From: Actinomycetes bacterium
GTDB taxonomy: Bacteria > Actinomycetota > Actinomycetes > S36-B12 > CAIYMF01
Direction: 5' to 3'
Assembly (NCBI GenBank): GCA_032123675.1
Contig: JAQBEX010000086.1
Location: 4,713 to 68,712 of the forward strand
DNA length: 64,000 nucleotides
The position numbers were made by a program, and so were the translations under genes. Position 1 is the stretch's first letter; each line of letters opens with the position of its first letter. Under the pieces are notes generated by a model. That model made no database searches. It saw only the letters and a list, made by a program, of their open reading frames with translations, and was not told the DNA's origin. Of this stretch, positions 1-64,000 are shown in pieces.

Positions 1-540
1 GCCGGTGGGGTTGTGCGGGCTGCACAGGAGCACGATCGTTCGCCCCACCCGGTCTACCCCTGGCCCGGGTCCCTCCTGGGCAAGGGCGGCATCGATTGCC
101 GGCACGTCGAGCCGGCCGGCATCCGTGAGCCCGACCGGGACCACCCGCCGGCCGATCTCCCGGGTGAACATCGCGAACGGCGGGTACACGGGGCTGGGGA
201 TCAGGACCGCCCCACCCGGCTCGGCGAAGCGTCTGAGCACCGCGCGGATCCCGCTCATCACATCAGCGCACAGGAGCATGTCGGCCGGGTCCGGCTCCCA
301 GCCCCAGCGGTCGCTGGCGAACTCCCTGAGGGCCTCCTTGTAGACGCCACCGAAGTTGGGGTAGCCGGTGTCCCCGGACCGGACGGCCGCATCGAGCGCA
401 TCGACGATCTCCGGTGCGAGGCGGACATCCATCTCAGCGACCCACAGCGGCAGGACGTCGGGGCCGTAGTGCTGCCACTTGAGCGATGTGCGCTGGCGCA
501 GTTGGGCCAGGCTGAGATCTTCGAAGGGACGAGCAGCCAT
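1..540 (-). CDS. PLP-dependent aminotransferase / C-S lyase of the MalY/PatB type (5' part only; gene runs off the left edge)
   Basis: Not in the ORF track because no stop lies inside the window. The reverse complement from ATG 540..538 reads MAARPFEDLSLAQLRQRTSLKWQHYGPDVLPLWVAEMDV...AVLIPSPVYPPF...LLCSPHNPTG, in frame down to position 1. These are typical N-terminal blocks of class I/II aminotransferases of the MalY/PatB group. Confidence 0.75.
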   Translation of the reverse strand, partial: MAARPFEDLSLAQLRQRTSLKWQHYGPDVLPLWVAEMDVRLAPEIVDALDAAVRSGDTGYPNFGGVYKEALREFASDRWGWEPDPADMLLCADVMSGIRAVLRRFAEPGGAVLIPSPVYPPFAMFTREIGRRVVPVGLTDAGRLDVPAIDAALAQEGPGPGVDRVGRTIVLLCSPHNPTG

Positions 541-587
541 GGGGCAATCGTGGACCACGGACCGCGACCTCGCACGGACCCGGGGAC

Positions 588-1796
588 ATGTGGGCTCGGT
601 TGGCTTGGCAGGATTCGCCCGTGGACCAGTCGCCGGAGCCGAGCACACCGATCCCGTTCGTCTGGCATCCACGGACCCGACGGCATGATCCCTCCGCCGA
701 GTTCTGGCTGGGCGTGCGCGCCCCCAACTCCGAGGTACTGGAACGCGTCAACGTCATCCGCGCCGCGCTGATCCGCGCCGGGCACCCCGAGGTGACCGCG
801 AGCGACCCCGACCTGGACTCACTGCTCGCCGTGCACTCGCCGGGCCTCGTCGAGCACCTGCGAACAAGCCACGACGCCTGGGTGGTGGGCGGGTACCCCG
901 ACGACCCCGGGCAGGACCGGGTCGTGCCCTACGTCTTCCCGACCGAGGGGATGCTCGGCGGGCAGCCAGCGCGCCGCGCGGCCGCGGTGCACGCCCGAGC
1001 TGGGCAGTACTGCTACGACACGATGACGCTGATCGGCCCGGGCACCTGGGATGCGGTCGAGGGTGCTGCCGGGGCGGCCCTGACCGCGGCCGACATGGTC
1101 GCGCAGGCTGCGTGGGTGGACGGCGCGTCGGGTTCCTCCGGTACTGCCGGCCCGGCGATGTGGGCCCCAGGCAGCACGCCGATGGCCTACGCGCTGTGCC
1201 GCCCCCCGGGCCACCACGCAGCCCGGGATGCCTTCGGCGGCTCCTGCTACCTGAACAATGCGGCCATCGCGGCCCAGCGCCTGCGCGAGCGCGGGGCCCG
1301 GCGGGTGGCCATCCTGGACGTCGACGCCCATCACGGCAATGGCACCCAGACGATCTTCTTCGGTCGCGGGGACGTGTTCTGCGGGTCGGTGCACGTGGAC
1401 CCGGGGGCGGGGTGGTTCCCGCACTTCATGGGCTTCGCCGACGAGACCGGCAGGGGATCGGGATCCGGGGCGAACCTGAACATCACGCTGCCGGGCCGGT
1501 CCGGCGACGATCGCTGGCTCACCGCCGTGGAGCAGTTGGTCCACGATGCGGGCGTCTTCGGGGCCGATGCCCTGGTCGTGGCCCTCGGGGTGGACGCCGC
1601 TGTCGAGGATCCGAAGAGCCCGCTGCGGGTCACCCGCGATGGGCTCCGGGCCACCGGGATCCTGCTGGCAGGGATGGGCATCCCGACCGTTGCGGTCCAG
1701 GAGGGCGGCTATCACCTGCCCAGCCTCGGCGACCTCGTCTCGGACTGCCTGGCGGGCATGGCTGAGGGTGCGGCCCGTGCCGCTGGGTCACGCTGA
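588..1796 (+). CDS. Histone deacetylase-family protein (acetoin utilisation / acetylpolyamine amidohydrolase-like)
   Basis: 402-aa ORF with RPPGHHA, GGSCYLNNAAIAA and DVDAHHGNGTQ motifs of the arginase/deacetylase fold. The start is uncertain (ATG 588 or in-frame Val codon at 621). Confidence 0.85.
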   Translation: MWARLAWQDSPVDQSPEPSTPIPFVWHPRTRRHDPSAEFWLGVRAPNSEVLERVNVIRAALIRAGHPEVTASDPDLDSLLAVHSPGLVEHLRTSHDAWVVGGYPDDPGQDRVVPYVFPTEGMLGGQPARRAAAVHARAGQYCYDTMTLIGPGTWDAVEGAAGAALTAADMVAQAAWVDGASGSSGTAGPAMWAPGSTPMAYALCRPPGHHAARDAFGGSCYLNNAAIAAQRLRERGARRVAILDVDAHHGNGTQTIFFGRGDVFCGSVHVDPGAGWFPHFMGFADETGRGSGSGANLNITLPGRSGDDRWLTAVEQLVHDAGVFGADALVVALGVDAAVEDPKSPLRVTRDGLRATGILLAGMGIPTVAVQEGGYHLPSLGDLVSDCLAGMAEGAARAAGSR

Positions 1797-1844
1797 GGAC
1801 CCGCCCCGGACCAGACTCACGCCGTGACGCTGCTCCGACCGCGG

Positions 1845-2015
1845 TCAGTCGTCGTCGTCTCGGGCCAGCCAGCTGGCCAGGCGCTCGACTGGGATCTCGA
1901 ACTCCGGGTTCAGGTCCACGAAGGTGATCAGCTGACCACCCAGCCATTCCAGGGTGACCTCCTCGTCACCCCGCCGACGGATGAGTTCCTCGATGCCCCG
2001 ATCGGTGTCGTACAT
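1845..2015 (-). CDS. Small acidic conserved-looking protein, 56 aa
   Basis: Below the ORF-track cutoff. It reads MYDTDRGIEELIRRRGDEEVTLEWLGGQLITFVDLNPEFEIPVERLASWLARDDDD*. G/C-rich third codon positions, an AGGGG SD 5 nt upstream, and an ATG only 8 nt after the kgd stop suggest co-transcription. From memory it resembles small actinobacterial DUF-type proteins; this was not verified. Confidence 0.55.
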   Translation of the reverse strand: MYDTDRGIEELIRRRGDEEVTLEWLGGQLITFVDLNPEFEIPVERLASWLARDDDD

Positions 2016-2023
2016 GTCGACCC

Positions 2024-5851
<3,828 letters not shown>

Positions 5852-5963
5852 GTCCGGCTACCTCTTTCGCCCTCACGCCTCGACAGGGGCGGCTCGGCCG
5901 ACCCTGCATCACCCGCACAGGCTACTCCCCGGACCCCCCACCGGCTCTGGCAGTATCGGGGTC

Positions 5964-6926
5964 ATGTTCGCCGCCACCGCAGTCGCATTCGACCCTGACA
6001 ACCCCCTGACCGGATTGCGGGTCGGTGACCGCCCGGAGCCGGTCACACCCGAGGGCTGGGTCGTCGTCGACGTCCGTGCCACCAGCGTCAACCACCACGA
6101 CCTGTGGACGCTCAAGGGAGTCGGCATCTCGGCTGATCGACTGCCGATGACCCTCGGTTGTGACGCCGCCGGGGTGGACCCCGAGGGCAACGACGTGATC
6201 GTGCACGGGGTGATCTCCGCGGGCGACTACCCCGACGAGACCACCGACCCGGACCGGTCGCTGCTCTCCGAGAAGTACCAGGGCACCTTCGCCGAGCGTG
6301 TCGCGGTACCGGTCCGGAACCTGATCCCCAAGCCGGCATCGATGACCTGGGCCGAGGCGGCCTGCCTACCCACGGCCTGGCTCACCGCGTATCGGATGCT
6401 GTTCACCCGTTCCGGGCTGCTGCCGGGCCAGACCGTCCTCATCCAGGGCGCTGGTGGTGGGGTCTCCACGGCACTGATCATGCTGGGGCGGCAGGCCGGG
6501 TTCCGGGTCTGGGTGACCTCCCGCGATGAGGCCAAGCGGGCTCGGGCGGTCGAGCTGGGGGCCCACGAGGCCTTCGCCTCGGGACGCCGGCTGCCCGAGA
6601 AGGTGGATGCCGTGATGGAGACGGTCGGGGCCGCCACATGGGCGCACTCGCTGCGCTCCCTGAAGCCCGGAGGCGTGATCGTCATCGCCGGCGCGACCTC
6701 GGGGTCGCAGCCCCCCGCCGACCTGTCGCGCGTGTTCTTCCTCCAACTGTCCGTGGTGGGCTCGACCATGGGCACCCGCGACGAACTCGAACGACTCGTG
6801 GCCATGTGCGCAGCGACCGGCCTGCGACCGCTGATCGACCATGAGCTCCCCCTCGCGGCTGCGGCCGACGCCCTGCGTGCCGTCGAGTCCGGCGACCTGT
6901 TCGGCAAGATCGTGCTGACGACCTGA
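5964..6926 (+). CDS. Zinc-type alcohol dehydrogenase / quinone oxidoreductase (MDR superfamily)
   Basis: Same frame as ORF 5808..6926. The start was moved to ATG 5964 (MFAATAVAFDP). It has a GAGGGVSTALI Rossmann motif and typical MDR N- and C-terminal blocks. Confidence 0.85.
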   Translation: MFAATAVAFDPDNPLTGLRVGDRPEPVTPEGWVVVDVRATSVNHHDLWTLKGVGISADRLPMTLGCDAAGVDPEGNDVIVHGVISAGDYPDETTDPDRSLLSEKYQGTFAERVAVPVRNLIPKPASMTWAEAACLPTAWLTAYRMLFTRSGLLPGQTVLIQGAGGGVSTALIMLGRQAGFRVWVTSRDEAKRARAVELGAHEAFASGRRLPEKVDAVMETVGAATWAHSLRSLKPGGVIVIAGATSGSQPPADLSRVFFLQLSVVGSTMGTRDELERLVAMCAATGLRPLIDHELPLAAAADALRAVESGDLFGKIVLTT

Positions 6927-6962
6927 CCGGGACCCACACGGCAACCTGTGGCTGGGCTCCGG

Positions 6963-7310
6963 CTAGCGGACTGGCCCCCAGGGGCGGACACGCCACAGCA
7001 CCCGGCCCACCACCTCGGGCACCACACCGAAGTGGCGGGAGTCGGTGGACGCCCCCGGAGCGTCGCCGAGGAGCCAGAAGCCGTCGTCATCCGTGCGGGC
7101 CACCCGCTTGACGATCAGCATTCCGGGCCGGTGCGGGTGCTCGAGGACCACGACGTCGCCCACCGCCGCTCGTCCGTCGGATCGCGCCACGATCCAATCC
7201 CCCTCGTGCAGCGTCGGCTCCATGGAGGGACCCGCGACGGCCAGGTAGCAGATTCCGAACACTGGCGTAGTGTGGACCACGCGGCCCAGCACCATCGGCC
7301 CCGAGTCCAC
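6963..7310 (-). CDS. sodX: Ni-SOD maturation protease SodX (S26 signal-peptidase family)
   Basis: 115-aa ORF with GPSMEPTL (catalytic Ser), IVKRV (Lys) and GDAPGASTDSRHFG. It is divergent from sodN, as in Streptomyces. The start is uncertain. Confidence 0.8.
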   Translation of the reverse strand: MDSGPMVLGRVVHTTPVFGICYLAVAGPSMEPTLHEGDWIVARSDGRAAVGDVVVLEHPHRPGMLIVKRVARTDDDGFWLLGDAPGASTDSRHFGVVPEVVGRVLWRVRPWGPVR

Positions 7311-7328
7311 GGCCCGAGTCCACGGCCC
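7297..7328. repeat. Imperfect tandem direct repeat, about 2.3 copies of ggcc(c)cgagtccac
   Basis: The plus strand reads ggccccgagtccac ggcccgagtccac ggccc. The repeat spans the sodX start codon and the sodX-sodN divergent intergenic region. Confidence 0.6.
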
Positions 7329-7366
7329 TCACAATCGAGCACGTTTCCACCACAACAGGAGAAGAG

Positions 7367-7765
7367 ATGCTGTCGTTCCTCGCCCCCCGAACCACCGTCC
7401 ACGCCCACTGCGACCTGCCCTGTGGCGTCTACGACCCGGCCCAGGCCCGGATCGAGGCCGAGTCGGTCAAGGCGTGCATGGTCAAGTACGCCGGCTCCGA
7501 TGACGTGGACTTCAAGGCGCGTGCCGTGTCCATCAAGGAAGAGCGCTCCGAACTGGTCAAGCACCACCTCTGGGTGCTGTGGACCGACTACTTCAAGGCC
7601 CCGCACTTCGAGAAGTACCCGCAGCTGAACACCCTGTTCAACGAGGCGACCAAGCTGGCCGGCGCCGGTGGCACGAAGGGCAGCAACGACGTCGCGGTGG
7701 CCGACGAGCTGCTCGGCAAGATCGACGAGATCGCCGAGATCTTCTGGGAGACCAAGGCGGCGTGA
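7367..7765 (+). CDS. sodN: Nickel-containing superoxide dismutase precursor
   Basis: It reads MLSFLAPRTTVHA followed by HCDLPCGVYDP. This is the Ni-hook (His-Cys-x-x-Pro-Cys-Gly-x-Tyr) behind a 13-aa propeptide. An AGGAGA SD lies upstream. Confidence 0.95.
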   Translation: MLSFLAPRTTVHAHCDLPCGVYDPAQARIEAESVKACMVKYAGSDDVDFKARAVSIKEERSELVKHHLWVLWTDYFKAPHFEKYPQLNTLFNEATKLAGAGGTKGSNDVAVADELLGKIDEIAEIFWETKAA

Positions 7766-8463
7766 CCTCGCCGCACCACCTCCCGGGGGCGCCCGGTCGC
7801 GATGCGACCGCCGGCGCCCCCGGTTGCGTTCCCGAGCCGTCCGCGCCCGTGCCAACCGTCGCCGGGCCCGACCGTCCCGGCCTCGTGCTGCGCCCAGCCG
7901 GCCCCGAGGACGTGCCCGAGATCCTGGCGATGATCCGCGAGTTGGCCGAGTACGAGCGCAGCGCCCACGAGGTCGCGGCGAACGAGGAGCTCATCGCAGC
8001 GCTGCTCTTCGGCGGCAGCACGCCGGCTGGGGGACCAGCGGCGTTCTGCCACGTCGTCGAGGTGGAGCCCGGTGCCGCTGCGGGGGCTGAGGTGAGGCCG
8101 CACCTGGCCGCCTTCGCGCTGTGGTTCCTCAACACCTCGACCTGGACCGGACGGCATGGGATCTACCTGGAGGACCTGTACGTCCGGCCCCAGCACCGCG
8201 GGCTCGGGCTCGGCCGGAGGCTGATGTCCGAACTGGCCCGGATCTGCCTCGACCGGGGGTACGCCCGGCTCGAGTGGTGGGTCCTGGACTGGAACGAACC
8301 CGCCCTCGACTTCTACGACAGCCTGGGCGCCCAGCCCATGGATGAGTGGACCGTCCACCGCATGACCGGTGCCGCCCTGCAGGCACTGGCCGGGGATCCG
8401 CTGAGACCGCGACTCCCACATGAGGGATCAGCCACCGTTGGGTCACACCATCGGCTAACGTGA
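7762..8463 (+). CDS. GNAT family N-acetyltransferase (diamine/spermidine acetyltransferase-like)
   Basis: Frame of ORF 7579..8463. The acetyl-CoA site is YVRPQHRGLGLGRRLM, and the C-terminus is ARLEWWVLDWNEPALDFYDSLGA. The chosen start is GTG 7762, overlapping the sodN stop (GTGA); a later start is possible. Confidence 0.75.
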   Translation: MTSPHHLPGAPGRDATAGAPGCVPEPSAPVPTVAGPDRPGLVLRPAGPEDVPEILAMIRELAEYERSAHEVAANEELIAALLFGGSTPAGGPAAFCHVVEVEPGAAAGAEVRPHLAAFALWFLNTSTWTGRHGIYLEDLYVRPQHRGLGLGRRLMSELARICLDRGYARLEWWVLDWNEPALDFYDSLGAQPMDEWTVHRMTGAALQALAGDPLRPRLPHEGSATVGSHHRLT

Positions 8464-8469
8464 CCACTC

Positions 8470-8862
8470 GTGAGTACTGATCCGGCCGTGACCCTCAAGG
8501 TCCCCGCCAACGGCGCCTTCGTGGTGCTCATCCGCGCTGCCATCTCGGCGATGTGTGCCCGCCTGGACTTCACGATCGACCGGATCGAGGACGTCAAGCT
8601 CGCAGTTGATGAGGCCGCCGCGCTCCTGCTCAGTGATGCCCCGGACGGAGCTGAGCTTGATGTTCGCTTCACGCCGGACGCCCCGGACGGCATCCGGGTC
8701 GAGATGACCGCACCCACCACACACGGCCGGTCCCTGCAGCGCGACAGCTTCACGTGGACCGTGCTGACCGCACTCGTCGACGAGGTGGTGGCCACCGTCT
8801 CCGCTGACCGCAAGCTCACCATCTCGCTGGCGGTGCACCGGACTGAGGCGGTCAGGCCGTGA
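8470..8862 (+). CDS. Anti-sigma factor of the RsbW/UshX (HATPase-like) type
   Basis: 130-aa ORF whose stop overlaps the GTG start of the downstream SigB/F-type sigma gene. Its size and position match the ushX-sigH (Streptomyces) and rsbW-sigF (Mycobacterium) arrangement. Confidence 0.65.
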   Translation: MSTDPAVTLKVPANGAFVVLIRAAISAMCARLDFTIDRIEDVKLAVDEAAALLLSDAPDGAELDVRFTPDAPDGIRVEMTAPTTHGRSLQRDSFTWTVLTALVDEVVATVSADRKLTISLAVHRTEAVRP

Positions 8863-9842
8863 CCGGCAGCGCCCCGGGTCCAGATGCGCTGGCATCGGTC
8901 CGGGACACGCATGCCACCGCAGGCAGCGGGGCGTTCGAGTCCGAGCTGATCGAGACCGAGACCGGGCCAGCCGACGACGACGAGTCGAACCCGGCAGCAC
9001 CGGACTCCGTTGTTCCGCAGACCCCCGAGGTGCTCACGGTCGAGATCGAGGAGCCACCAGCCGAGCCGCGCTGGTCGACCCGGGACCGTACCCGCGAACG
9101 TGAGCTCATCGCGCTCATCGCCGAGCTCCCCGAGGACGATCCGCGGCGCATGGCCGCCCGCGACGAGCTCGTGACCATGCACCTGCCGCTGGCAGGCTTC
9201 CTCGCGCGCCGGTTCCGTGACCGGGGCGAGAGCCTGGAGGACCTGACCCAGGTGGCCACCATCGGCCTGCTCAAGGCCGTCGACCGGTTCGACCCGGAGC
9301 GCGGGGTGGAGTTCTCCACCTTTGCCACCCCGACGATGGTCGGCGAGATCAAGCGGCACTTCCGGGACAAGGGCTGGGCGATCCGCGTCCCGCGCCGTCT
9401 TCAGGAACTGCGGATCTCCATCGGCCGCGCCACCGCAGAACTCAGCCAGTCCACCGGCCGGTCACCGACTGTTGCCGAGCTGGCTGAGCACCTCGGCTTC
9501 AGCCAGGAGCAGATCCTCGAGGGGTTGGAGTCGGCCCAGGCCTATGCAACCCTCTCGCTGGACGCCGCATCCGGCGACGGGACCGAGGACGGATCGTCAC
9601 TGGTCGACACCCTGGGCGACGACGACCCCGGGCTCGGCGAGGTCGACACCCGCGAGACCCTGCACCCGCTGGTGGCCACGCTGGCTCCACGGGAGCAGCG
9701 GATCATCCATATGCGCTTCTACGAGAACATGACCCAGGCCCAGATCGCGCAGCGGATCGGCGTCTCGCAGATGCACGTCTCCCGGTTGTTGGCCAAGTCG
9801 CTGGCCCAGCTGCGCACAGGCCTGGACGAGCCCGAGGTCTGA
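8859..9842 (+). CDS. RNA polymerase sigma factor, SigB/SigF/SigG group (Streptomyces sigma-H-like), with an acidic N-terminal extension
   Basis: Region 2 reads DLTQVATIGLLKAVDRFDPERGVEFSTFATPTMVGEIKRHFRD. Region 4 reads MTQAQIAQRIGVSQMHVSRLL. About 75-90 Asp/Glu/Pro-rich residues precede region 2. Confidence 0.9.
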   Translation: MTGSAPGPDALASVRDTHATAGSGAFESELIETETGPADDDESNPAAPDSVVPQTPEVLTVEIEEPPAEPRWSTRDRTRERELIALIAELPEDDPRRMAARDELVTMHLPLAGFLARRFRDRGESLEDLTQVATIGLLKAVDRFDPERGVEFSTFATPTMVGEIKRHFRDKGWAIRVPRRLQELRISIGRATAELSQSTGRSPTVAELAEHLGFSQEQILEGLESAQAYATLSLDAASGDGTEDGSSLVDTLGDDDPGLGEVDTRETLHPLVATLAPREQRIIHMRFYENMTQAQIAQRIGVSQMHVSRLLAKSLAQLRTGLDEPEV

Positions 9843-9865
9843 GCATCCAGGGCTCGACCACCGGA

Positions 9866-10234
9866 TCAGACCAGTGCCGCGCGCCCCGCAGGCCGGAGCC
9901 CGAGCACGATCCCGACGACCGCGGCCACGGCGAGGACCACTCCCGCAACGGTCTCGACGGCGATGTCCGAGGTGGCCAACGGCCAGGCCACGACCAGCGC
10001 GAACAGCTGCGCCAGCACGAATGGCGTGCGCGCGGCACGCCGCCGCCGGAAGAGGCCGAACCAGATGAGCGCCAGGGCACCGACGATGACCACCCACATC
10101 ACGACCGTGGCCACGGCAACGACGACCTCCAGATCGGAGCTGAGCGCCCCGATCCCGACCACGACGGCCAGCACCCCACCGGCCAGGGCCTCGGCCCCTG
10201 CGATGACCACCATGGGCCGCACCGGATCAGCCAT
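9866..10234 (-). CDS. Small integral membrane protein (hypothetical)
   Basis: Frame of ORF 9866..10339. The start was moved to ATG 10234 (MADPVRPMVV). It has about four hydrophobic helices and no recognisable domain. Confidence 0.5.
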   Translation of the reverse strand: MADPVRPMVVIAGAEALAGGVLAVVVGIGALSSDLEVVVAVATVVMWVVIVGALALIWFGLFRRRRAARTPFVLAQLFALVVAWPLATSDIAVETVAGVVLAVAAVVGIVLGLRPAGRAALV

Positions 10235-10265
10235 GGCGCCAGAGTACGGGCCTAGAGTTGGCGCC

Positions 10266-11222
10266 ATGAAGCCGCGTGGCCTGCTGATCGCCAACCCCAG
10301 CGCGACCAGCACCTCACCCGGGATGCGTGACGTGATCACCCGCGCACTGAGTCATGAGGTCGACCTCGAGGTCGTGACCACGACCCATCGTGGGCACGCG
10401 GAGAGCCTGGGCGCCGACGCCCACGGGCTCGACCTGCTCATCACGCTCGGCGGCGACGGGACCATCAACGAGGCAGTCAACGGCATGCTCAACTCCGGGC
10501 ACACCGACCTGCCCATGCTGGCCACGATCCCCGGTGGTTCGGCGAACGTGATGGCTCGGGCACACGGATTCCCCAACGACGTCATTGAGGCCACGGGAAT
10601 GATCCTTGAGTCGCTGCGCACTGACGCGAGCCATGACGTGGGCCTGGGCAACGCGCGCTTCACCCCGGTGGGCTGCGACCAGGAGCGCTCCCAGTGGTTC
10701 ACCATCAACGCCGGGATGGGAATCGACGCTGATGTCGTGGCATCGATGGAGGCTCAGCGTGCTGCCGGCCGCGAGGCCAGCGGGGCTCGCTACGCGTGGA
10801 CGGCGACCCGGGAGTACTTCAGGCGCATGAGCAGGCGAGAGCACACCTCGCTGAGCCTGAAGCTGCCGGCACAGGAGCCGACCGACGGACTCGCCCTGGC
10901 GATCATCCAGAACACCGCCCCGTGGACGTTCTTCGGCCCCTTCCCGATCAACCCGTGCCCGCGCGCCTCCTTCGACCTCGGGCTGGATCTCTTCGCGCCG
11001 CACTCGCTCGGGCTGTGGTCGACGACCCGGTACGGGCTGCGGATGCTGCGCGGGAGCCGAGCAGCTGCCGTCCCCGGCCGGCTGACCCTGCTGCACGACG
11101 AGGCGGCGTTCACCCTCAGCTCAGAGGAACCTGCCAACCTGCAGATCGACGGTGACTCGATGGGACAGGTGACCAGTGCATCCTTCCGATCCGCCCCGCA
11201 CGCGCTGCGGATCGTCGGCTGA
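10266..11222 (+). CDS. Diacylglycerol kinase-family lipid kinase (DAGK_cat / YegS-like)
   Basis: Start at ATG 10266 (MKPRGLLIANP), in the frame of ORF 9963..11222. It has the GGDGTINEAVNGM nucleotide motif. It is syntenic with whiB1 and pdtaS, as for Rv3218 / SCO5241. Confidence 0.85.
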   Translation: MKPRGLLIANPSATSTSPGMRDVITRALSHEVDLEVVTTTHRGHAESLGADAHGLDLLITLGGDGTINEAVNGMLNSGHTDLPMLATIPGGSANVMARAHGFPNDVIEATGMILESLRTDASHDVGLGNARFTPVGCDQERSQWFTINAGMGIDADVVASMEAQRAAGREASGARYAWTATREYFRRMSRREHTSLSLKLPAQEPTDGLALAIIQNTAPWTFFGPFPINPCPRASFDLGLDLFAPHSLGLWSTTRYGLRMLRGSRAAAVPGRLTLLHDEAAFTLSSEEPANLQIDGDSMGQVTSASFRSAPHALRIVG

Positions 11223-11295
11223 CGAACTCCGAAAATGCCCATGCAGTGGTCGAAATGGTCGCTATCGACCTGTTGCGGCGGCTCAGGACCCAGAA

Positions 11296-11311
11296 TGTGA
11301 CGTACACGACA
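11296..11311 (+). promoter_or_regulatory. Candidate CRP/Cmr-type site TGTGAcgtacaCGACA
   Basis: It matches TGTGA-N6-TCACA at 8/10 positions. It lies about 205 nt upstream of the whiB1 ATG, inside a 294-nt intergenic region. Confidence 0.3.
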
Positions 11312-11516
11312 GTCTGAACGGCGGCCGCGTTGGGCAAAACCCTTGTGACCGGACGGATCGTCTGCGACCCTTGTCAACAGCAAGGGCGCGATGGGGACAC
11401 ATCCCATCTCCGTCGTAATCGTACCGGAGCGTGACCGGGGCCGATGAACCGGCCCTGTTGCGCTGTGGGCCGTAGTGAAGGTGCCCGTATCTGGGGGTAC
11501 CCGAAAGGTGAGCAAC

Positions 11517-11771
11517 ATGGATTGGCGCCACAGGGCGGCATGCCGTGAAGAGGATCCCGAGTTGTTCTTCCCGATCGGGAACACCGGTCCCGCACTCATG
11601 CAGATCGAGGAGGCCCGCGCGGTCTGCCATCGCTGTGAGGTCGTCGACGTCTGCTTGAAGTGGGCCATCGAGAGCGGCCAGGACGCCGGCGTCTGGGGTG
11701 GCATGAGCGAGGACGAGCGCCGCGCCCTCAAGCGTCGCAATGCCCGAGCACGGGCCCGCGCACACAGCTGA
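11517..11771 (+). CDS. whiB1: WhiB-family Fe-S transcription factor (WhiB1/WblE type)
   Basis: It reads MDWRHRAACREEDPELFFP...CHRCEVVDVCLKWA...GVWGGMSEDERRALKRR. The four Cys and the GVWGG turn are present. The start was moved to ATG 11517, giving 84 aa. Confidence 0.9.
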   Translation: MDWRHRAACREEDPELFFPIGNTGPALMQIEEARAVCHRCEVVDVCLKWAIESGQDAGVWGGMSEDERRALKRRNARARARAHS

Positions 11772-11815
11772 CCCACCGGCGGCAGCAACCGCGGGCACCT
11801 GGATATCCCGGTCGG

Positions 11816-13315
11816 TCAGGTCCGATCCGGGGGCAGATCGATCGAGACCGTCGTCCGGTCGCGGTCACGGCCGATCGTCAAGGTCCCGTCGAGTTCTTCG
11901 CGGATCAGTGTGTCGACGATCCGCAAGCCCAGCCTCGGTGACGCCGAGACCGTGAAGCCGTCCGGGAACCCGACGCCCCCGTCGGTGACGGCGATGTGCA
12001 GTCCGGCCTCGTCTCGGTGGCTGCTCAGCTCCACATCCGCGGCGCCGTGCTCGATGGCGTTGGCCAGCAGCTCGACCAGAGCCATCGCCAAGGCAGTGGC
12101 CTCGTCGGCGGACACCTCCCCGAACGTCCCGGTGCGCACGGTCATCCGCTGACCGGCGTCGGCCGCCGAGGTCTGGCGCACCATCGTCACCAACCGATCT
12201 GCGACCGCGTCGAAGCGGACCTCCTCCGTGCTCGCCCGTGCCAGCAGGTCGTGAACGACGGCGATCGCCGCCACCCGGCGCTCAGCCTCGGCGAGCGCCC
12301 CCGCGGCCCCCGGCTCGTCCAGGCGCCGGCCCTGCATCCGCAGCAGGGCAGCGACCGTCTGCAGGTTGTTCTTGACCCGGTGATGGATCTCCCGGATGGT
12401 CGCGTCCTTGCTCAGCAGTGCCCGTTCCCGCCGACGCAGCTCAGTGACGTCCCGGACCAGGACCAGGGACCCGCCGAGTCCCGCCCCGGAGCGCAGCGGC
12501 AAGGCCCGGACCGTGACCGTGGCCGTGTCCGAGGACAGCTCCACCTCACCGGGCATCCGTCCCCCGCAGACCAGCGCCAAGCTCGCGTCAACGGCACCTC
12601 CGCGACTCGCGATCCGCCCGCTGACGGCCCCCAGGTGCGCACCGACGAGATCCGTGGCCAGGCCCAGCCGTCGGAAGGCCGACGACGCGTTGGGGCTGGC
12701 GAACTCCACGACCCCGCTGGTGTCCAGGCGGATGAGCCCATCGCCCACCCGAGGCTCCGCGCCCGTGGAGTCCGACACCTCGGGATAGGGGAACTGCCCC
12801 ACCCTGATCATCGCGAACAGGTCATCGGCGGCACGCAGGTAGGCGCGCTCGAGCGTGCCCGATGCGCGGGGCGCCGGCACGGCTGAGCGGGTCAGGGCAG
12901 CGATCCACGGCCCGTTGCCGCTGCGGCCGATCCCGATGGCCTCACCGCCGGCCGGCAGGAGAGGATCGGTCCGGGGAGCCACCCGCCCCAGGCCCGGCGC
13001 GGACGACGCCCGGTCGAGCTCGGGGCGCCGCCCGCGCGGCGTGAACGTGCCGACCAGGTCGTTGGGGTAGCGCGTGGCAGCCGTGGAGGGGCGGACCTGC
13101 GCGGCGGCGACGAAGCCGCCCTGGTTCCAGACGGGCAGCCACAGGATCAGGTCGGAGAATGCCAGGTCGGAGAGCAGCCCGAGGTCACGCTGGAGCGACT
13201 CGAGGTGCGCGATCGCCTCAGGTCCGAGATCCGAGCGATCCTCGGCGATCTCGGCCAGCGTCCGAACCGCCACCGCCACCCCCTGCCCTCCCCGCGCGCG
13301 ATGCGCATCGGCCAA
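11816..13315 (-). CDS. pdtaS: Cytoplasmic sensor histidine kinase, PdtaS-like (GAF/PAS + HisKA_2 + HATPase)
   Basis: The H-box is REIHHRVKNNLQTVAALLRMQ and a C-terminal HATPase is present. There are no TM segments. It is adjacent and convergent to whiB1, like Rv3220c. Confidence 0.85.
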   Translation of the reverse strand: MADAHRARGGQGVAVAVRTLAEIAEDRSDLGPEAIAHLESLQRDLGLLSDLAFSDLILWLPVWNQGGFVAAAQVRPSTAATRYPNDLVGTFTPRGRRPELDRASSAPGLGRVAPRTDPLLPAGGEAIGIGRSGNGPWIAALTRSAVPAPRASGTLERAYLRAADDLFAMIRVGQFPYPEVSDSTGAEPRVGDGLIRLDTSGVVEFASPNASSAFRRLGLATDLVGAHLGAVSGRIASRGGAVDASLALVCGGRMPGEVELSSDTATVTVRALPLRSGAGLGGSLVLVRDVTELRRRERALLSKDATIREIHHRVKNNLQTVAALLRMQGRRLDEPGAAGALAEAERRVAAIAVVHDLLARASTEEVRFDAVADRLVTMVRQTSAADAGQRMTVRTGTFGEVSADEATALAMALVELLANAIEHGAADVELSSHRDEAGLHIAVTDGGVGFPDGFTVSASPRLGLRIVDTLIREELDGTLTIGRDRDRTTVSIDLPPDRT

Positions 13316-13337
13316 CCCACTCGAACGCGAGCCGCCC

Positions 13338-14387
13338 CTACAACGTCCCGGTCTCCTTGGTCAGCCCTCGCGGGGAGTCCGGATTGAACCCGCGGGCAAG
13401 TGTCATCTGCAGCGCCAGCTGCTGCAGCGGGATGATGTCGACCACAGGATGGAGCTCCTCGGTGACCTGCTCGCAACCCAGGTCATAGCCGACGGTGCCC
13501 CGACCAACCGATCGGGCACCACCGAAGACGGTCACATCAGCGCCTCGATCAGCGAGTCGCTCGAGGACCGGCGCCATCGCCTCGGCTCCCCTGCCGTCCG
13601 GGACGACGGCGATCACCGGATGGTCGTGGTCGATCATGGCCAGCGGGCCATGCAGCAGGTCGGCTCCCGAGAAGGCGTTGGCTGCCACGTAGGAGGTCTC
13701 CATCAGCTTCAGGGCGGCCTCCCGCGCCGTGGGGTAGGAGTAGCCGCGGCCGGTGGTCACGAGCCGGTCGGTGAACCGGAACCGCGCGGCCAGGGCCGCC
13801 ACATCCGAGCCGCGCTCGACCAGGGACTGCGCTGCCTCCGGGATCCCCTGGGCCGCCGACATGTCCCCGCCGCGGTAGGCGTCGATCAGCAGCCAGAGCG
13901 CCAGGAGCTGCGAGGAGTAGGACTTGGTCGCCGCGACCGCCAGCTCCGGCCCGGCCAGGACGTCGAGGTGCAGCTCGGAGGCCGCTGCGATCGCGCTGTC
14001 CGGGTTGTTCGTGACTGCCAGCGTGGTGGCCCCGCCTGCGCGCGCTGTGCGGACCGTCTCCACGAGGTCCGGGGAGCCCCCGCTCTGGCTGACCGTCAGC
14101 AGCACGACATCGGACAGGTTCGGCCGGGCCCCGTAGGCCGTCATCGTCGACGGGGACGCCAGCCCGGCCGGCAGCCCCAGGGACACCTCGACCAGGTACT
14201 TGGCGTACAGGGCGGCGTGGTCACTGGTCCCACGAGCGGCGAGCAGGACGAACCGGGGGTTGCGCTCGCGGATGATCCCGACGATCTCGTGGACACGTTC
14301 CAGCGATCCGGGGACCAACAGGCGGGCCAGCGCCTCGGGCTGCTCGGCGATCTCGGCGGCCATCAGGGTGCCACGGTCCTCGGCCAT
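13338..14387 (-). CDS. SIS-domain sugar-phosphate isomerase/aminotransferase-like protein (GlmS C-terminal-like, no glutaminase domain)
   Basis: It has two SIS repeats (LLAARGTSDHAA, TVSQSGGSPD). The chosen start is ATG 14387 (MAEDRGTLMAAEIAEQPEA), with a GAAGGA SD 7 nt upstream. Confidence 0.8.
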   Translation of the reverse strand: MAEDRGTLMAAEIAEQPEALARLLVPGSLERVHEIVGIIRERNPRFVLLAARGTSDHAALYAKYLVEVSLGLPAGLASPSTMTAYGARPNLSDVVLLTVSQSGGSPDLVETVRTARAGGATTLAVTNNPDSAIAAASELHLDVLAGPELAVAATKSYSSQLLALWLLIDAYRGGDMSAAQGIPEAAQSLVERGSDVAALAARFRFTDRLVTTGRGYSYPTAREAALKLMETSYVAANAFSGADLLHGPLAMIDHDHPVIAVVPDGRGAEAMAPVLERLADRGADVTVFGGARSVGRGTVGYDLGCEQVTEELHPVVDIIPLQQLALQMTLARGFNPDSPRGLTKETGTL

Positions 14388-14464
14388 CGGTCGATCCTTC
14401 ACCTCGGGGGTGTCCACTGTATCTGTGCTGAGGGCACCCAACGACCGCCAGCGGGAGGTGCTCC

Positions 14465-14857
14465 TCAGATCCCGCGCAGGAAACTGCCCCGGTCGACGAT
14501 CGCCCGGACCACTCGGCCCGAGGCGATCTCATGAGCACGGATCCCACCAGGTCCGCCGTCCCCTGGTGGCTCAGTGACCTCCCGGGCGACGACGTCGAAG
14601 GCCAGGCCCCGGTCCTGTTCAGTGACCTCGGTGACCTCCACCTCGACCTGTGCTCCCACCGCGGATGCCCGGCGGTGGCGCATCCACACCTCGATCCCGA
14701 CCGTCGTGCTGCTCGGATCCAGGTGCGGTCGTGCAGCTGCGACGGTGGCAGCCTCCATCCACGCCAGCAGGCGCGGCGTGGCGAGCACGGGCACGTCCCC
14801 GCTGCCCAGAGCGATGGCGGTGTCCTCGTCGGTGACGGTGAACTGCTGTGTGCTCAC
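14465..14857 (-). CDS. Hotdog-fold thioesterase-like protein
   Basis: Frame of ORF 14465..15040. The chosen start is GTG 14857 (VSTQQFTVTDEDTAIALGSGDVPVLATPRLLAWME), just downstream of the bL37 micro-gene. Confidence 0.6.
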   Translation of the reverse strand: MSTQQFTVTDEDTAIALGSGDVPVLATPRLLAWMEAATVAAARPHLDPSSTTVGIEVWMRHRRASAVGAQVEVEVTEVTEQDRGLAFDVVAREVTEPPGDGGPGGIRAHEIASGRVVRAIVDRGSFLRGI

Positions 14858-14883
14858 GAAGGATGCCGCACTCCGATGATCCG

Positions 14884-14958
14884 TCAGGCGTTGGGGCGCT
14901 TGCCGTGGTTGGCCCCGCTGCCCTTGCGGGCGCGGCGCTTGCGTGTCCGCTTGCTCAT
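14884..14958 (-). CDS. 50S ribosomal protein bL37 (24 aa)
   Basis: Absent from the ORF track. It reads ATG..TGA = MSKRTRKRRARKGSGANHGKRPNA*. A GAGGAG SD lies 5 nt upstream. From memory, the ANHGKRPNA C-terminus matches the mycobacterial bL37 family. Confidence 0.75.
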   Translation of the reverse strand: MSKRTRKRRARKGSGANHGKRPNA

Positions 14959-15052
14959 GTCGACTCCTCAGATCCGGGACCGCCATCGTCGCACAGGCTG
15001 CCACCGACGGCGAAATCCGTTCCACAGGACCGCCGGCCACGTAGCAGGTGCA

Positions 15053-15577
15053 TCAGGCCCCCGGCTCCGTCCTGGCCGGCGTGTATGCGTCGATCAGCCC
15101 GGCGATGCCCGGGGCCGCCTCCTCGACGTAGCCGCGCGCAGAACCGCGCACCCGCCGGTAGGCCCGCCGCAGGGTGGCCTGGCTGGTGCGCTCAGCTCGG
15201 TCATCGGTGATCGACAGCAGCGCATCGGCCATGCTCGTGCGCTGCTCGGTCAGGATCTCGACCAGGGGTCGGCCGCTGGTCACGTGCTGCTGGTAGAAGG
15301 GGTCCAGTTGATCGGCGAAGGAGTCGAGCAGCCCGTCCACAGCGGCGGGCACGATGCCGGGGCGGATGCCCATGAGCACCCGATAGGCCGATCTGACGGC
15401 CATCCCAGGGATCCCCGAGGCGCGCTGGACCTCAGCGTCGACGAGCGCGCACGCAGCCGTGACCACGGTCGGCCGGACGCTGGGATCGGTCAGGTAGGCG
15501 GACAGGTGCACGGGGCCATCCTGCCGCACGGTTGCCGGTGAGCCGACGCGCCACTCACGGTTGCCCGGGATGCTCAA
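15053..15577 (-). CDS. Conserved hypothetical protein downstream of rshA (Rv3222c-like position)
   Basis: 174-aa ORF and third gene of the sigH-rshA cluster. The listed start overlaps rshA by 23 nt, so a later start is possible. Confidence 0.55.
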   Translation of the reverse strand: MSIPGNREWRVGSPATVRQDGPVHLSAYLTDPSVRPTVVTAACALVDAEVQRASGIPGMAVRSAYRVLMGIRPGIVPAAVDGLLDSFADQLDPFYQQHVTSGRPLVEILTEQRTSMADALLSITDDRAERTSQATLRRAYRRVRGSARGYVEEAAPGIAGLIDAYTPARTEPGA

Positions 15578-15830
15578 TCTGGATCCGCAAGCTCGCCAGC
15601 TCGGCAGCGAGCTTCGAGCGCAACTGGCCCGGTGCCACCTCGCAGCACGACCGCGCCACGATGGTCTTCACGATCCGTTCGACGTCGTACTCCTGCAGAC
15701 AGGGCCCGCACTCCTCGAGGTGCTGGGAGATCTGCGCGTGGTCCGCGGCGCCGACCTCGCCGTCGAGGTACTCGTACAGATGGTTCAGAGCCTCCTGGCA
15801 GTCCAACTCATGAGGGTTCCCGCAACTCAT
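15555..15830 (-). CDS. rshA: Zinc-binding redox-sensing anti-sigma factor (ZAS family, RshA/RsrA)
   Basis: It carries the HxxxCxxC motif (HLEECGPC) plus an N-terminal Cys. Its start overlaps the sigH stop by 4 nt. Confidence 0.9.
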
Positions 15831-16438
15831 GACTCATCCCCCTGTGCTGCACTCGGGATCAGGCCGCGGTCGACCGCGTAGTCCTCGAGGGTCGCGCGGA
15901 GCAGCTTGCGTCCGCGGTGCAGGCGGGACATGACCGTCCCGACCGGAGTGCCCATGATCTCGGCGATCTCCTTGTAGGCGAAGCCCTCAACATCGGCGTA
16001 GTAGACCGCCATCCGGAAATCCTCCGGCAGGGCTGCCAGCGCAGCTGTGACGTCGGAATCGGGCAGGCTGTCCAGAGCTTCGGCCTCGGCCGAGCGCAGG
16101 CCACCGGACGTGTGCCCCTCGGCGCGGGCCATCTGCCAGTCCTCGACGTCATCCGTCGAGGACTGCAGCGGCTCGCGCTGCTTCTTCCGGTAGCTGTTGA
16201 TGAAGGTGTTGGTCTGGATCCGGTACAGCCAGGCACGCAGGTTGGTGCCGTCCTTGTACTGGTGGAAGGACGCAAATGCCTTCAGGAAGGTCTCCTGGAC
16301 CAGGTCCTCGGCCTCAGCCGGGTTGCGGGTCAGCTTCAGTGCTGCGTTGTAGAGCGAGTCCAGGTGCGGCAGTGCGTCCCGCTCGAAGCGCGCCGATCGC
16401 GCGGCGTCCGACTCAGTCGGAGGCGGCGTGGCGGTCAT
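15827..16438 (-). CDS. sigH: ECF sigma factor SigH/SigR
   Basis: It reads [40 protein letters not shown]...[32 protein letters not shown]. The conservative start is ATG 16438. Upstream in-frame starts are TTG 16507 (GAGGAGG SD, 5-nt spacer) and ATG 16495. Confidence 0.9.
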
Positions 16439-16535
16439 ACCGCAAGAGCCTAGCGGCATACAGAGGGCAGCCCCGGTGCGGGGCTCGTCGTGCATGTGAA
16501 CCAGCAAGGTCGCCTCCTCGTCATCCGGTGAGGTC

Positions 16536-16561
16536 AACACCCGCCGACCGGCTGCCATTCC
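16536..16561 (-). promoter_or_regulatory. SigH/SigR-type promoter GGAAT-N18-GTT
   Basis: The minus strand reads GGAATggcagccggtcggcgggtGTT. This is an exact match to the SigR/SigH consensus spacing, 29 nt upstream of TTG 16507. Confidence 0.7.
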
Positions 16562-16599
16562 CGCACGTGGGCCGGGTGGGCAGTCCTAGGCTGGTCGAC

Positions 16600-17859
16600 G
16601 TGGCGGCCACGAACTCCGACGGCTCGACGCGACCCTGGCTGACCCGCAACGTCAAGGTCCTGTCCGCGGTGTCCCTGGCCCAGGACACCGCAAGTGAGCT
16701 GATGTATCCGCTGATCCCCATCCTGCTGACGACCAGCCTGGGGGCTCCGGCAGCTGTCGTTGGCCTGGTTGAGGGGGTCGCCGAAGGCGTGGCGGCCGCG
16801 ATGAAGTACCTGTCGGGCCGGTGGTCGGACCGGTTCGGGCGCAAGCCGGCCGTGACCGCCGGGTATGGGCTCGCTGCGCTGGGCAAGGTGATCATTGCAG
16901 CGGCCGCCTCCTGGCCGGTGGTCCTCGTCGGCCGGGTCACAGATCGGATCGGCAAGGGCGTCCGTGGGGCTCCGCGCGACGCGCTGCTTGCCGAGGGCGT
17001 GCCACCCGACGCCGTCGGCCGGGTGTTCGGGTTCCACCGGGCCGCCGACACCCTCGGTGCCGTGATCGGGCCCCTGCTGGGTCTGGCAATCCTGACCGCG
17101 TCGGGCAACGACCTGGGCCTGGCGCTGTGGATCGCGGTGGTGCCGGCACTGATCAGCGTGGCCCTCGTCGGCCTCACGCGCGAATCCCGGACCCCGGTGT
17201 CGCGGCGCAGTTCCCCGGGGCCGGGCCGGCCGCTGCGCGATGCAGGTCCGGACCCGGGGCGCGCACCCCTGCCACGGCAGGTTCGCGCCCTGGCGACGGT
17301 GCTCGGACTCTTCGCGCTGGTCAACTTCCCCGATGCGCTGATCCTCCTGCGGGTCAACGACCTCGGCTTCAGCGCCGCACAGGTCGCCGGCGCCTACGCC
17401 CTGATGAACCTGGCCAGCGCCGCAGTCGCCTTCCCGGCGGGATCGCTGAGCGACCGATGGCCACGGTCGCGCGTGTACGCGCTGGGGCTTGTGTGCTTCG
17501 CCATCGGCTACATCGGCCTCGGCCTGGTGGACGGCGGCTGGGCGGTCATGGCCGTGCTGGTCATCTACGGCGGGTTCGCCGGGATCACCGATGGTGTTGG
17601 CAAGGCCTGGATCACCTCGCTGGCCCCACCGGCGATCCGCGGGCACGCCCAGGGGCTCTTCCAGGGCCTGGCCGGGGTCGGGATCCTCATCGCCGGGCTG
17701 TGGGCCGGGCTGCTGTGGACCGTTGGACCCGGATCCGGGGTTGTGCCGCTGCTCGCGTCGGGGACCATCGCCGCCGGCTGCGCGGGCGGCCTGTGGCTCT
17801 TCGGCCATCGGCTCGACACCGACCCGGCGGCTGCCGCAGGGATCAGCCCCGGCGGATGA
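16600..17859 (+). CDS. MFS transporter
   Basis: Frame of ORF 16276..17859, with about 12 hydrophobic helices. The N-terminal part of the listed ORF is antisense to sigH. The start is probably GTG 16600, with 16567 or 16576 as alternatives. Confidence 0.8.
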   Translation: MAATNSDGSTRPWLTRNVKVLSAVSLAQDTASELMYPLIPILLTTSLGAPAAVVGLVEGVAEGVAAAMKYLSGRWSDRFGRKPAVTAGYGLAALGKVIIAAAASWPVVLVGRVTDRIGKGVRGAPRDALLAEGVPPDAVGRVFGFHRAADTLGAVIGPLLGLAILTASGNDLGLALWIAVVPALISVALVGLTRESRTPVSRRSSPGPGRPLRDAGPDPGRAPLPRQVRALATVLGLFALVNFPDALILLRVNDLGFSAAQVAGAYALMNLASAAVAFPAGSLSDRWPRSRVYALGLVCFAIGYIGLGLVDGGWAVMAVLVIYGGFAGITDGVGKAWITSLAPPAIRGHAQGLFQGLAGVGILIAGLWAGLLWTVGPGSGVVPLLASGTIAAGCAGGLWLFGHRLDTDPAAAAGISPGG

Positions 17860-19315
17860 GCGCGGCGAACATCCCGTCGGTGTCGTGCTCGGCGGGCCAG
17901 AGCCGCAGGTACGGCCCGGCGATGGATCCCGCCGGAAGGTCAAGTTCCGGGCACTCGCTGACCGGGACGACGGTCCCGCCGAGCCGTTGGACGTCGGCAA
18001 CCACCGCCTCAGTCTCCGCCAGGTGCGGCGAGCAGGTCACGTAGAGCACGAGCCCGCCGGGACGCACCACCTCCAGGGCACGGGCCAGCAATCGACGTTG
18101 CAGGGCCGTCAGCTCGGTGAGGTCAGCCGGTGTCCGGCGCCACCTCGCCTCGGGCCGCCTGCGCAGGGCTCCCAGTCCGGTGCATGGGGCATCGACCAGC
18201 ACACGGTCGTAGCCGGTGCCGATGTCGTCGGTCGTGGCGTCGGCAACCAGGACCTCGTGCCGACCACGAATGGGCCGCAGCGATGCCTTGACCAGGTCAC
18301 CTCGGTGCTCGTGCAGCTCGACAGCTGTCAGGGAACCGCCCCGCTCTGCGGCCTGAGCTGCCAGCAGGGCGGCCTTGCCCCCCGGCCCGGCGCACATGTC
18401 CAGCCAGCGGACGTCGGGACCACCGAGCGCCGCATCAGCCAGCGCCAGAGCCACCACCTGGCTGCCCTCGTCCTGGACGCCGGCGGCACCCGTGGCGACC
18501 TCGGGGAGGGCGCCGGGGTTGACCGCGTCCACCCGGACCGCCAGGCGAGACAGGTCACCGGGACGGGCGGAGACGCCCTGATCGGCCAACCTGTCCATCA
18601 GCTCCTGGCGGTCGGTCGTCCGGCTGACCAGCGTCACCGCGCCTGCGGTGTTGTCCGCCAGCAGCTCGGTGGCGGTGTCGGCCCACGTGCGCTCGGGCTT
18701 CGAGGCGGACAACGCATCGTGCACCCCACGGACGATCCAGCCCGGATGCGACGTGGAGACCGACAGATGGGTCACCGGGTCGGACTCGAATGTGGGTAAC
18801 GACCCAGAGACGACGAGGTGATCCAGCCAGTCCGCGGCCGTCCCACCGCGCGCCACCCTGCGCAGCACGGCGTTCGCGAACCCCGCGGCGCCCTTGTTCA
18901 CGGTCTGGCCGACCAGTTCCACCGTCTCGGAGACCGCAGCATGATCACCGACCCGCATGTTCTGCAGCTGGTGGACGCCCAGGCGCAGGGCGTTGAGCAA
19001 CTCGGGCTGGAGCGTGTCGAGCGGGCGATCCACGCACTCGGCCAGGATCGCATCATGGCGCCCCTTCCACCGCAGGGCGCCGTAGCCCAGCTCGGTGGCG
19101 AACCCAGCGTCGCGGCCGGCGAGCTGATGGTGGGCCAGGATCCGGGGCCAGGCGATGTTGGCGTAGGCACCGTCGAGCTCCACGGCCCGGAACAGGTCCA
19201 GGGCCGCGAGCCGCGCCGGATCCATCCGACGGGGCGGCGCAGTCGGCGTGGGTCGCGTGGCCCGGCCGGCGCGGGCGCCACGCCGTGAGCCAGTGCGCCG
19301 GTGGTCGTCAGCCAA
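17843..19315 (-). CDS. rsmB: 16S rRNA (cytosine-C5)-methyltransferase RsmB/Sun
   Basis: It has an N-terminal NusB-like domain and a SAM-MTase core ([28 protein letters not shown]). It lies downstream of fmt. Confidence 0.9.
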
Positions 19316-20234
19316 GGCGCTCGCCCGGCTCCACGCGGACGCCGCGGGCCCAGTCGCCGGCCGGCATGAGCCGCTTGCCCTCGGCCTTGACGTCCCCGAG
19401 CAGCACCGCGTGGGTCGCGGTGCCCACCCAGATGCGGTTCTTCAGCACGCGGAGCTCGCCTGCAGGCAGGTCCGTCACCTCCGGCGCGAGCCGGGCCGGG
19501 CCCAGCTTCACCCGCTCCCCCCGGAACTGGCTCCACGCCCCCGGGGCCGGGGTGCAGCCCCGGATCAGCCGATCGACACGCATCGCCGGGTCCGTCCAGG
19601 ACACACGTGCGTCCTCGACCGTGATCTTGGGGGCCAGGCTCACCCCGTCAACTGACTGAGGCACCGGAACCAGCGCACCAGCCTCGAGACCGTCGAGGGT
19701 GGCGACCAGCAGGCCGGCTCCCGACTCCGCGAGTCGTCCCAGGACGTCGCCCGCGGTGTCGGTGGCACCGATCGCATCGGTGACCACACCGAACACCGGA
19801 CCGGTGTCCAGACCCTCCTCGAGCAGGAACGTGCTGGCGCCAGTCACCTGGTCACCGGCCATCACGGAGTGCTGGACAGGGGCCGCGCCGCGCCATGCGG
19901 GCAGCAGCGAGAAGTGCAGGTTCACCCAGCCGTGCGACGGGATGGCCAACGCACTGGGCGGGATCAGCCCGCCGTAGGCCACGATCGGGGCCGCCTGCGG
20001 CTCGATCTCGGCAAGCCGGTCGAGGAACGCAGGGTCACGGACACGTTCGGGCCGGAGGACCTCGATCCCGTGCGCCAGGGCGATCTCCGCGACCGGCGAG
20101 GGCATCAGTCGGCGGCCGCGCCCAGCCGGGGCGTCCGGTCGGGTCAGTACGGCGACCACCTCGTGCGGGGACGCCAGCAGGGCATTGAGCGCCGGCACCG
20201 CAGCCTGCGGGGTCCCGGCGAAGAGGACCCGCAT
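19308..20234 (-). CDS. fmt: Methionyl-tRNA formyltransferase
   Basis: It reads [20 protein letters not shown]...[20 protein letters not shown] 20234 shares one nucleotide with the def stop (TGATG). Confidence 0.95.
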
Positions 20235-20779
20235 CAGCCCAGGCCCGGTCGGATCGAGTGCGGGCTGAACCGGATCTGTGGGGTCGGTTGGCCGAACCAC
20301 TCGGACTCCCGGATCTCCTTCATGGCGGCCTTGCGACTCTCGGTGTCCAGCCGATCGATGAACAGGATCCCGTCAAGATGGTCGGTCTCGTGCTGGACAC
20401 ATCGCGCCAGGAGCTCCGAGCCCTCGATGGTCATCGGCTCCCCGTGCATGTTCATGCCCCGGGCCACGACCCGCAGTGCCCGCTTGGTGTCATAGGTGAG
20501 CCCGGGCAGGGACAGGCACCCCTCCTCGCCGTCCTGCTGCTCGTCGGACAGGTCGAGGCTGGGGTTGATCAGGTAGCCGACCTCGTCGTCGACCCAGTAC
20601 GTGAAGACCCGCAGGGACACGCCGATCTGCGGCGCCGCCAACCCGACGCCGGGGGCGTCCATCATGGTGTCGGTGAGGTCGGCGACCAGCGTGCGCAACT
20701 CCTTGTCGAAGGTCTCGACCGGAGCGGCGGGTGTCCGCAACACGGGGTCGCCGAACAGTCGGATCGGTTGCAGCGGCAT
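20234..20779 (-). CDS. def: Peptide deformylase
   Basis: [16 protein letters not shown] and HETDHLDG motifs are present. Confidence 0.95.
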
Positions 20780-20799
20780 GCCCCCATTCTAGAGCCGGA

Positions 20800-22800
20800 T
20801 CAGCGCAGGGACACCGGGTCCATCCGGGCAGCCACCATGGCAGCTCGACGTGCGCTGCGAACGGACTGGATCCGGCGCAGGGCGGCGGTCAGGGCGGCCC
20901 CATCGGCAATCGAGGCCGCCAGCAACCAGGTGACGGACTCCTCCGGGCCGGGCAACGGCCCGGAGCGACGCTCGATCAGGGTCCCCAATCCCGACTCGAG
21001 CTCATCGGCGACCTCGAGGGCGGCCAGGGCGGGCCCGGTCAGTTGGGCGATCCGCACGGCCGGGGGCAGGTGCAGCGCTGCCCGCTCGGCGAGCTCCCGA
21101 TCCGCATAGCCATGCGGGTCCCATCGGATCAGCGCCTGGATCTCGCGGATGTCCGAGTCGCCCACCACGAGGACGCGACCGCCCAGGTGTGCTGGGCGCA
21201 CGAGTGACGCCGCCGAGAACCAGCGGCGCAGAACCTCCTCAGCCACGCGCAGCCCTGGCCGGGACAGGGCGGCTGCCGCGTCCAGGATGACCAGTGCGGC
21301 GTATCCCTCTGGGCCGGGATCAGGTTCCGATCCCGGGGTGGCCACGACCATCACCTCCGGCCCTGGAAGCGTGCGCAGGTGCTCGTCGCCCGAGGAGGTG
21401 ATCACCCGCACGCCCGGAAGCGCGCGGCCATACTCCTCCGCCGTTCGGCGCACCCCCACGACGACCGCGCGCACGACGTCACGCCCACAGACGGCGCACC
21501 GCCAGTCCGTGACGGCACCGTGGGTGCGGCAGGTCGGGCGCCGGTCGGGACCCTGGGCCTGCATCGGCCGATCGCACTGCCGGCAGACCACGGGCTCACG
21601 GCACGACTGGCAGGCCAGCATCGGCAGGTAGCCGGCGCGGGGGACGCTGACCAGCACGGGTCCCTCGGTGACGGCCGCCCGCAGGATGTCCAGGGCCACC
21701 GAAGGGATCCGTGAGGCCGTCCGCGCTGGGTCGTCGACCATGTCCATGGCCACCTGGACCCGCGGCATCCGGGCGCGCAGCACCGGGCGCGGCAGCTCGA
21801 CCGGGGTCAACCAGCCCGTCGAGGCCATCCGGGCAGCCTCAAGGGTCACGGCAGGGCCACCGATGACCAGGCTCACGTCCGAGCCGGCGCTGCGCAGCGC
21901 CGCGACCTCACGGGCATGCCAGCCGGGGGCGTGCGGCTCGGCGAGCGAGTCGTCGCCGTCATCCCACACGATGATCACCCCGAGGTCGGTCACCGGGGCG
22001 AAGACCGCGGCCCGGGTTCCCACGACCACCGGCGCGGCCCCGGACAGCACCGTGAGGAACCTGCGGTACCGGGTCTCTGGGCCGGACTCGGCGACGAGCT
22101 GCACGGGTGTGATCCCGTGGCGCACCAGTGCGTTGACGACCCGGTCAACCTCGGCCGCATCCGGGGCGACGACCAGCACGCCCCGGCCCCGAGCGCGCAC
22201 GGCCCGGGCGAGCTCGGCGATCCGGTCGCCGGTCTGCTCGCCGGGGCCGGACACCCACAGCGCCCGCATCGCGGCCGGACCACCGACTCCCCCGAGCAGT
22301 TCGGCGCCGCCGCGGTAGGCCGCCCAGCCATCGTTGGGCACCTGGTCCGGGGCAGCATCCGGCTGCGCTTGGATCGGCCGGGACTCGGCTCGCGCATGCC
22401 TGGGTGGGACCGCGAAGCGCAGGACATCGGCCAGTGTCCCGGCGTACCGGTCAGCCACTGCCCGGCACAGCAACCCGATCTCGGGGGTCAGCACCGGCGG
22501 ACCATGCACGGAGCGCAATGGCTGCAGCGTCCGCTCCGAGGTCTCGACCCGCTCCACGATGACGCCGTCCATCAGCCGACCGGCAAGGCGGACCCGCACC
22601 CGCCCGCCGGGCTGGGCAGCCTCAGCGAGCGCTTCGGGGACCTCGTAGTCGAACGGCCTGTCCAAGTGCGGCACGGGGGTCATCAGGACCACTCGGGCCA
22701 CCGGTAGCAGGGCGGCCACCGGGCGTCGTGGTCGCGCCCGGGCGGGTCGCTTCGCCGGCGCCCGCCCATCGCCGATCAGCGGGATCTGGCCCTGGGTCAT
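20800..22800 (-). CDS. priA: Primosomal protein N' (PriA), actinobacterial form with degenerate ATPase motifs
   Basis: 666 aa. The N-terminal 3'-DNA-binding block is VPHLDRPFDYEVP. The Cys-rich zinc region is CQSCREPVVCRQCDRPM...CAVCG. Its position between metK and def-fmt is conserved. Confidence 0.9.
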   Translation of the reverse strand: MTQGQIPLIGDGRAPAKRPARARPRRPVAALLPVARVVLMTPVPHLDRPFDYEVPEALAEAAQPGGRVRVRLAGRLMDGVIVERVETSERTLQPLRSVHGPPVLTPEIGLLCRAVADRYAGTLADVLRFAVPPRHARAESRPIQAQPDAAPDQVPNDGWAAYRGGAELLGGVGGPAAMRALWVSGPGEQTGDRIAELARAVRARGRGVLVVAPDAAEVDRVVNALVRHGITPVQLVAESGPETRYRRFLTVLSGAAPVVVGTRAAVFAPVTDLGVIIVWDDGDDSLAEPHAPGWHAREVAALRSAGSDVSLVIGGPAVTLEAARMASTGWLTPVELPRPVLRARMPRVQVAMDMVDDPARTASRIPSVALDILRAAVTEGPVLVSVPRAGYLPMLACQSCREPVVCRQCDRPMQAQGPDRRPTCRTHGAVTDWRCAVCGRDVVRAVVVGVRRTAEEYGRALPGVRVITSSGDEHLRTLPGPEVMVVATPGSEPDPGPEGYAALVILDAAAALSRPGLRVAEEVLRRWFSAASLVRPAHLGGRVLVVGDSDIREIQALIRWDPHGYADRELAERAALHLPPAVRIAQLTGPALAALEVADELESGLGTLIERRSGPLPGPEESVTWLLAASIADGAALTAALRRIQSVRSARRAAMVAARMDPVSLR

Positions 22801-22876
22801 GAGGCGCGCAGCCCACCGCCCCCGGCGACTGGCCCACGGCCTGGGATGACCGTGGTGGGCCTGGAGCGCGGGCCGA

Positions 22877-24088
22877 TCACAGGCCCGCGGCAGCCCGCAG
22901 GTCGTCGACGCGGTCCAGCCGCTCCCAGGTGAAGGTGGACGTCCCTGCCGACTCCCGACCGAAGTGGCCGTAGGCGGCCGTGGGGCGGTACTGGACCACG
23001 GAGGTGTCGAGCAGCTGCAGGTCGCGGATCAGCGCACCCGGGCGCAGGTCGAACACTTCAAGGACAGCATCCTGGATCCGCTCATCCGGCAGCGCGCCGG
23101 TGCCGAAGGTCTCGACGAACAGCCCAACCGGGTGCGCCTTGCCGATGGCGTAGGCCACCTGGACCTCGCACTTGGTGGCCAGCCCGGCCGCGACCACGTT
23201 CTTGGCAACCCAACGCATGGCATAGGTGGCCGACCGGTCGACCTTCGAGGGATCCTTGCCGGAGAACGCCCCGCCGCCGTGGCGCGCGAACCCGCCATAG
23301 GTGTCGACGATGATCTTCCGGCCGGTCAGGCCGGCGTCGCCCATCGGGCCACCGGTCACGAACCGACCCGTTGGGTTCAGCAGCAGCCGCACTGCGGAGG
23401 TATCGAGGTCCAGTCCGGCCAGAACGGGCTCCACGACGAACTTGCGGACCTCAGGGGCGAGCTGGCCCTCGAGGTCGACGTCCTCGGCATGCTGGGAGCT
23501 CACGACGATCGTGTCGAGACTGACGGCCTTGGTGCCCTGGTAACCGATCGTCACCTGGGTCTTGCCGTCGGGACGCAGGTAGGGCAGCTGCCCCGACTTG
23601 CGCACGGCGGTCAGTTGCTCGGCCAACTGATGCGCGAGGTGGATCGGCAGCGGCATGAGTTCCGGGGTGTCGGTGCATGCGAAACCGAACATGAGGCCCT
23701 GGTCACCGGCGCCCTGACGGTCCAACCCGTCGTCCGATCCCTCGACGCGCTCCTCGAAGGCGTCGTCCACACCCTGGGCGATGTCCGGGGACTGCCGGCC
23801 GATGGACACCTGCACACCGCAGGACTCGCCGTCGAACCCCTTCTCCGAGTGGTCATAGCCGATGTCGAGCACCACGTTGCGGATGAGGTCCATCACCTCG
23901 GCGTATCCCTCGGTGGTCACCTCGCCGGACACATGGACCTGACCGGTGGTGAGCATGGTCTCGACAGCCACCCGGGATGCCGGGTCCTGACGCAGCAGGT
24001 CGTCGAGGATCGCATCGCTGATCTGGTCGGCCATCTTGTCGGGGTGGCCCTCGGTCACGGACTCGGATGAGAACAGGCGCGTGGTCAT
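22877..24088 (-). CDS. metK: S-adenosylmethionine synthetase
   Basis: Start at ATG 24088 ([25 protein letters not shown]), with an AAGGAG SD upstream. The GAGDQG and GGGAFSGKD motifs are present. Confidence 0.97.
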
Positions 24089-24143
24089 CGGGGCTCTCCT
24101 TGGGCTGGTGTGGTCGCCGCGGCGCTGGCGTTCGGCTGCGATT

Positions 24144-25388
24144 CTAGGTCGTGCGTGCGCCCAGCTCAGCGACCCGGTCCCAGACGGCGTGTGCCACCTC
24201 GGCCTTGGTTCCGGCATGCGGGCCCTCGAGCGTCCCATCAGGGTTCAGGAGCATGATCTCATTGTTGTCCTGGCCGAACACCGAGCCACCGGAGACATCG
24301 TTGAGCACCAGCAGGTCCACGCCCTTGCGGGCCAGCTTGGCCCGTGCGTGGGCCAGCGCATCATCCTGGGCGTCTCCGGTCTCGGCAGCGAACCCCACCA
24401 GCAGGAGCCTCGCGGAGAAGGTCCCGGCCCCACGGGCGCTCGCGAGACCGGCGAGGATGTCCGGGTTGCGCACCAGGGCGATCGGCAGCGGAGTGCCGTC
24501 GTGGGACTCGTCCTTCTTGATCTTGTCCCTCGCCACGATGGCCGGGCGGAAGTCCGCCACCGCGGCGGCCATGACCACGACATCGGCGTCGGCCGCCGCG
24601 GCGTTCACCGCCTGCTCCATCTCGATGGCGGTGCCCACCCGCACGACCGTGGATCCGGCCGGGTCGGGGAGCTCGACGTTGGCACTGACCAGTGTCACCT
24701 GCGCTCCACGCGCGGCCGCAGCCGCAGCCAGTGCGTAGCCCTGCAGCCCGCTGGACCGGTTGCCGAGGAAACGGACCGGGTCGAGCGGCTCGCGGGTGCC
24801 GCCAGCGCTGATCACGACCCTGCTGCCGTCGAGGTCGCGGACCCCGCCGGTGTGCAGCACGGCGTGGACGACCGCTGCGATGGCGTCCGGCTCGGGCATC
24901 CGCCCGGCACCGGTGTCGCTGCCGGTGAGCCGGCCGACCGCCGGCTCCAGGACGATGACGCCGCGCTCGCGCAGCGTTGCCACGTTGGCCTGCGTCGCTG
25001 CGTGGTGCCACATCTCGGTGTGCATCGCGGGGGCCATGACCACAGGGCAGGTGGCCGTCAGCAGCGTGGCCGTGAGCAGGTCGTCGGCGCGGCCGGCTGC
25101 CGCTCGGGACAGCAGGTCGGCGGTTGCGGGGGCGACGACCACGATCTCGGCGGACTTGCCGATCCGGACATGCTCCACGCCCGCGACGTCGTCCCAGACC
25201 GTGGTGTGCACGGGGTGACCGGACAGGGCAGCCCAGGTGGCGGCCCCCACGAAGTTCACGGCCGACGTGGTCGGCACCACCTGGACGTCATGCCCCGACT
25301 CGGTGAGCATGCGCAGCAGGTGCCCGGTCTTGTACGCCGCGATCCCGCCTGCGACACCGAGGACGATGCGCGCAGGCGTCGCCGTCAG
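24144..25388 (-). CDS. coaBC: Bifunctional phosphopantothenoylcysteine decarboxylase / phosphopantothenate-cysteine ligase
   Basis: The ORF track begins at ATG 25310 (MLTESG). The same frame upstream encodes [25 protein letters not shown], the flavin-binding N-terminus. No ATG, GTG or TTG is available there. The proposed start is CTG 25388, with a GAGGAG SD 5 nt upstream and overlap with the rpoZ stop. Confidence 0.85.
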
Positions 25389-25666
25389 AGCGACTCCTCG
25401 ACGGGCTCCTCGACCGGCTCCACCAGCAGCAGGCTGTCGTTGATCTCGCGCATCGCGATCGACAGCGGCTTCTCCTGGGGATGGGTCTCCACCAGCGGGC
25501 CGACGTACTCCAGCAGGCCCTCACCGAGCTGGGAGTAGTAGGCGTTGATCTGGCGGGCGCGCTTGGCTGCCTCGATGACCAGGGAGTACTTCGAGTGCGT
25601 CTTGCTCAGAAGCTCGTCGATGGGGGGGTAGGTGATGCCTTCGGGGCGGATGCTGGTGCCGGACAC
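25385..25666 (-). CDS. rpoZ: DNA-directed RNA polymerase subunit omega
   Basis: It reads [35 protein letters not shown]. Confidence 0.95.
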
Positions 25667-25725
25667 GGCGAACCCTCCTGTGGGAACTGGATCACACCGG
25701 GCTAGGTCGCCCCGCGGGGGATCTC

Positions 25726-26289
25726 TCAGGCCGGACGGCCCGGATCTTCGAGCAAGTCTAGCAACTCCCGGGCTGCCCGGACCACATCGTCGTTCACGAC
25801 CACCGCGTCGAACTCCTCGGCAGCCGCGAGCTCGTCGCGGGCCCTGGCCAACCGACGGGTGATCGCCTGCTCATCCTCGGTGGCCCGTCCACGCAGCCGG
25901 TCCTCAAGCACGGTCAGGTCAGGGGGCGTGAGGAACACCATGTAGGCCGCCGGCATGGCGGCCCGCACCTGCCGCGCGCCCTGCAGCTCGATCTCCAGCA
26001 GCACGGGCTCCCCGGCGGCCAATCGGCGCTCGACCGGCGCCCTCGGGGTCCCGTACCGGTGGCCCGCGAACGCCGCCCACTCGAGGAAGCCGCCGTCGGC
26101 GATCGTGGCATCGAACCGCTCGGCGCTCCAGAAGAAGTACGACACCCCGTCGACCTCCCCCGCCCGCGGGGATCGGGTCGTGGCCGACACCGACACCCAG
26201 AGGTCCGGGCGCAGCCGGCGGAGCTCGGCGACCACGGTGCCCTTCCCCACGCCGCTGGGCCCGGTCAGCACGAGTAGACGGCCGGCCAT
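25726..26289 (-). CDS. gmk: Guanylate kinase
   Basis: It reads [20 protein letters not shown] (P-loop). The ATG shares one nucleotide with the mihF stop. Confidence 0.95.
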
Positions 26290-26654
26290 CAGTTGCTGCC
26301 CCGCGAGAAGCGCTGGTCGAGCAGATCCGTGGTCGCCTGGACCTGGCGCGACCCGAGCCCACCGACCCGCCGGTTCTCGGCGATCCCGATGTCCCGCATC
26401 ATGTCCGCGGCCCGAGCGGGACCAATCCCCCGGAAGCTGGAGAGCAGGTCCACGACCTTCATCCGGGCCAGGATCCGGCCGCGCTCGTCGGCTCCCTGAG
26501 CGTCACCGAGCACCTCGGCGACCGGGATGCTGCCGTCAGCGAGCCCGGCACGCACCTGGGCGCGGACCTGGCGGGCCTGCACCCCGCGGGCAGCGGCCGC
26601 GGCCCGGTCCTGCGCAGAGAGCGGGGGCGGCGGAGGTCCCGCATGGGCGCTCAC
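26289..26654 (-). CDS. mihF: Integration host factor, actinobacterial type (mIHF/sIHF)
   Basis: The C-terminal block [37 protein letters not shown] is present. Its position between pyrF and gmk is conserved. The GTG start overlaps the pyrF stop. Confidence 0.85.
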
Positions 26655-27349
26655 AGCAGCTCCAGGGACTCGGCCAGCCGGCGGGCGGCGGCTCCCGGGT
26701 CAGCGGCGGCGGTGATCGGGCGACCGATCACCAGCAGGTCGGCCCCGGCGGCCAACGCCGCCTGCGGGGTGGCCACCCGGGCCTGGTCGCCGGTCGCGCT
26801 GCCCGCCCCCGCGACGGGCCGCACCCCCGGGGTGATCAGCGTGATGTCGGCAGGGACAGCAGCCCTGATCGCGGCCACCTCCTGGGGGGAGCACACGATC
26901 GCGCGGGCACCGGCGGACACCGCCATCCGGGCAAGTCGCACTGCTGCGTCCAGAGCCGGGCCGCGCAGGCCGACGGCCTCGAGGTCAGCCTCGGACAGTG
27001 AGGTCAGCACGGTGACGGCAGTGATCCGGGTATCCGGCAGTGCAGCAGCGGCAGCGTCGACCATGGCCGGGCCGCCGCTGGCGTGCACGGTGAGGTAGTC
27101 CGGGGTCAGCTCGGCGATGCTGCGCGCTGCCCCGGACACCGTGTTGGGGATGTCGTGCAGCTTGAGGTCCAGAAACAGCGCACATCCCGGGGCGGCCCTG
27201 CGAACCTCACCGACCACGGTGGCGCCGTCGCGCAGGAAGGTCTCCAGGCCCACCTTCATCACCGACACATGTGGGGCGGCAGAACCTGCCCACGAGATCA
27301 CCGTCTGCCGGTCGGGGCCGTCCAGGGCCAGTGCGATGGGTGCTCTCAC
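26651..27349 (-). CDS. pyrF: Orotidine 5'-phosphate decarboxylase
   Basis: Start at GTG 27349 (VRAPIALALDG), overlapping the pyrD stop (GTGA). The FLDLKLHDIPNT and VIGRPI motifs are present. Confidence 0.9.
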   Translation of the reverse strand: MRAPIALALDGPDRQTVISWAGSAAPHVSVMKVGLETFLRDGATVVGEVRRAAPGCALFLDLKLHDIPNTVSGAARSIAELTPDYLTVHASGGPAMVDAAAAALPDTRITAVTVLTSLSEADLEAVGLRGPALDAAVRLARMAVSAGARAIVCSPQEVAAIRAAVPADITLITPGVRPVAGAGSATGDQARVATPQAALAAGADLLVIGRPITAAADPGAAARRLAESLELL

Positions 27350-28359
27350 GGGGTGTTCTCCTGCGCAGCCCGGCGCGCGTCCTGGGCGGCGACGTGTCGG
27401 GCCTGCATCGTGTGTCCGAGGCCGACGGCATCCGACAGGGTCGCGAACCCCCGAGCAGCCAGGATGTCGCGCAGCTCGGCGGAGATCCGGGCCGGGGCGT
27501 GCGGATCGTTGAACACGGCGGTTCCGACCGACACCGCGCTGGCCCCGGCGAGCAGGAACTCGAAGGCATCCTGGCCCGTGCGGATCCCGCCCATGCCCAG
27601 GATCGGCACCCGCGGGAAGGCCGCGTGGACCTGCCACACGGCGCGCACGGCCACGGGACGGATGGCCGGGCCCGACAGCCCACCGGTCATGCCCCCCAGT
27701 GCGGGACGCATCGTGTCCGGGTCGATCACCATGCCCAGCAGCGTGTTGATCAGCGACACGCCATCAGCGCCGGCGTCGAGGACGGACTTGGCGATCGCCA
27801 CGATGTCGGTGACGTCCGGGCTGAGCTTGGCCAGCACCGGGACGTCCGGGGCCGAGTGCCGCCGCACGACCTGGACCACTGACGCCGCCGAGAACGGGTC
27901 GCAGGCGAACACCTGGCCACGGGACTCCACGTTCGGGCACGAGATGTTCACCTCGAGCGCGGCGATCCCGGGCTCGTGGCGCAGCCGCTGGGCGAGCTTC
28001 TGATACTCCTGGACCGAGCCACCAGCGATCGACACCACGGTGCGGATCCCGCGCTCGCGCAGCCAGCGCAGGTCCTTGGCGATGAACTCCTCGATACCCG
28101 GGCCCTGCAGGCCGATGGAGTTCAGCATCCCTGACGGGGTCTCCGCCATCCGCGGAGTGGGCCGCCCGGACCGGGGCTCGAGCATGATCGACTTCGTGAC
28201 GACCGCCCCGATGGCGCGCAGGTCCAGGAACGGGGCCAGCTCGCGTCCGGCGGCGGCGCATCCGGAGGCGGTCAGCACCGGGTCCGGCATCACGAGACGA
28301 CCCAGGGCCGTGGACATGTCCACGGAAGCCGGCCCCGGCACAGGCGTGCGCGCAACCAT
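27346..28359 (-). CDS. pyrD: Dihydroorotate dehydrogenase, class 1B catalytic subunit
   Basis: Start at ATG 28359. The NISCPNV active-site Cys loop and GIGGI-type FMN motifs are present. It is paired with pyrK upstream. Confidence 0.9.
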   Translation of the reverse strand: MVARTPVPGPASVDMSTALGRLVMPDPVLTASGCAAAGRELAPFLDLRAIGAVVTKSIMLEPRSGRPTPRMAETPSGMLNSIGLQGPGIEEFIAKDLRWLRERGIRTVVSIAGGSVQEYQKLAQRLRHEPGIAALEVNISCPNVESRGQVFACDPFSAASVVQVVRRHSAPDVPVLAKLSPDVTDIVAIAKSVLDAGADGVSLINTLLGMVIDPDTMRPALGGMTGGLSGPAIRPVAVRAVWQVHAAFPRVPILGMGGIRTGQDAFEFLLAGASAVSVGTAVFNDPHAPARISAELRDILAARGFATLSDAVGLGHTMQARHVAAQDARRAAQENTP

Positions 28360-29212
28360 CAGTGTCCCCCCGCCACGGGCGCTCCGAGGGTCCCGCCCGG
28401 CACCGTCCCGACGTCGGCCCAGCGCACGTCGCTGCCCCGGAACACGGGTCCGTCCGTGCATGAGCGGACCATCCGGGTGATCCCGTCAGCGCCCTGCACT
28501 GGCAGCACACAGGTCATGCACACGCCGATCCCGCAGGCCATGGCCTCCTCCACGGCGCACTGGCTGTGCGCCCCGGTGTCCGCGGCCACCGCAGCGACGG
28601 AAGCGAGCATCGCCATCGGCCCACATGCGTAGATGACATCGGCGTCCGAGGCGCGCACGATCTCAGCAAGTGGGTCGGTGACACGACCGCGGAGCCCGGC
28701 GGACCCGTCATCAGTGGTCACGGTCACCGACGCCGAGCTCCGCTTGGCCTCGAGGACGCCGAAGAGCCGATCCTCGGTGGCCGCCCCGAGGATCATGTCC
28801 ACCCGGCAGCCCCGCGCGCGGAGCGCCTCGGAGAGCATGAACAGGGGCGCGGCCCCGTAGCCGCCGGCGACCAGGACGCAGGCCACAGGCTCCCTGGGCA
28901 GCGTGAACGGCCGCCCGAGCGGCCCGATGACGTCGAGCTTGTCGCCGCGACGCCGATCAGCCAACCATCGGGTGCCCTTGCCGTGGGTGGCGAACACGAC
29001 CTCGACGGTCCCGCCAGTTGGCCCGCCCGGGGTGACCCGATGGATCGAGAAGGCCCGGCGCAGCACCATCCCCGACCCCTCCCCGCCGACAGCGATCGCG
29101 ACGAAGTGTCCCGGTCGGGTCGCCTCCGGGATCCCCGGGGCAAGCAGGGTGAGGTGGTGGTAGGCGCCGGTCCGGCGCAGGCCGACGACCTCGGACGTGA
29201 CCTGGACCGGCA

Positions 29213-29213
<1 letters not shown>
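28359..29213 (-). CDS. pyrK: Dihydroorotate dehydrogenase electron-transfer subunit (FAD/2Fe-2S)
   Basis: Start at ATG 29213 (MPVQVTSEVVGLRRTG), sharing one nucleotide with the carB stop. It carries RAFSIH and a C-terminal Cys cluster (CGIGVCMTCV...C). Confidence 0.85.
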
Positions 29214-32510
<3,297 letters not shown>

Positions 32511-32527
<17 letters not shown>

Positions 32528-32576
32528 CGATGGCCTCCCTCGGGGTGGGCTCGAACATGGCCGTGAGGATGGGCAT
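32511..32576 (-). CDS. Candidate 21-codon leader ORF (uORF) overlapping the carB start
   Basis: It reads ATG CCC ATC ... AAG TGA = [21 protein letters not shown]. An AAGGAG SD lies 6 nt upstream, inside the duplicated pyrR-leader hairpin. The stop lies 17 nt inside carB in the +1 frame. Confidence 0.4.
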
Positions 32577-32577
32577 C

Positions 32578-32618
32578 GCCCACTCCTTCCCCGCCTCGCA
32601 GGACGGCTTTAAAGGAGG
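32578..32618 (-). promoter_or_regulatory. PyrR-binding-like RNA stem-loop, copy A (upstream of carB)
   Basis: The minus-strand RNA is CCUCCUUUAAAGCCGUCCUGCGAGGCGGGGAAGGAGUGGGC. It contains GUCCnGnGAGGC, like the Bacillus PyrR binding-loop core. CCUCCUU can pair with the AAGGAG SD. It is a near-copy of 41431..41472. Confidence 0.6.
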
Positions 32619-32636
32619 CTTCCAGCAGGAGGCTTC
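32614..32636 (-). repeat. Tandem 9-nt direct repeat GAAGCCUCC-N5-GAAGCCUCC (two anti-SD-like CCUCC boxes)
   Basis: The plus strand reads ggaggcttc cagca ggaggcttc. It is found only in the carB copy of the leader. Confidence 0.6.
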
Positions 32637-32712
32637 AATTGCCCCCGAGCATACCGGGCGACCGGGAGGGCGACCGCGAGGCCCATCCGTTGCCAGGTAC
32701 TAGCCTGCCCCT

Positions 32713-33666
32713 GTGGCGCCCGCAGCAGAACCCACCGCCGGGGGTGCTTCCGCGCGGGTTGCGCAGGTGGCTGTCTCCGGCCATGACGGCGTCCGCGTAC
32801 GTGTGCAGGTGCACAACGCCGCAGCGCCGGCGGTCGTGCTGTTCCAGGCCGGTCTGGGGCTGCCGGCATCCGTGTGGCGCCCCGTCATCGCCCTGCTGCC
32901 CGACGCGTGCGCCCTTGTGGTCGACCGGCCCGGGCTGGCCGGGTGCCCCCCGTGGGACCGGGCACCGGGGTTGGCTGACCACGTGTCGCTGATCACCGAT
33001 GTGCTTGCCGCCTGCGCACCGGACAGCGCCGGCCCGGTGATCCTGGTGGGGCACTCCTATGCCGGGCTGATCGTTGAGGCATTCGCCCGGACGAACCCGG
33101 AACAGGTGACCGGCCTCGTGCTTGTCGATCCGTCGCTGCCGGCTCATGAGGTGGCCGCCAGGAGCCTGACCGAGCGGTTCCCCGCTGCAGCCCGCGCCCT
33201 GGCCGGCCTCGGCCTGCGACTCAGCCCGCGGCTCGGCCCGCAGCTCGGCCCGCGCGTGGGGCGATGGCTCGGGCTGGCCATGGCCGCCGGGGGCACGGTC
33301 GGGCTGGGGGCCACCGGGCCGACCGCGAGGAACCTGGCCGATGCCTTCGCCGACCCTGATCACCGGCGGGCCACGGTCGACGAGCTGCTGGGCATCGGCG
33401 CGCAGTCCGCTGAGCTGCTCGCGCTGGCCGCTCGGGAGCCGCTCGGTGACATCCCAGTGGTGATCATCGCCGCCACCCGCAGGGGCGGGTGGGCTCCGCT
33501 GCCCAAGCGCCGCTGGCCGCGGCAGCTCACCGACCGGGCCGCGGAGCTCGGGGCCGGCGCGCAGGTCGTCCCGGTGGCCGGCGCGCACCTGCTGATGGCT
33601 GATGCCCCGGCTGCGATCGCTGCGGTCATCGGCGGCCTCGTGGGTCGGCGGCCACCCGGAGGTTGA
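32713..33666 (+). CDS. Alpha/beta-fold hydrolase
   Basis: 317 aa. The nucleophile elbow is VGHSYAG and the HG-type oxyanion region is VLFQAGLG. It is the only plus-strand gene inside the pyr cluster. Confidence 0.8.
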   Translation: MAPAAEPTAGGASARVAQVAVSGHDGVRVRVQVHNAAAPAVVLFQAGLGLPASVWRPVIALLPDACALVVDRPGLAGCPPWDRAPGLADHVSLITDVLAACAPDSAGPVILVGHSYAGLIVEAFARTNPEQVTGLVLVDPSLPAHEVAARSLTERFPAAARALAGLGLRLSPRLGPQLGPRVGRWLGLAMAAGGTVGLGATGPTARNLADAFADPDHRRATVDELLGIGAQSAELLALAAREPLGDIPVVIIAATRRGGWAPLPKRRWPRQLTDRAAELGAGAQVVPVAGAHLLMADAPAAIAAVIGGLVGRRPPGG

Positions 33667-33693
33667 GCCCGGGGTCGGCTGCCGACGACGTCC

Positions 33694-36195
33694 TCAGAGC
33701 GTGGCCTGGACGTCCACGATGGATCCCTCGGGTGCGTACGGGACGGTGTTGCCCTCGATGGCGGCACCGTCCACGACGAGCGCGGCCCGGGCCCCGGGAG
33801 CCCCGGAGTTGGTGACAGTGATCCGATAGGTGGCTCCGCGCGCGACCCGGGTGACTTCCCAGTGCGGCACGTCGGGCCCGATCTGCGGGTCGATGATCAG
33901 GCCGTCGTACCCGGGTCGCACACCCAGCAGGTACTGGGACACCGTCACGAAGTTCCACGCTGCCGTGCCGGTCAACCACGAGTTCTTCGCCTCGCCGCGG
34001 CGGGGCGCCTCCTTGCCCGCGATCATCTGGGCGTAGTCGTACGGCTCGAGCCGGTGCACCTCGGAGATGTCCTCGCGGTAGGCAGGGGTGATCCGGCGGT
34101 AGTAGTCGAAGGCCCGCGCACCGCGACCGACCATGGTCTCGGCGATCATCACCCAGGGGTTGTTGTGGCAGAAGATGCCACCGTTCTCCTTGTAGCCCGG
34201 CGGGTACGTGGATACCTCGCCGAGTTCGATCTGGTAGCTCGTGTAGGCCGGGTACTGCAGGACCAGCCCATGCTCGGTGCCCAGCTTCTCGTTGACCGAG
34301 TCCAGGGCCCGGACCGCGGTGCTGCCGGCATGTGCCGGGTCGGTCGGGTCGGTGCTGGTCAGCCCGACCCCACCCATCACGGCCATCCCCTGCGACTCGA
34401 TCCAGATCTTGCCCTCGGCGTGCTCGTCGGTGCCGACCTTGTTGCCGTAGTAGTCGTAGGCCCGCAGGAACCACTCGCCGTCCCAGCCATGCTCGATCAT
34501 GGCCTCGCGCATCCGCGCCACGGCGGCACCGGCGTGCTCGGCCAGGGCCGGTTGCCCGGCCCGCTCGGCGATCTGCACGTACTCCGGGCCGATCGCGGTG
34601 AACATCGCGCCGATGAAGACTGACTCGGCCACCCCACCGGTCTGGTTCTCGGTGGTCTGGAAGGACTCCCCTGGTTCGGTGGAGAACGCATTGAGGTTCA
34701 GGCAGTCGTTCCAGTCTGCGCGCCCGATCAGGGGCAGCCCGTGCGGACCCAGGTTGGCGAGGGTGAACTCGAAGGACCTGGTGAGGTGGTCGAACAGCGG
34801 GGCAGACTGCGCCTGGTCATTGTCGAAGGGCACCTGCTCGTCGAGGATCGACCAGTCCCCGGTCTCCTTGAGATACCCGGCGACCCCCAGGATCAGCCAG
34901 AGCGGGTCATCGTTGAACCCGGTGCCGACCTCGTTGTTCCCGCGCTTGGTCAGCGGCTGGTACTGGTGGTAGGCCGAGCCGTCCGGGAACTGCGTCGCAG
35001 CGATGTCGAGGATCCGCTGCCGGGCCCGATCCGGGACCAGGTGCACGAAGCCCAGCAGGTCCTGGTTGGAGTCCCGGAAGCCCATCCCGCGCCCGATCCC
35101 GGTCTCGAAGAAGGACGCGGAGCGTGACATGTTGAACGTCACCATGCACTGGTACTGGTTCCAGATGTTGACCATCCGGTCGAGCTTCTCGTCAGTCGAG
35201 TGGACCGTGTACGTGGTGAGCAGCTGATCCCAGGAGGCACGCAGCTCGTCGAAGGCCGCTCTGGTCTGTTCCTCGGTCGCGAATGCACCCAGCAGCTCCC
35301 GGGCGCCCGACTTCTCCACGACCTGGCCGGCCGCGACGCCCGCCGACTCGTCCGCCGGCGCCCACTTGGCATCACGCGGGTTCTCGATGTACCCCAGGAC
35401 GAAGGTGAAGCTGCGCGACTCCCCCGGTGCGAGGTCAACAGCCAGATGGTGCGAGCCGATCGGGTACCAGCCAGAGGCGATCGAGTTGCCAGCGACGCCC
35501 GCACGCGGAACGGCCGCCTCACCCAGTGAGTTGTATGGCCCGACGAAGGTGTCGCGATCGGTGTCGAAGCCGACAGCCCGGGCGTTCACGCCGTACACGG
35601 CGTAGTGGTCGCGCCGCTCGCGGTACTCGGTCCGGTGGTAGATCGCCGACCCGTGGGCTGCGTTGAGGTCGACCTCCACCTCGGCCAGCGAGAGGTTGCG
35701 CTGGTAGTTGGTCTGGTCGTCATGGGCGTTCCACAGGGCGAACTCAAGGAACGAGAAGAGGCCCACCGACTTCGGCTCGGCCGAGTCGTTGGTCAGCGTG
35801 ACCTGCTGCACCTCGGCGTTGCGGTCCACGGGCACGAAGTAGAGCACCGACGTCGTCAGCCCGCCGCGCGACCCCGTGATCCGGGTGTAGCCCAACCCGT
35901 GGCGGGTCTCGAACGAGTCGAGCTCGGCCTTGACCGGCATCCACGACGGGCACCAGACGTCGCCGCCGTCATTGACGTAGAAGTACCGACCGCCGGCATC
36001 ATTGGGGATGTTGTTGTAGCGGTAGCGGGTCAACCTGCGCATCCGCGCATCCCGGTAGAACGTGTACCCGCCGGCGGTGTGTGAGATCAGCGAGAAGAAG
36101 TCCTGCGATCCCAGGTAGTTGATCCAGGGGTACGGGGTGCGCGGCGTCGTGATGACGTACTCACGGGCAGCATCGTCGAAGTGACCGAAACGCAT
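33694..36195 (-). CDS. GH94 cellobiose phosphorylase (cellobiose/chitobiose phosphorylase family)
   Basis: Start at ATG 36195 ([29 protein letters not shown]). Long blocks match my recollection of Cellulomonas/Cellvibrio gilvus-type cellobiose phosphorylase ([28 protein letters not shown]). Confidence 0.9.
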
Positions 36196-36311
36196 GGGGT
36201 GACTCTCTCTGGGCGGCGAGGATGCGAGGGCGCCGACCCCGGGCCAGCGCAGCGTCCCGACCATACCGCCGGGACGTTGCCCGATGCCGGGCGCAACCCG
36301 GCGTCACGGTC

Positions 36312-36878
36312 CTAGTCCGTGACCATCCCCTTCTCGAACAGGACGGCGAGGCCGGCGCGCGCTTCGCCCTCAGCCGCACGGACCCGTTGCTGCATCTCTC
36401 GGGCGGCCGCAAGTCGTTCGGCTGCCGCCTGCTCAACCGCCAGGCAGGCCTCGACCCCCTGCGTGCGATCGAGGGCGATCGCCGCCTGGTCGGCGTGGTA
36501 GCCCTGCACCTCACCAGCGGCGAGCTCGACGGCCCGGGCGAGCATGTACCGGTAGGCAGCCTGCACCTTCTTCGGCGTGGTCTTGCGCCGCAGTCCCGCC
36601 ACCTCCTCGGGCAGGGCCGAGCGCATGAAGACCAACGGGTCGGATCGGTAGCGCTGGTTCTCCGCCTCCTCGCGGGCCCGCGCGAGCTCCTCCTGCGCTG
36701 CGGCCAGCGCCAGCTCGGCCTCACGCACGGCGGCGGCGGCGGCCTCGACGTGGGGGGCGAACCGGTCGACCAGGGCCTGCGTCAGTCGCAGTGCCTCTGC
36801 GGAGTTCCCCTGCCCGCCGGGCGGCGCTTCGGGTGCCTGCCCCGATTCCGGGGCAGCGGACTCATTGCTGTCGGTCAT
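36312..36878 (-). CDS. Hypothetical Ala/Glu-rich (coiled-coil-like) protein
   Basis: Start at ATG 36878 (MTDSNESAAP), with a GAGG SD 6 nt upstream. No recognisable domain. Confidence 0.5.
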   Translation of the reverse strand: MTDSNESAAPESGQAPEAPPGGQGNSAEALRLTQALVDRFAPHVEAAAAAVREAELALAAAQEELARAREEAENQRYRSDPLVFMRSALPEEVAGLRRKTTPKKVQAAYRYMLARAVELAAGEVQGYHADQAAIALDRTQGVEACLAVEQAAAERLAAAREMQQRVRAAEGEARAGLAVLFEKGMVTD

Positions 36879-36943
36879 GGACAACCTCGTCGTTGGCGAT
36901 CGGGAAGGACATGGTCTCACCTCCCTGCCGGGTCACCCCGACA

Positions 36944-38113
36944 TCAGGCCGGGGCCCGCTGGGCGATCATCAACTCGGTGAACCGGTCGAAGAGGTAGGC
37001 GGAGTCGTGTGGCCCGGCCGCCGCTTCTGGGTGGTACTGCACGGAGAAGGCCGGCGCATCGAGGCACCGCAGCCCCTCCACGACGTCGTCGTTGAGGCAC
37101 ACGTGGCTGACCTCGACCCGGCCGAACTCCGTGTCCGACACCAGGTCCAGGGGCGCGTCGACCGCGAACCCGTGGTTGTGCGCGGTGATCTCGACCCGGC
37201 CGGTGGCCCGGTCGGAGACCGGCTGGTTGATGCCCCGGTGGCCGTAGCCGAGCTTGTAGGTCCCGAATCCGAGTGCCCGGCCGAGGACCTGGTTGCCGAA
37301 GCAGATGCCGAAGACCGGGATCCGCGCGGCCAGCAGGGCCCGAACCTGCGCGACCGCGTGGTCGGCCGTCGCGGGGTCACCCGGACCGTTGGAGAAGAAC
37401 ACGCCCACCGGCCCCTCGATCGCCCCGGCCCGGGCAACCAGCTCCTCGGGGAGGATGCCGGCCGGGAGCACGTGGACGCACATCCCACGCTCGGCCATCC
37501 GGACCGGCGTCATCGTCTTGATCCCCAGGTCGACGGCCAGGACCGTGGCGATCTGCTGGCCCACGGGCTCGATGACGTACTCCTGCGCCGTGGTCACCTC
37601 GTCGGTCAGGGCGGCGCCGATCATCGGCGGGCTGGCCAGCACCGTGGCATGCATCGCGGCGAAGCCCTGCTCGGCCTGGGCCCCCGAGAAGATCCCTGCC
37701 CGCATGGCACCCCGCTCGCGCAGGTGCCGGGTCAGCGCGCGGGTGTCCACGCCGCTGATGCCGACCACGCCAAAGCGCTCGAGCTCCGCGTCGAGGCTCC
37801 TCGTGGACCGCCAGTTCGAGGGCCGACGCGCGGGATCGCGCACCACGTATCCAGCCACCCAGATCCGGCTCGACTCCGGATCCTCGTCGTTGACGCCGGT
37901 GTTGCCGATGTGCGGCGCGGTCATCACGACGACCTGGCGGTGGTAGGAGGGGTCGGTCAGCGTCTCCTGGTAGCCGGACATGCCGGTGGAGAACACCGCC
38001 TCCCCGACGGTGGCGCCCACCGCCCCGTAGGCCTGGCCGGAGAAGGTCCGGCCGTCCTCGAGCACCAGCACGGCCGGAGCCGGCGACGTGGCCGTGGGGT
38101 TGATCGAGGTCAT
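36944..38113 (-). CDS. carA: Carbamoyl-phosphate synthase small (glutaminase) subunit
   Basis: It has the N-terminal [16 protein letters not shown] block and the GATase triad region (GICFGNQ, HNHGFAV). Confidence 0.95.
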
Positions 38114-38670
38114 CGGGAACCTCCCGCAGTCGGGACCAGCGCGGACAGGGCGCTGGCCGTGGCGATGTGCTGATCCGGGTTGTCGGCGCGGAAACCGGTG
38201 TCGACCACGCGATCACCGAGCTGCCAGGTGATGAGGATCAGCCCCCCGGCCTCGAACGCCTGCTGCGCCTGGCCGGAGCCGAGCCGGACCGCACGCAGGT
38301 CCACGCGCGGGATCCAGACGTCGACCTCGCCGGCGCGGCGGATGAGGGCACCCGCATCCGAGATGGCCAGCGCTGCCCGGCCGCGATGGCCCAGGCCGTG
38401 GGCCACGATCCGGTCCAGCAGGTCACCAGCGGTGGTGGTCGCCACGTACAGGCCGGCCACCTCGTCGGCTTCACCGCCGGCCAGGACCGAGTCGGGCGGA
38501 TCCGCCGGCGCCGGCACGTCAGCCTGCCGGGCCACACGTGCGCGCCACCCGTGCAGCATGCCCCAGGCGGCCAACCCGATGACCGCGACAGTGCCGAGTG
38601 TCAGCAGGATGCGCGGGCCCCAGTCGGTGACGGGCGCGGACTCCGCGGCCAGCATCGCGGCTGGGATCAC
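38110..38670 (-). CDS. Membrane-anchored hypothetical protein of the pyr operon (Rv1382-like position)
   Basis: 186 aa with one N-terminal TM. It has 4-nt overlaps with both pyrC and carA. Confidence 0.6.
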
Positions 38671-39961
38671 GACGGCTCCACCAGCACCCGGTCAGCGACG
38701 GTGGGCCGACCGCGCAGGAACGTGGCCACGACCGGCGTGGGCAGATCCCGGCCGGAGTAGGGGTTGTTGCGGCTCTTCGAGGCCGAGGCCCGGGCATCGA
38801 CGCTCGCCCGCCCGGAGGGATCGACGAGGACGAGGTTCGCCGGCTCCCCCGGGGCGATCGGGCGCCCGTGACCGGCGCGCCGTCCGATCACGGCCGGTCG
38901 CACCGACATGGCCTGGGCAACGCCCTCCCAGTCCAGCCGCCCGGTGTTGACCATCGTGTCGAGGACCACTGCAAGGGCCTGCTCGAGGCCGATCATCCCG
39001 AAGGCAGCGGCAGCCCACTCGCACTGCTTGTCCTCCATCGGGTGCGGGGCGTGGTCGGTGGCCACGATGTCGATCGTGGCGTCAGCAAGGCCCGCGCGCA
39101 CCGCCTCGACATCCGCGGCCGTGCGCAGCGGCGGGTTCACCTTGTACACCGGGTCGTAGGTCGTGGCGAGCTCCTCGGTGAGCAGCAGGTGGTGCGGGGT
39201 CACCTCCGCCGTGACGTCGATCCCGCGGGACTTGGCCCAGCGGATGATCTCGACCGAGCCGGCGGTTGAGACGTGGCACACGTGCAGCCGCGATCCGACA
39301 TGCTCAGCCAGGAGCACGTCACGGGCGATGATCGCCTCCTCCGCGACAGCCGGCCATCCGCGAAGGCCGAGCCGACCGGACAGCACGCCCTCGTTCATCT
39401 GCGAGCCCTCGGTCAGGCGCGGCTCCTGGGAGTGCTGTGCGATCACGCCGTCGAAGGCCTTCACGTACTCCAGCGAGCGGCGCATCAGCACCGCATCGGA
39501 GACGCACATGCCGTCGTCGGAGAACACCCGCACGGCCGCCGCGGAGTCGGCCATCGCACCAAGCTCGGCGAGCCGCTGACCGCCCAGGCCGACCGTGACA
39601 GCTCCCACCGGGAAGACGTCCACCAGCCCAGCGCGCTTGCCCAGGTGCCAGACCTGCTCGACGACACCGGCTGTGTCGGCGACCGGTTCGGTGTTCGCCA
39701 TCGCGTGGACCGCGGTGAAGCCGCCGAGCGCGGCCGCCCGCGACCCGGTGGCCACGGTCTCGGAGTCCTCGCGTCCCGGCTCGCGCAGGTGCGTGTGCAG
39801 GTCCACCAGGCCCGGTAGGGCGATCAGCCCGTCAGCGGGCACCACGGTCGCGTCGGGGGCAGAGACCGTTCCCGGCTCGCCCACCTCCGCGATCGTCCCC
39901 TGCGAGAGGAGCAGGTCGACCGGCGGGCCGCCAAGTGGACGGACACCGGTGATCAGGTAGG

Positions 39962-39965
<4 letters not shown>
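38667..39965 (-). CDS. pyrC: Dihydroorotase
   Basis: The metal-binding [10 protein letters not shown] motif and the VATDHAPH motif are present. Confidence 0.95.
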
Positions 39966-41472
<1,507 letters not shown>

Positions 41473-41539
41473 TCGTCGGGTATCGACGTCGGGGACCATC
41501 CTAGCCACGGCCGGGCCGCGCCCGACGCAGACCCACGCG

Positions 41540-42028
41540 TCAGTCGATGGTGCGCCGGGCGTCCGGGTTCAGCACGCCCCAGCCCACGAACTGGTCGGCC
41601 AGCGCACCGGGCGCCTCGTCGTAGATCACGGCCAGGGTGCGCAGGTCGTCCTGGCGGATCGACAGGATCCGTCCGTTGTAGTCGCCCCGCTGGGCCTGGA
41701 TCGCCGCCACGTAGCGCGCGAGTGGGCCGGCCTTGGCCGAGGGCGCCTGCCCGAGGCGTTCCAGGTCGATCACCAGGCGGGGCGGCGGCTCGCTGATGGC
41801 AGCAGATGCCGGCTCCGGCAGCAGCTCGGCCATCGGCACCCCGTAGAAGTCGGCCAGCTCAGCCAGCCGCTGGACGGTGACGGCGCGGTCACCGCGCTCG
41901 TAGGAGCCGACGACAACGGCCTTCCAGGTGCCCTGGGACTTGGCTTCCACGCCCTGCAGGGACAGGCCCTGCTGGTTGCGCACGGCCCGAAGCTTTATCC
42001 CCAGCGCCCTCGCGTAGTCGTTCGACAT
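41540..42028 (-). CDS. bldD: BldD-family developmental/c-di-GMP-responsive transcriptional regulator
   Basis: It reads LGIKLRAVRNQQGLSLQGVEAKSQGTWKAVVVGSYERGDRAVTVQRLAELADFYGVP (XRE HTH). The C-terminal domain carries RGD-x8-RQDD (QRGDYNGRILSIRQDD). It is adjacent to pyrR, as for SCO1489. Confidence 0.9.
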   Translation of the reverse strand: MSNDYARALGIKLRAVRNQQGLSLQGVEAKSQGTWKAVVVGSYERGDRAVTVQRLAELADFYGVPMAELLPEPASAAISEPPPRLVIDLERLGQAPSAKAGPLARYVAAIQAQRGDYNGRILSIRQDDLRTLAVIYDEAPGALADQFVGWGVLNPDARRTID

Positions 42029-42052
42029 TGCCGCTCCTCACGTCGGATCACC

Positions 42053-42082
42053 ACGTTACGGAGAGTGACCGTGCCTCTGCAA
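42053..42082 (-). promoter_or_regulatory. Candidate bldD promoter (TTGCAG-N18-TAACGT) overlapping a BldD-box palindrome
   Basis: The minus strand has TTGCAG (42082..42077) and TAACGT (42058..42053). The plus strand has TTACggagaGTGA at 42056..42068, matching TNAC-N5-GTNA. All of this lies inside the 66-nt pyk-bldD gap. Confidence 0.45.
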
Positions 42083-42094
42083 CCCGGGGAGCAG

Positions 42095-43531
42095 CTATGT
42101 GATGGTCCGCTCGACCGACCCGGCACCGATGTGGTGCACACGGATGCTGTTGGTGGTCCCGGCCACGCCCGGCGGAACCCCGGCGACCAGGACACACGTC
42201 TGCCCCTCATCCGCGCGGTCCCCGGCCAGGAGTTCGGCATCGATCTGCTCGACCATCTGGTCGGTGTGCGAGGCCGGGGCGACCAGGAACGTCTCCAGCC
42301 CCCACACGACCGACAACTGGCTGCGCACTGACGCGTTGGGCGTGAACACGAGCATCGGGATCTTCGGGCGCGACGCCGCCATGATCCGTGCGCTCACCCC
42401 GGTCTCGGAGAACGCGATCAGGAAGCTGGCCTTGAGGGACTTGGCCACGTCGACCGCCTCCTTGGTGATGGCCTCGCCGACGGTCATCTCCTTCTTCTTG
42501 GGCAGCTTGGGCATCCGTTCGAGGCCCCGCTCCTCGGTGTAGTCCACGATCCTGGCCATGGTCGACACCACGATGTTCGGGTGCTTGCCCACGCTGGTCT
42601 CACCGGAGAGCATGACCGCATCAGCGCCATCCAGGATGGCGTTGGCCACATCCGAGGCCTCTGCCCGCGTGGGGCGGGAGTTCTCCATCATCGACTCGAG
42701 CATCTGGGTGGCCACGATCACCGGCTTGCCGGCCTCGCGGCACATCTGGATGGCCTCCTTCTGCACGATGGGCACCTCCTCGAGCGGAAGCTCCACACCA
42801 AGGTCTCCGCGAGCGACCATGACGCCGTCGAACGCCGCGACGATGCCGCCGAGGTTCTCGACCGCCTGCGGCTTCTCGACCTTGGCCAGCACGGGGATCC
42901 GCCGACCCATCTGGTCCATGATCGCGTGCACGTCGGCGACGTCATCCGCGGATCGCACGAACGACAGGAACACGAAGTCGACCCCGATCCGCAGCGCCCA
43001 GCGCAGGTCGTCCTTGTCCTTCTGCGACAGCGCCGGGACGCTCACGGCAACCCCGGGCAGGTTGATGCCCTTGTTGTTGCTGACCGGCCCACCCTCGATG
43101 ACGCGGGTCCGCACCCGCGGGCCGGCCACCTCGACCACCTCGAGCTTGACCTTGCCATCGTCGACCAGCACGGTGTCGCCGACGTTGCAGTCGCCCGGCA
43201 GCCCCTTGTGGGTCGTGGAGCACTGCGTGACGTCTCCGTCGACGTCCTCGGTGGTGATCGTGAACTCCGCGCCGTCCTCGAGCAGCACGGGGCCGTCGGA
43301 GAACCGCCCCAGCCGGATCTTCGGACCCTGCAGGTCGGCGACGATGCCGACGCCAGCCCCCAACTCGTTGGATGCCCGGCGCACGTTGGCGTAGGACTCC
43401 GCATGAACGGAGTGCTCGCCGTGGGACATGTTCAGGCGGGCGACGTTCATCCCCGCCTGGATCAACGCCTTGATCTGCTCGTAGGAGGAGGTGGCTGGAC
43501 CCAGGGTGCACACAATCTTGGCTCGACGCAT
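42095..43531 (-). CDS. pyk: Pyruvate kinase
   Basis: It reads MRRAKIVCTLGPAT...MNVARLNMSHG...MVARGDLGVE. Confidence 0.96.
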   Translation of the reverse strand: MRRAKIVCTLGPATSSYEQIKALIQAGMNVARLNMSHGEHSVHAESYANVRRASNELGAGVGIVADLQGPKIRLGRFSDGPVLLEDGAEFTITTEDVDGDVTQCSTTHKGLPGDCNVGDTVLVDDGKVKLEVVEVAGPRVRTRVIEGGPVSNNKGINLPGVAVSVPALSQKDKDDLRWALRIGVDFVFLSFVRSADDVADVHAIMDQMGRRIPVLAKVEKPQAVENLGGIVAAFDGVMVARGDLGVELPLEEVPIVQKEAIQMCREAGKPVIVATQMLESMMENSRPTRAEASDVANAILDGADAVMLSGETSVGKHPNIVVSTMARIVDYTEERGLERMPKLPKKKEMTVGEAITKEAVDVAKSLKASFLIAFSETGVSARIMAASRPKIPMLVFTPNASVRSQLSVVWGLETFLVAPASHTDQMVEQIDAELLAGDRADEGQTCVLVAGVPPGVAGTTNSIRVHHIGAGSVERTIT

Positions 43532-43633
43532 GAGCGCCAGACTAGCCAGCCCGGCCCGGGGCTGCTGGCTGAGCGGCCCCTGCTCGGCAAGGACCCGCCG
43601 AACACGTCATGGGCGCGGGCAGGTCGGTCCGGA

Positions 43634-44722
43634 TCAGCGCTCGCCCAGCATCCGCCCGACGTCCGAGGACCGGCCCGCCGCGCGCGCCCGCAGCACCCGG
43701 CGCGGAGTGCTGGTCAGCGCGTTGAGCAGCAGCAGGTAGGCCGTGACCAGGAGGTAGCCCACAACCTCGGGGGCCGCGACCAGGGCGGGCATCACACCCG
43801 CTCGGACGATAGCCCAGGACCCCACGATCCCGGCTGCGACCGGCCAGATCCACGAGCGGGCGCGAACCCGTTGCGGCAGTCCGCGCAGCGCCCGACGTTG
43901 CCCGGCGGTCAGGGCACGCCACCACCGCATGCTCGCCACCGGCAGCAGGAGCAGCGCCACAACCGCCAGGATCCGGGCGATCAGGTCGAGCCCAGCCGCG
44001 GCTGCCACGAGCGCCGGGATGGGGGCGAGCAGCATCCAGCGACCCGTCCGCCGAGCGATCAGGACGACCAGGGCGTCGAGGTTGTGTCGCGCGCTCGCGC
44101 CCTGCGGGTTCACGGCCAGCGCAGCGGCGAGGTGACGGGCAGCCTCGGCTGGAGATCCACCCTGCATCTCGAGGACGGCGAGGTTGTTCAGGGCCGCCGT
44201 GTTGCCGGGATCACGTTGCAGGGCCTCGAGGTAGGACACCCGGGCGCCGGCGACGTCGCCCTCGGCTGCCAGGGCCACGCCGATCTGCAACTGGGCATCG
44301 ATGCTGTTCGGCTCCAGCGCAACCGCCTCGCGTGCGGCCGCCAGCTGATGAGCCAGCGCCTGCGGGCGTGCCGACTCGGCCCACGCCCGGGACAGCGCCA
44401 GGTGGTTCGCGGCGTTCCCGGGGTCGACCTCCACCGCCCGCACAGCCAGGCCGATCGCCTCATCGACCCACCCGACGTCGAGCAGGACCAGGGTGGCCAG
44501 CCGAAGGGCGTATGGATCCTGCGGGCTGATCGCCAGCATCCGCTGAGATGCGTTCAGCGCCTCCTGGCGCGAGCCCTGGGCACGCAACGTCCGCACGAGC
44601 AGGCCAAGGAGCCGGGGGTCATCGGGGCTGGCTGCCAGTGCCGCACCGAGGGCAGCCTGGGCCGCATCCCATCGCTGGGCGGCGACCAGCGCCTCGGGCA
44701 GCGAATAGGGATCGGCGCTCAC
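43634..44722 (-). CDS. TPR-repeat protein with a C-terminal multi-pass membrane domain (hypothetical)
   Basis: Start at GTG 44722, overlapping the stop of the upstream AAA+ gene (GTGA). It has about 5-6 TPR-like repeats followed by about 4 hydrophobic helices. Confidence 0.7.
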   Translation of the reverse strand: MSADPYSLPEALVAAQRWDAAQAALGAALAASPDDPRLLGLLVRTLRAQGSRQEALNASQRMLAISPQDPYALRLATLVLLDVGWVDEAIGLAVRAVEVDPGNAANHLALSRAWAESARPQALAHQLAAAREAVALEPNSIDAQLQIGVALAAEGDVAGARVSYLEALQRDPGNTAALNNLAVLEMQGGSPAEAARHLAAALAVNPQGASARHNLDALVVLIARRTGRWMLLAPIPALVAAAAGLDLIARILAVVALLLLPVASMRWWRALTAGQRRALRGLPQRVRARSWIWPVAAGIVGSWAIVRAGVMPALVAAPEVVGYLLVTAYLLLLNALTSTPRRVLRARAAGRSSDVGRMLGER

Positions 44723-45948
44723 AGAAGCCGGTGGGCCTTCATGTAGGCGCCAAGTGCCGCGTACTCCCCTGCCTGGTCGGCGAACAGGACCACGTTGCGC
44801 GCGGAGCCGAACCACCGGCCGGTCGACGGGGTGATGGCCGTGATGGCCGACTCGAGATCGTCGTCACTGATTGCCCGATCGGAGGCGCCGGTACGGGCTG
44901 CATCCACAAGGGCGGACTGGGCAGCCGTGCGACAGACGTGGGCCAGGTCCGCGCCGGAGAACCCCTCGGTCCTGGCCGCCAGCCGTGCTGCGTCCACCGA
45001 CGCAGTGACGGGCAGCCCCGTGAGATGGGTGGCCAGGATCTCCACCCGGGCAGCGGCATCCGGGGGCTCGACGAAGACCGCCCGGTCGAAGCGTCCCGGG
45101 CGACGCAGCGCCCCGTCGACGTCCCAGGGGGCGTTCGTGGCGCCGAGCACGAAGACTCCCTCGTTCTGGCTGGCGACCCCGTCGAGCTCGGCGAGCAGCT
45201 GGTTGATCACGCCACGCAGCGCTGAGGCCGAGCGACCCAGGCCCGACCGCGACCGGCCGAGGGCATCGATCTCGTCGAAGAACAGCACGCATGGCGCCTG
45301 GGCGCGGGCGTAGGCGAACAATCCGGCGATGTTGCTCTCACTCTCGCCCATCCAGCGGCTCAGGACATCTGCGAGCCCCACGGCGATGAAGCGTGCGCCG
45401 AGCTCTCCGGCGACGGCTCGCGCCAGGTACGTCTTGCCGCACCCAGGAGGCCCGTAGAGGAGCAGGCCCCCTCGTAGACTGGCGCCGTACTTCTCGCGCA
45501 GCTCGGGGTTGCGCAACGGGGTCAGGAAGGCTCCCTCGATGTGCGCCTTGACCTCGGCGAGCCCGCCGACGTCGGACAGCCGCAGTGTCGTCTCCACCGG
45601 TTCGTGGGCCAGCCCTCCGGTGAGGTCGTCCTCGGCGGCACCCCAGTCGAACCCGGGCTCAGCGGGACGCGGACCCAGGGACGCCGGATGCGTCGGCGGG
45701 ACGGCGGATGCATCGCCGGGCCCCTGTGGATCCGGACCACCTGCCTGGGCGGCCATCGCCACGCGCATGAGGTCCTGCAGGTCAGCGTTGCCGGGATCAG
45801 CGGCAAGCAGCTGGCCCAGGTGACCCACCGCCTCCTGCCCGAGCCCAGCCTCAACCAGCAGTTCGGCCAGATGCGCGCGCAGGATCGCGTCCTCAGGCTC
45901 CCGGGTCACAGCCCGGCGCAGGCTGTCCAGAAGCCGGCCGCGGTCCAC
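44719..45948 (-). CDS. Classical-clade AAA+ ATPase with an N-terminal TPR-like segment
   Basis: Walker A is GPPGCGKT and Walker B is VLFFDEID. The SRH region is GATNAPWDVDGALRRPGRFD. A single AAA module is preceded by a helical TPR-like N-terminus and a Pro-rich linker. Confidence 0.85.
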   Translation of the reverse strand: MDRGRLLDSLRRAVTREPEDAILRAHLAELLVEAGLGQEAVGHLGQLLAADPGNADLQDLMRVAMAAQAGGPDPQGPGDASAVPPTHPASLGPRPAEPGFDWGAAEDDLTGGLAHEPVETTLRLSDVGGLAEVKAHIEGAFLTPLRNPELREKYGASLRGGLLLYGPPGCGKTYLARAVAGELGARFIAVGLADVLSRWMGESESNIAGLFAYARAQAPCVLFFDEIDALGRSRSGLGRSASALRGVINQLLAELDGVASQNEGVFVLGATNAPWDVDGALRRPGRFDRAVFVEPPDAAARVEILATHLTGLPVTASVDAARLAARTEGFSGADLAHVCRTAAQSALVDAARTGASDRAISDDDLESAITAITPSTGRWFGSARNVVLFADQAGEYAALGAYMKAHRLL

Positions 45949-46062
45949 ATCCCGAGGCTACCGGCTGGACTCCGCGCGGTCGCCACGGTTGGCCGTCAAG
46001 GCCCCAGTATCTGGCCAGGGAGAGCCGGGGCCTATCCCCCGGGACGAGGAACGGTGACCGGC

Positions 46063-47517
46063 TCAGACCATCATCGGTCGCGCAGTCGGCGGGATCGGCG
46101 CGGGCAGGGTCGTGGACCCGGTGAGGTGGGCGTCCACGGCTGCCGCCGCGGCGCGTCCCTCAGCGATCGCCCACACGATCAGGGACTGGCCACGCCCGGC
46201 GTCGCCGGCCACGTAAACGCCGGGCACCGACGAGGCGTAGTGGTCATCTCGGCGGATGTTGCCCCGCTCGTCGAGCTCGACCCCGAGCTGCCCGACCAGC
46301 GGACCCTGCTCCGGGCCGGTGAAGCCCATCGCGAGGAAGACCAGGTCGGCGACCAGCTCGCGCTCGGTCCCCGGAATCTCGACGAACCGGCCCTCGACCA
46401 TCTCGACGTCCACGATCTGCAAGGCCCGCAGGTTGCCCTCGGGATCGGCACGGAACTCCTTCGTGCTCACGGCATAGATGCGCTCGCCGCCCTCCTCATG
46501 GGCCGAGGTCACGCGGTAGAGCATCGGATAGGTCGGCCAGGGGGCGCTGCCGGGCCGGGTCTGCGGCGGCGTGGGCATGATCTCCAGCTGGGTGACACTG
46601 GCCGCACCCTGCCGGTGCGCAGTCCCCAGGCAGTCGGCGCCGGTGTCGCCGCCGCCGATGATGACCACGTGCTTGCCCTCGGCGCTGATCGGCGTCTGGT
46701 CCAGCTCGCCCGCGCAGACCCGGTTTGCCAGCGGGAGGTACTCCATCGCCTGGTGGACCCCGGGCAGGTCCGCACCCGGCACCGGCAGCCCGCGAGCGGT
46801 GGTGGCCCCGATCGCCAGCAGGATCACGTCGTGGCGATGCCGGAGCCGCGCGGCGGTGATGTCCACGCCCACCTCGACACCGGTGCGGAAGGCGACCCCC
46901 TCGGCCTCCATCTGCGCCAACCGGCGATCGAGGTGGCGCTTCTCCATCTTGAACTCGGGGATGCCGTAGCGGAGCAGCCCGCCGATCTGCGGGGCGCGCT
47001 CGTAGACCGAGACGGTATGGCCCACCCGGGCCAGCTGCTGGGCGGCGGCCAGGCCGGCGGGACCCGATCCGATCACCGCGACCCGCAGGCCGGACAGGCG
47101 CTCGGGGGCTGCCGGGACGACCCACCCGGCCTCCCAGGCACGATCGATGATCGAGACCTCGACCTGCTTGATCGTCACCGGGTCGGCGTTGATCCCCAGG
47201 ACGCAGGCTGCCTCGCATGGCGCGGGACACAGCCGACCGGTGAACTCCGGGAAGTTGTTGGTGGCATGAAGCCGCTCCGAGGCCTCGCGCCAGTCGTCGC
47301 GCCAGACCAGGTCGTTCCACTCGGGGATGAGGTTGCCCAGCGGGCATCCCTGATGGCAGAACGGGATGCCGCAGTCCATGCATCGGCCGGCCTGCTTCTC
47401 AAGGGCCTGCGGGCCGAACGGCTCGTAGACCTCATTCCAGTCATGGATGCGCACGTCCACCGGCCGCCGGCTGGGCAGCTCGCGACTGGTGGTCAGGAAA
47501 CCCTTGGGATCAGCCAC
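46063..47517 (-). CDS. gltD: Glutamate synthase small (NADPH) subunit
   Basis: It reads MADPKGFL...CMDCGIPFC...[14 protein letters not shown]. Confidence 0.95.
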
Positions 47518-50500
47518 GGCTCATCTCCTCCATCACTGCTTCGATCGGATCCCGGCCCTCGGCGCGGGCCTTGTCCTGGATGTCCAGGATCCTCCGGTAG
47601 TCGGAGGGCATGATCTTGGCGAACCTCGCCAGGCCCGCGGATCCCTGGTCCAGCAGGTCCTGGGCGAGCGTCGAACCGGTCTCCTCGACGTGCCTGCGCA
47701 AGATGCTGGTCAGCCAGTCCTGGTCGTCCGGCCCGAGCGGCTCGATGGCCACCATGTCCATGTTGACCCGCTGCGGGGCGATGTCGAGCACGAACGCGAT
47801 GCCACCGGACATGCCGGCCGCGAAGTTGCGGCCCGTGCGACCCAGGACGACCACGCGCCCCCCGGTCATGTACTCGCAGCCGTGGTCGCCCACGCCCTCG
47901 ACAACCATCGTCGCGCCGGAGTTGCGCACGGCGAACCGCTCGCCGACGCAACCGCGCAGGAACATCTCGCCGGAGGTTGCTCCGTACCCGATGACGTTGC
48001 CCGCGATGATCTGCTCCTCGGCTGAGAACGGGGCGGTGACATCGGGACGAACGACGATCCGGCCGCCGGACAGGCCCTTGCCCACGTAGTCGTTGGCATC
48101 GCCTTCGAGACGCAGGGTGATCCCCGAGGGCAGGAATGCGCCGAAGGACTGGCCCGCAGACCCGACCAGCACCAGGTCGATCGTCCCGTCGGGCAGCCCG
48201 GCCCCGCCATGCCGGCGGGTCACCTCGGCGCCCAGCATGGTGCCGACCGTGCGGTTGACGTTGCGGATGGCCACCTGGCCGCGGATCGGCTCGCCGGACT
48301 CCAGCGCCGGGCCACACATCGCGATCAACTCATTGTCCAGCGCCTTCTCGAGGCCGTGGTCCTGGGTGCTGGTCTGGTGCAGGGCCGCGCCCTCGGCGAA
48401 GGCCGGGGGCTCGAGGATCGGAGCCAGATTGAGCCCGGAGGCCTTCCAGTGATCGACCGCAGCACGGGCGTCGAGCATCTCCACGTGTCCGATCGCCTCG
48501 TCGAGGCTCCGGAAGCCCAACTCGGCCAGGTACTCCCGCACCTCCGCGGCGATGAACTCGAAGAAGTTGACCACGAACTCCGGCTTGCCGGTGAACCGGG
48601 CTCGCAGTTCGGGGTTCTGCGTGGCCACACCCACCGGGCACGTGTCCAGATGGCAGACCCGCATCATCACGCAGCCCATCACGACCAGGGGGGCGGAGGC
48701 GAAGCCGTACTCCTCAGCGCCGAGGAGGGCCGCGATCACGACATCGCGACCGGTCTTGAGCTGGCCGTCGGTCTGCAGCACGACCCGGTCGCGAAGGCGG
48801 TTGAGCAGCAGGGTCTGCTGGGTCTCGGCCAGGCCGAGCTCCCAGGGACCGCCGGCATGCTTGAGCGAGGTCAGTGGTGAGGCCCCGGTGCCACCATCGT
48901 GACCGGAGATGAGGATCACATCGGCATGTGCCTTGGCCACGCCAGCAGCAACCGTGCCCACGCCGACCTCGGCGACGAGCTTGACGTGGATCCGCGCGGC
49001 ATCGTTGGCGTTCTTCAGGTCGTGGATGAGCTGTGCGAGGTCCTCGATCGAGTAGATGTCGTGGTGCGGCGGCGGGCTGATCAGGCCAACACCCGGGGTG
49101 GAGTGCCGGGTCTTGGCGATCCACGGGTACACCTTGTGACCCGGCAGCTGGCCGCCCTCACCTGGCTTGGCACCCTGGGCCATCTTGATCTGGATGTCGT
49201 CGGCGTTGACCAGGTACTCGCTGGTGACTCCGAAGCGACCCGAGGCGACCTGCTTGATCGCCGAACGCTTCGAGTCACCGTTGGCCATCGTGATGAAGCG
49301 TTCCGGGTCCTCGCCGCCCTCACCCGTGTTGGACTTGCCACCCAGGCGGTTCATCGCGATCGCCAGGCTCTCGTGGGCCTCGCCGCTGATGGACCCATAA
49401 CTCATGGCCCCGGTGGAGAACCGCCTCACGATCTCGCTGATCGGCTCCACCTCCTCGAGCGGGATCGGCTCGCGCACCCCCTCGGCGAAGCGGAAGAGCC
49501 CGCGCAGGGTCATCAGCCGCTCGGCCTGGTCGTCGACGCGTGCCGTGTACTGCCTGAAGATGTCCATCCGGCCGCTGCGGGCCGAGTGCTGCAACCGGAA
49601 GACCGTGTCCGGGTCGAACAGGTGCGGCTCGCCCTCGCGTCGCCATTGGTACTCCCCGCCGATCGGCAGGGTGCGGTGTGAGGGGGCGATCCCGTTGGCC
49701 GGGTAGGCGTGGGCGTGGCGCAGCGCCACCTCCTCGGCGATGGTCGCCAGCCCCACGCCGCCGAGGCGGGACGTGGTCCCGGTGAAGTACTGGTCGACCA
49801 GCGGCTGGCTCAGGCCGATCGCCTCGAAGATCTGGGCGCCGCGGTAGGAGGCCACGGTGGAGACCCCCATCTTGCTCATCACCTTCAGCACGCCCTTGCC
49901 CAGGGCCTTGACGAGGTTGCGAACAGCCTTGTCCGGGGTGACCCCCGTGATGACTCGGCGCCTGGCAAGGTCCTCAACCGACTCCATCGCGAGGTACGGG
50001 TTGACTGCGGCAGCGCCATAGCCGATCAGCAGTGCCACGTGGTGCACCTCACGCACATCGCCGGCCTCGACCAGCAGGGTCACCTGGGTGCGGGTCCGGC
50101 GTCGGACCAGGTGGTGGTGCACCGCCGAGCACAGCAGCAGCGAGGGGATCGGGGCCAGGTCTGGATCCGAGTCGCGGTCGGAGAGGATGATGAACTTCTT
50201 GCCCCCGGAGAGGTGCCGGTCCACCTCGGAGCAGATCTCCCCGAGGCGCTTGCTCAGGCCGGGCCCACCGTCGGCGACCCGGTACAGGCCCCTGACCCGC
50301 ACCCCGGAGAACCCGGGTGCATCGCCGTCGGCATTGATCTGGCCGAGCTTGGCCAACTCGTCGTTGTCGATGACGGGGAACGGCAGCAGGACCTGCCGGC
50401 AGTGCCCGGCGTTCGAGTCCAGCAGGTTGCCCTCCGGGCCGATGTGACTCCCCAGGGACGTCACGATCTCCTCGCGGATCGCATCAAGCGGCGGGTTGGT

Positions 50501-52048
50501 CACCTGGGCGAAGAGCTGGATGAAGTAGTCGAAGAGCAGCCGCGGCCGGTCCGACAGCACGGCGATCGGGGTGTCGGTGCCCATCGATCCGAGGGCCTCC
50601 ATGGCATTCCTGGCCATCGGGGTGAGCAGGATCCGCAGCTCCTCGTCCGTGTAGCCGAACGTCTGCTGGCGGCGCGCCACTGACTTCGCAGTGTGCACGA
50701 CGTGCTCGCGCTCGGTCAGCTCCTCGAGGTGCACGAGGCCGGCCTGCAGCCACTCGGCGTAGGGGGCCTCGGCTGCGAGCTGGGACTTGATCTCGTCGTC
50801 CTCGATGATGCGCCCGGCGACGGTGTCGACCAGGAACATCCGTCCGGGCTGCAGCCGTCCCTTGCGCACCACCGTGGCCGGGTCGATGTCCAGGACGCCG
50901 GCCTCGGATCCCAGGACGACGAGCCCGTCATCGGTCACCCAGAAGCGCCCCGGGCGCAGGCCGTTGCGGTCCAGCACCGCACCGATCACCGAGCCGTCGG
51001 TGAAGCTGACGTTCGCCGGCCCGTCCCACGGCTCCATGAGGTTGGCGTGGAACTGGTAGAAGGCCCGGCGCGCCGGGTCCATGTCGTCGTTGTTCTCCCA
51101 TGCCTCGGGGATCATCATGAGCACCGCATGCGGCAGGCTGCGCCCGGCCATGTGCAGCAGCTCGACGACCTCGTCGAAGCTCGCCGAGTCGCTGGCGCCC
51201 TCGGTGCACACCGGCAGGATGCGGCGGATGTCCCCCGGGATCAGGTCCGAGTTCAGCTGAGCCTCGCGCGCGTGCATCCAGTTGCGGTTGCCGCGCACGG
51301 TGTTGATCTCGCCGTTGTGGGCCACGAGCCGGTACGGGTGGGCCAGGCTCCAACTGGGGAACGTGTTCGTGGAGAACCGCGAATGCACCAGGGCCAGGGC
51401 ACTGGTCAAGCGCGGGTCCGAGAGGTCCGGGAAGAACGGCTCCAACTGGCCAGTGGTCAACATGCCCTTGTAGACCAGCGTGCGCGACGACAGGCTCGGG
51501 AAGTAGACCTCAGCCTCCCGCTCTGCCCGCTTGCGCAGGCAGAAGGCCATCCGCTCCAGGACCACCTGGTCGATGTTCCTGTTGGCGGCCCCGACGAAGA
51601 GCTGACGGAACCGGGGCATGGTGCTGCGCGCTGTCGCCCCCACCAGGTCAATGTCGATGGGCACCGCGCGCCATCCGAGGACGACCAGATCCTCCTCCTC
51701 GGCGATCCGCTCGATCGCGGCCATCGAGTGCCGCTCAGCGGTCTCGTCGTCGGGAAGGAAGGCCAGCCCGACCGCATAGGACCCCGGGGAGGGGATCTCG
51801 AACTCGACCTCGGCACGCAGGAACGCATCGGGCACCTGCAGCAGGAGACCGGCGCCATCGCCGCTCTCCGGCTCAGCACCTGCGGCGCCACGATGGTCGA
51901 GGTTGCGCAGGGCGGTCAGGGCCTTGACGACGATGTCATTGCTCGGCACCCCGGTCATGGTCGCGACGAAGGCCACCCCGCACGCATCCCGCTCGAAGCC
52001 GGGGTCGTAGAGGCCGGTGGGTCCGGGGATTGCGGAGAACAAAGTCAT
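47510..52048 (-). CDS. gltB: Glutamate synthase large subunit
   Basis: 1512 aa. It has the Ntn Cys (ERDACGVAF), FMN and 3Fe-4S domains, and a GXGXG C-terminal domain. Confidence 0.97.
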
Positions 52049-52224
52049 GTGGGCTCCTCAACGTCATCACCGGCCTGCTCCTGCGGGCCGCGATGGCGCG
52101 GTGGGTGCGGGAGTTGAGGTCAGCGGGACGTCGTTGGCCCACTGGGTCGACAGGATAGGCCATCACAGGTGGGGCGTGCACGCGGCGGGCCGCAGCGAGG
52201 ACGCGCCGAGGCCCGCCGCACGAC

Positions 52225-52264
52225 GAAGGCGGTGCCCGCCCCCCGGGGGACGGGCACCGCCTTC
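52225..52264 (-). terminator. GC-rich perfect hairpin (putative terminator, no clear U-tract)
   Basis: The plus strand reads gaaggcggtgcccg-ccccccggggga-cgggcaccgccttc. It has a 14-bp perfect stem and lies 29 nt downstream of the stop of gene 52293..52739. Confidence 0.5.
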
Positions 52265-52292
52265 ATGCATCGGTGCCAGGTGCGCCGGTCAA

Positions 52293-52739
52293 TCAGGCGC
52301 TGACGGCCGGTGCCTCGGCGCCAGCCACTGCGGTGCGCTTGTCCAGAGCGGAGACACCCACGCCGATGATGATGCTCAGCACGCCCACGCCCATGGCGAA
52401 GAGGGCAACGCCGAAGGCCACCACGGAGGTGAACAGGGATGCGCGCAGGAAGGAAGCGCTCTGCGCCACGGCGCGCAGCGGGTCCTCACGGTCGAGCTCG
52501 GCGTAGGTCTTGCCACCGGTCGACTCCAGGGCATGGTCGTTGATGATCTCGGCCATGCAGTAGGCCTCGAGCGGGCCGTTGACGGCCTGCCCCTGCTGGC
52601 ACGAAGCGTCGTCGGTGACCGTGATGTTCTCGGCAGCGAGCTGGTTGGACACCGTGTACCAGGTGCCGGCGCCGCCGACAAGCAGGATCGCACCAGCGAT
52701 GTACAGCAGGATTGCGACGACCTTGGGAGTCTTGGACAT
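52293..52739 (-). CDS. Hypothetical two-TM membrane protein
   Basis: 148 aa with N- and C-terminal hydrophobic helices flanking a loop of about 70 aa containing 2 Cys. A GAGGAGAACC SD region lies upstream. Confidence 0.6.
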   Translation of the reverse strand: MSKTPKVVAILLYIAGAILLVGGAGTWYTVSNQLAAENITVTDDASCQQGQAVNGPLEAYCMAEIINDHALESTGGKTYAELDREDPLRAVAQSASFLRASLFTSVVAFGVALFAMGVGVLSIIIGVGVSALDKRTAVAGAEAPAVSA

Positions 52740-52847
52740 TGGTTCTCCTCGGTATGAGTGATGCGTGGATGATTCGAATGGAGCATGAACGCGGTGTGCT
52801 CGCTTTCGGGTTCAACTATGAGCCACCGTCGTCAGGGCATCGGTCGC

Positions 52848-52897
52848 AGAAACGCCGGATTCCGGCGCCAATGGTCCCGAGATTCTCAGGACCATTG
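52848..52897 (-). terminator. Tandem hairpins after lgt; the second is an intrinsic-terminator-like stem plus UUUCU
   Basis: On the minus strand, hairpin 1 is CAAUGGUCC-11 nt-GGACCAUUG (52897..52869). Hairpin 2 is CGCCGG-AAU-CCGGCG (52867..52853), followed by UUUCU. The pair begins 6 nt after the lgt stop. Confidence 0.6.
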
Positions 52898-52902
52898 AAG
52901 CC

Positions 52903-53778
52903 TCACCTACCCGGAAGAACGTCCTCCTGACCTGCGGAGATACCCCGCAGGGCATCGGGCGCCTCGCGCCCGGGTCGGGTTCGTGCACTGATCACGAACA
53001 CGACGACCGCAGTCAGCCCCACGACGACCGACGTGAACACGTTGACCCGGATCCCGCCGATCAGCGTCGCAGGGTCGATGCGCAGCAGTTCCATCCCGAG
53101 CCGCCCCACGCAGTAGGCCGCCACGTACAGGGCGAACGCACGGCCGTGCCCGAGCGTCCAGCGACGATCCGCCCACCAGACCAGGGCGGCGACACCGACC
53201 AGCCAGATGGCCTCGTACAGGAACGTCGGGTGGAAGGTCGCGTACTGCTCGTAGCCCGCCGGACGGTACGCCGGGTCGATCGCCAGAGCCCAGGGCAGCT
53301 CGGTCGGCCTGCCGAAGAGCTCCTGGTTGAACCAGTTGCCGAAGCGGCCGATGGCCTGCGCCAGCGGGAGGCCCACCGCCAATGCGTCGCCGAAGGCTGG
53401 CAGGGGGACCTCATGGCGGCGGCAGCCGATCCAGGCCCCCACCGCACCGAGCGCGATCGCTCCCCAGATCCCGAGGCCGCCCTCCCAGATCGCGATGGCT
53501 CCGCGCAGGCCCGACCCTCCGGCACCGAAGTAGGTCGGCCAGTCGGTGAACACGTGGTAGAGCCGGCCTCCGATGATTCCGAACGGCACGGCCCAGACAG
53601 CGACGTCGTAGACGAGGCCCTTGGTGCCCCCGCGCTCGACCCAGCGCCGGTCGCCGACCCACATGGCGACAACGATGCCGGCCAGGATGCACAGGGCATA
53701 GGCCCGCAGCGGTACGGGGCCCAGGTACCAGACCGACTGTTCGGGGCTGGGGATCGAGGTTGCCAGCGCGCCGATCAC
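52903..53778 (-). CDS. lgt: Prolipoprotein diacylglyceryl transferase
   Basis: Start at GTG 53778, overlapping the dsbA-like stop (GTGA). It contains GGRLYH, FGNWFNQELFG and HPTFLYE blocks. Confidence 0.9.
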   Translation of the reverse strand: MIGALATSIPSPEQSVWYLGPVPLRAYALCILAGIVVAMWVGDRRWVERGGTKGLVYDVAVWAVPFGIIGGRLYHVFTDWPTYFGAGGSGLRGAIAIWEGGLGIWGAIALGAVGAWIGCRRHEVPLPAFGDALAVGLPLAQAIGRFGNWFNQELFGRPTELPWALAIDPAYRPAGYEQYATFHPTFLYEAIWLVGVAALVWWADRRWTLGHGRAFALYVAAYCVGRLGMELLRIDPATLIGGIRVNVFTSVVVGLTAVVVFVISARTRPGREAPDALRGISAGQEDVLPGR

Positions 53779-54632
53779 TTGGCCGTCGCAGCGTCGATCT
53801 TCTGCGTCAGGCTCTCGATGTCGGCCAGTTCGGCCCCAGACAGCTCGACACCGTTCAGGTAGGCGGTCGGGGTCCCGCTGGCCCCTGACTCGCTGAAGGC
53901 CTGGTTGCTGTTGGCCGCCCAGGACAGGTAGGTCCCGTCCTGGACGCACGTGGTGAACGTGGGCAGGGCCTCCTCAGAGATTCCGACCGTCGTGCCCAGG
54001 TCGAGCAACTGCTGGTCGGAGAAGCCGACACCCTCCTGGGCCGGTTGGATGTCGAAGACGCCCGAGTGGTACTCACCAGTCAGGCCGGCATCCACCGCGC
54101 AACCCCAGGCACTGGTGGATCGGGCAGAGGAGTTCGGGTTGCCGTTGGCATCGTTGTCGGCGGCCAGCCCGGCGTCGAGGAAGATGGCCGGCCGGAAGAG
54201 CAGCTTGACCAGGCCCTCGTCGGCCAGTGCCTTGATCTGGTCGCCCGAGGCGTCCTCGACCTGCTTGCAGGCCGGACACTGGAAGTCCTCCCAGATCTCG
54301 AGCGTGGGCAGCGATGCCTCGTTCGCGGCACCCCAGCCGTTGCCGTACGGGACGCCGTAGTTGTCCGGGGACACACCCGAGGGCAGGGCCGCGTCCGGGT
54401 CGGCCGTGGGGGCCGGCGTCGAGGAGCTCGACGATCCATCGTCACGACCGGCGAAGAAGCCCACCGCCAGCAGGCCACCGACGACCAGCAGCACCACCAG
54501 CCCGCCGACGATCCGGATGGTCCGCTCACGGCGGCGTTCGGCTGCCTCTGACTCGGCACGGGCCTGGGCCGCGACCTGCTTGGGCGTGAGACCGGACTGG
54601 CCTGATTTGGACGTGGGTTTCTTCGGTGCCAT
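53775..54632 (-). CDS. DsbA-family thiol:disulfide oxidoreductase, membrane-anchored
   Basis: Start at ATG 54632, with a GGAGG SD 6 nt upstream. It has an N-terminal TM and a thioredoxin-fold CPACK active site. Confidence 0.85.
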   Translation of the reverse strand: MAPKKPTSKSGQSGLTPKQVAAQARAESEAAERRRERTIRIVGGLVVLLVVGGLLAVGFFAGRDDGSSSSSTPAPTADPDAALPSGVSPDNYGVPYGNGWGAANEASLPTLEIWEDFQCPACKQVEDASGDQIKALADEGLVKLLFRPAIFLDAGLAADNDANGNPNSSARSTSAWGCAVDAGLTGEYHSGVFDIQPAQEGVGFSDQQLLDLGTTVGISEEALPTFTTCVQDGTYLSWAANSNQAFSESGASGTPTAYLNGVELSGAELADIESLTQKIDAATAK

Positions 54633-54796
54633 CAACTACCTCCGTGAGTCGGGGCAAGATTACCCGAATTGCCGGGGATCGGACCCGCACCGGGTCGTGG
54701 CAGTTTCCGGTCGCGAACGGCCGACCCTGAACTACCATCGTGCACGTGCAGCCGACCGACCGGCCGACGCACGGACACCAACAGGCAGGACGCGCG

Positions 54797-55423
54797 ATGG
54801 TCAACGTCTCCACAGAGGTGGCCGACGTGCCGACCCCACCGACCCCACCGGCCGCCCACCGGTACCACCCGGGGGCCTTCATCGAGATGCTGGTGTCGAG
54901 CATCATCGGGTTGGTCGCCTCCCTGGTGCTGTCCATCGACGCGGTCGCACTGGCCGAAGATCCCCTGGCCGACCTGTCCTGCAACATCTCCTCGACGATC
55001 TCCTGCGCCACCGTGGGACTCACATGGCAGGCCAACCTCCTGGGCTTCCCGAACGCCTTCCTGGGCCTGATCGCTGAGCCGGTGGTGATCACCATCGCCG
55101 TGGCGGCGCTCGGCGGCGTGCGGTTCCCCCGGTGGTTCATGCTCTCAGCCCAGGTCGTGTACTCGATCGGGCTGGCGTTCGCGTACTGGCTGTTCTACCA
55201 GGCCTACTTCGTGATCGGGGCGATGTGCCCGTGGTGCATGCTCATCACGATCACGACCACGCTGGTGTTCGCCTCGATGACCCGGGTCAACATCCTGGAG
55301 GGCCACTTCGGCGCCCGGGCCAAGCAGCGCCTTGAACGGCCGCTGCGCCTCGGCCTCGATGCCGCCGGCGTCGTGATCGTCCTGGCCATCCTGGCCGCGA
55401 TGGTGATCTACAAGTACGTCTAG
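54797..55423 (+). CDS. Vitamin K epoxide reductase (VKOR) family protein
   Basis: The loop Cys pair is CNISSTISC and the active site is CPWC in a TM helix. Start is ATG 54797, with in-frame GTG 54740 as an alternative. The 3' end overlaps the trpA 3' end by 4 nt (convergent). Confidence 0.85.
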   Translation: MVNVSTEVADVPTPPTPPAAHRYHPGAFIEMLVSSIIGLVASLVLSIDAVALAEDPLADLSCNISSTISCATVGLTWQANLLGFPNAFLGLIAEPVVITIAVAALGGVRFPRWFMLSAQVVYSIGLAFAYWLFYQAYFVIGAMCPWCMLITITTTLVFASMTRVNILEGHFGARAKQRLERPLRLGLDAAGVVIVLAILAAMVIYKYV

Positions 55424-56228
55424 GACCCAGCCCGGGTCGGCGCGCGCACGCCTGCTGCCAGTTCGGCGGCAAGTTCACGCACGGCGGCCACTGCCGCAGC
55501 GTGACTGGGCGCAGCCAGGATCCGGGCGATGAACGCCGACCCGACGATCACGCCGTCGGCGTAGGACGCGACCTCCGCGGCCTGCTCGCCGGTGGACACG
55601 CCAAGCCCGACAGCCACCGGCAGGTCGGTTGCTGCGCGCACCCGCGCGACCAGTTCCCGGGCGCCGGACCCGACACTCGCGCGCGCCCCGGTGACGCCCA
55701 TGGTCGAGGCGGCGTAGACGAAGCCGTCGGTCACGGCGGCGACCGAGGCGATCCGCTCGTCCGTGCTTGACGGCGCCACCAGGAAGACCCGCGAGACGCC
55801 AGTGGCGTCCGTCGCGGCCAGCCAGTCCGAAGCCTCCTCGGGGGTGAGGTCAGGGGTGATCACGCCCACTCCGCCAGCGTGGCGCAGCCGGTCGGCGAAT
55901 GCCTCGACGCCGATGTGCTCGATCGGGTTCCAGTAGGACATGACCAGCGTGGGGGCACCCGTGGCGGCCACCGCAGCCACGGTGTCCAGCACCCCGGCGA
56001 CCGTGGACCCGGCGGTCAGGGACTGGTGCACGGCGGCCTGGATCGTGGGGCCGTCCATCAGCGGGTCGGAGTACGGCAGCCCGATCTCGACGATGTCGAC
56101 CCCGGCATCGACCATCGCCAGAGCCAAGGCGATGCCCTCCGCCTGCGTGGGGAACCCGCTGGGCAGGTAGCCGATCAGGGCGGCGCGGCCGTCAGCTCGG
56201 GCCCGCTCGAAGGTGCTGCGCAGGGCCG

Positions 56229-56232
<4 letters not shown>
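55420..56232 (-). CDS. trpA: Tryptophan synthase alpha chain
   Basis: It reads IGYLPSGFP...[17 protein letters not shown]...GFVYAAS. Confidence 0.95.
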
Positions 56233-57475
<1,243 letters not shown>

Positions 57476-57479
<4 letters not shown>

Positions 57480-58288
57480 GCGGGGCCGTGCTTGATGGCA
57501 GGGTGCGCGCCGGCTGTGACCAGGTCATGGACCGCCTGTCGGGGGTCCCCACCGGTCACCAGGGCCTCGCCGACGAGGACGGCGTCCGCACCGGCGTTGG
57601 CATAGGAGATCAGGTCACGCGGGCCACGGACCCCGCTCTCGGCCACGCGCACCACGGTGGCGGGGATGAAGGGCGCCACGCGGGAGAAGTGGTCGCGATC
57701 CACCGTGAGCGTGCGCAGGTCGCGGACGTTCACGCCGATCACCTGCGCCCCGGCGTCCAGCGCTCGCGGGATCTCATCGGCGTCATGGACCTCGACCAGG
57801 ACCGTGAGCCCGATGGAGCGGGCGCGCTCATGCAGCGAGATGAGAGCGTCCTGGCTCAGGGCTGCGACGATCAGCAGCACGATATCGGCACCCGCCGCAC
57901 GCGCCTCCCAGAGCTGGTAGCTGGACACGATGAAGTCCTTGCGCAGGACGGGGACGTCCACGGCATGACGCACCGCGACAAGGTCGTCGAGTGAACCACC
58001 GAAGCGACGGCCCTCGGTCAGCACCGAGATGGCGTGCGCCCCGCCGGCCTCATAGTCCCGGGCGAGGTCGGCCGGGTCGGTGATCTCGGCAAGCGCGCCC
58101 TTGCTCGGCGACGAGCGCTTCACCTCGGCGATCACGGTGACCTCGTCGTCTCGGCGCAGCGCAGCGACGCCGTTGCGCGGGGCGGGCGCCAACGCCGCGC
58201 GCGCCTTGAGCTCATCGAGCCCGACGCTCCTCATCCGCTCGGCGACATCGGCACGCACACCGACGAGGATGTCGTCCAGAACCGTCAT
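57476..58288 (-). CDS. trpC: Indole-3-glycerol phosphate synthase
   Basis: It contains [19 protein letters not shown] and GVNVRDL. A GGGAGG SD lies upstream. Confidence 0.95.
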
Positions 58289-58409
58289 GCGTGCACCTCC
58301 CTGGTCACCTCGGCGATTCTGGTCAGAGCGTACGCAGTGACCTCGGCGTGCGCCGAATCGCCCCTGCGTCGGACCTCCCCCTGCGGCTCATCCCGGCTAG
58401 CCTTGCCCC

Positions 58410-58838
58410 GTGAGCGCCTCCATCGACCATGCTGCCCGTGCCGTCGGCGCGTCGCGCATGGCCGGCCCGGCAACTGCCCTGGTCGGTGTGGTCGCCGCCT
58501 GGGTGGCCGTGGCCATCGTGCGCCTGGGCGACAACGGTCCCTCCCCCTGTCCATGGCGGACCGTCACCGGCCTCGACTGCCCGTTCTGTGGCGCGACCCG
58601 GGCCGCGTCGAGCCTTGCCCACGGCGACGTGGTCGCAGCGCTGGACCACAACGCCTTCTTCGTCGTGGTCATCCTGCCGCTGGCCGTGGTGGCCTGGGGG
58701 GTCTGGGCGACCCGGTCCTGGCGCCGGCAACGGATGCCCCTGATCGCCAACCGGACCGTGCTGATCCTGATGGCAATCACTGCGGGGTGGTGGGTCCTTC
58801 GTCTGGCCGTGCCGTGGCTCGGATCGGCTGCCGGCTGA
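58410..58838 (+). CDS. DUF2752-like membrane protein
   Basis: It has a CPW...GLDCPFCGATRA Cys motif followed by hydrophobic helices. The start is uncertain (58410 or ATG 58458). Confidence 0.6.
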   Translation: MSASIDHAARAVGASRMAGPATALVGVVAAWVAVAIVRLGDNGPSPCPWRTVTGLDCPFCGATRAASSLAHGDVVAALDHNAFFVVVILPLAVVAWGVWATRSWRRQRMPLIANRTVLILMAITAGWWVLRLAVPWLGSAAG

Positions 58839-60204
58839 CGTCGTCGTCGCCGCTGCGCCACGAGTCCGGGAGCACCACCAGGAACGCCGCACCGCCCTCG
58901 GGTGCGGATCCGGCTCGGGCCTGGCCCCCGAGCCGCTGGGACAGCCTGGCCACGAGGGCAAGCCCGACCCCGGATCCGACCTTGCGCACGCCCCGGTAGC
59001 GGGCGTGCAGCTCCCCGGGCTCGAAGGCGACCGCCAGATCGTCCGCAGTGAGTCCCGGTCCCCCATCGCGAACCTCGACCAGGAACTGCCCCGTGGCCGG
59101 CCCGGCGCAGACGCGCAGCACGACCGGGGCGCCCGCACCGGTCACCCGCAGGGCGTTCTCCATCAGGTTGTCAATGATCTGGCGGACCCGCACCGGATCG
59201 GTGCGGACCGGGTGCGGGGTGCGGCTGACCTCGTCGACCAGGCGAACGCCGGCACGTCCGGCCCGGTCGGACCAGACTGCTGCGGCCTCAGCCCCCAGCT
59301 CGGCCAGATCGAGGTCGACCGGCTCGACCGTCACGTCGACCGCCCCCAGCCGGGCCAGGTCCAGCAGGTCGGCCACCAGCCGATCGAGGTGATCGGCCTC
59401 AGCACGGACCACCCCAGCCACGGCCGGGACATCCTCCGCTGGCACGACACCATCTGCGAGGGCCTCGGCATAGCCCTTCACGGAGGTCAGCGGGGTGCGC
59501 AGCTCGTGGGAGACGGTCAGGAAGAACTCCCGCTGCCGGCCCTCGCTGTCGTTCAGCGCCTCCGAGAGCCGGTTGAGTGCGATCCCGATGTCGGCGACTT
59601 CGCTGGGACCCTCCGGATCGATCCGGACGTCGCGCTGTCCCGAGGTCATGGCGTTCGCCGCCGCTGCAGCCTGCGCCAGCGGTCGGGTGATCCGGCGGGC
59701 CAACCAGTACCCGACGACCGCAGCGACGGTCAGCCCGAGCAGCAGTGCCAGCAGGAGCCTGGTCAGTGCCGGGCTGCTCACGTCCCGGGCCACTGCGGCT
59801 GGCTGCACGAGCAGGACCCCGACATCCTCGGACACGGGGCGACCCTCGATGTAGGACGACCCGGACAGCGAGGTCCGCTTGTCGCTGACCTCGGCGCCGC
59901 GGGTGACCAGGGCCACGTCAGCGCTGGTCATCGGCGGATCGACCTGGGAAAGCGGGCCCACCAGGTAGGCGGTGACCTGCTGCGGGGCGAGCAGCGCCTC
60001 AGCCCGGCCGAAACCCCCTCCACGTTGGCCACGTGAGAGCAGCTCCGCGGTGAGGTCGGCCGTGCGCGACAACGTGCTGCGGGCCGTGGTGTCGGCTGCG
60101 GAGGTGATCAGCGGCCACGCCACCAACGCCGCGATCAGGACGGCGATCGCGGCCACCCCCGCCATCACGAGCGGCAGCCGGCGGGAGAGGCTGGTCCGGC
60201 TCAT
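58777..60204 (-). CDS. Sensor histidine kinase (TM-HAMP-HisKA-HATPase)
   Basis: The H-box is FFLTVSHELRTPLTSV, and a HATPase G-box region is present. Its start overlaps the response regulator stop by 4 nt. The C-terminal tail overlaps the DUF2752 gene by 62 nt (convergent). Confidence 0.85.
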   Translation of the reverse strand: MSRTSLSRRLPLVMAGVAAIAVLIAALVAWPLITSAADTTARSTLSRTADLTAELLSRGQRGGGFGRAEALLAPQQVTAYLVGPLSQVDPPMTSADVALVTRGAEVSDKRTSLSGSSYIEGRPVSEDVGVLLVQPAAVARDVSSPALTRLLLALLLGLTVAAVVGYWLARRITRPLAQAAAAANAMTSGQRDVRIDPEGPSEVADIGIALNRLSEALNDSEGRQREFFLTVSHELRTPLTSVKGYAEALADGVVPAEDVPAVAGVVRAEADHLDRLVADLLDLARLGAVDVTVEPVDLDLAELGAEAAAVWSDRAGRAGVRLVDEVSRTPHPVRTDPVRVRQIIDNLMENALRVTGAGAPVVLRVCAGPATGQFLVEVRDGGPGLTADDLAVAFEPGELHARYRGVRKVGSGVGLALVARLSQRLGGQARAGSAPEGGAAFLVVLPDSWRSGDDDVSRQPIRATARPDEGPTTPQ

Positions 60205-60890
60205 TCCTCGTCGGCGCTGTACCCCACGCCACGGACTGTCCTGATGGGGCTGGCTGGCCCGAGCTTGGCCCGCACCTGCGCCACGTGGACGTCGACCGTG
60301 CGGGTCCCGGCCGCCGCCGAGTAGCCCCAGACCGCCGACAGCAGCTGATCGCGGGTCACGACCCGGCCCGGCCGGGCCATCAGGTATGCGAGCAGGTCGA
60401 ACTCGGTGGCTGTGAGGTCGATCGGCTCGCCGGACACCGTCACCCGGCGGCGCCCACGGTTCAACTCGAGGGGTCCGAGCACCAGCGAGCGCTCCTCGTC
60501 CTCGATCGGCCCGCCGGTTCGGCGCAGCACGGCCTTGACCCGCGCCACGACCTCGCGTGGGCTGAAGGGCTTGGTGATGTAGTCATCGCCGCCCATCTCC
60601 AGCCCGAGCACGCGGTCGATCTCGTCATCGCGGGCGGTGCAGAACAGGATCGGCACGGAGTCGCCCTCGGCACGCAGCGAGCGGCACACCTCCGTGCCGT
60701 CCATCCCCGGGAGCCCCACGTCCAGGATCATGGCCACCGGGCGCAGCCGGCGCGCCGCAGCCAACGCGTCCGGACCGGTCAGGACCACGTGCACGCCGAA
60801 GCCGTCGCGGCGCAGGTACATCCCCAGCAGGTCCGCAATGGGTCGTTCATCCTCCGCGACGAGTACCAGCCCTCGGGTCTCGACGCTCAT
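60201..60890 (-). CDS. OmpR/PhoB-family response regulator
   Basis: The receiver domain (VLVAEDE...ILDVGLPGMDG...KPF) is followed by a winged-helix output domain (RTVDVHVAQVRAKL). Confidence 0.92.
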   Translation of the reverse strand: MSVETRGLVLVAEDERPIADLLGMYLRRDGFGVHVVLTGPDALAAARRLRPVAMILDVGLPGMDGTEVCRSLRAEGDSVPILFCTARDDEIDRVLGLEMGGDDYITKPFSPREVVARVKAVLRRTGGPIEDEERSLVLGPLELNRGRRRVTVSGEPIDLTATEFDLLAYLMARPGRVVTRDQLLSAVWGYSAAAGTRTVDVHVAQVRAKLGPASPIRTVRGVGYSADEE

Positions 60891-60948
60891 GGTCGCCCAT
60901 CCTCCACGTGGTCAGTACGGAGCTGATCGATGCAACGTTCGGATCAGA

Positions 60949-61152
60949 TCAGGCCGGGTCGGAGTTCGACTCCATGCCGGCCATGACCTTCCAGACGACC
61001 ATGCCGACGACGACGAGCGCCACGCCGCCCCAGAACATGAGCGGCTGGGCCAGGACCACGCCGAGGGTGCCGACGAAGAAGGCGATCATCATGATGGTCG
61101 CGCCAGTCCAGTTTGCCGGGGTCCGCCCGTGGTTGTCGTGCTCGCTGCTCAT
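60949..61152 (-). CDS. Small membrane protein, HGxxPAAW-like
   Basis: 67 aa reading MSSEHDNHGRTPANWTG, followed by two hydrophobic helices. A GAGGAG SD lies upstream, and the ATG is 15 nt after the trpE stop. Confidence 0.6.
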   Translation of the reverse strand: MSSEHDNHGRTPANWTGATIMMIAFFVGTLGVVLAQPLMFWGGVALVVVGMVVWKVMAGMESNSDPA

Positions 61153-61167
61153 GGAACTCCTCGCTCG

Positions 61168-62739
61168 TCAGTGTGGCGCCATTGTGGCACCCGCAGGGCC
61201 TGCAGGACGCAGCCCCTCGGCCATTGTGATCGCGGCGAGCACCGCCGCGGCCTTGTTCCGGCACTCCTCATACTCGGTCTGCGGCACTGAGTCGGCGACC
61301 AGACCGGCCCCGGCCTGCACGTGGGCGACCCCGGAGCGCAGGACCGCTGTGCGGATCGCGATCGCGGCGTCCATGTTCCCGGCGAAGTCCAGGTAGCCGA
61401 CCGCCCCGCCGTACAGGCCACGCCGCGACGGTTCCAGGTCATCGATGATCTCCATCGCCCGCGGCTTCGGCGCCCCTGACAGGGTCCCGGCCGGGAAGGT
61501 GGCGGCCAACAGGTCGTAGGCGGTGCGCCCCACGGCCAGCCGGCCGGTCACGGTGGAGACGATGTGCATGACGTGGGAGTACTTCTCGATCGACATGAAG
61601 TCCACGACCTCGACCGTGCCGGGAGCACAGACCCGCCCGAGGTCGTTGCGGCCGAGGTCGACGAGCATCAGGTGCTCGGCGCGCTCCTTCTCGTCGGCCA
61701 GCAGCTCCTCAGCCAGCACGGCATCGGCCTCCGGGGTGTCCGCTCGCGGCCGGGTCCCGGCGATCGGGTGCAGCATGGCGTGCCCATCGGTGAGCTTGAC
61801 CAGAGCCTCGGGGCTGGATCCGACCACATCGAAGGCCACGTCCTGGCCGAGGTCGGGACCCGACCCCGGCTCGGGGAACCGGAACAGGTACATGTAGGGG
61901 CTCGGGTTGTTGACCCGCAGCATCCGGTAGATGTCCAGGGCGCTGGCCGTGGTCGGCCGCTCGAAGCGTTGGGAGAGCACGATCTGGAAGGCGTCTCCGG
62001 CACGGATGTGCTCCTTGGCCGCCTCGACTCCGCGCATGTAGTCCTCGGGAAGGGTCCTGACCCGGACGTCCTCGGCATGGTCGGCCGCGCCGAGGACGGC
62101 AGCCGATGCGTCGCTGGACTGAGCCAGAGCGGTCTCCATGGCATCCAGACGCGCCACGGCCTGCGCCCACGCCTCGCCGACCCGGTGGTCGGTCGCGTCG
62201 TAGTTCACCGCATTGGCGATCAGCAGCACCGTTCCGTCCCAGTGGTCGAGCACCGCGAGATCAACGGCCAGGAGCATGGCGATCTCCGGCAGGCGCAGCT
62301 CATCGGGGTTCGCGTCGGGCAGGCGCTCCCAGCGACGGACCGCGTCGTAGCCGATCATCCCGACCAGCCCCCCGGTCAGGGGAGGCAGCTCGTCGCCGTC
62401 CAGTGCCTGGGTGTGCAGCAGCGCCAGGGTGTCGCGCATCGCCTCCAGCGGGTTTCCCTGGGTGGGGACGCCGACCGGGGCCCGGCCCCTCCAGACGGCG
62501 TGCCCGTCCACCTCGGAGAGCATGGCCGCGGCCTGGACACCGATGAACGAGTAGCGCGACCACACGCGCCCGTGCTCGGCGGACTCGAGCAGGAAGGTGC
62601 CGGGCCGCTCGGCCGCGAGCTTGCGGTAGAGACCCACCGGGGTGTCCCCGTCGGCGAGCAGGCGCCGGACGACCGGGATCACCCGCCGGGAGCGGGCCAG
62701 CTCGCGGAACTCGGGCAGGTCGGGACTGGCCTGGGTCAT
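61168..62739 (-). CDS. trpE: Anthranilate synthase component I
   Basis: Start at ATG 62739, overlapping the hisI stop (ATGA). It contains [16 protein letters not shown] and [14 protein letters not shown]. Confidence 0.93.
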
Positions 62740-63161
62740 GCGATCTCCACGGTGTCGAAGCAGGACGTCAGCCCGGTGTGGCAGGCGGGCCCTTCGGGCC
62801 GGACCCGCAGCAGGACCGCGTCCCCATCGCAGTCGAGCTCGATGCTGACCACGGACTGGGTGTTGCCCGAGGTCGCCCCCTTGACCCAGAGCTCCTGGCG
62901 CGAGCGCGAGTAGTAGGTGGCGATCCGCGTCTGCAGTGTGCGGGCCAATGCCGCACCGTCCATCCAGGCGACCATCAGCACCCGACCGGTGTCCGCATCC
63001 TGTGCCACTGCCGTGACCAGGGGCCGGCCGTCGGGCGCCCTGCCGGCTGGGCGCAGTCGCCCAACGATGTCCTCGGCAAGCGCGCCGCTGTCCGTGAAGT
63101 CCACGGCGACATTCTGGCCCACGCTCGCCGCCCCGGCCGGCAGCCCGAGCCGGGGGTTCAC
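62736..63161 (-). CDS. hisI: Phosphoribosyl-AMP cyclohydrolase
   Basis: It reads [20 protein letters not shown]...DCDGDAVLL...GPACHTG. The GTG start overlaps the hisF stop. Confidence 0.9.
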
Positions 63162-63946
63162 AGGCGAACCGTGTGTGCGGACTCGGCCAGCGCGTCCTTG
63201 ACCTGCCCGATCGTGAGCTCCCCGAAGTGGAACACGCTCGCGGCCAGCACCGCATCAGCACCGGCGTCGACGGCCGGCGCGAAGTCGGCAAGCGCACCGG
63301 CGCCTCCACTGGCGATGACGGGGACGCGCACCTCTGCGCGCACTGCCGCGATCAGTTCCAGGTCGTAGCCGGACTTCGTCCCATCGGCGTCCATCGAGTT
63401 CAGGAGGATCTCCCCCGCGCCGAGCTCAGCAGAGCGGACGGCCCACCCGATCGCGTCGATCCCGGTCGAGCGCCGACCACCGTGCGTGGTGACCTCGAAC
63501 CCGGACTCGGTGCGGACGTCCGGGACGCCAGTGCCCGGTCCGCAGCGCCGGGCATCCAGCGAGAGCACGACGCACTGCGCGCCGAAGCGATCGGCGGCCT
63601 CGGACAGCAGCTCGGGGCGGACGATCGCTGCGGTGTTCACCCCGCACTTGTCGGCACCTGCGCGCAGGAGGGCGTCGAAGTCAGCCACTGTGCGCACCCC
63701 ACCGCCCACGGTGAGCGGGATGAAGACCTGCTCGGCCGTGCGCCGGACAACGTCATAGGTCGTCTCGCGGTCGCCGGAGGAGGCCGTGATGTCGAGGAAG
63801 GTCAACTCGTCGGCACCCTCGGCCCCATAGGCGGCGGCCAACTCGACCGGGTCCCCGGCATCGCGAAGGTCGATGAAGTTCACGCCCTTGACCACACGGC
63901 CGGCATCCACGTCCAGGCATGGGATGACTCGGACCGCGACCGACAT
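63158..63946 (-). CDS. hisF: Imidazole glycerol phosphate synthase cyclase subunit
   Basis: It reads [18 protein letters not shown]...PLTVGGGV...IASGGAG. Confidence 0.95.
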
Positions 63947-64000
63947 GTTCCCAGCCTAATCGGCGATGGTCGCGCCCCGGAGCGGCTACCGGCGCCCGCG

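Follow-up and report, generated by a model that had tools for sequence, protein, structure and literature searches.

A predicted PyrR-binding hairpin in front of carB at the break point of a split actinobacterial pyrimidine operon

The pyrR leader of Mycobacterium smegmatis is reportedly subject to PyrR-dependent translational repression (Fields and Switzer 2007, J Bacteriol 189:6236, listed in PMC13328217), and the pyr leader of Thermus strain ZO5 is reported to contain a leader peptide (Van de Casteele et al. 1997). In Lactococcus lactis, the leaders of pyrR, carB, pyrK, and pyrE carry PyrR-binding domains (PMC4829306), and pyrRPBcarA and carB form separate operons (PMC10986495). Three PyrR binding loops, BL1 to BL3, are given for the pyr operon of Bacillus subtilis in the passage of PMC6524683 that refers to Turnbough and Switzer 2008. 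The locus described here lies in a 64-kb stretch of DNA from an Actinomycetes bacterium; the whole stretch analyzed is referred to as the window. It contains a hairpin of the PyrR-binding type at pyrR (copy B) and a near-identical one ahead of carB (copy A), at the point where an insert separates carA from carB.

Structure of the locus and of the two hairpins

Read along the minus strand, the locus comprises bldD, copy B, pyrR, pyrB, pyrC, a bPH_11 gene, and carA, followed by an open reading frame (ORF) without a Pfam or NCBIfam match, a GH94 gene, an alpha/beta hydrolase gene on the plus strand, copy A, carB, pyrK, pyrD, and pyrF (Table 1). Apart from the break, the pyr cistrons overlap by 1 to 4 nt, so that the cluster can be read as a series of coupled cistrons. 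The pyrR product matches the NCBIfam PyrR equivalog NF003547 with 283 bits (cut-off, 230) and the PDB PyrR chains 1W30, 1A3C, 1NON, and 1UFR with E values of 1e-54 to 1e-57; its gene is located 9 kb upstream of copy A. The gene immediately upstream of the pyrR leader, in the same orientation, is a bldD homologue (NF050110, 280 bits; 41540-42028, minus strand), and the pyk-bldD-pyrR neighborhood is found in all close relatives except L087 (relatives are designated by L numbers; see below).

Table 1. Positions of the features discussed (window coordinates unless a relative is named)
Feature	Position	Strand	Basis
pyrR, 178 aa, presumed trans-acting RNA-binding regulator	40894..41430	minus	NF003547, PDB
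Copy B, canonical pyrR leader hairpin, loop CCGUGA	41435..41473	minus	RF00515 and R1
Start-codon hairpin B, GUGGG-CGUG-CCCAC	41422-41435	minus	
carA, C-terminal tail replaced at the insertion point	36944..38113	minus	Pfam; tails compared with L084, L085, L109
Insert separating carA from carB	32654..36943	mixed	Pfam
ORF without Pfam or NCBIfam match, between carA and GH94	36312-36920	minus	
GH94 phosphorylase	33694-36264	minus	Pfam
GH94 in relatives	L082 6334-8835; L083 6895-9396; L107 6168-8669; L108 6473-8866		
Alpha/beta hydrolase	32713-33666	plus	Pfam
TATGCT, a -10-like hexamer with the variant TATGAT in some relatives; candidate promoter for the carB unit	32648..32653	minus	conservation
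Upstream GAAGCCTCC, first of two tandem copies	32628..32636	minus	invariant in 14 leaders
Second GAAGCCTCC, forming the hairpin 5' arm	32614-32622	minus	
Copy A, PyrR-binding-type hairpin	32581..32619	minus	RF00515, R1, RNAalifold
Start-codon hairpin A, UGGGC-GAU-GCCCA	32568-32582	minus	
Upstream ORF (uORF), 21 codons, ATG 6 nt after the SD	32511..32576	minus	read 32576->32511
GGGAGG, the SD of carB itself, within the uORF and 6 nt ahead of the carB ATG (32525-32527)	32534..32539	minus	read directly
carB, 1104 aa, first real gene of the downstream chain	29213..32527	minus	Pfam CPSase_L domains
Chain carB-pyrK-pyrD-pyrF	about 26651-32527	minus	order and overlapping cistrons as in L081; pyrK-like match

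Apart from the plus-strand sequence CGCCCACTCCTTCCCCGCCTC, present at 32577 and 41430, no 21-mer is repeated within the window when both strands are considered. This sequence belongs to two minus-strand segments, copy A (GCCUCCUUUAAAGCCGUCCUGCGAGGCGGGGAAGGAGUGGGCGAUG, 32619->32574) and copy B (ACCUCCUUUAACGACCGUCCCGUGAGGCGGGGAAGGAGUGGGCGUG, 41473->41428), which share 30 nt at 93% identity in a repeat search and 48 of 57 identical columns in a global alignment extending from CCTCCTTTAA to ATGCCCAYCC. The repeat is therefore real and far beyond what chance would produce. An earlier note, made from the letters of this DNA, had reported this near-identical pair and its 21-nt exact block, and it had placed both segments correctly. 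The alignment takes in about the first 10 nt of the downstream ORFs before it stops (ATGCCCATCC versus GTGCCCACCC), and a motif search for CCGTCCNGNGAGGCGG with 0 mismatches found copies A and B only. Both copies consist of a lower stem, an A-rich bulge, an upper stem, and a hexaloop with the core GUCCnGnGAGGC; in copy A, these are the lower stem CUCCUUU/GAAGGAG, the bulge AAAG, the upper stem CCGUC/GGCGG, and the loop CUGCGA. The note had described the substitutions between the copies as clustered in the predicted apical loop (CUGCGA versus CCGUGA), and the two loop positions concerned also vary in other actinobacterial sites. The Shine-Dalgarno sequence (SD) AAGGAG of copy A (32583-32588) lies within the 3' arm of the hairpin and pairs with CUCCUU. 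In copy B, the corresponding AAGGAG occupies 41436-41441, and the GTG start of pyrR follows 5 nt downstream at 41430; this pyrR leader site is present in all relatives examined. Just 3' of the PyrR-type hairpin, the start codon of both copies is enclosed by a further small hairpin, and an analogous GUCC...AUGGAC pairing is seen in Streptomyces leaders; it may add to the occlusion of the start codon.

The assignment to PyrR was examined with covariance models. In E-value mode on short stretches, the Rfam model RF00515 (PyrR) matched copy A with 28.8 bits (E = 0.04) and copy B with 29.8 bits (E = 0.03), with the binding hairpin fully aligned in each case; both scores are below the Rfam gathering score of 54 bits, and a scan of the whole window at gathering thresholds gave no match. 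Since the canonical pyrR leader fails this threshold equally, it has no discriminating power here. Model positions 1 to 40 were aligned with high posterior by cmscan for both copies, and the greater part of the model beyond the hairpin, in our reading the Bacillus antiterminator/terminator portion, was skipped in both. RF00515 was the sole Rfam family with E < 1 at either locus. The RF00515 search of both loci that the earlier note had proposed thus matched the hairpin, below the gathering score.

For a second model, R1, the training set comprised 21 sites of the pyrR-leader type from other actinobacteria and excluded the window. These sites were collected by regular expression in the carB loci of 80 species, taken from the matches listed, among which the best relatives were 84 to 85% identical; closer ones were found via the carB protein. 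R1 gave 46.6 bits for copy B and 36.8 bits for copy A (E of about 3e-8 in the window), and the next best match in the window, with filters off, scored 14.1 bits. Across actinobacteria, 9 of the 14 hairpin pairs change on both sides, in an alignment that was fitted to the model, and none of 500 shuffles reached the observed value. Within the clade, RNAalifold detected no covariation at copy A, as the hairpin does not vary there. All positions that are invariant in the actinobacterial PyrR site are retained in copy A, whose short 2-nt bulge linker is also found in canonical pyrR leaders such as L050. Folding, which the earlier note had also proposed, gave a divided result: RNAalifold recovered the hairpin of copy A de novo, but the minimum free energies of both hairpins and of longer leaders did not differ significantly from those of shuffles at a GC content of about 70% (hairpin z = -0.6 and +1.0), and folding stability is consequently not used as evidence here. 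As judged from sequence, these comparisons support a PyrR-site-like hairpin in copy A, with an SD forming its 3' arm.

The leader of carB and its upstream ORF

Copy A is located in the 5' leader of a pyrimidine unit, 54 nt before the carB ATG and downstream of the conserved -10-like box. Its layout is that of Mycobacterium-type translational repression, with the SD in the 3' arm and an ATG 6 nt downstream. Features of an attenuator were absent: no terminator-like site was found on the minus strand between 32400 and 42000, and no U-rich stretch is present 3' of the copy A hairpin. It had been stated that the sequestered SD stands 5 to 6 nt before a start codon, which is correct for the ATG 6 nt after AAGGAG; however, this ATG (32576) opens a uORF and not carB. 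Control of carB must hence be indirect, since the start codon regulated by copy A belongs to the uORF.

The carB start at 32527 is in a different frame from the uORF, whose TGA stop lies 17 nt past the carB ATG. The uORF ATG is present in 14 of 14 leaders (the relatives are described below), and the stop is located 17 nt past the carB ATG in all 13 complete leaders. Its length is 21 or 31 codons, as three leaders contain a 30-nt (10-codon) in-frame insertion with the overlap kept, and all 14 peptides differ from one another. The arrangement is thus that expected of a translationally coupled leader ORF, with its own SD and start, a stop overlapping the carB start, and conservation of this layout. 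A test of the openness of the uORF frame for selection gave no signal; the other two frames contain 1 and 0 stops over 14 sequences, so that the open frame is not evidence by itself.

In the 13 aligned copy-A loci, conservation starts abruptly at CCGGTATG(C/A)TC, and the DNA upstream is unalignable between subclades. The conserved stretch after the -10-like box forms a 5' UTR with the tandem GAAGCCTCC, the hairpin, the SD, and the ATG, and the DNA upstream of the box and the middle of the uORF are freely variable. Scans of the relevant strand for sigma-70 consensus promoters and for terminators returned nothing; given the empty promoter scan, the candidate promoter is proposed from conservation only. 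All 14 copy-A leaders have the upstream GAAGCCTCC unchanged, and copy B lacks it. The motif GCCUCC is complementary to the carB SD, GGAGGC. In constrained folds of 11 leaders with the hairpin held, the upstream GAAGCCUCC took inconsistent partners and did not mask the carB SD consistently, and RNAalifold detected neither a helix nor covariation between the two.

Distribution among relatives and origin of copy A

Relatives were found via carB protein homologues and are contigs of uncultured actinomycetes, some of whose records are labelled Candidatus Nanopelagicales. L081, L082, L083, L107, and L108 (carB identity, 93 to 98%) have the order carA, GH94, variable cargo, carB, with a pyrR leader at 44 to 47 bits and a copy A at 36.7 to 36.8 bits. 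L084, L085, L086, and L109 (86 to 91%) have contiguous carA-carB and the pyrR leader alone. In L087 (87%), carA and carB are split by maltokinase and FTHFS genes, and no PyrR site precedes carB. Among these protein-ascertained relatives, copy A is thus present in five of five with the GH94 split, in none of the four with contiguous carA-carB, and not in the one with the other split, which bears out the expectation that relatives sharing the split would also carry the leader copy. The split in L087 (5163-10001) is independent, with a maltokinase-like gene and an opposite-strand FTHFS gene, and no pyrR-pyrB-pyrC was found upstream of carA in this relative.

A pattern scan of metagenomes yielded nine more copy-A leaders and ten copy-B leaders (L088-L106). 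As the search pattern fixed most of the site, its conservation in these loci is circular, and for the 9 of the 14 copy-A leaders obtained in this way only the flanks count; statements on conservation are based on the protein-ascertained L081-L083, L107, and L108 together with the flanks.

The GH94 gene is found at the same place in L081, L082, L083, L107, and L108. It lies only 2 to 110 nt after carA in L082, L083, L107, and L108; in the window and L081, an extra ORF of about 190 to 200 aa (L081, 6352-6918), which is confined to this subclade and has no Pfam or NCBIfam match, is located between the two. Because of the close spacing after carA, GH94 is probably co-transcribed with pyrR-pyrB-pyrC-carA, and the pyrimidine promoter and PyrR site would then govern a sugar phosphorylase gene as well; the GH94 product matched no NCBIfam equivalog. 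The slot between GH94 and the carB leader is variable (window, 32654-33693; L081, 9534-9900; L107, 8790-9804; L108, 8863-9900). It holds an opposite-strand alpha/beta hydrolase gene in the window and L082, a YgaP-like gene and an ECF sigma factor gene in L107, a 99-aa ORF in L108, and nothing in L081 and L083.

The contiguous relatives reveal what preceded the break. Their carA ends 17 nt inside carB in L084, L085, and L109, with the tails DDPQPREAAHAATH (L084), SQRKEVVDAEAH (L085), and GVQQEAADAQAR (L109), each followed by the stop, and the carB SD and junction at this overlap are the same as in the window. The tail of the uORF is homologous to these carA C termini (the ends compared were PQPREAAHAATH in L084 and QQEAADAQAR in L109, each before the stop), and the DNA match runs through the carB SD and ATG. 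The uORF is accordingly a chimera of a pyrR-leader start (ATGCCCAYCC) and a relic carA 3' tail. Since the end of carA differs in the window and the ancestral-type tail has stayed on carB, carA was severed by the insertion about 12 codons from its 3' end. The earlier note had placed copy A exactly where the operon is broken, and this is true to the base, as the uORF behind copy A ends with the relic tail.

Its further proposal, that the leader had been duplicated, is upheld by the flanks. Copies A and B share a lineage-specific CCTCC 5' arm and the 3' flank GGAGTGGGC(G)(A)TGCCCA, which the outgroups L001 and L006 lack, having CATCC...GGAGGTCC or GGAGGTAA instead. These common lineage-specific flanks identify copy A as a duplicate rather than an import, and on the strength of this sequence comparison it is a lineage-specific duplicate of the pyrR leader.

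Selection on copy A is indicated by comparison with L083. Over the first 400 codons of carB, the proteins of the window and L083 are 94% identical, whereas at 4-fold sites the identity is only 0.50 (n = 214), close to saturation. Copy A is nevertheless identical at 36 of 36 positions between the two and is therefore under selection. Across relatives with similarly saturated synonymous sites, copy A is identical or differs by 2 nt, and 14 loci agree in the leader flanks, which no search pattern had included. The analysis thus establishes the site and where it came from, as well as its conservation and its link with the break.

Further sites adjoining carB were not found in the loci of the 80 species, among the matches listed. 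Second PyrR sites do occur at the carA ribosome-binding site (RBS), in the pyrC-carA spacer, of the Nocardioides-like L030 (3953-3993) and L068 (8533-8573). The earlier note knew of no carB-proximal second site in actinobacteria; this holds for sites beside carB in the 80 species loci listed, but second sites as such are not unique, given those at carA. A PyrR site at carA is also present in a Propionibacteriaceae metagenome-assembled genome (L008, 8784-8823). A literature search for PyrR sites at actinobacterial carB or carA found nothing relevant, and no description of the second carA site of the Nocardioides-like loci or of the carA site of the Propionibacteriaceae genome was found.

Proposed mechanism and alternative explanations

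We consider it likely that copy A is a functional PyrR operator, derived from the duplicated resident leader, that controls carB via the chimeric uORF; it would probably keep the orphaned half of the operon under pyrimidine control. PyrR binding, a promoter, translation of the uORF, and its coupling to carB are the steps that we infer. In outline, the pyrR leader of the lineage was duplicated with its hairpin, SD, start codon, and about 3 codons, a GH94-carrying insertion having severed carA about 12 codons ahead of the stop. Fusion of the leader copy in frame to the leftover carA tail gave the 21-codon uORF, which retains the carB SD and the end 17 nt inside carB that carA had. A separate promoter, with TATGCT as the putative -10 element, would produce the carB-pyrK-pyrD-pyrF mRNA. 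When uridine nucleotides are high, PyrR would bind the hairpin, AAGGAG would be locked in the stem, and the uORF would not be translated. Initiation at carB would depend at least partly on ribosomes from the uORF, by termination-reinitiation or by unmasking of the carB SD, so that carB and the overlapping cistrons behind it would fall together. The insertion broke the chain of pyr cistrons headed by the PyrR-controlled pyrR start, and copy A with the uORF would restore a PyrR-controlled head that feeds the ancestral carA-carB junction. Several points speak against this model, among them that carB has a strong SD of its own, at which ribosomes could start regardless of the uORF, that the predicted folds contain no consistent structure masking this SD, that no promoter consensus was found, that the hairpin energies are no better than those of shuffles, and that the hairpin shows no covariation within the clade. 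A broader formulation, which we offer tentatively, regards the locus as a broken operon that has been given a new head, the chimeric uORF serving as an adaptor that relays pyrimidine repression to carB-pyrK-pyrD-pyrF via the ancestral overlap. In this formulation, the GAAGCCUCC of the 5' UTR might be a second anti-SD that closes the carB SD unless the uORF is translated.

A working PyrR site might also act on carB with the uORF being incidental, through 5'-end destabilisation, Rho-dependent polarity, or a long-range fold in which GAAGCCUCC masks the carB SD. That carB retains its own SD would fit this, as would the invariance of the upstream GAAGCCTCC in 14 leaders and its complementarity to GGAGGC, and one constrained fold, that of the window, does pair the upstream motif with the carB SD. 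The pairing was, however, recovered neither in the other homologues nor by RNAalifold, and the ATG spacing and the 17-nt overlap are kept in every leader, even after the 30-nt insertion, which makes this explanation unlikely, if deserving of attention. A generic role of the hairpin in SD sequestration, or recognition by some other factor with no relation to PyrR, would agree with its unremarkable thermodynamic stability, yet no Rfam family other than PyrR matched at E < 1, no invariant position of the actinobacterial PyrR site has been lost, and the hairpin stands ahead of a pyrimidine gene in a genome with a pyrR gene; we judge this very improbable.

The two remaining alternatives concern the history of copy A and are, in our view, scarcely credible. 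If copy A were a decaying, non-functional by-product of the GH94 rearrangement, its R1 score below that of copy B (36.8 versus 46.6 bits) would find an explanation, but decay is at odds with a site that has changed by at most 2 nt over the distances described above and with the retention of the -10-like box, leader, SD, ATG, and overlap; the 2-nt bulge linker, moreover, occurs in canonical pyrR leaders such as L050. An origin by convergence or horizontal import instead of duplication of the resident leader might be suspected because the PyrR core is short and strongly constrained, so that some similarity is expected, and because copies A and B have unrelated 5' UTRs upstream of CCTCC. Against this, the identity reaches beyond the part covered by R1 into GTGGGCG(A)TGCCCAYCC, and the CCTCC arm is specific to the pyrR leaders of this family and absent from the outgroups. 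The preferred reading thus remains control of carB by copy A via the uORF.

The locus offers a clean, datable case of regulation surviving the break of an operon, in which the site of insertion, the duplicated regulator, and the reused end of carA can all be read, and it can be compared with sisters whose operon is intact (L084, L085, L086, L109) and with one whose split is of another kind and unrepaired (L087). For Actinobacteria, translational control by PyrR would extend from a single site at pyrR to several sites and an indirect uORF route, knowledge of PyrR itself being unchanged by the finding. The approximately 150-nt segment would also be a compact construct for studying a protein-controlled uORF that drives a downstream gene by coupling. 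Among the described systems, that of M. smegmatis is the type to which copy B belongs: the 3' arm of the PyrR hairpin is the SD of the first cistron, there is no terminator, and the downstream cistrons overlap and are presumably co-regulated. Its cluster has one site, at pyrR, whereas here a second site heads the distal half and lies over a uORF. In Thermus, a short leader ORF likewise has its RBS overlapped by the PyrR site, and expression of the downstream pyr genes reportedly hinges on translation of this ORF; leader translation reportedly prevents formation of a terminator there, whereas the uORF described here overlaps the carB start, so that the link would be translational coupling, and combines the start of pyrR with the tail of carA. 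Lactococcus, with carB apart from carA and under a PyrR-binding leader of its own, provides the precedent for a carB-proximal site, but it is a Firmicute that employs transcription attenuation by antiterminator and terminator, with no uORF and no evidence of recent leader duplication. Bacillus likewise has several PyrR sites in one pyr cluster, some of them internal; those are attenuators with terminators, whereas no terminator-like site was found here and the site overlaps an RBS. The Nocardioides-like L030 and L068 share with the window two PyrR sites per pyr cluster, the second ahead of the carbamoyl-phosphate synthetase genes, but in these the second site is placed directly on the carA start of an unbroken cluster, with no insert and no uORF. 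Set against these systems, a carB-proximal site in an actinobacterium, its traceable origin in operon repair, and its proposed action via a chimeric uORF appear to be new.
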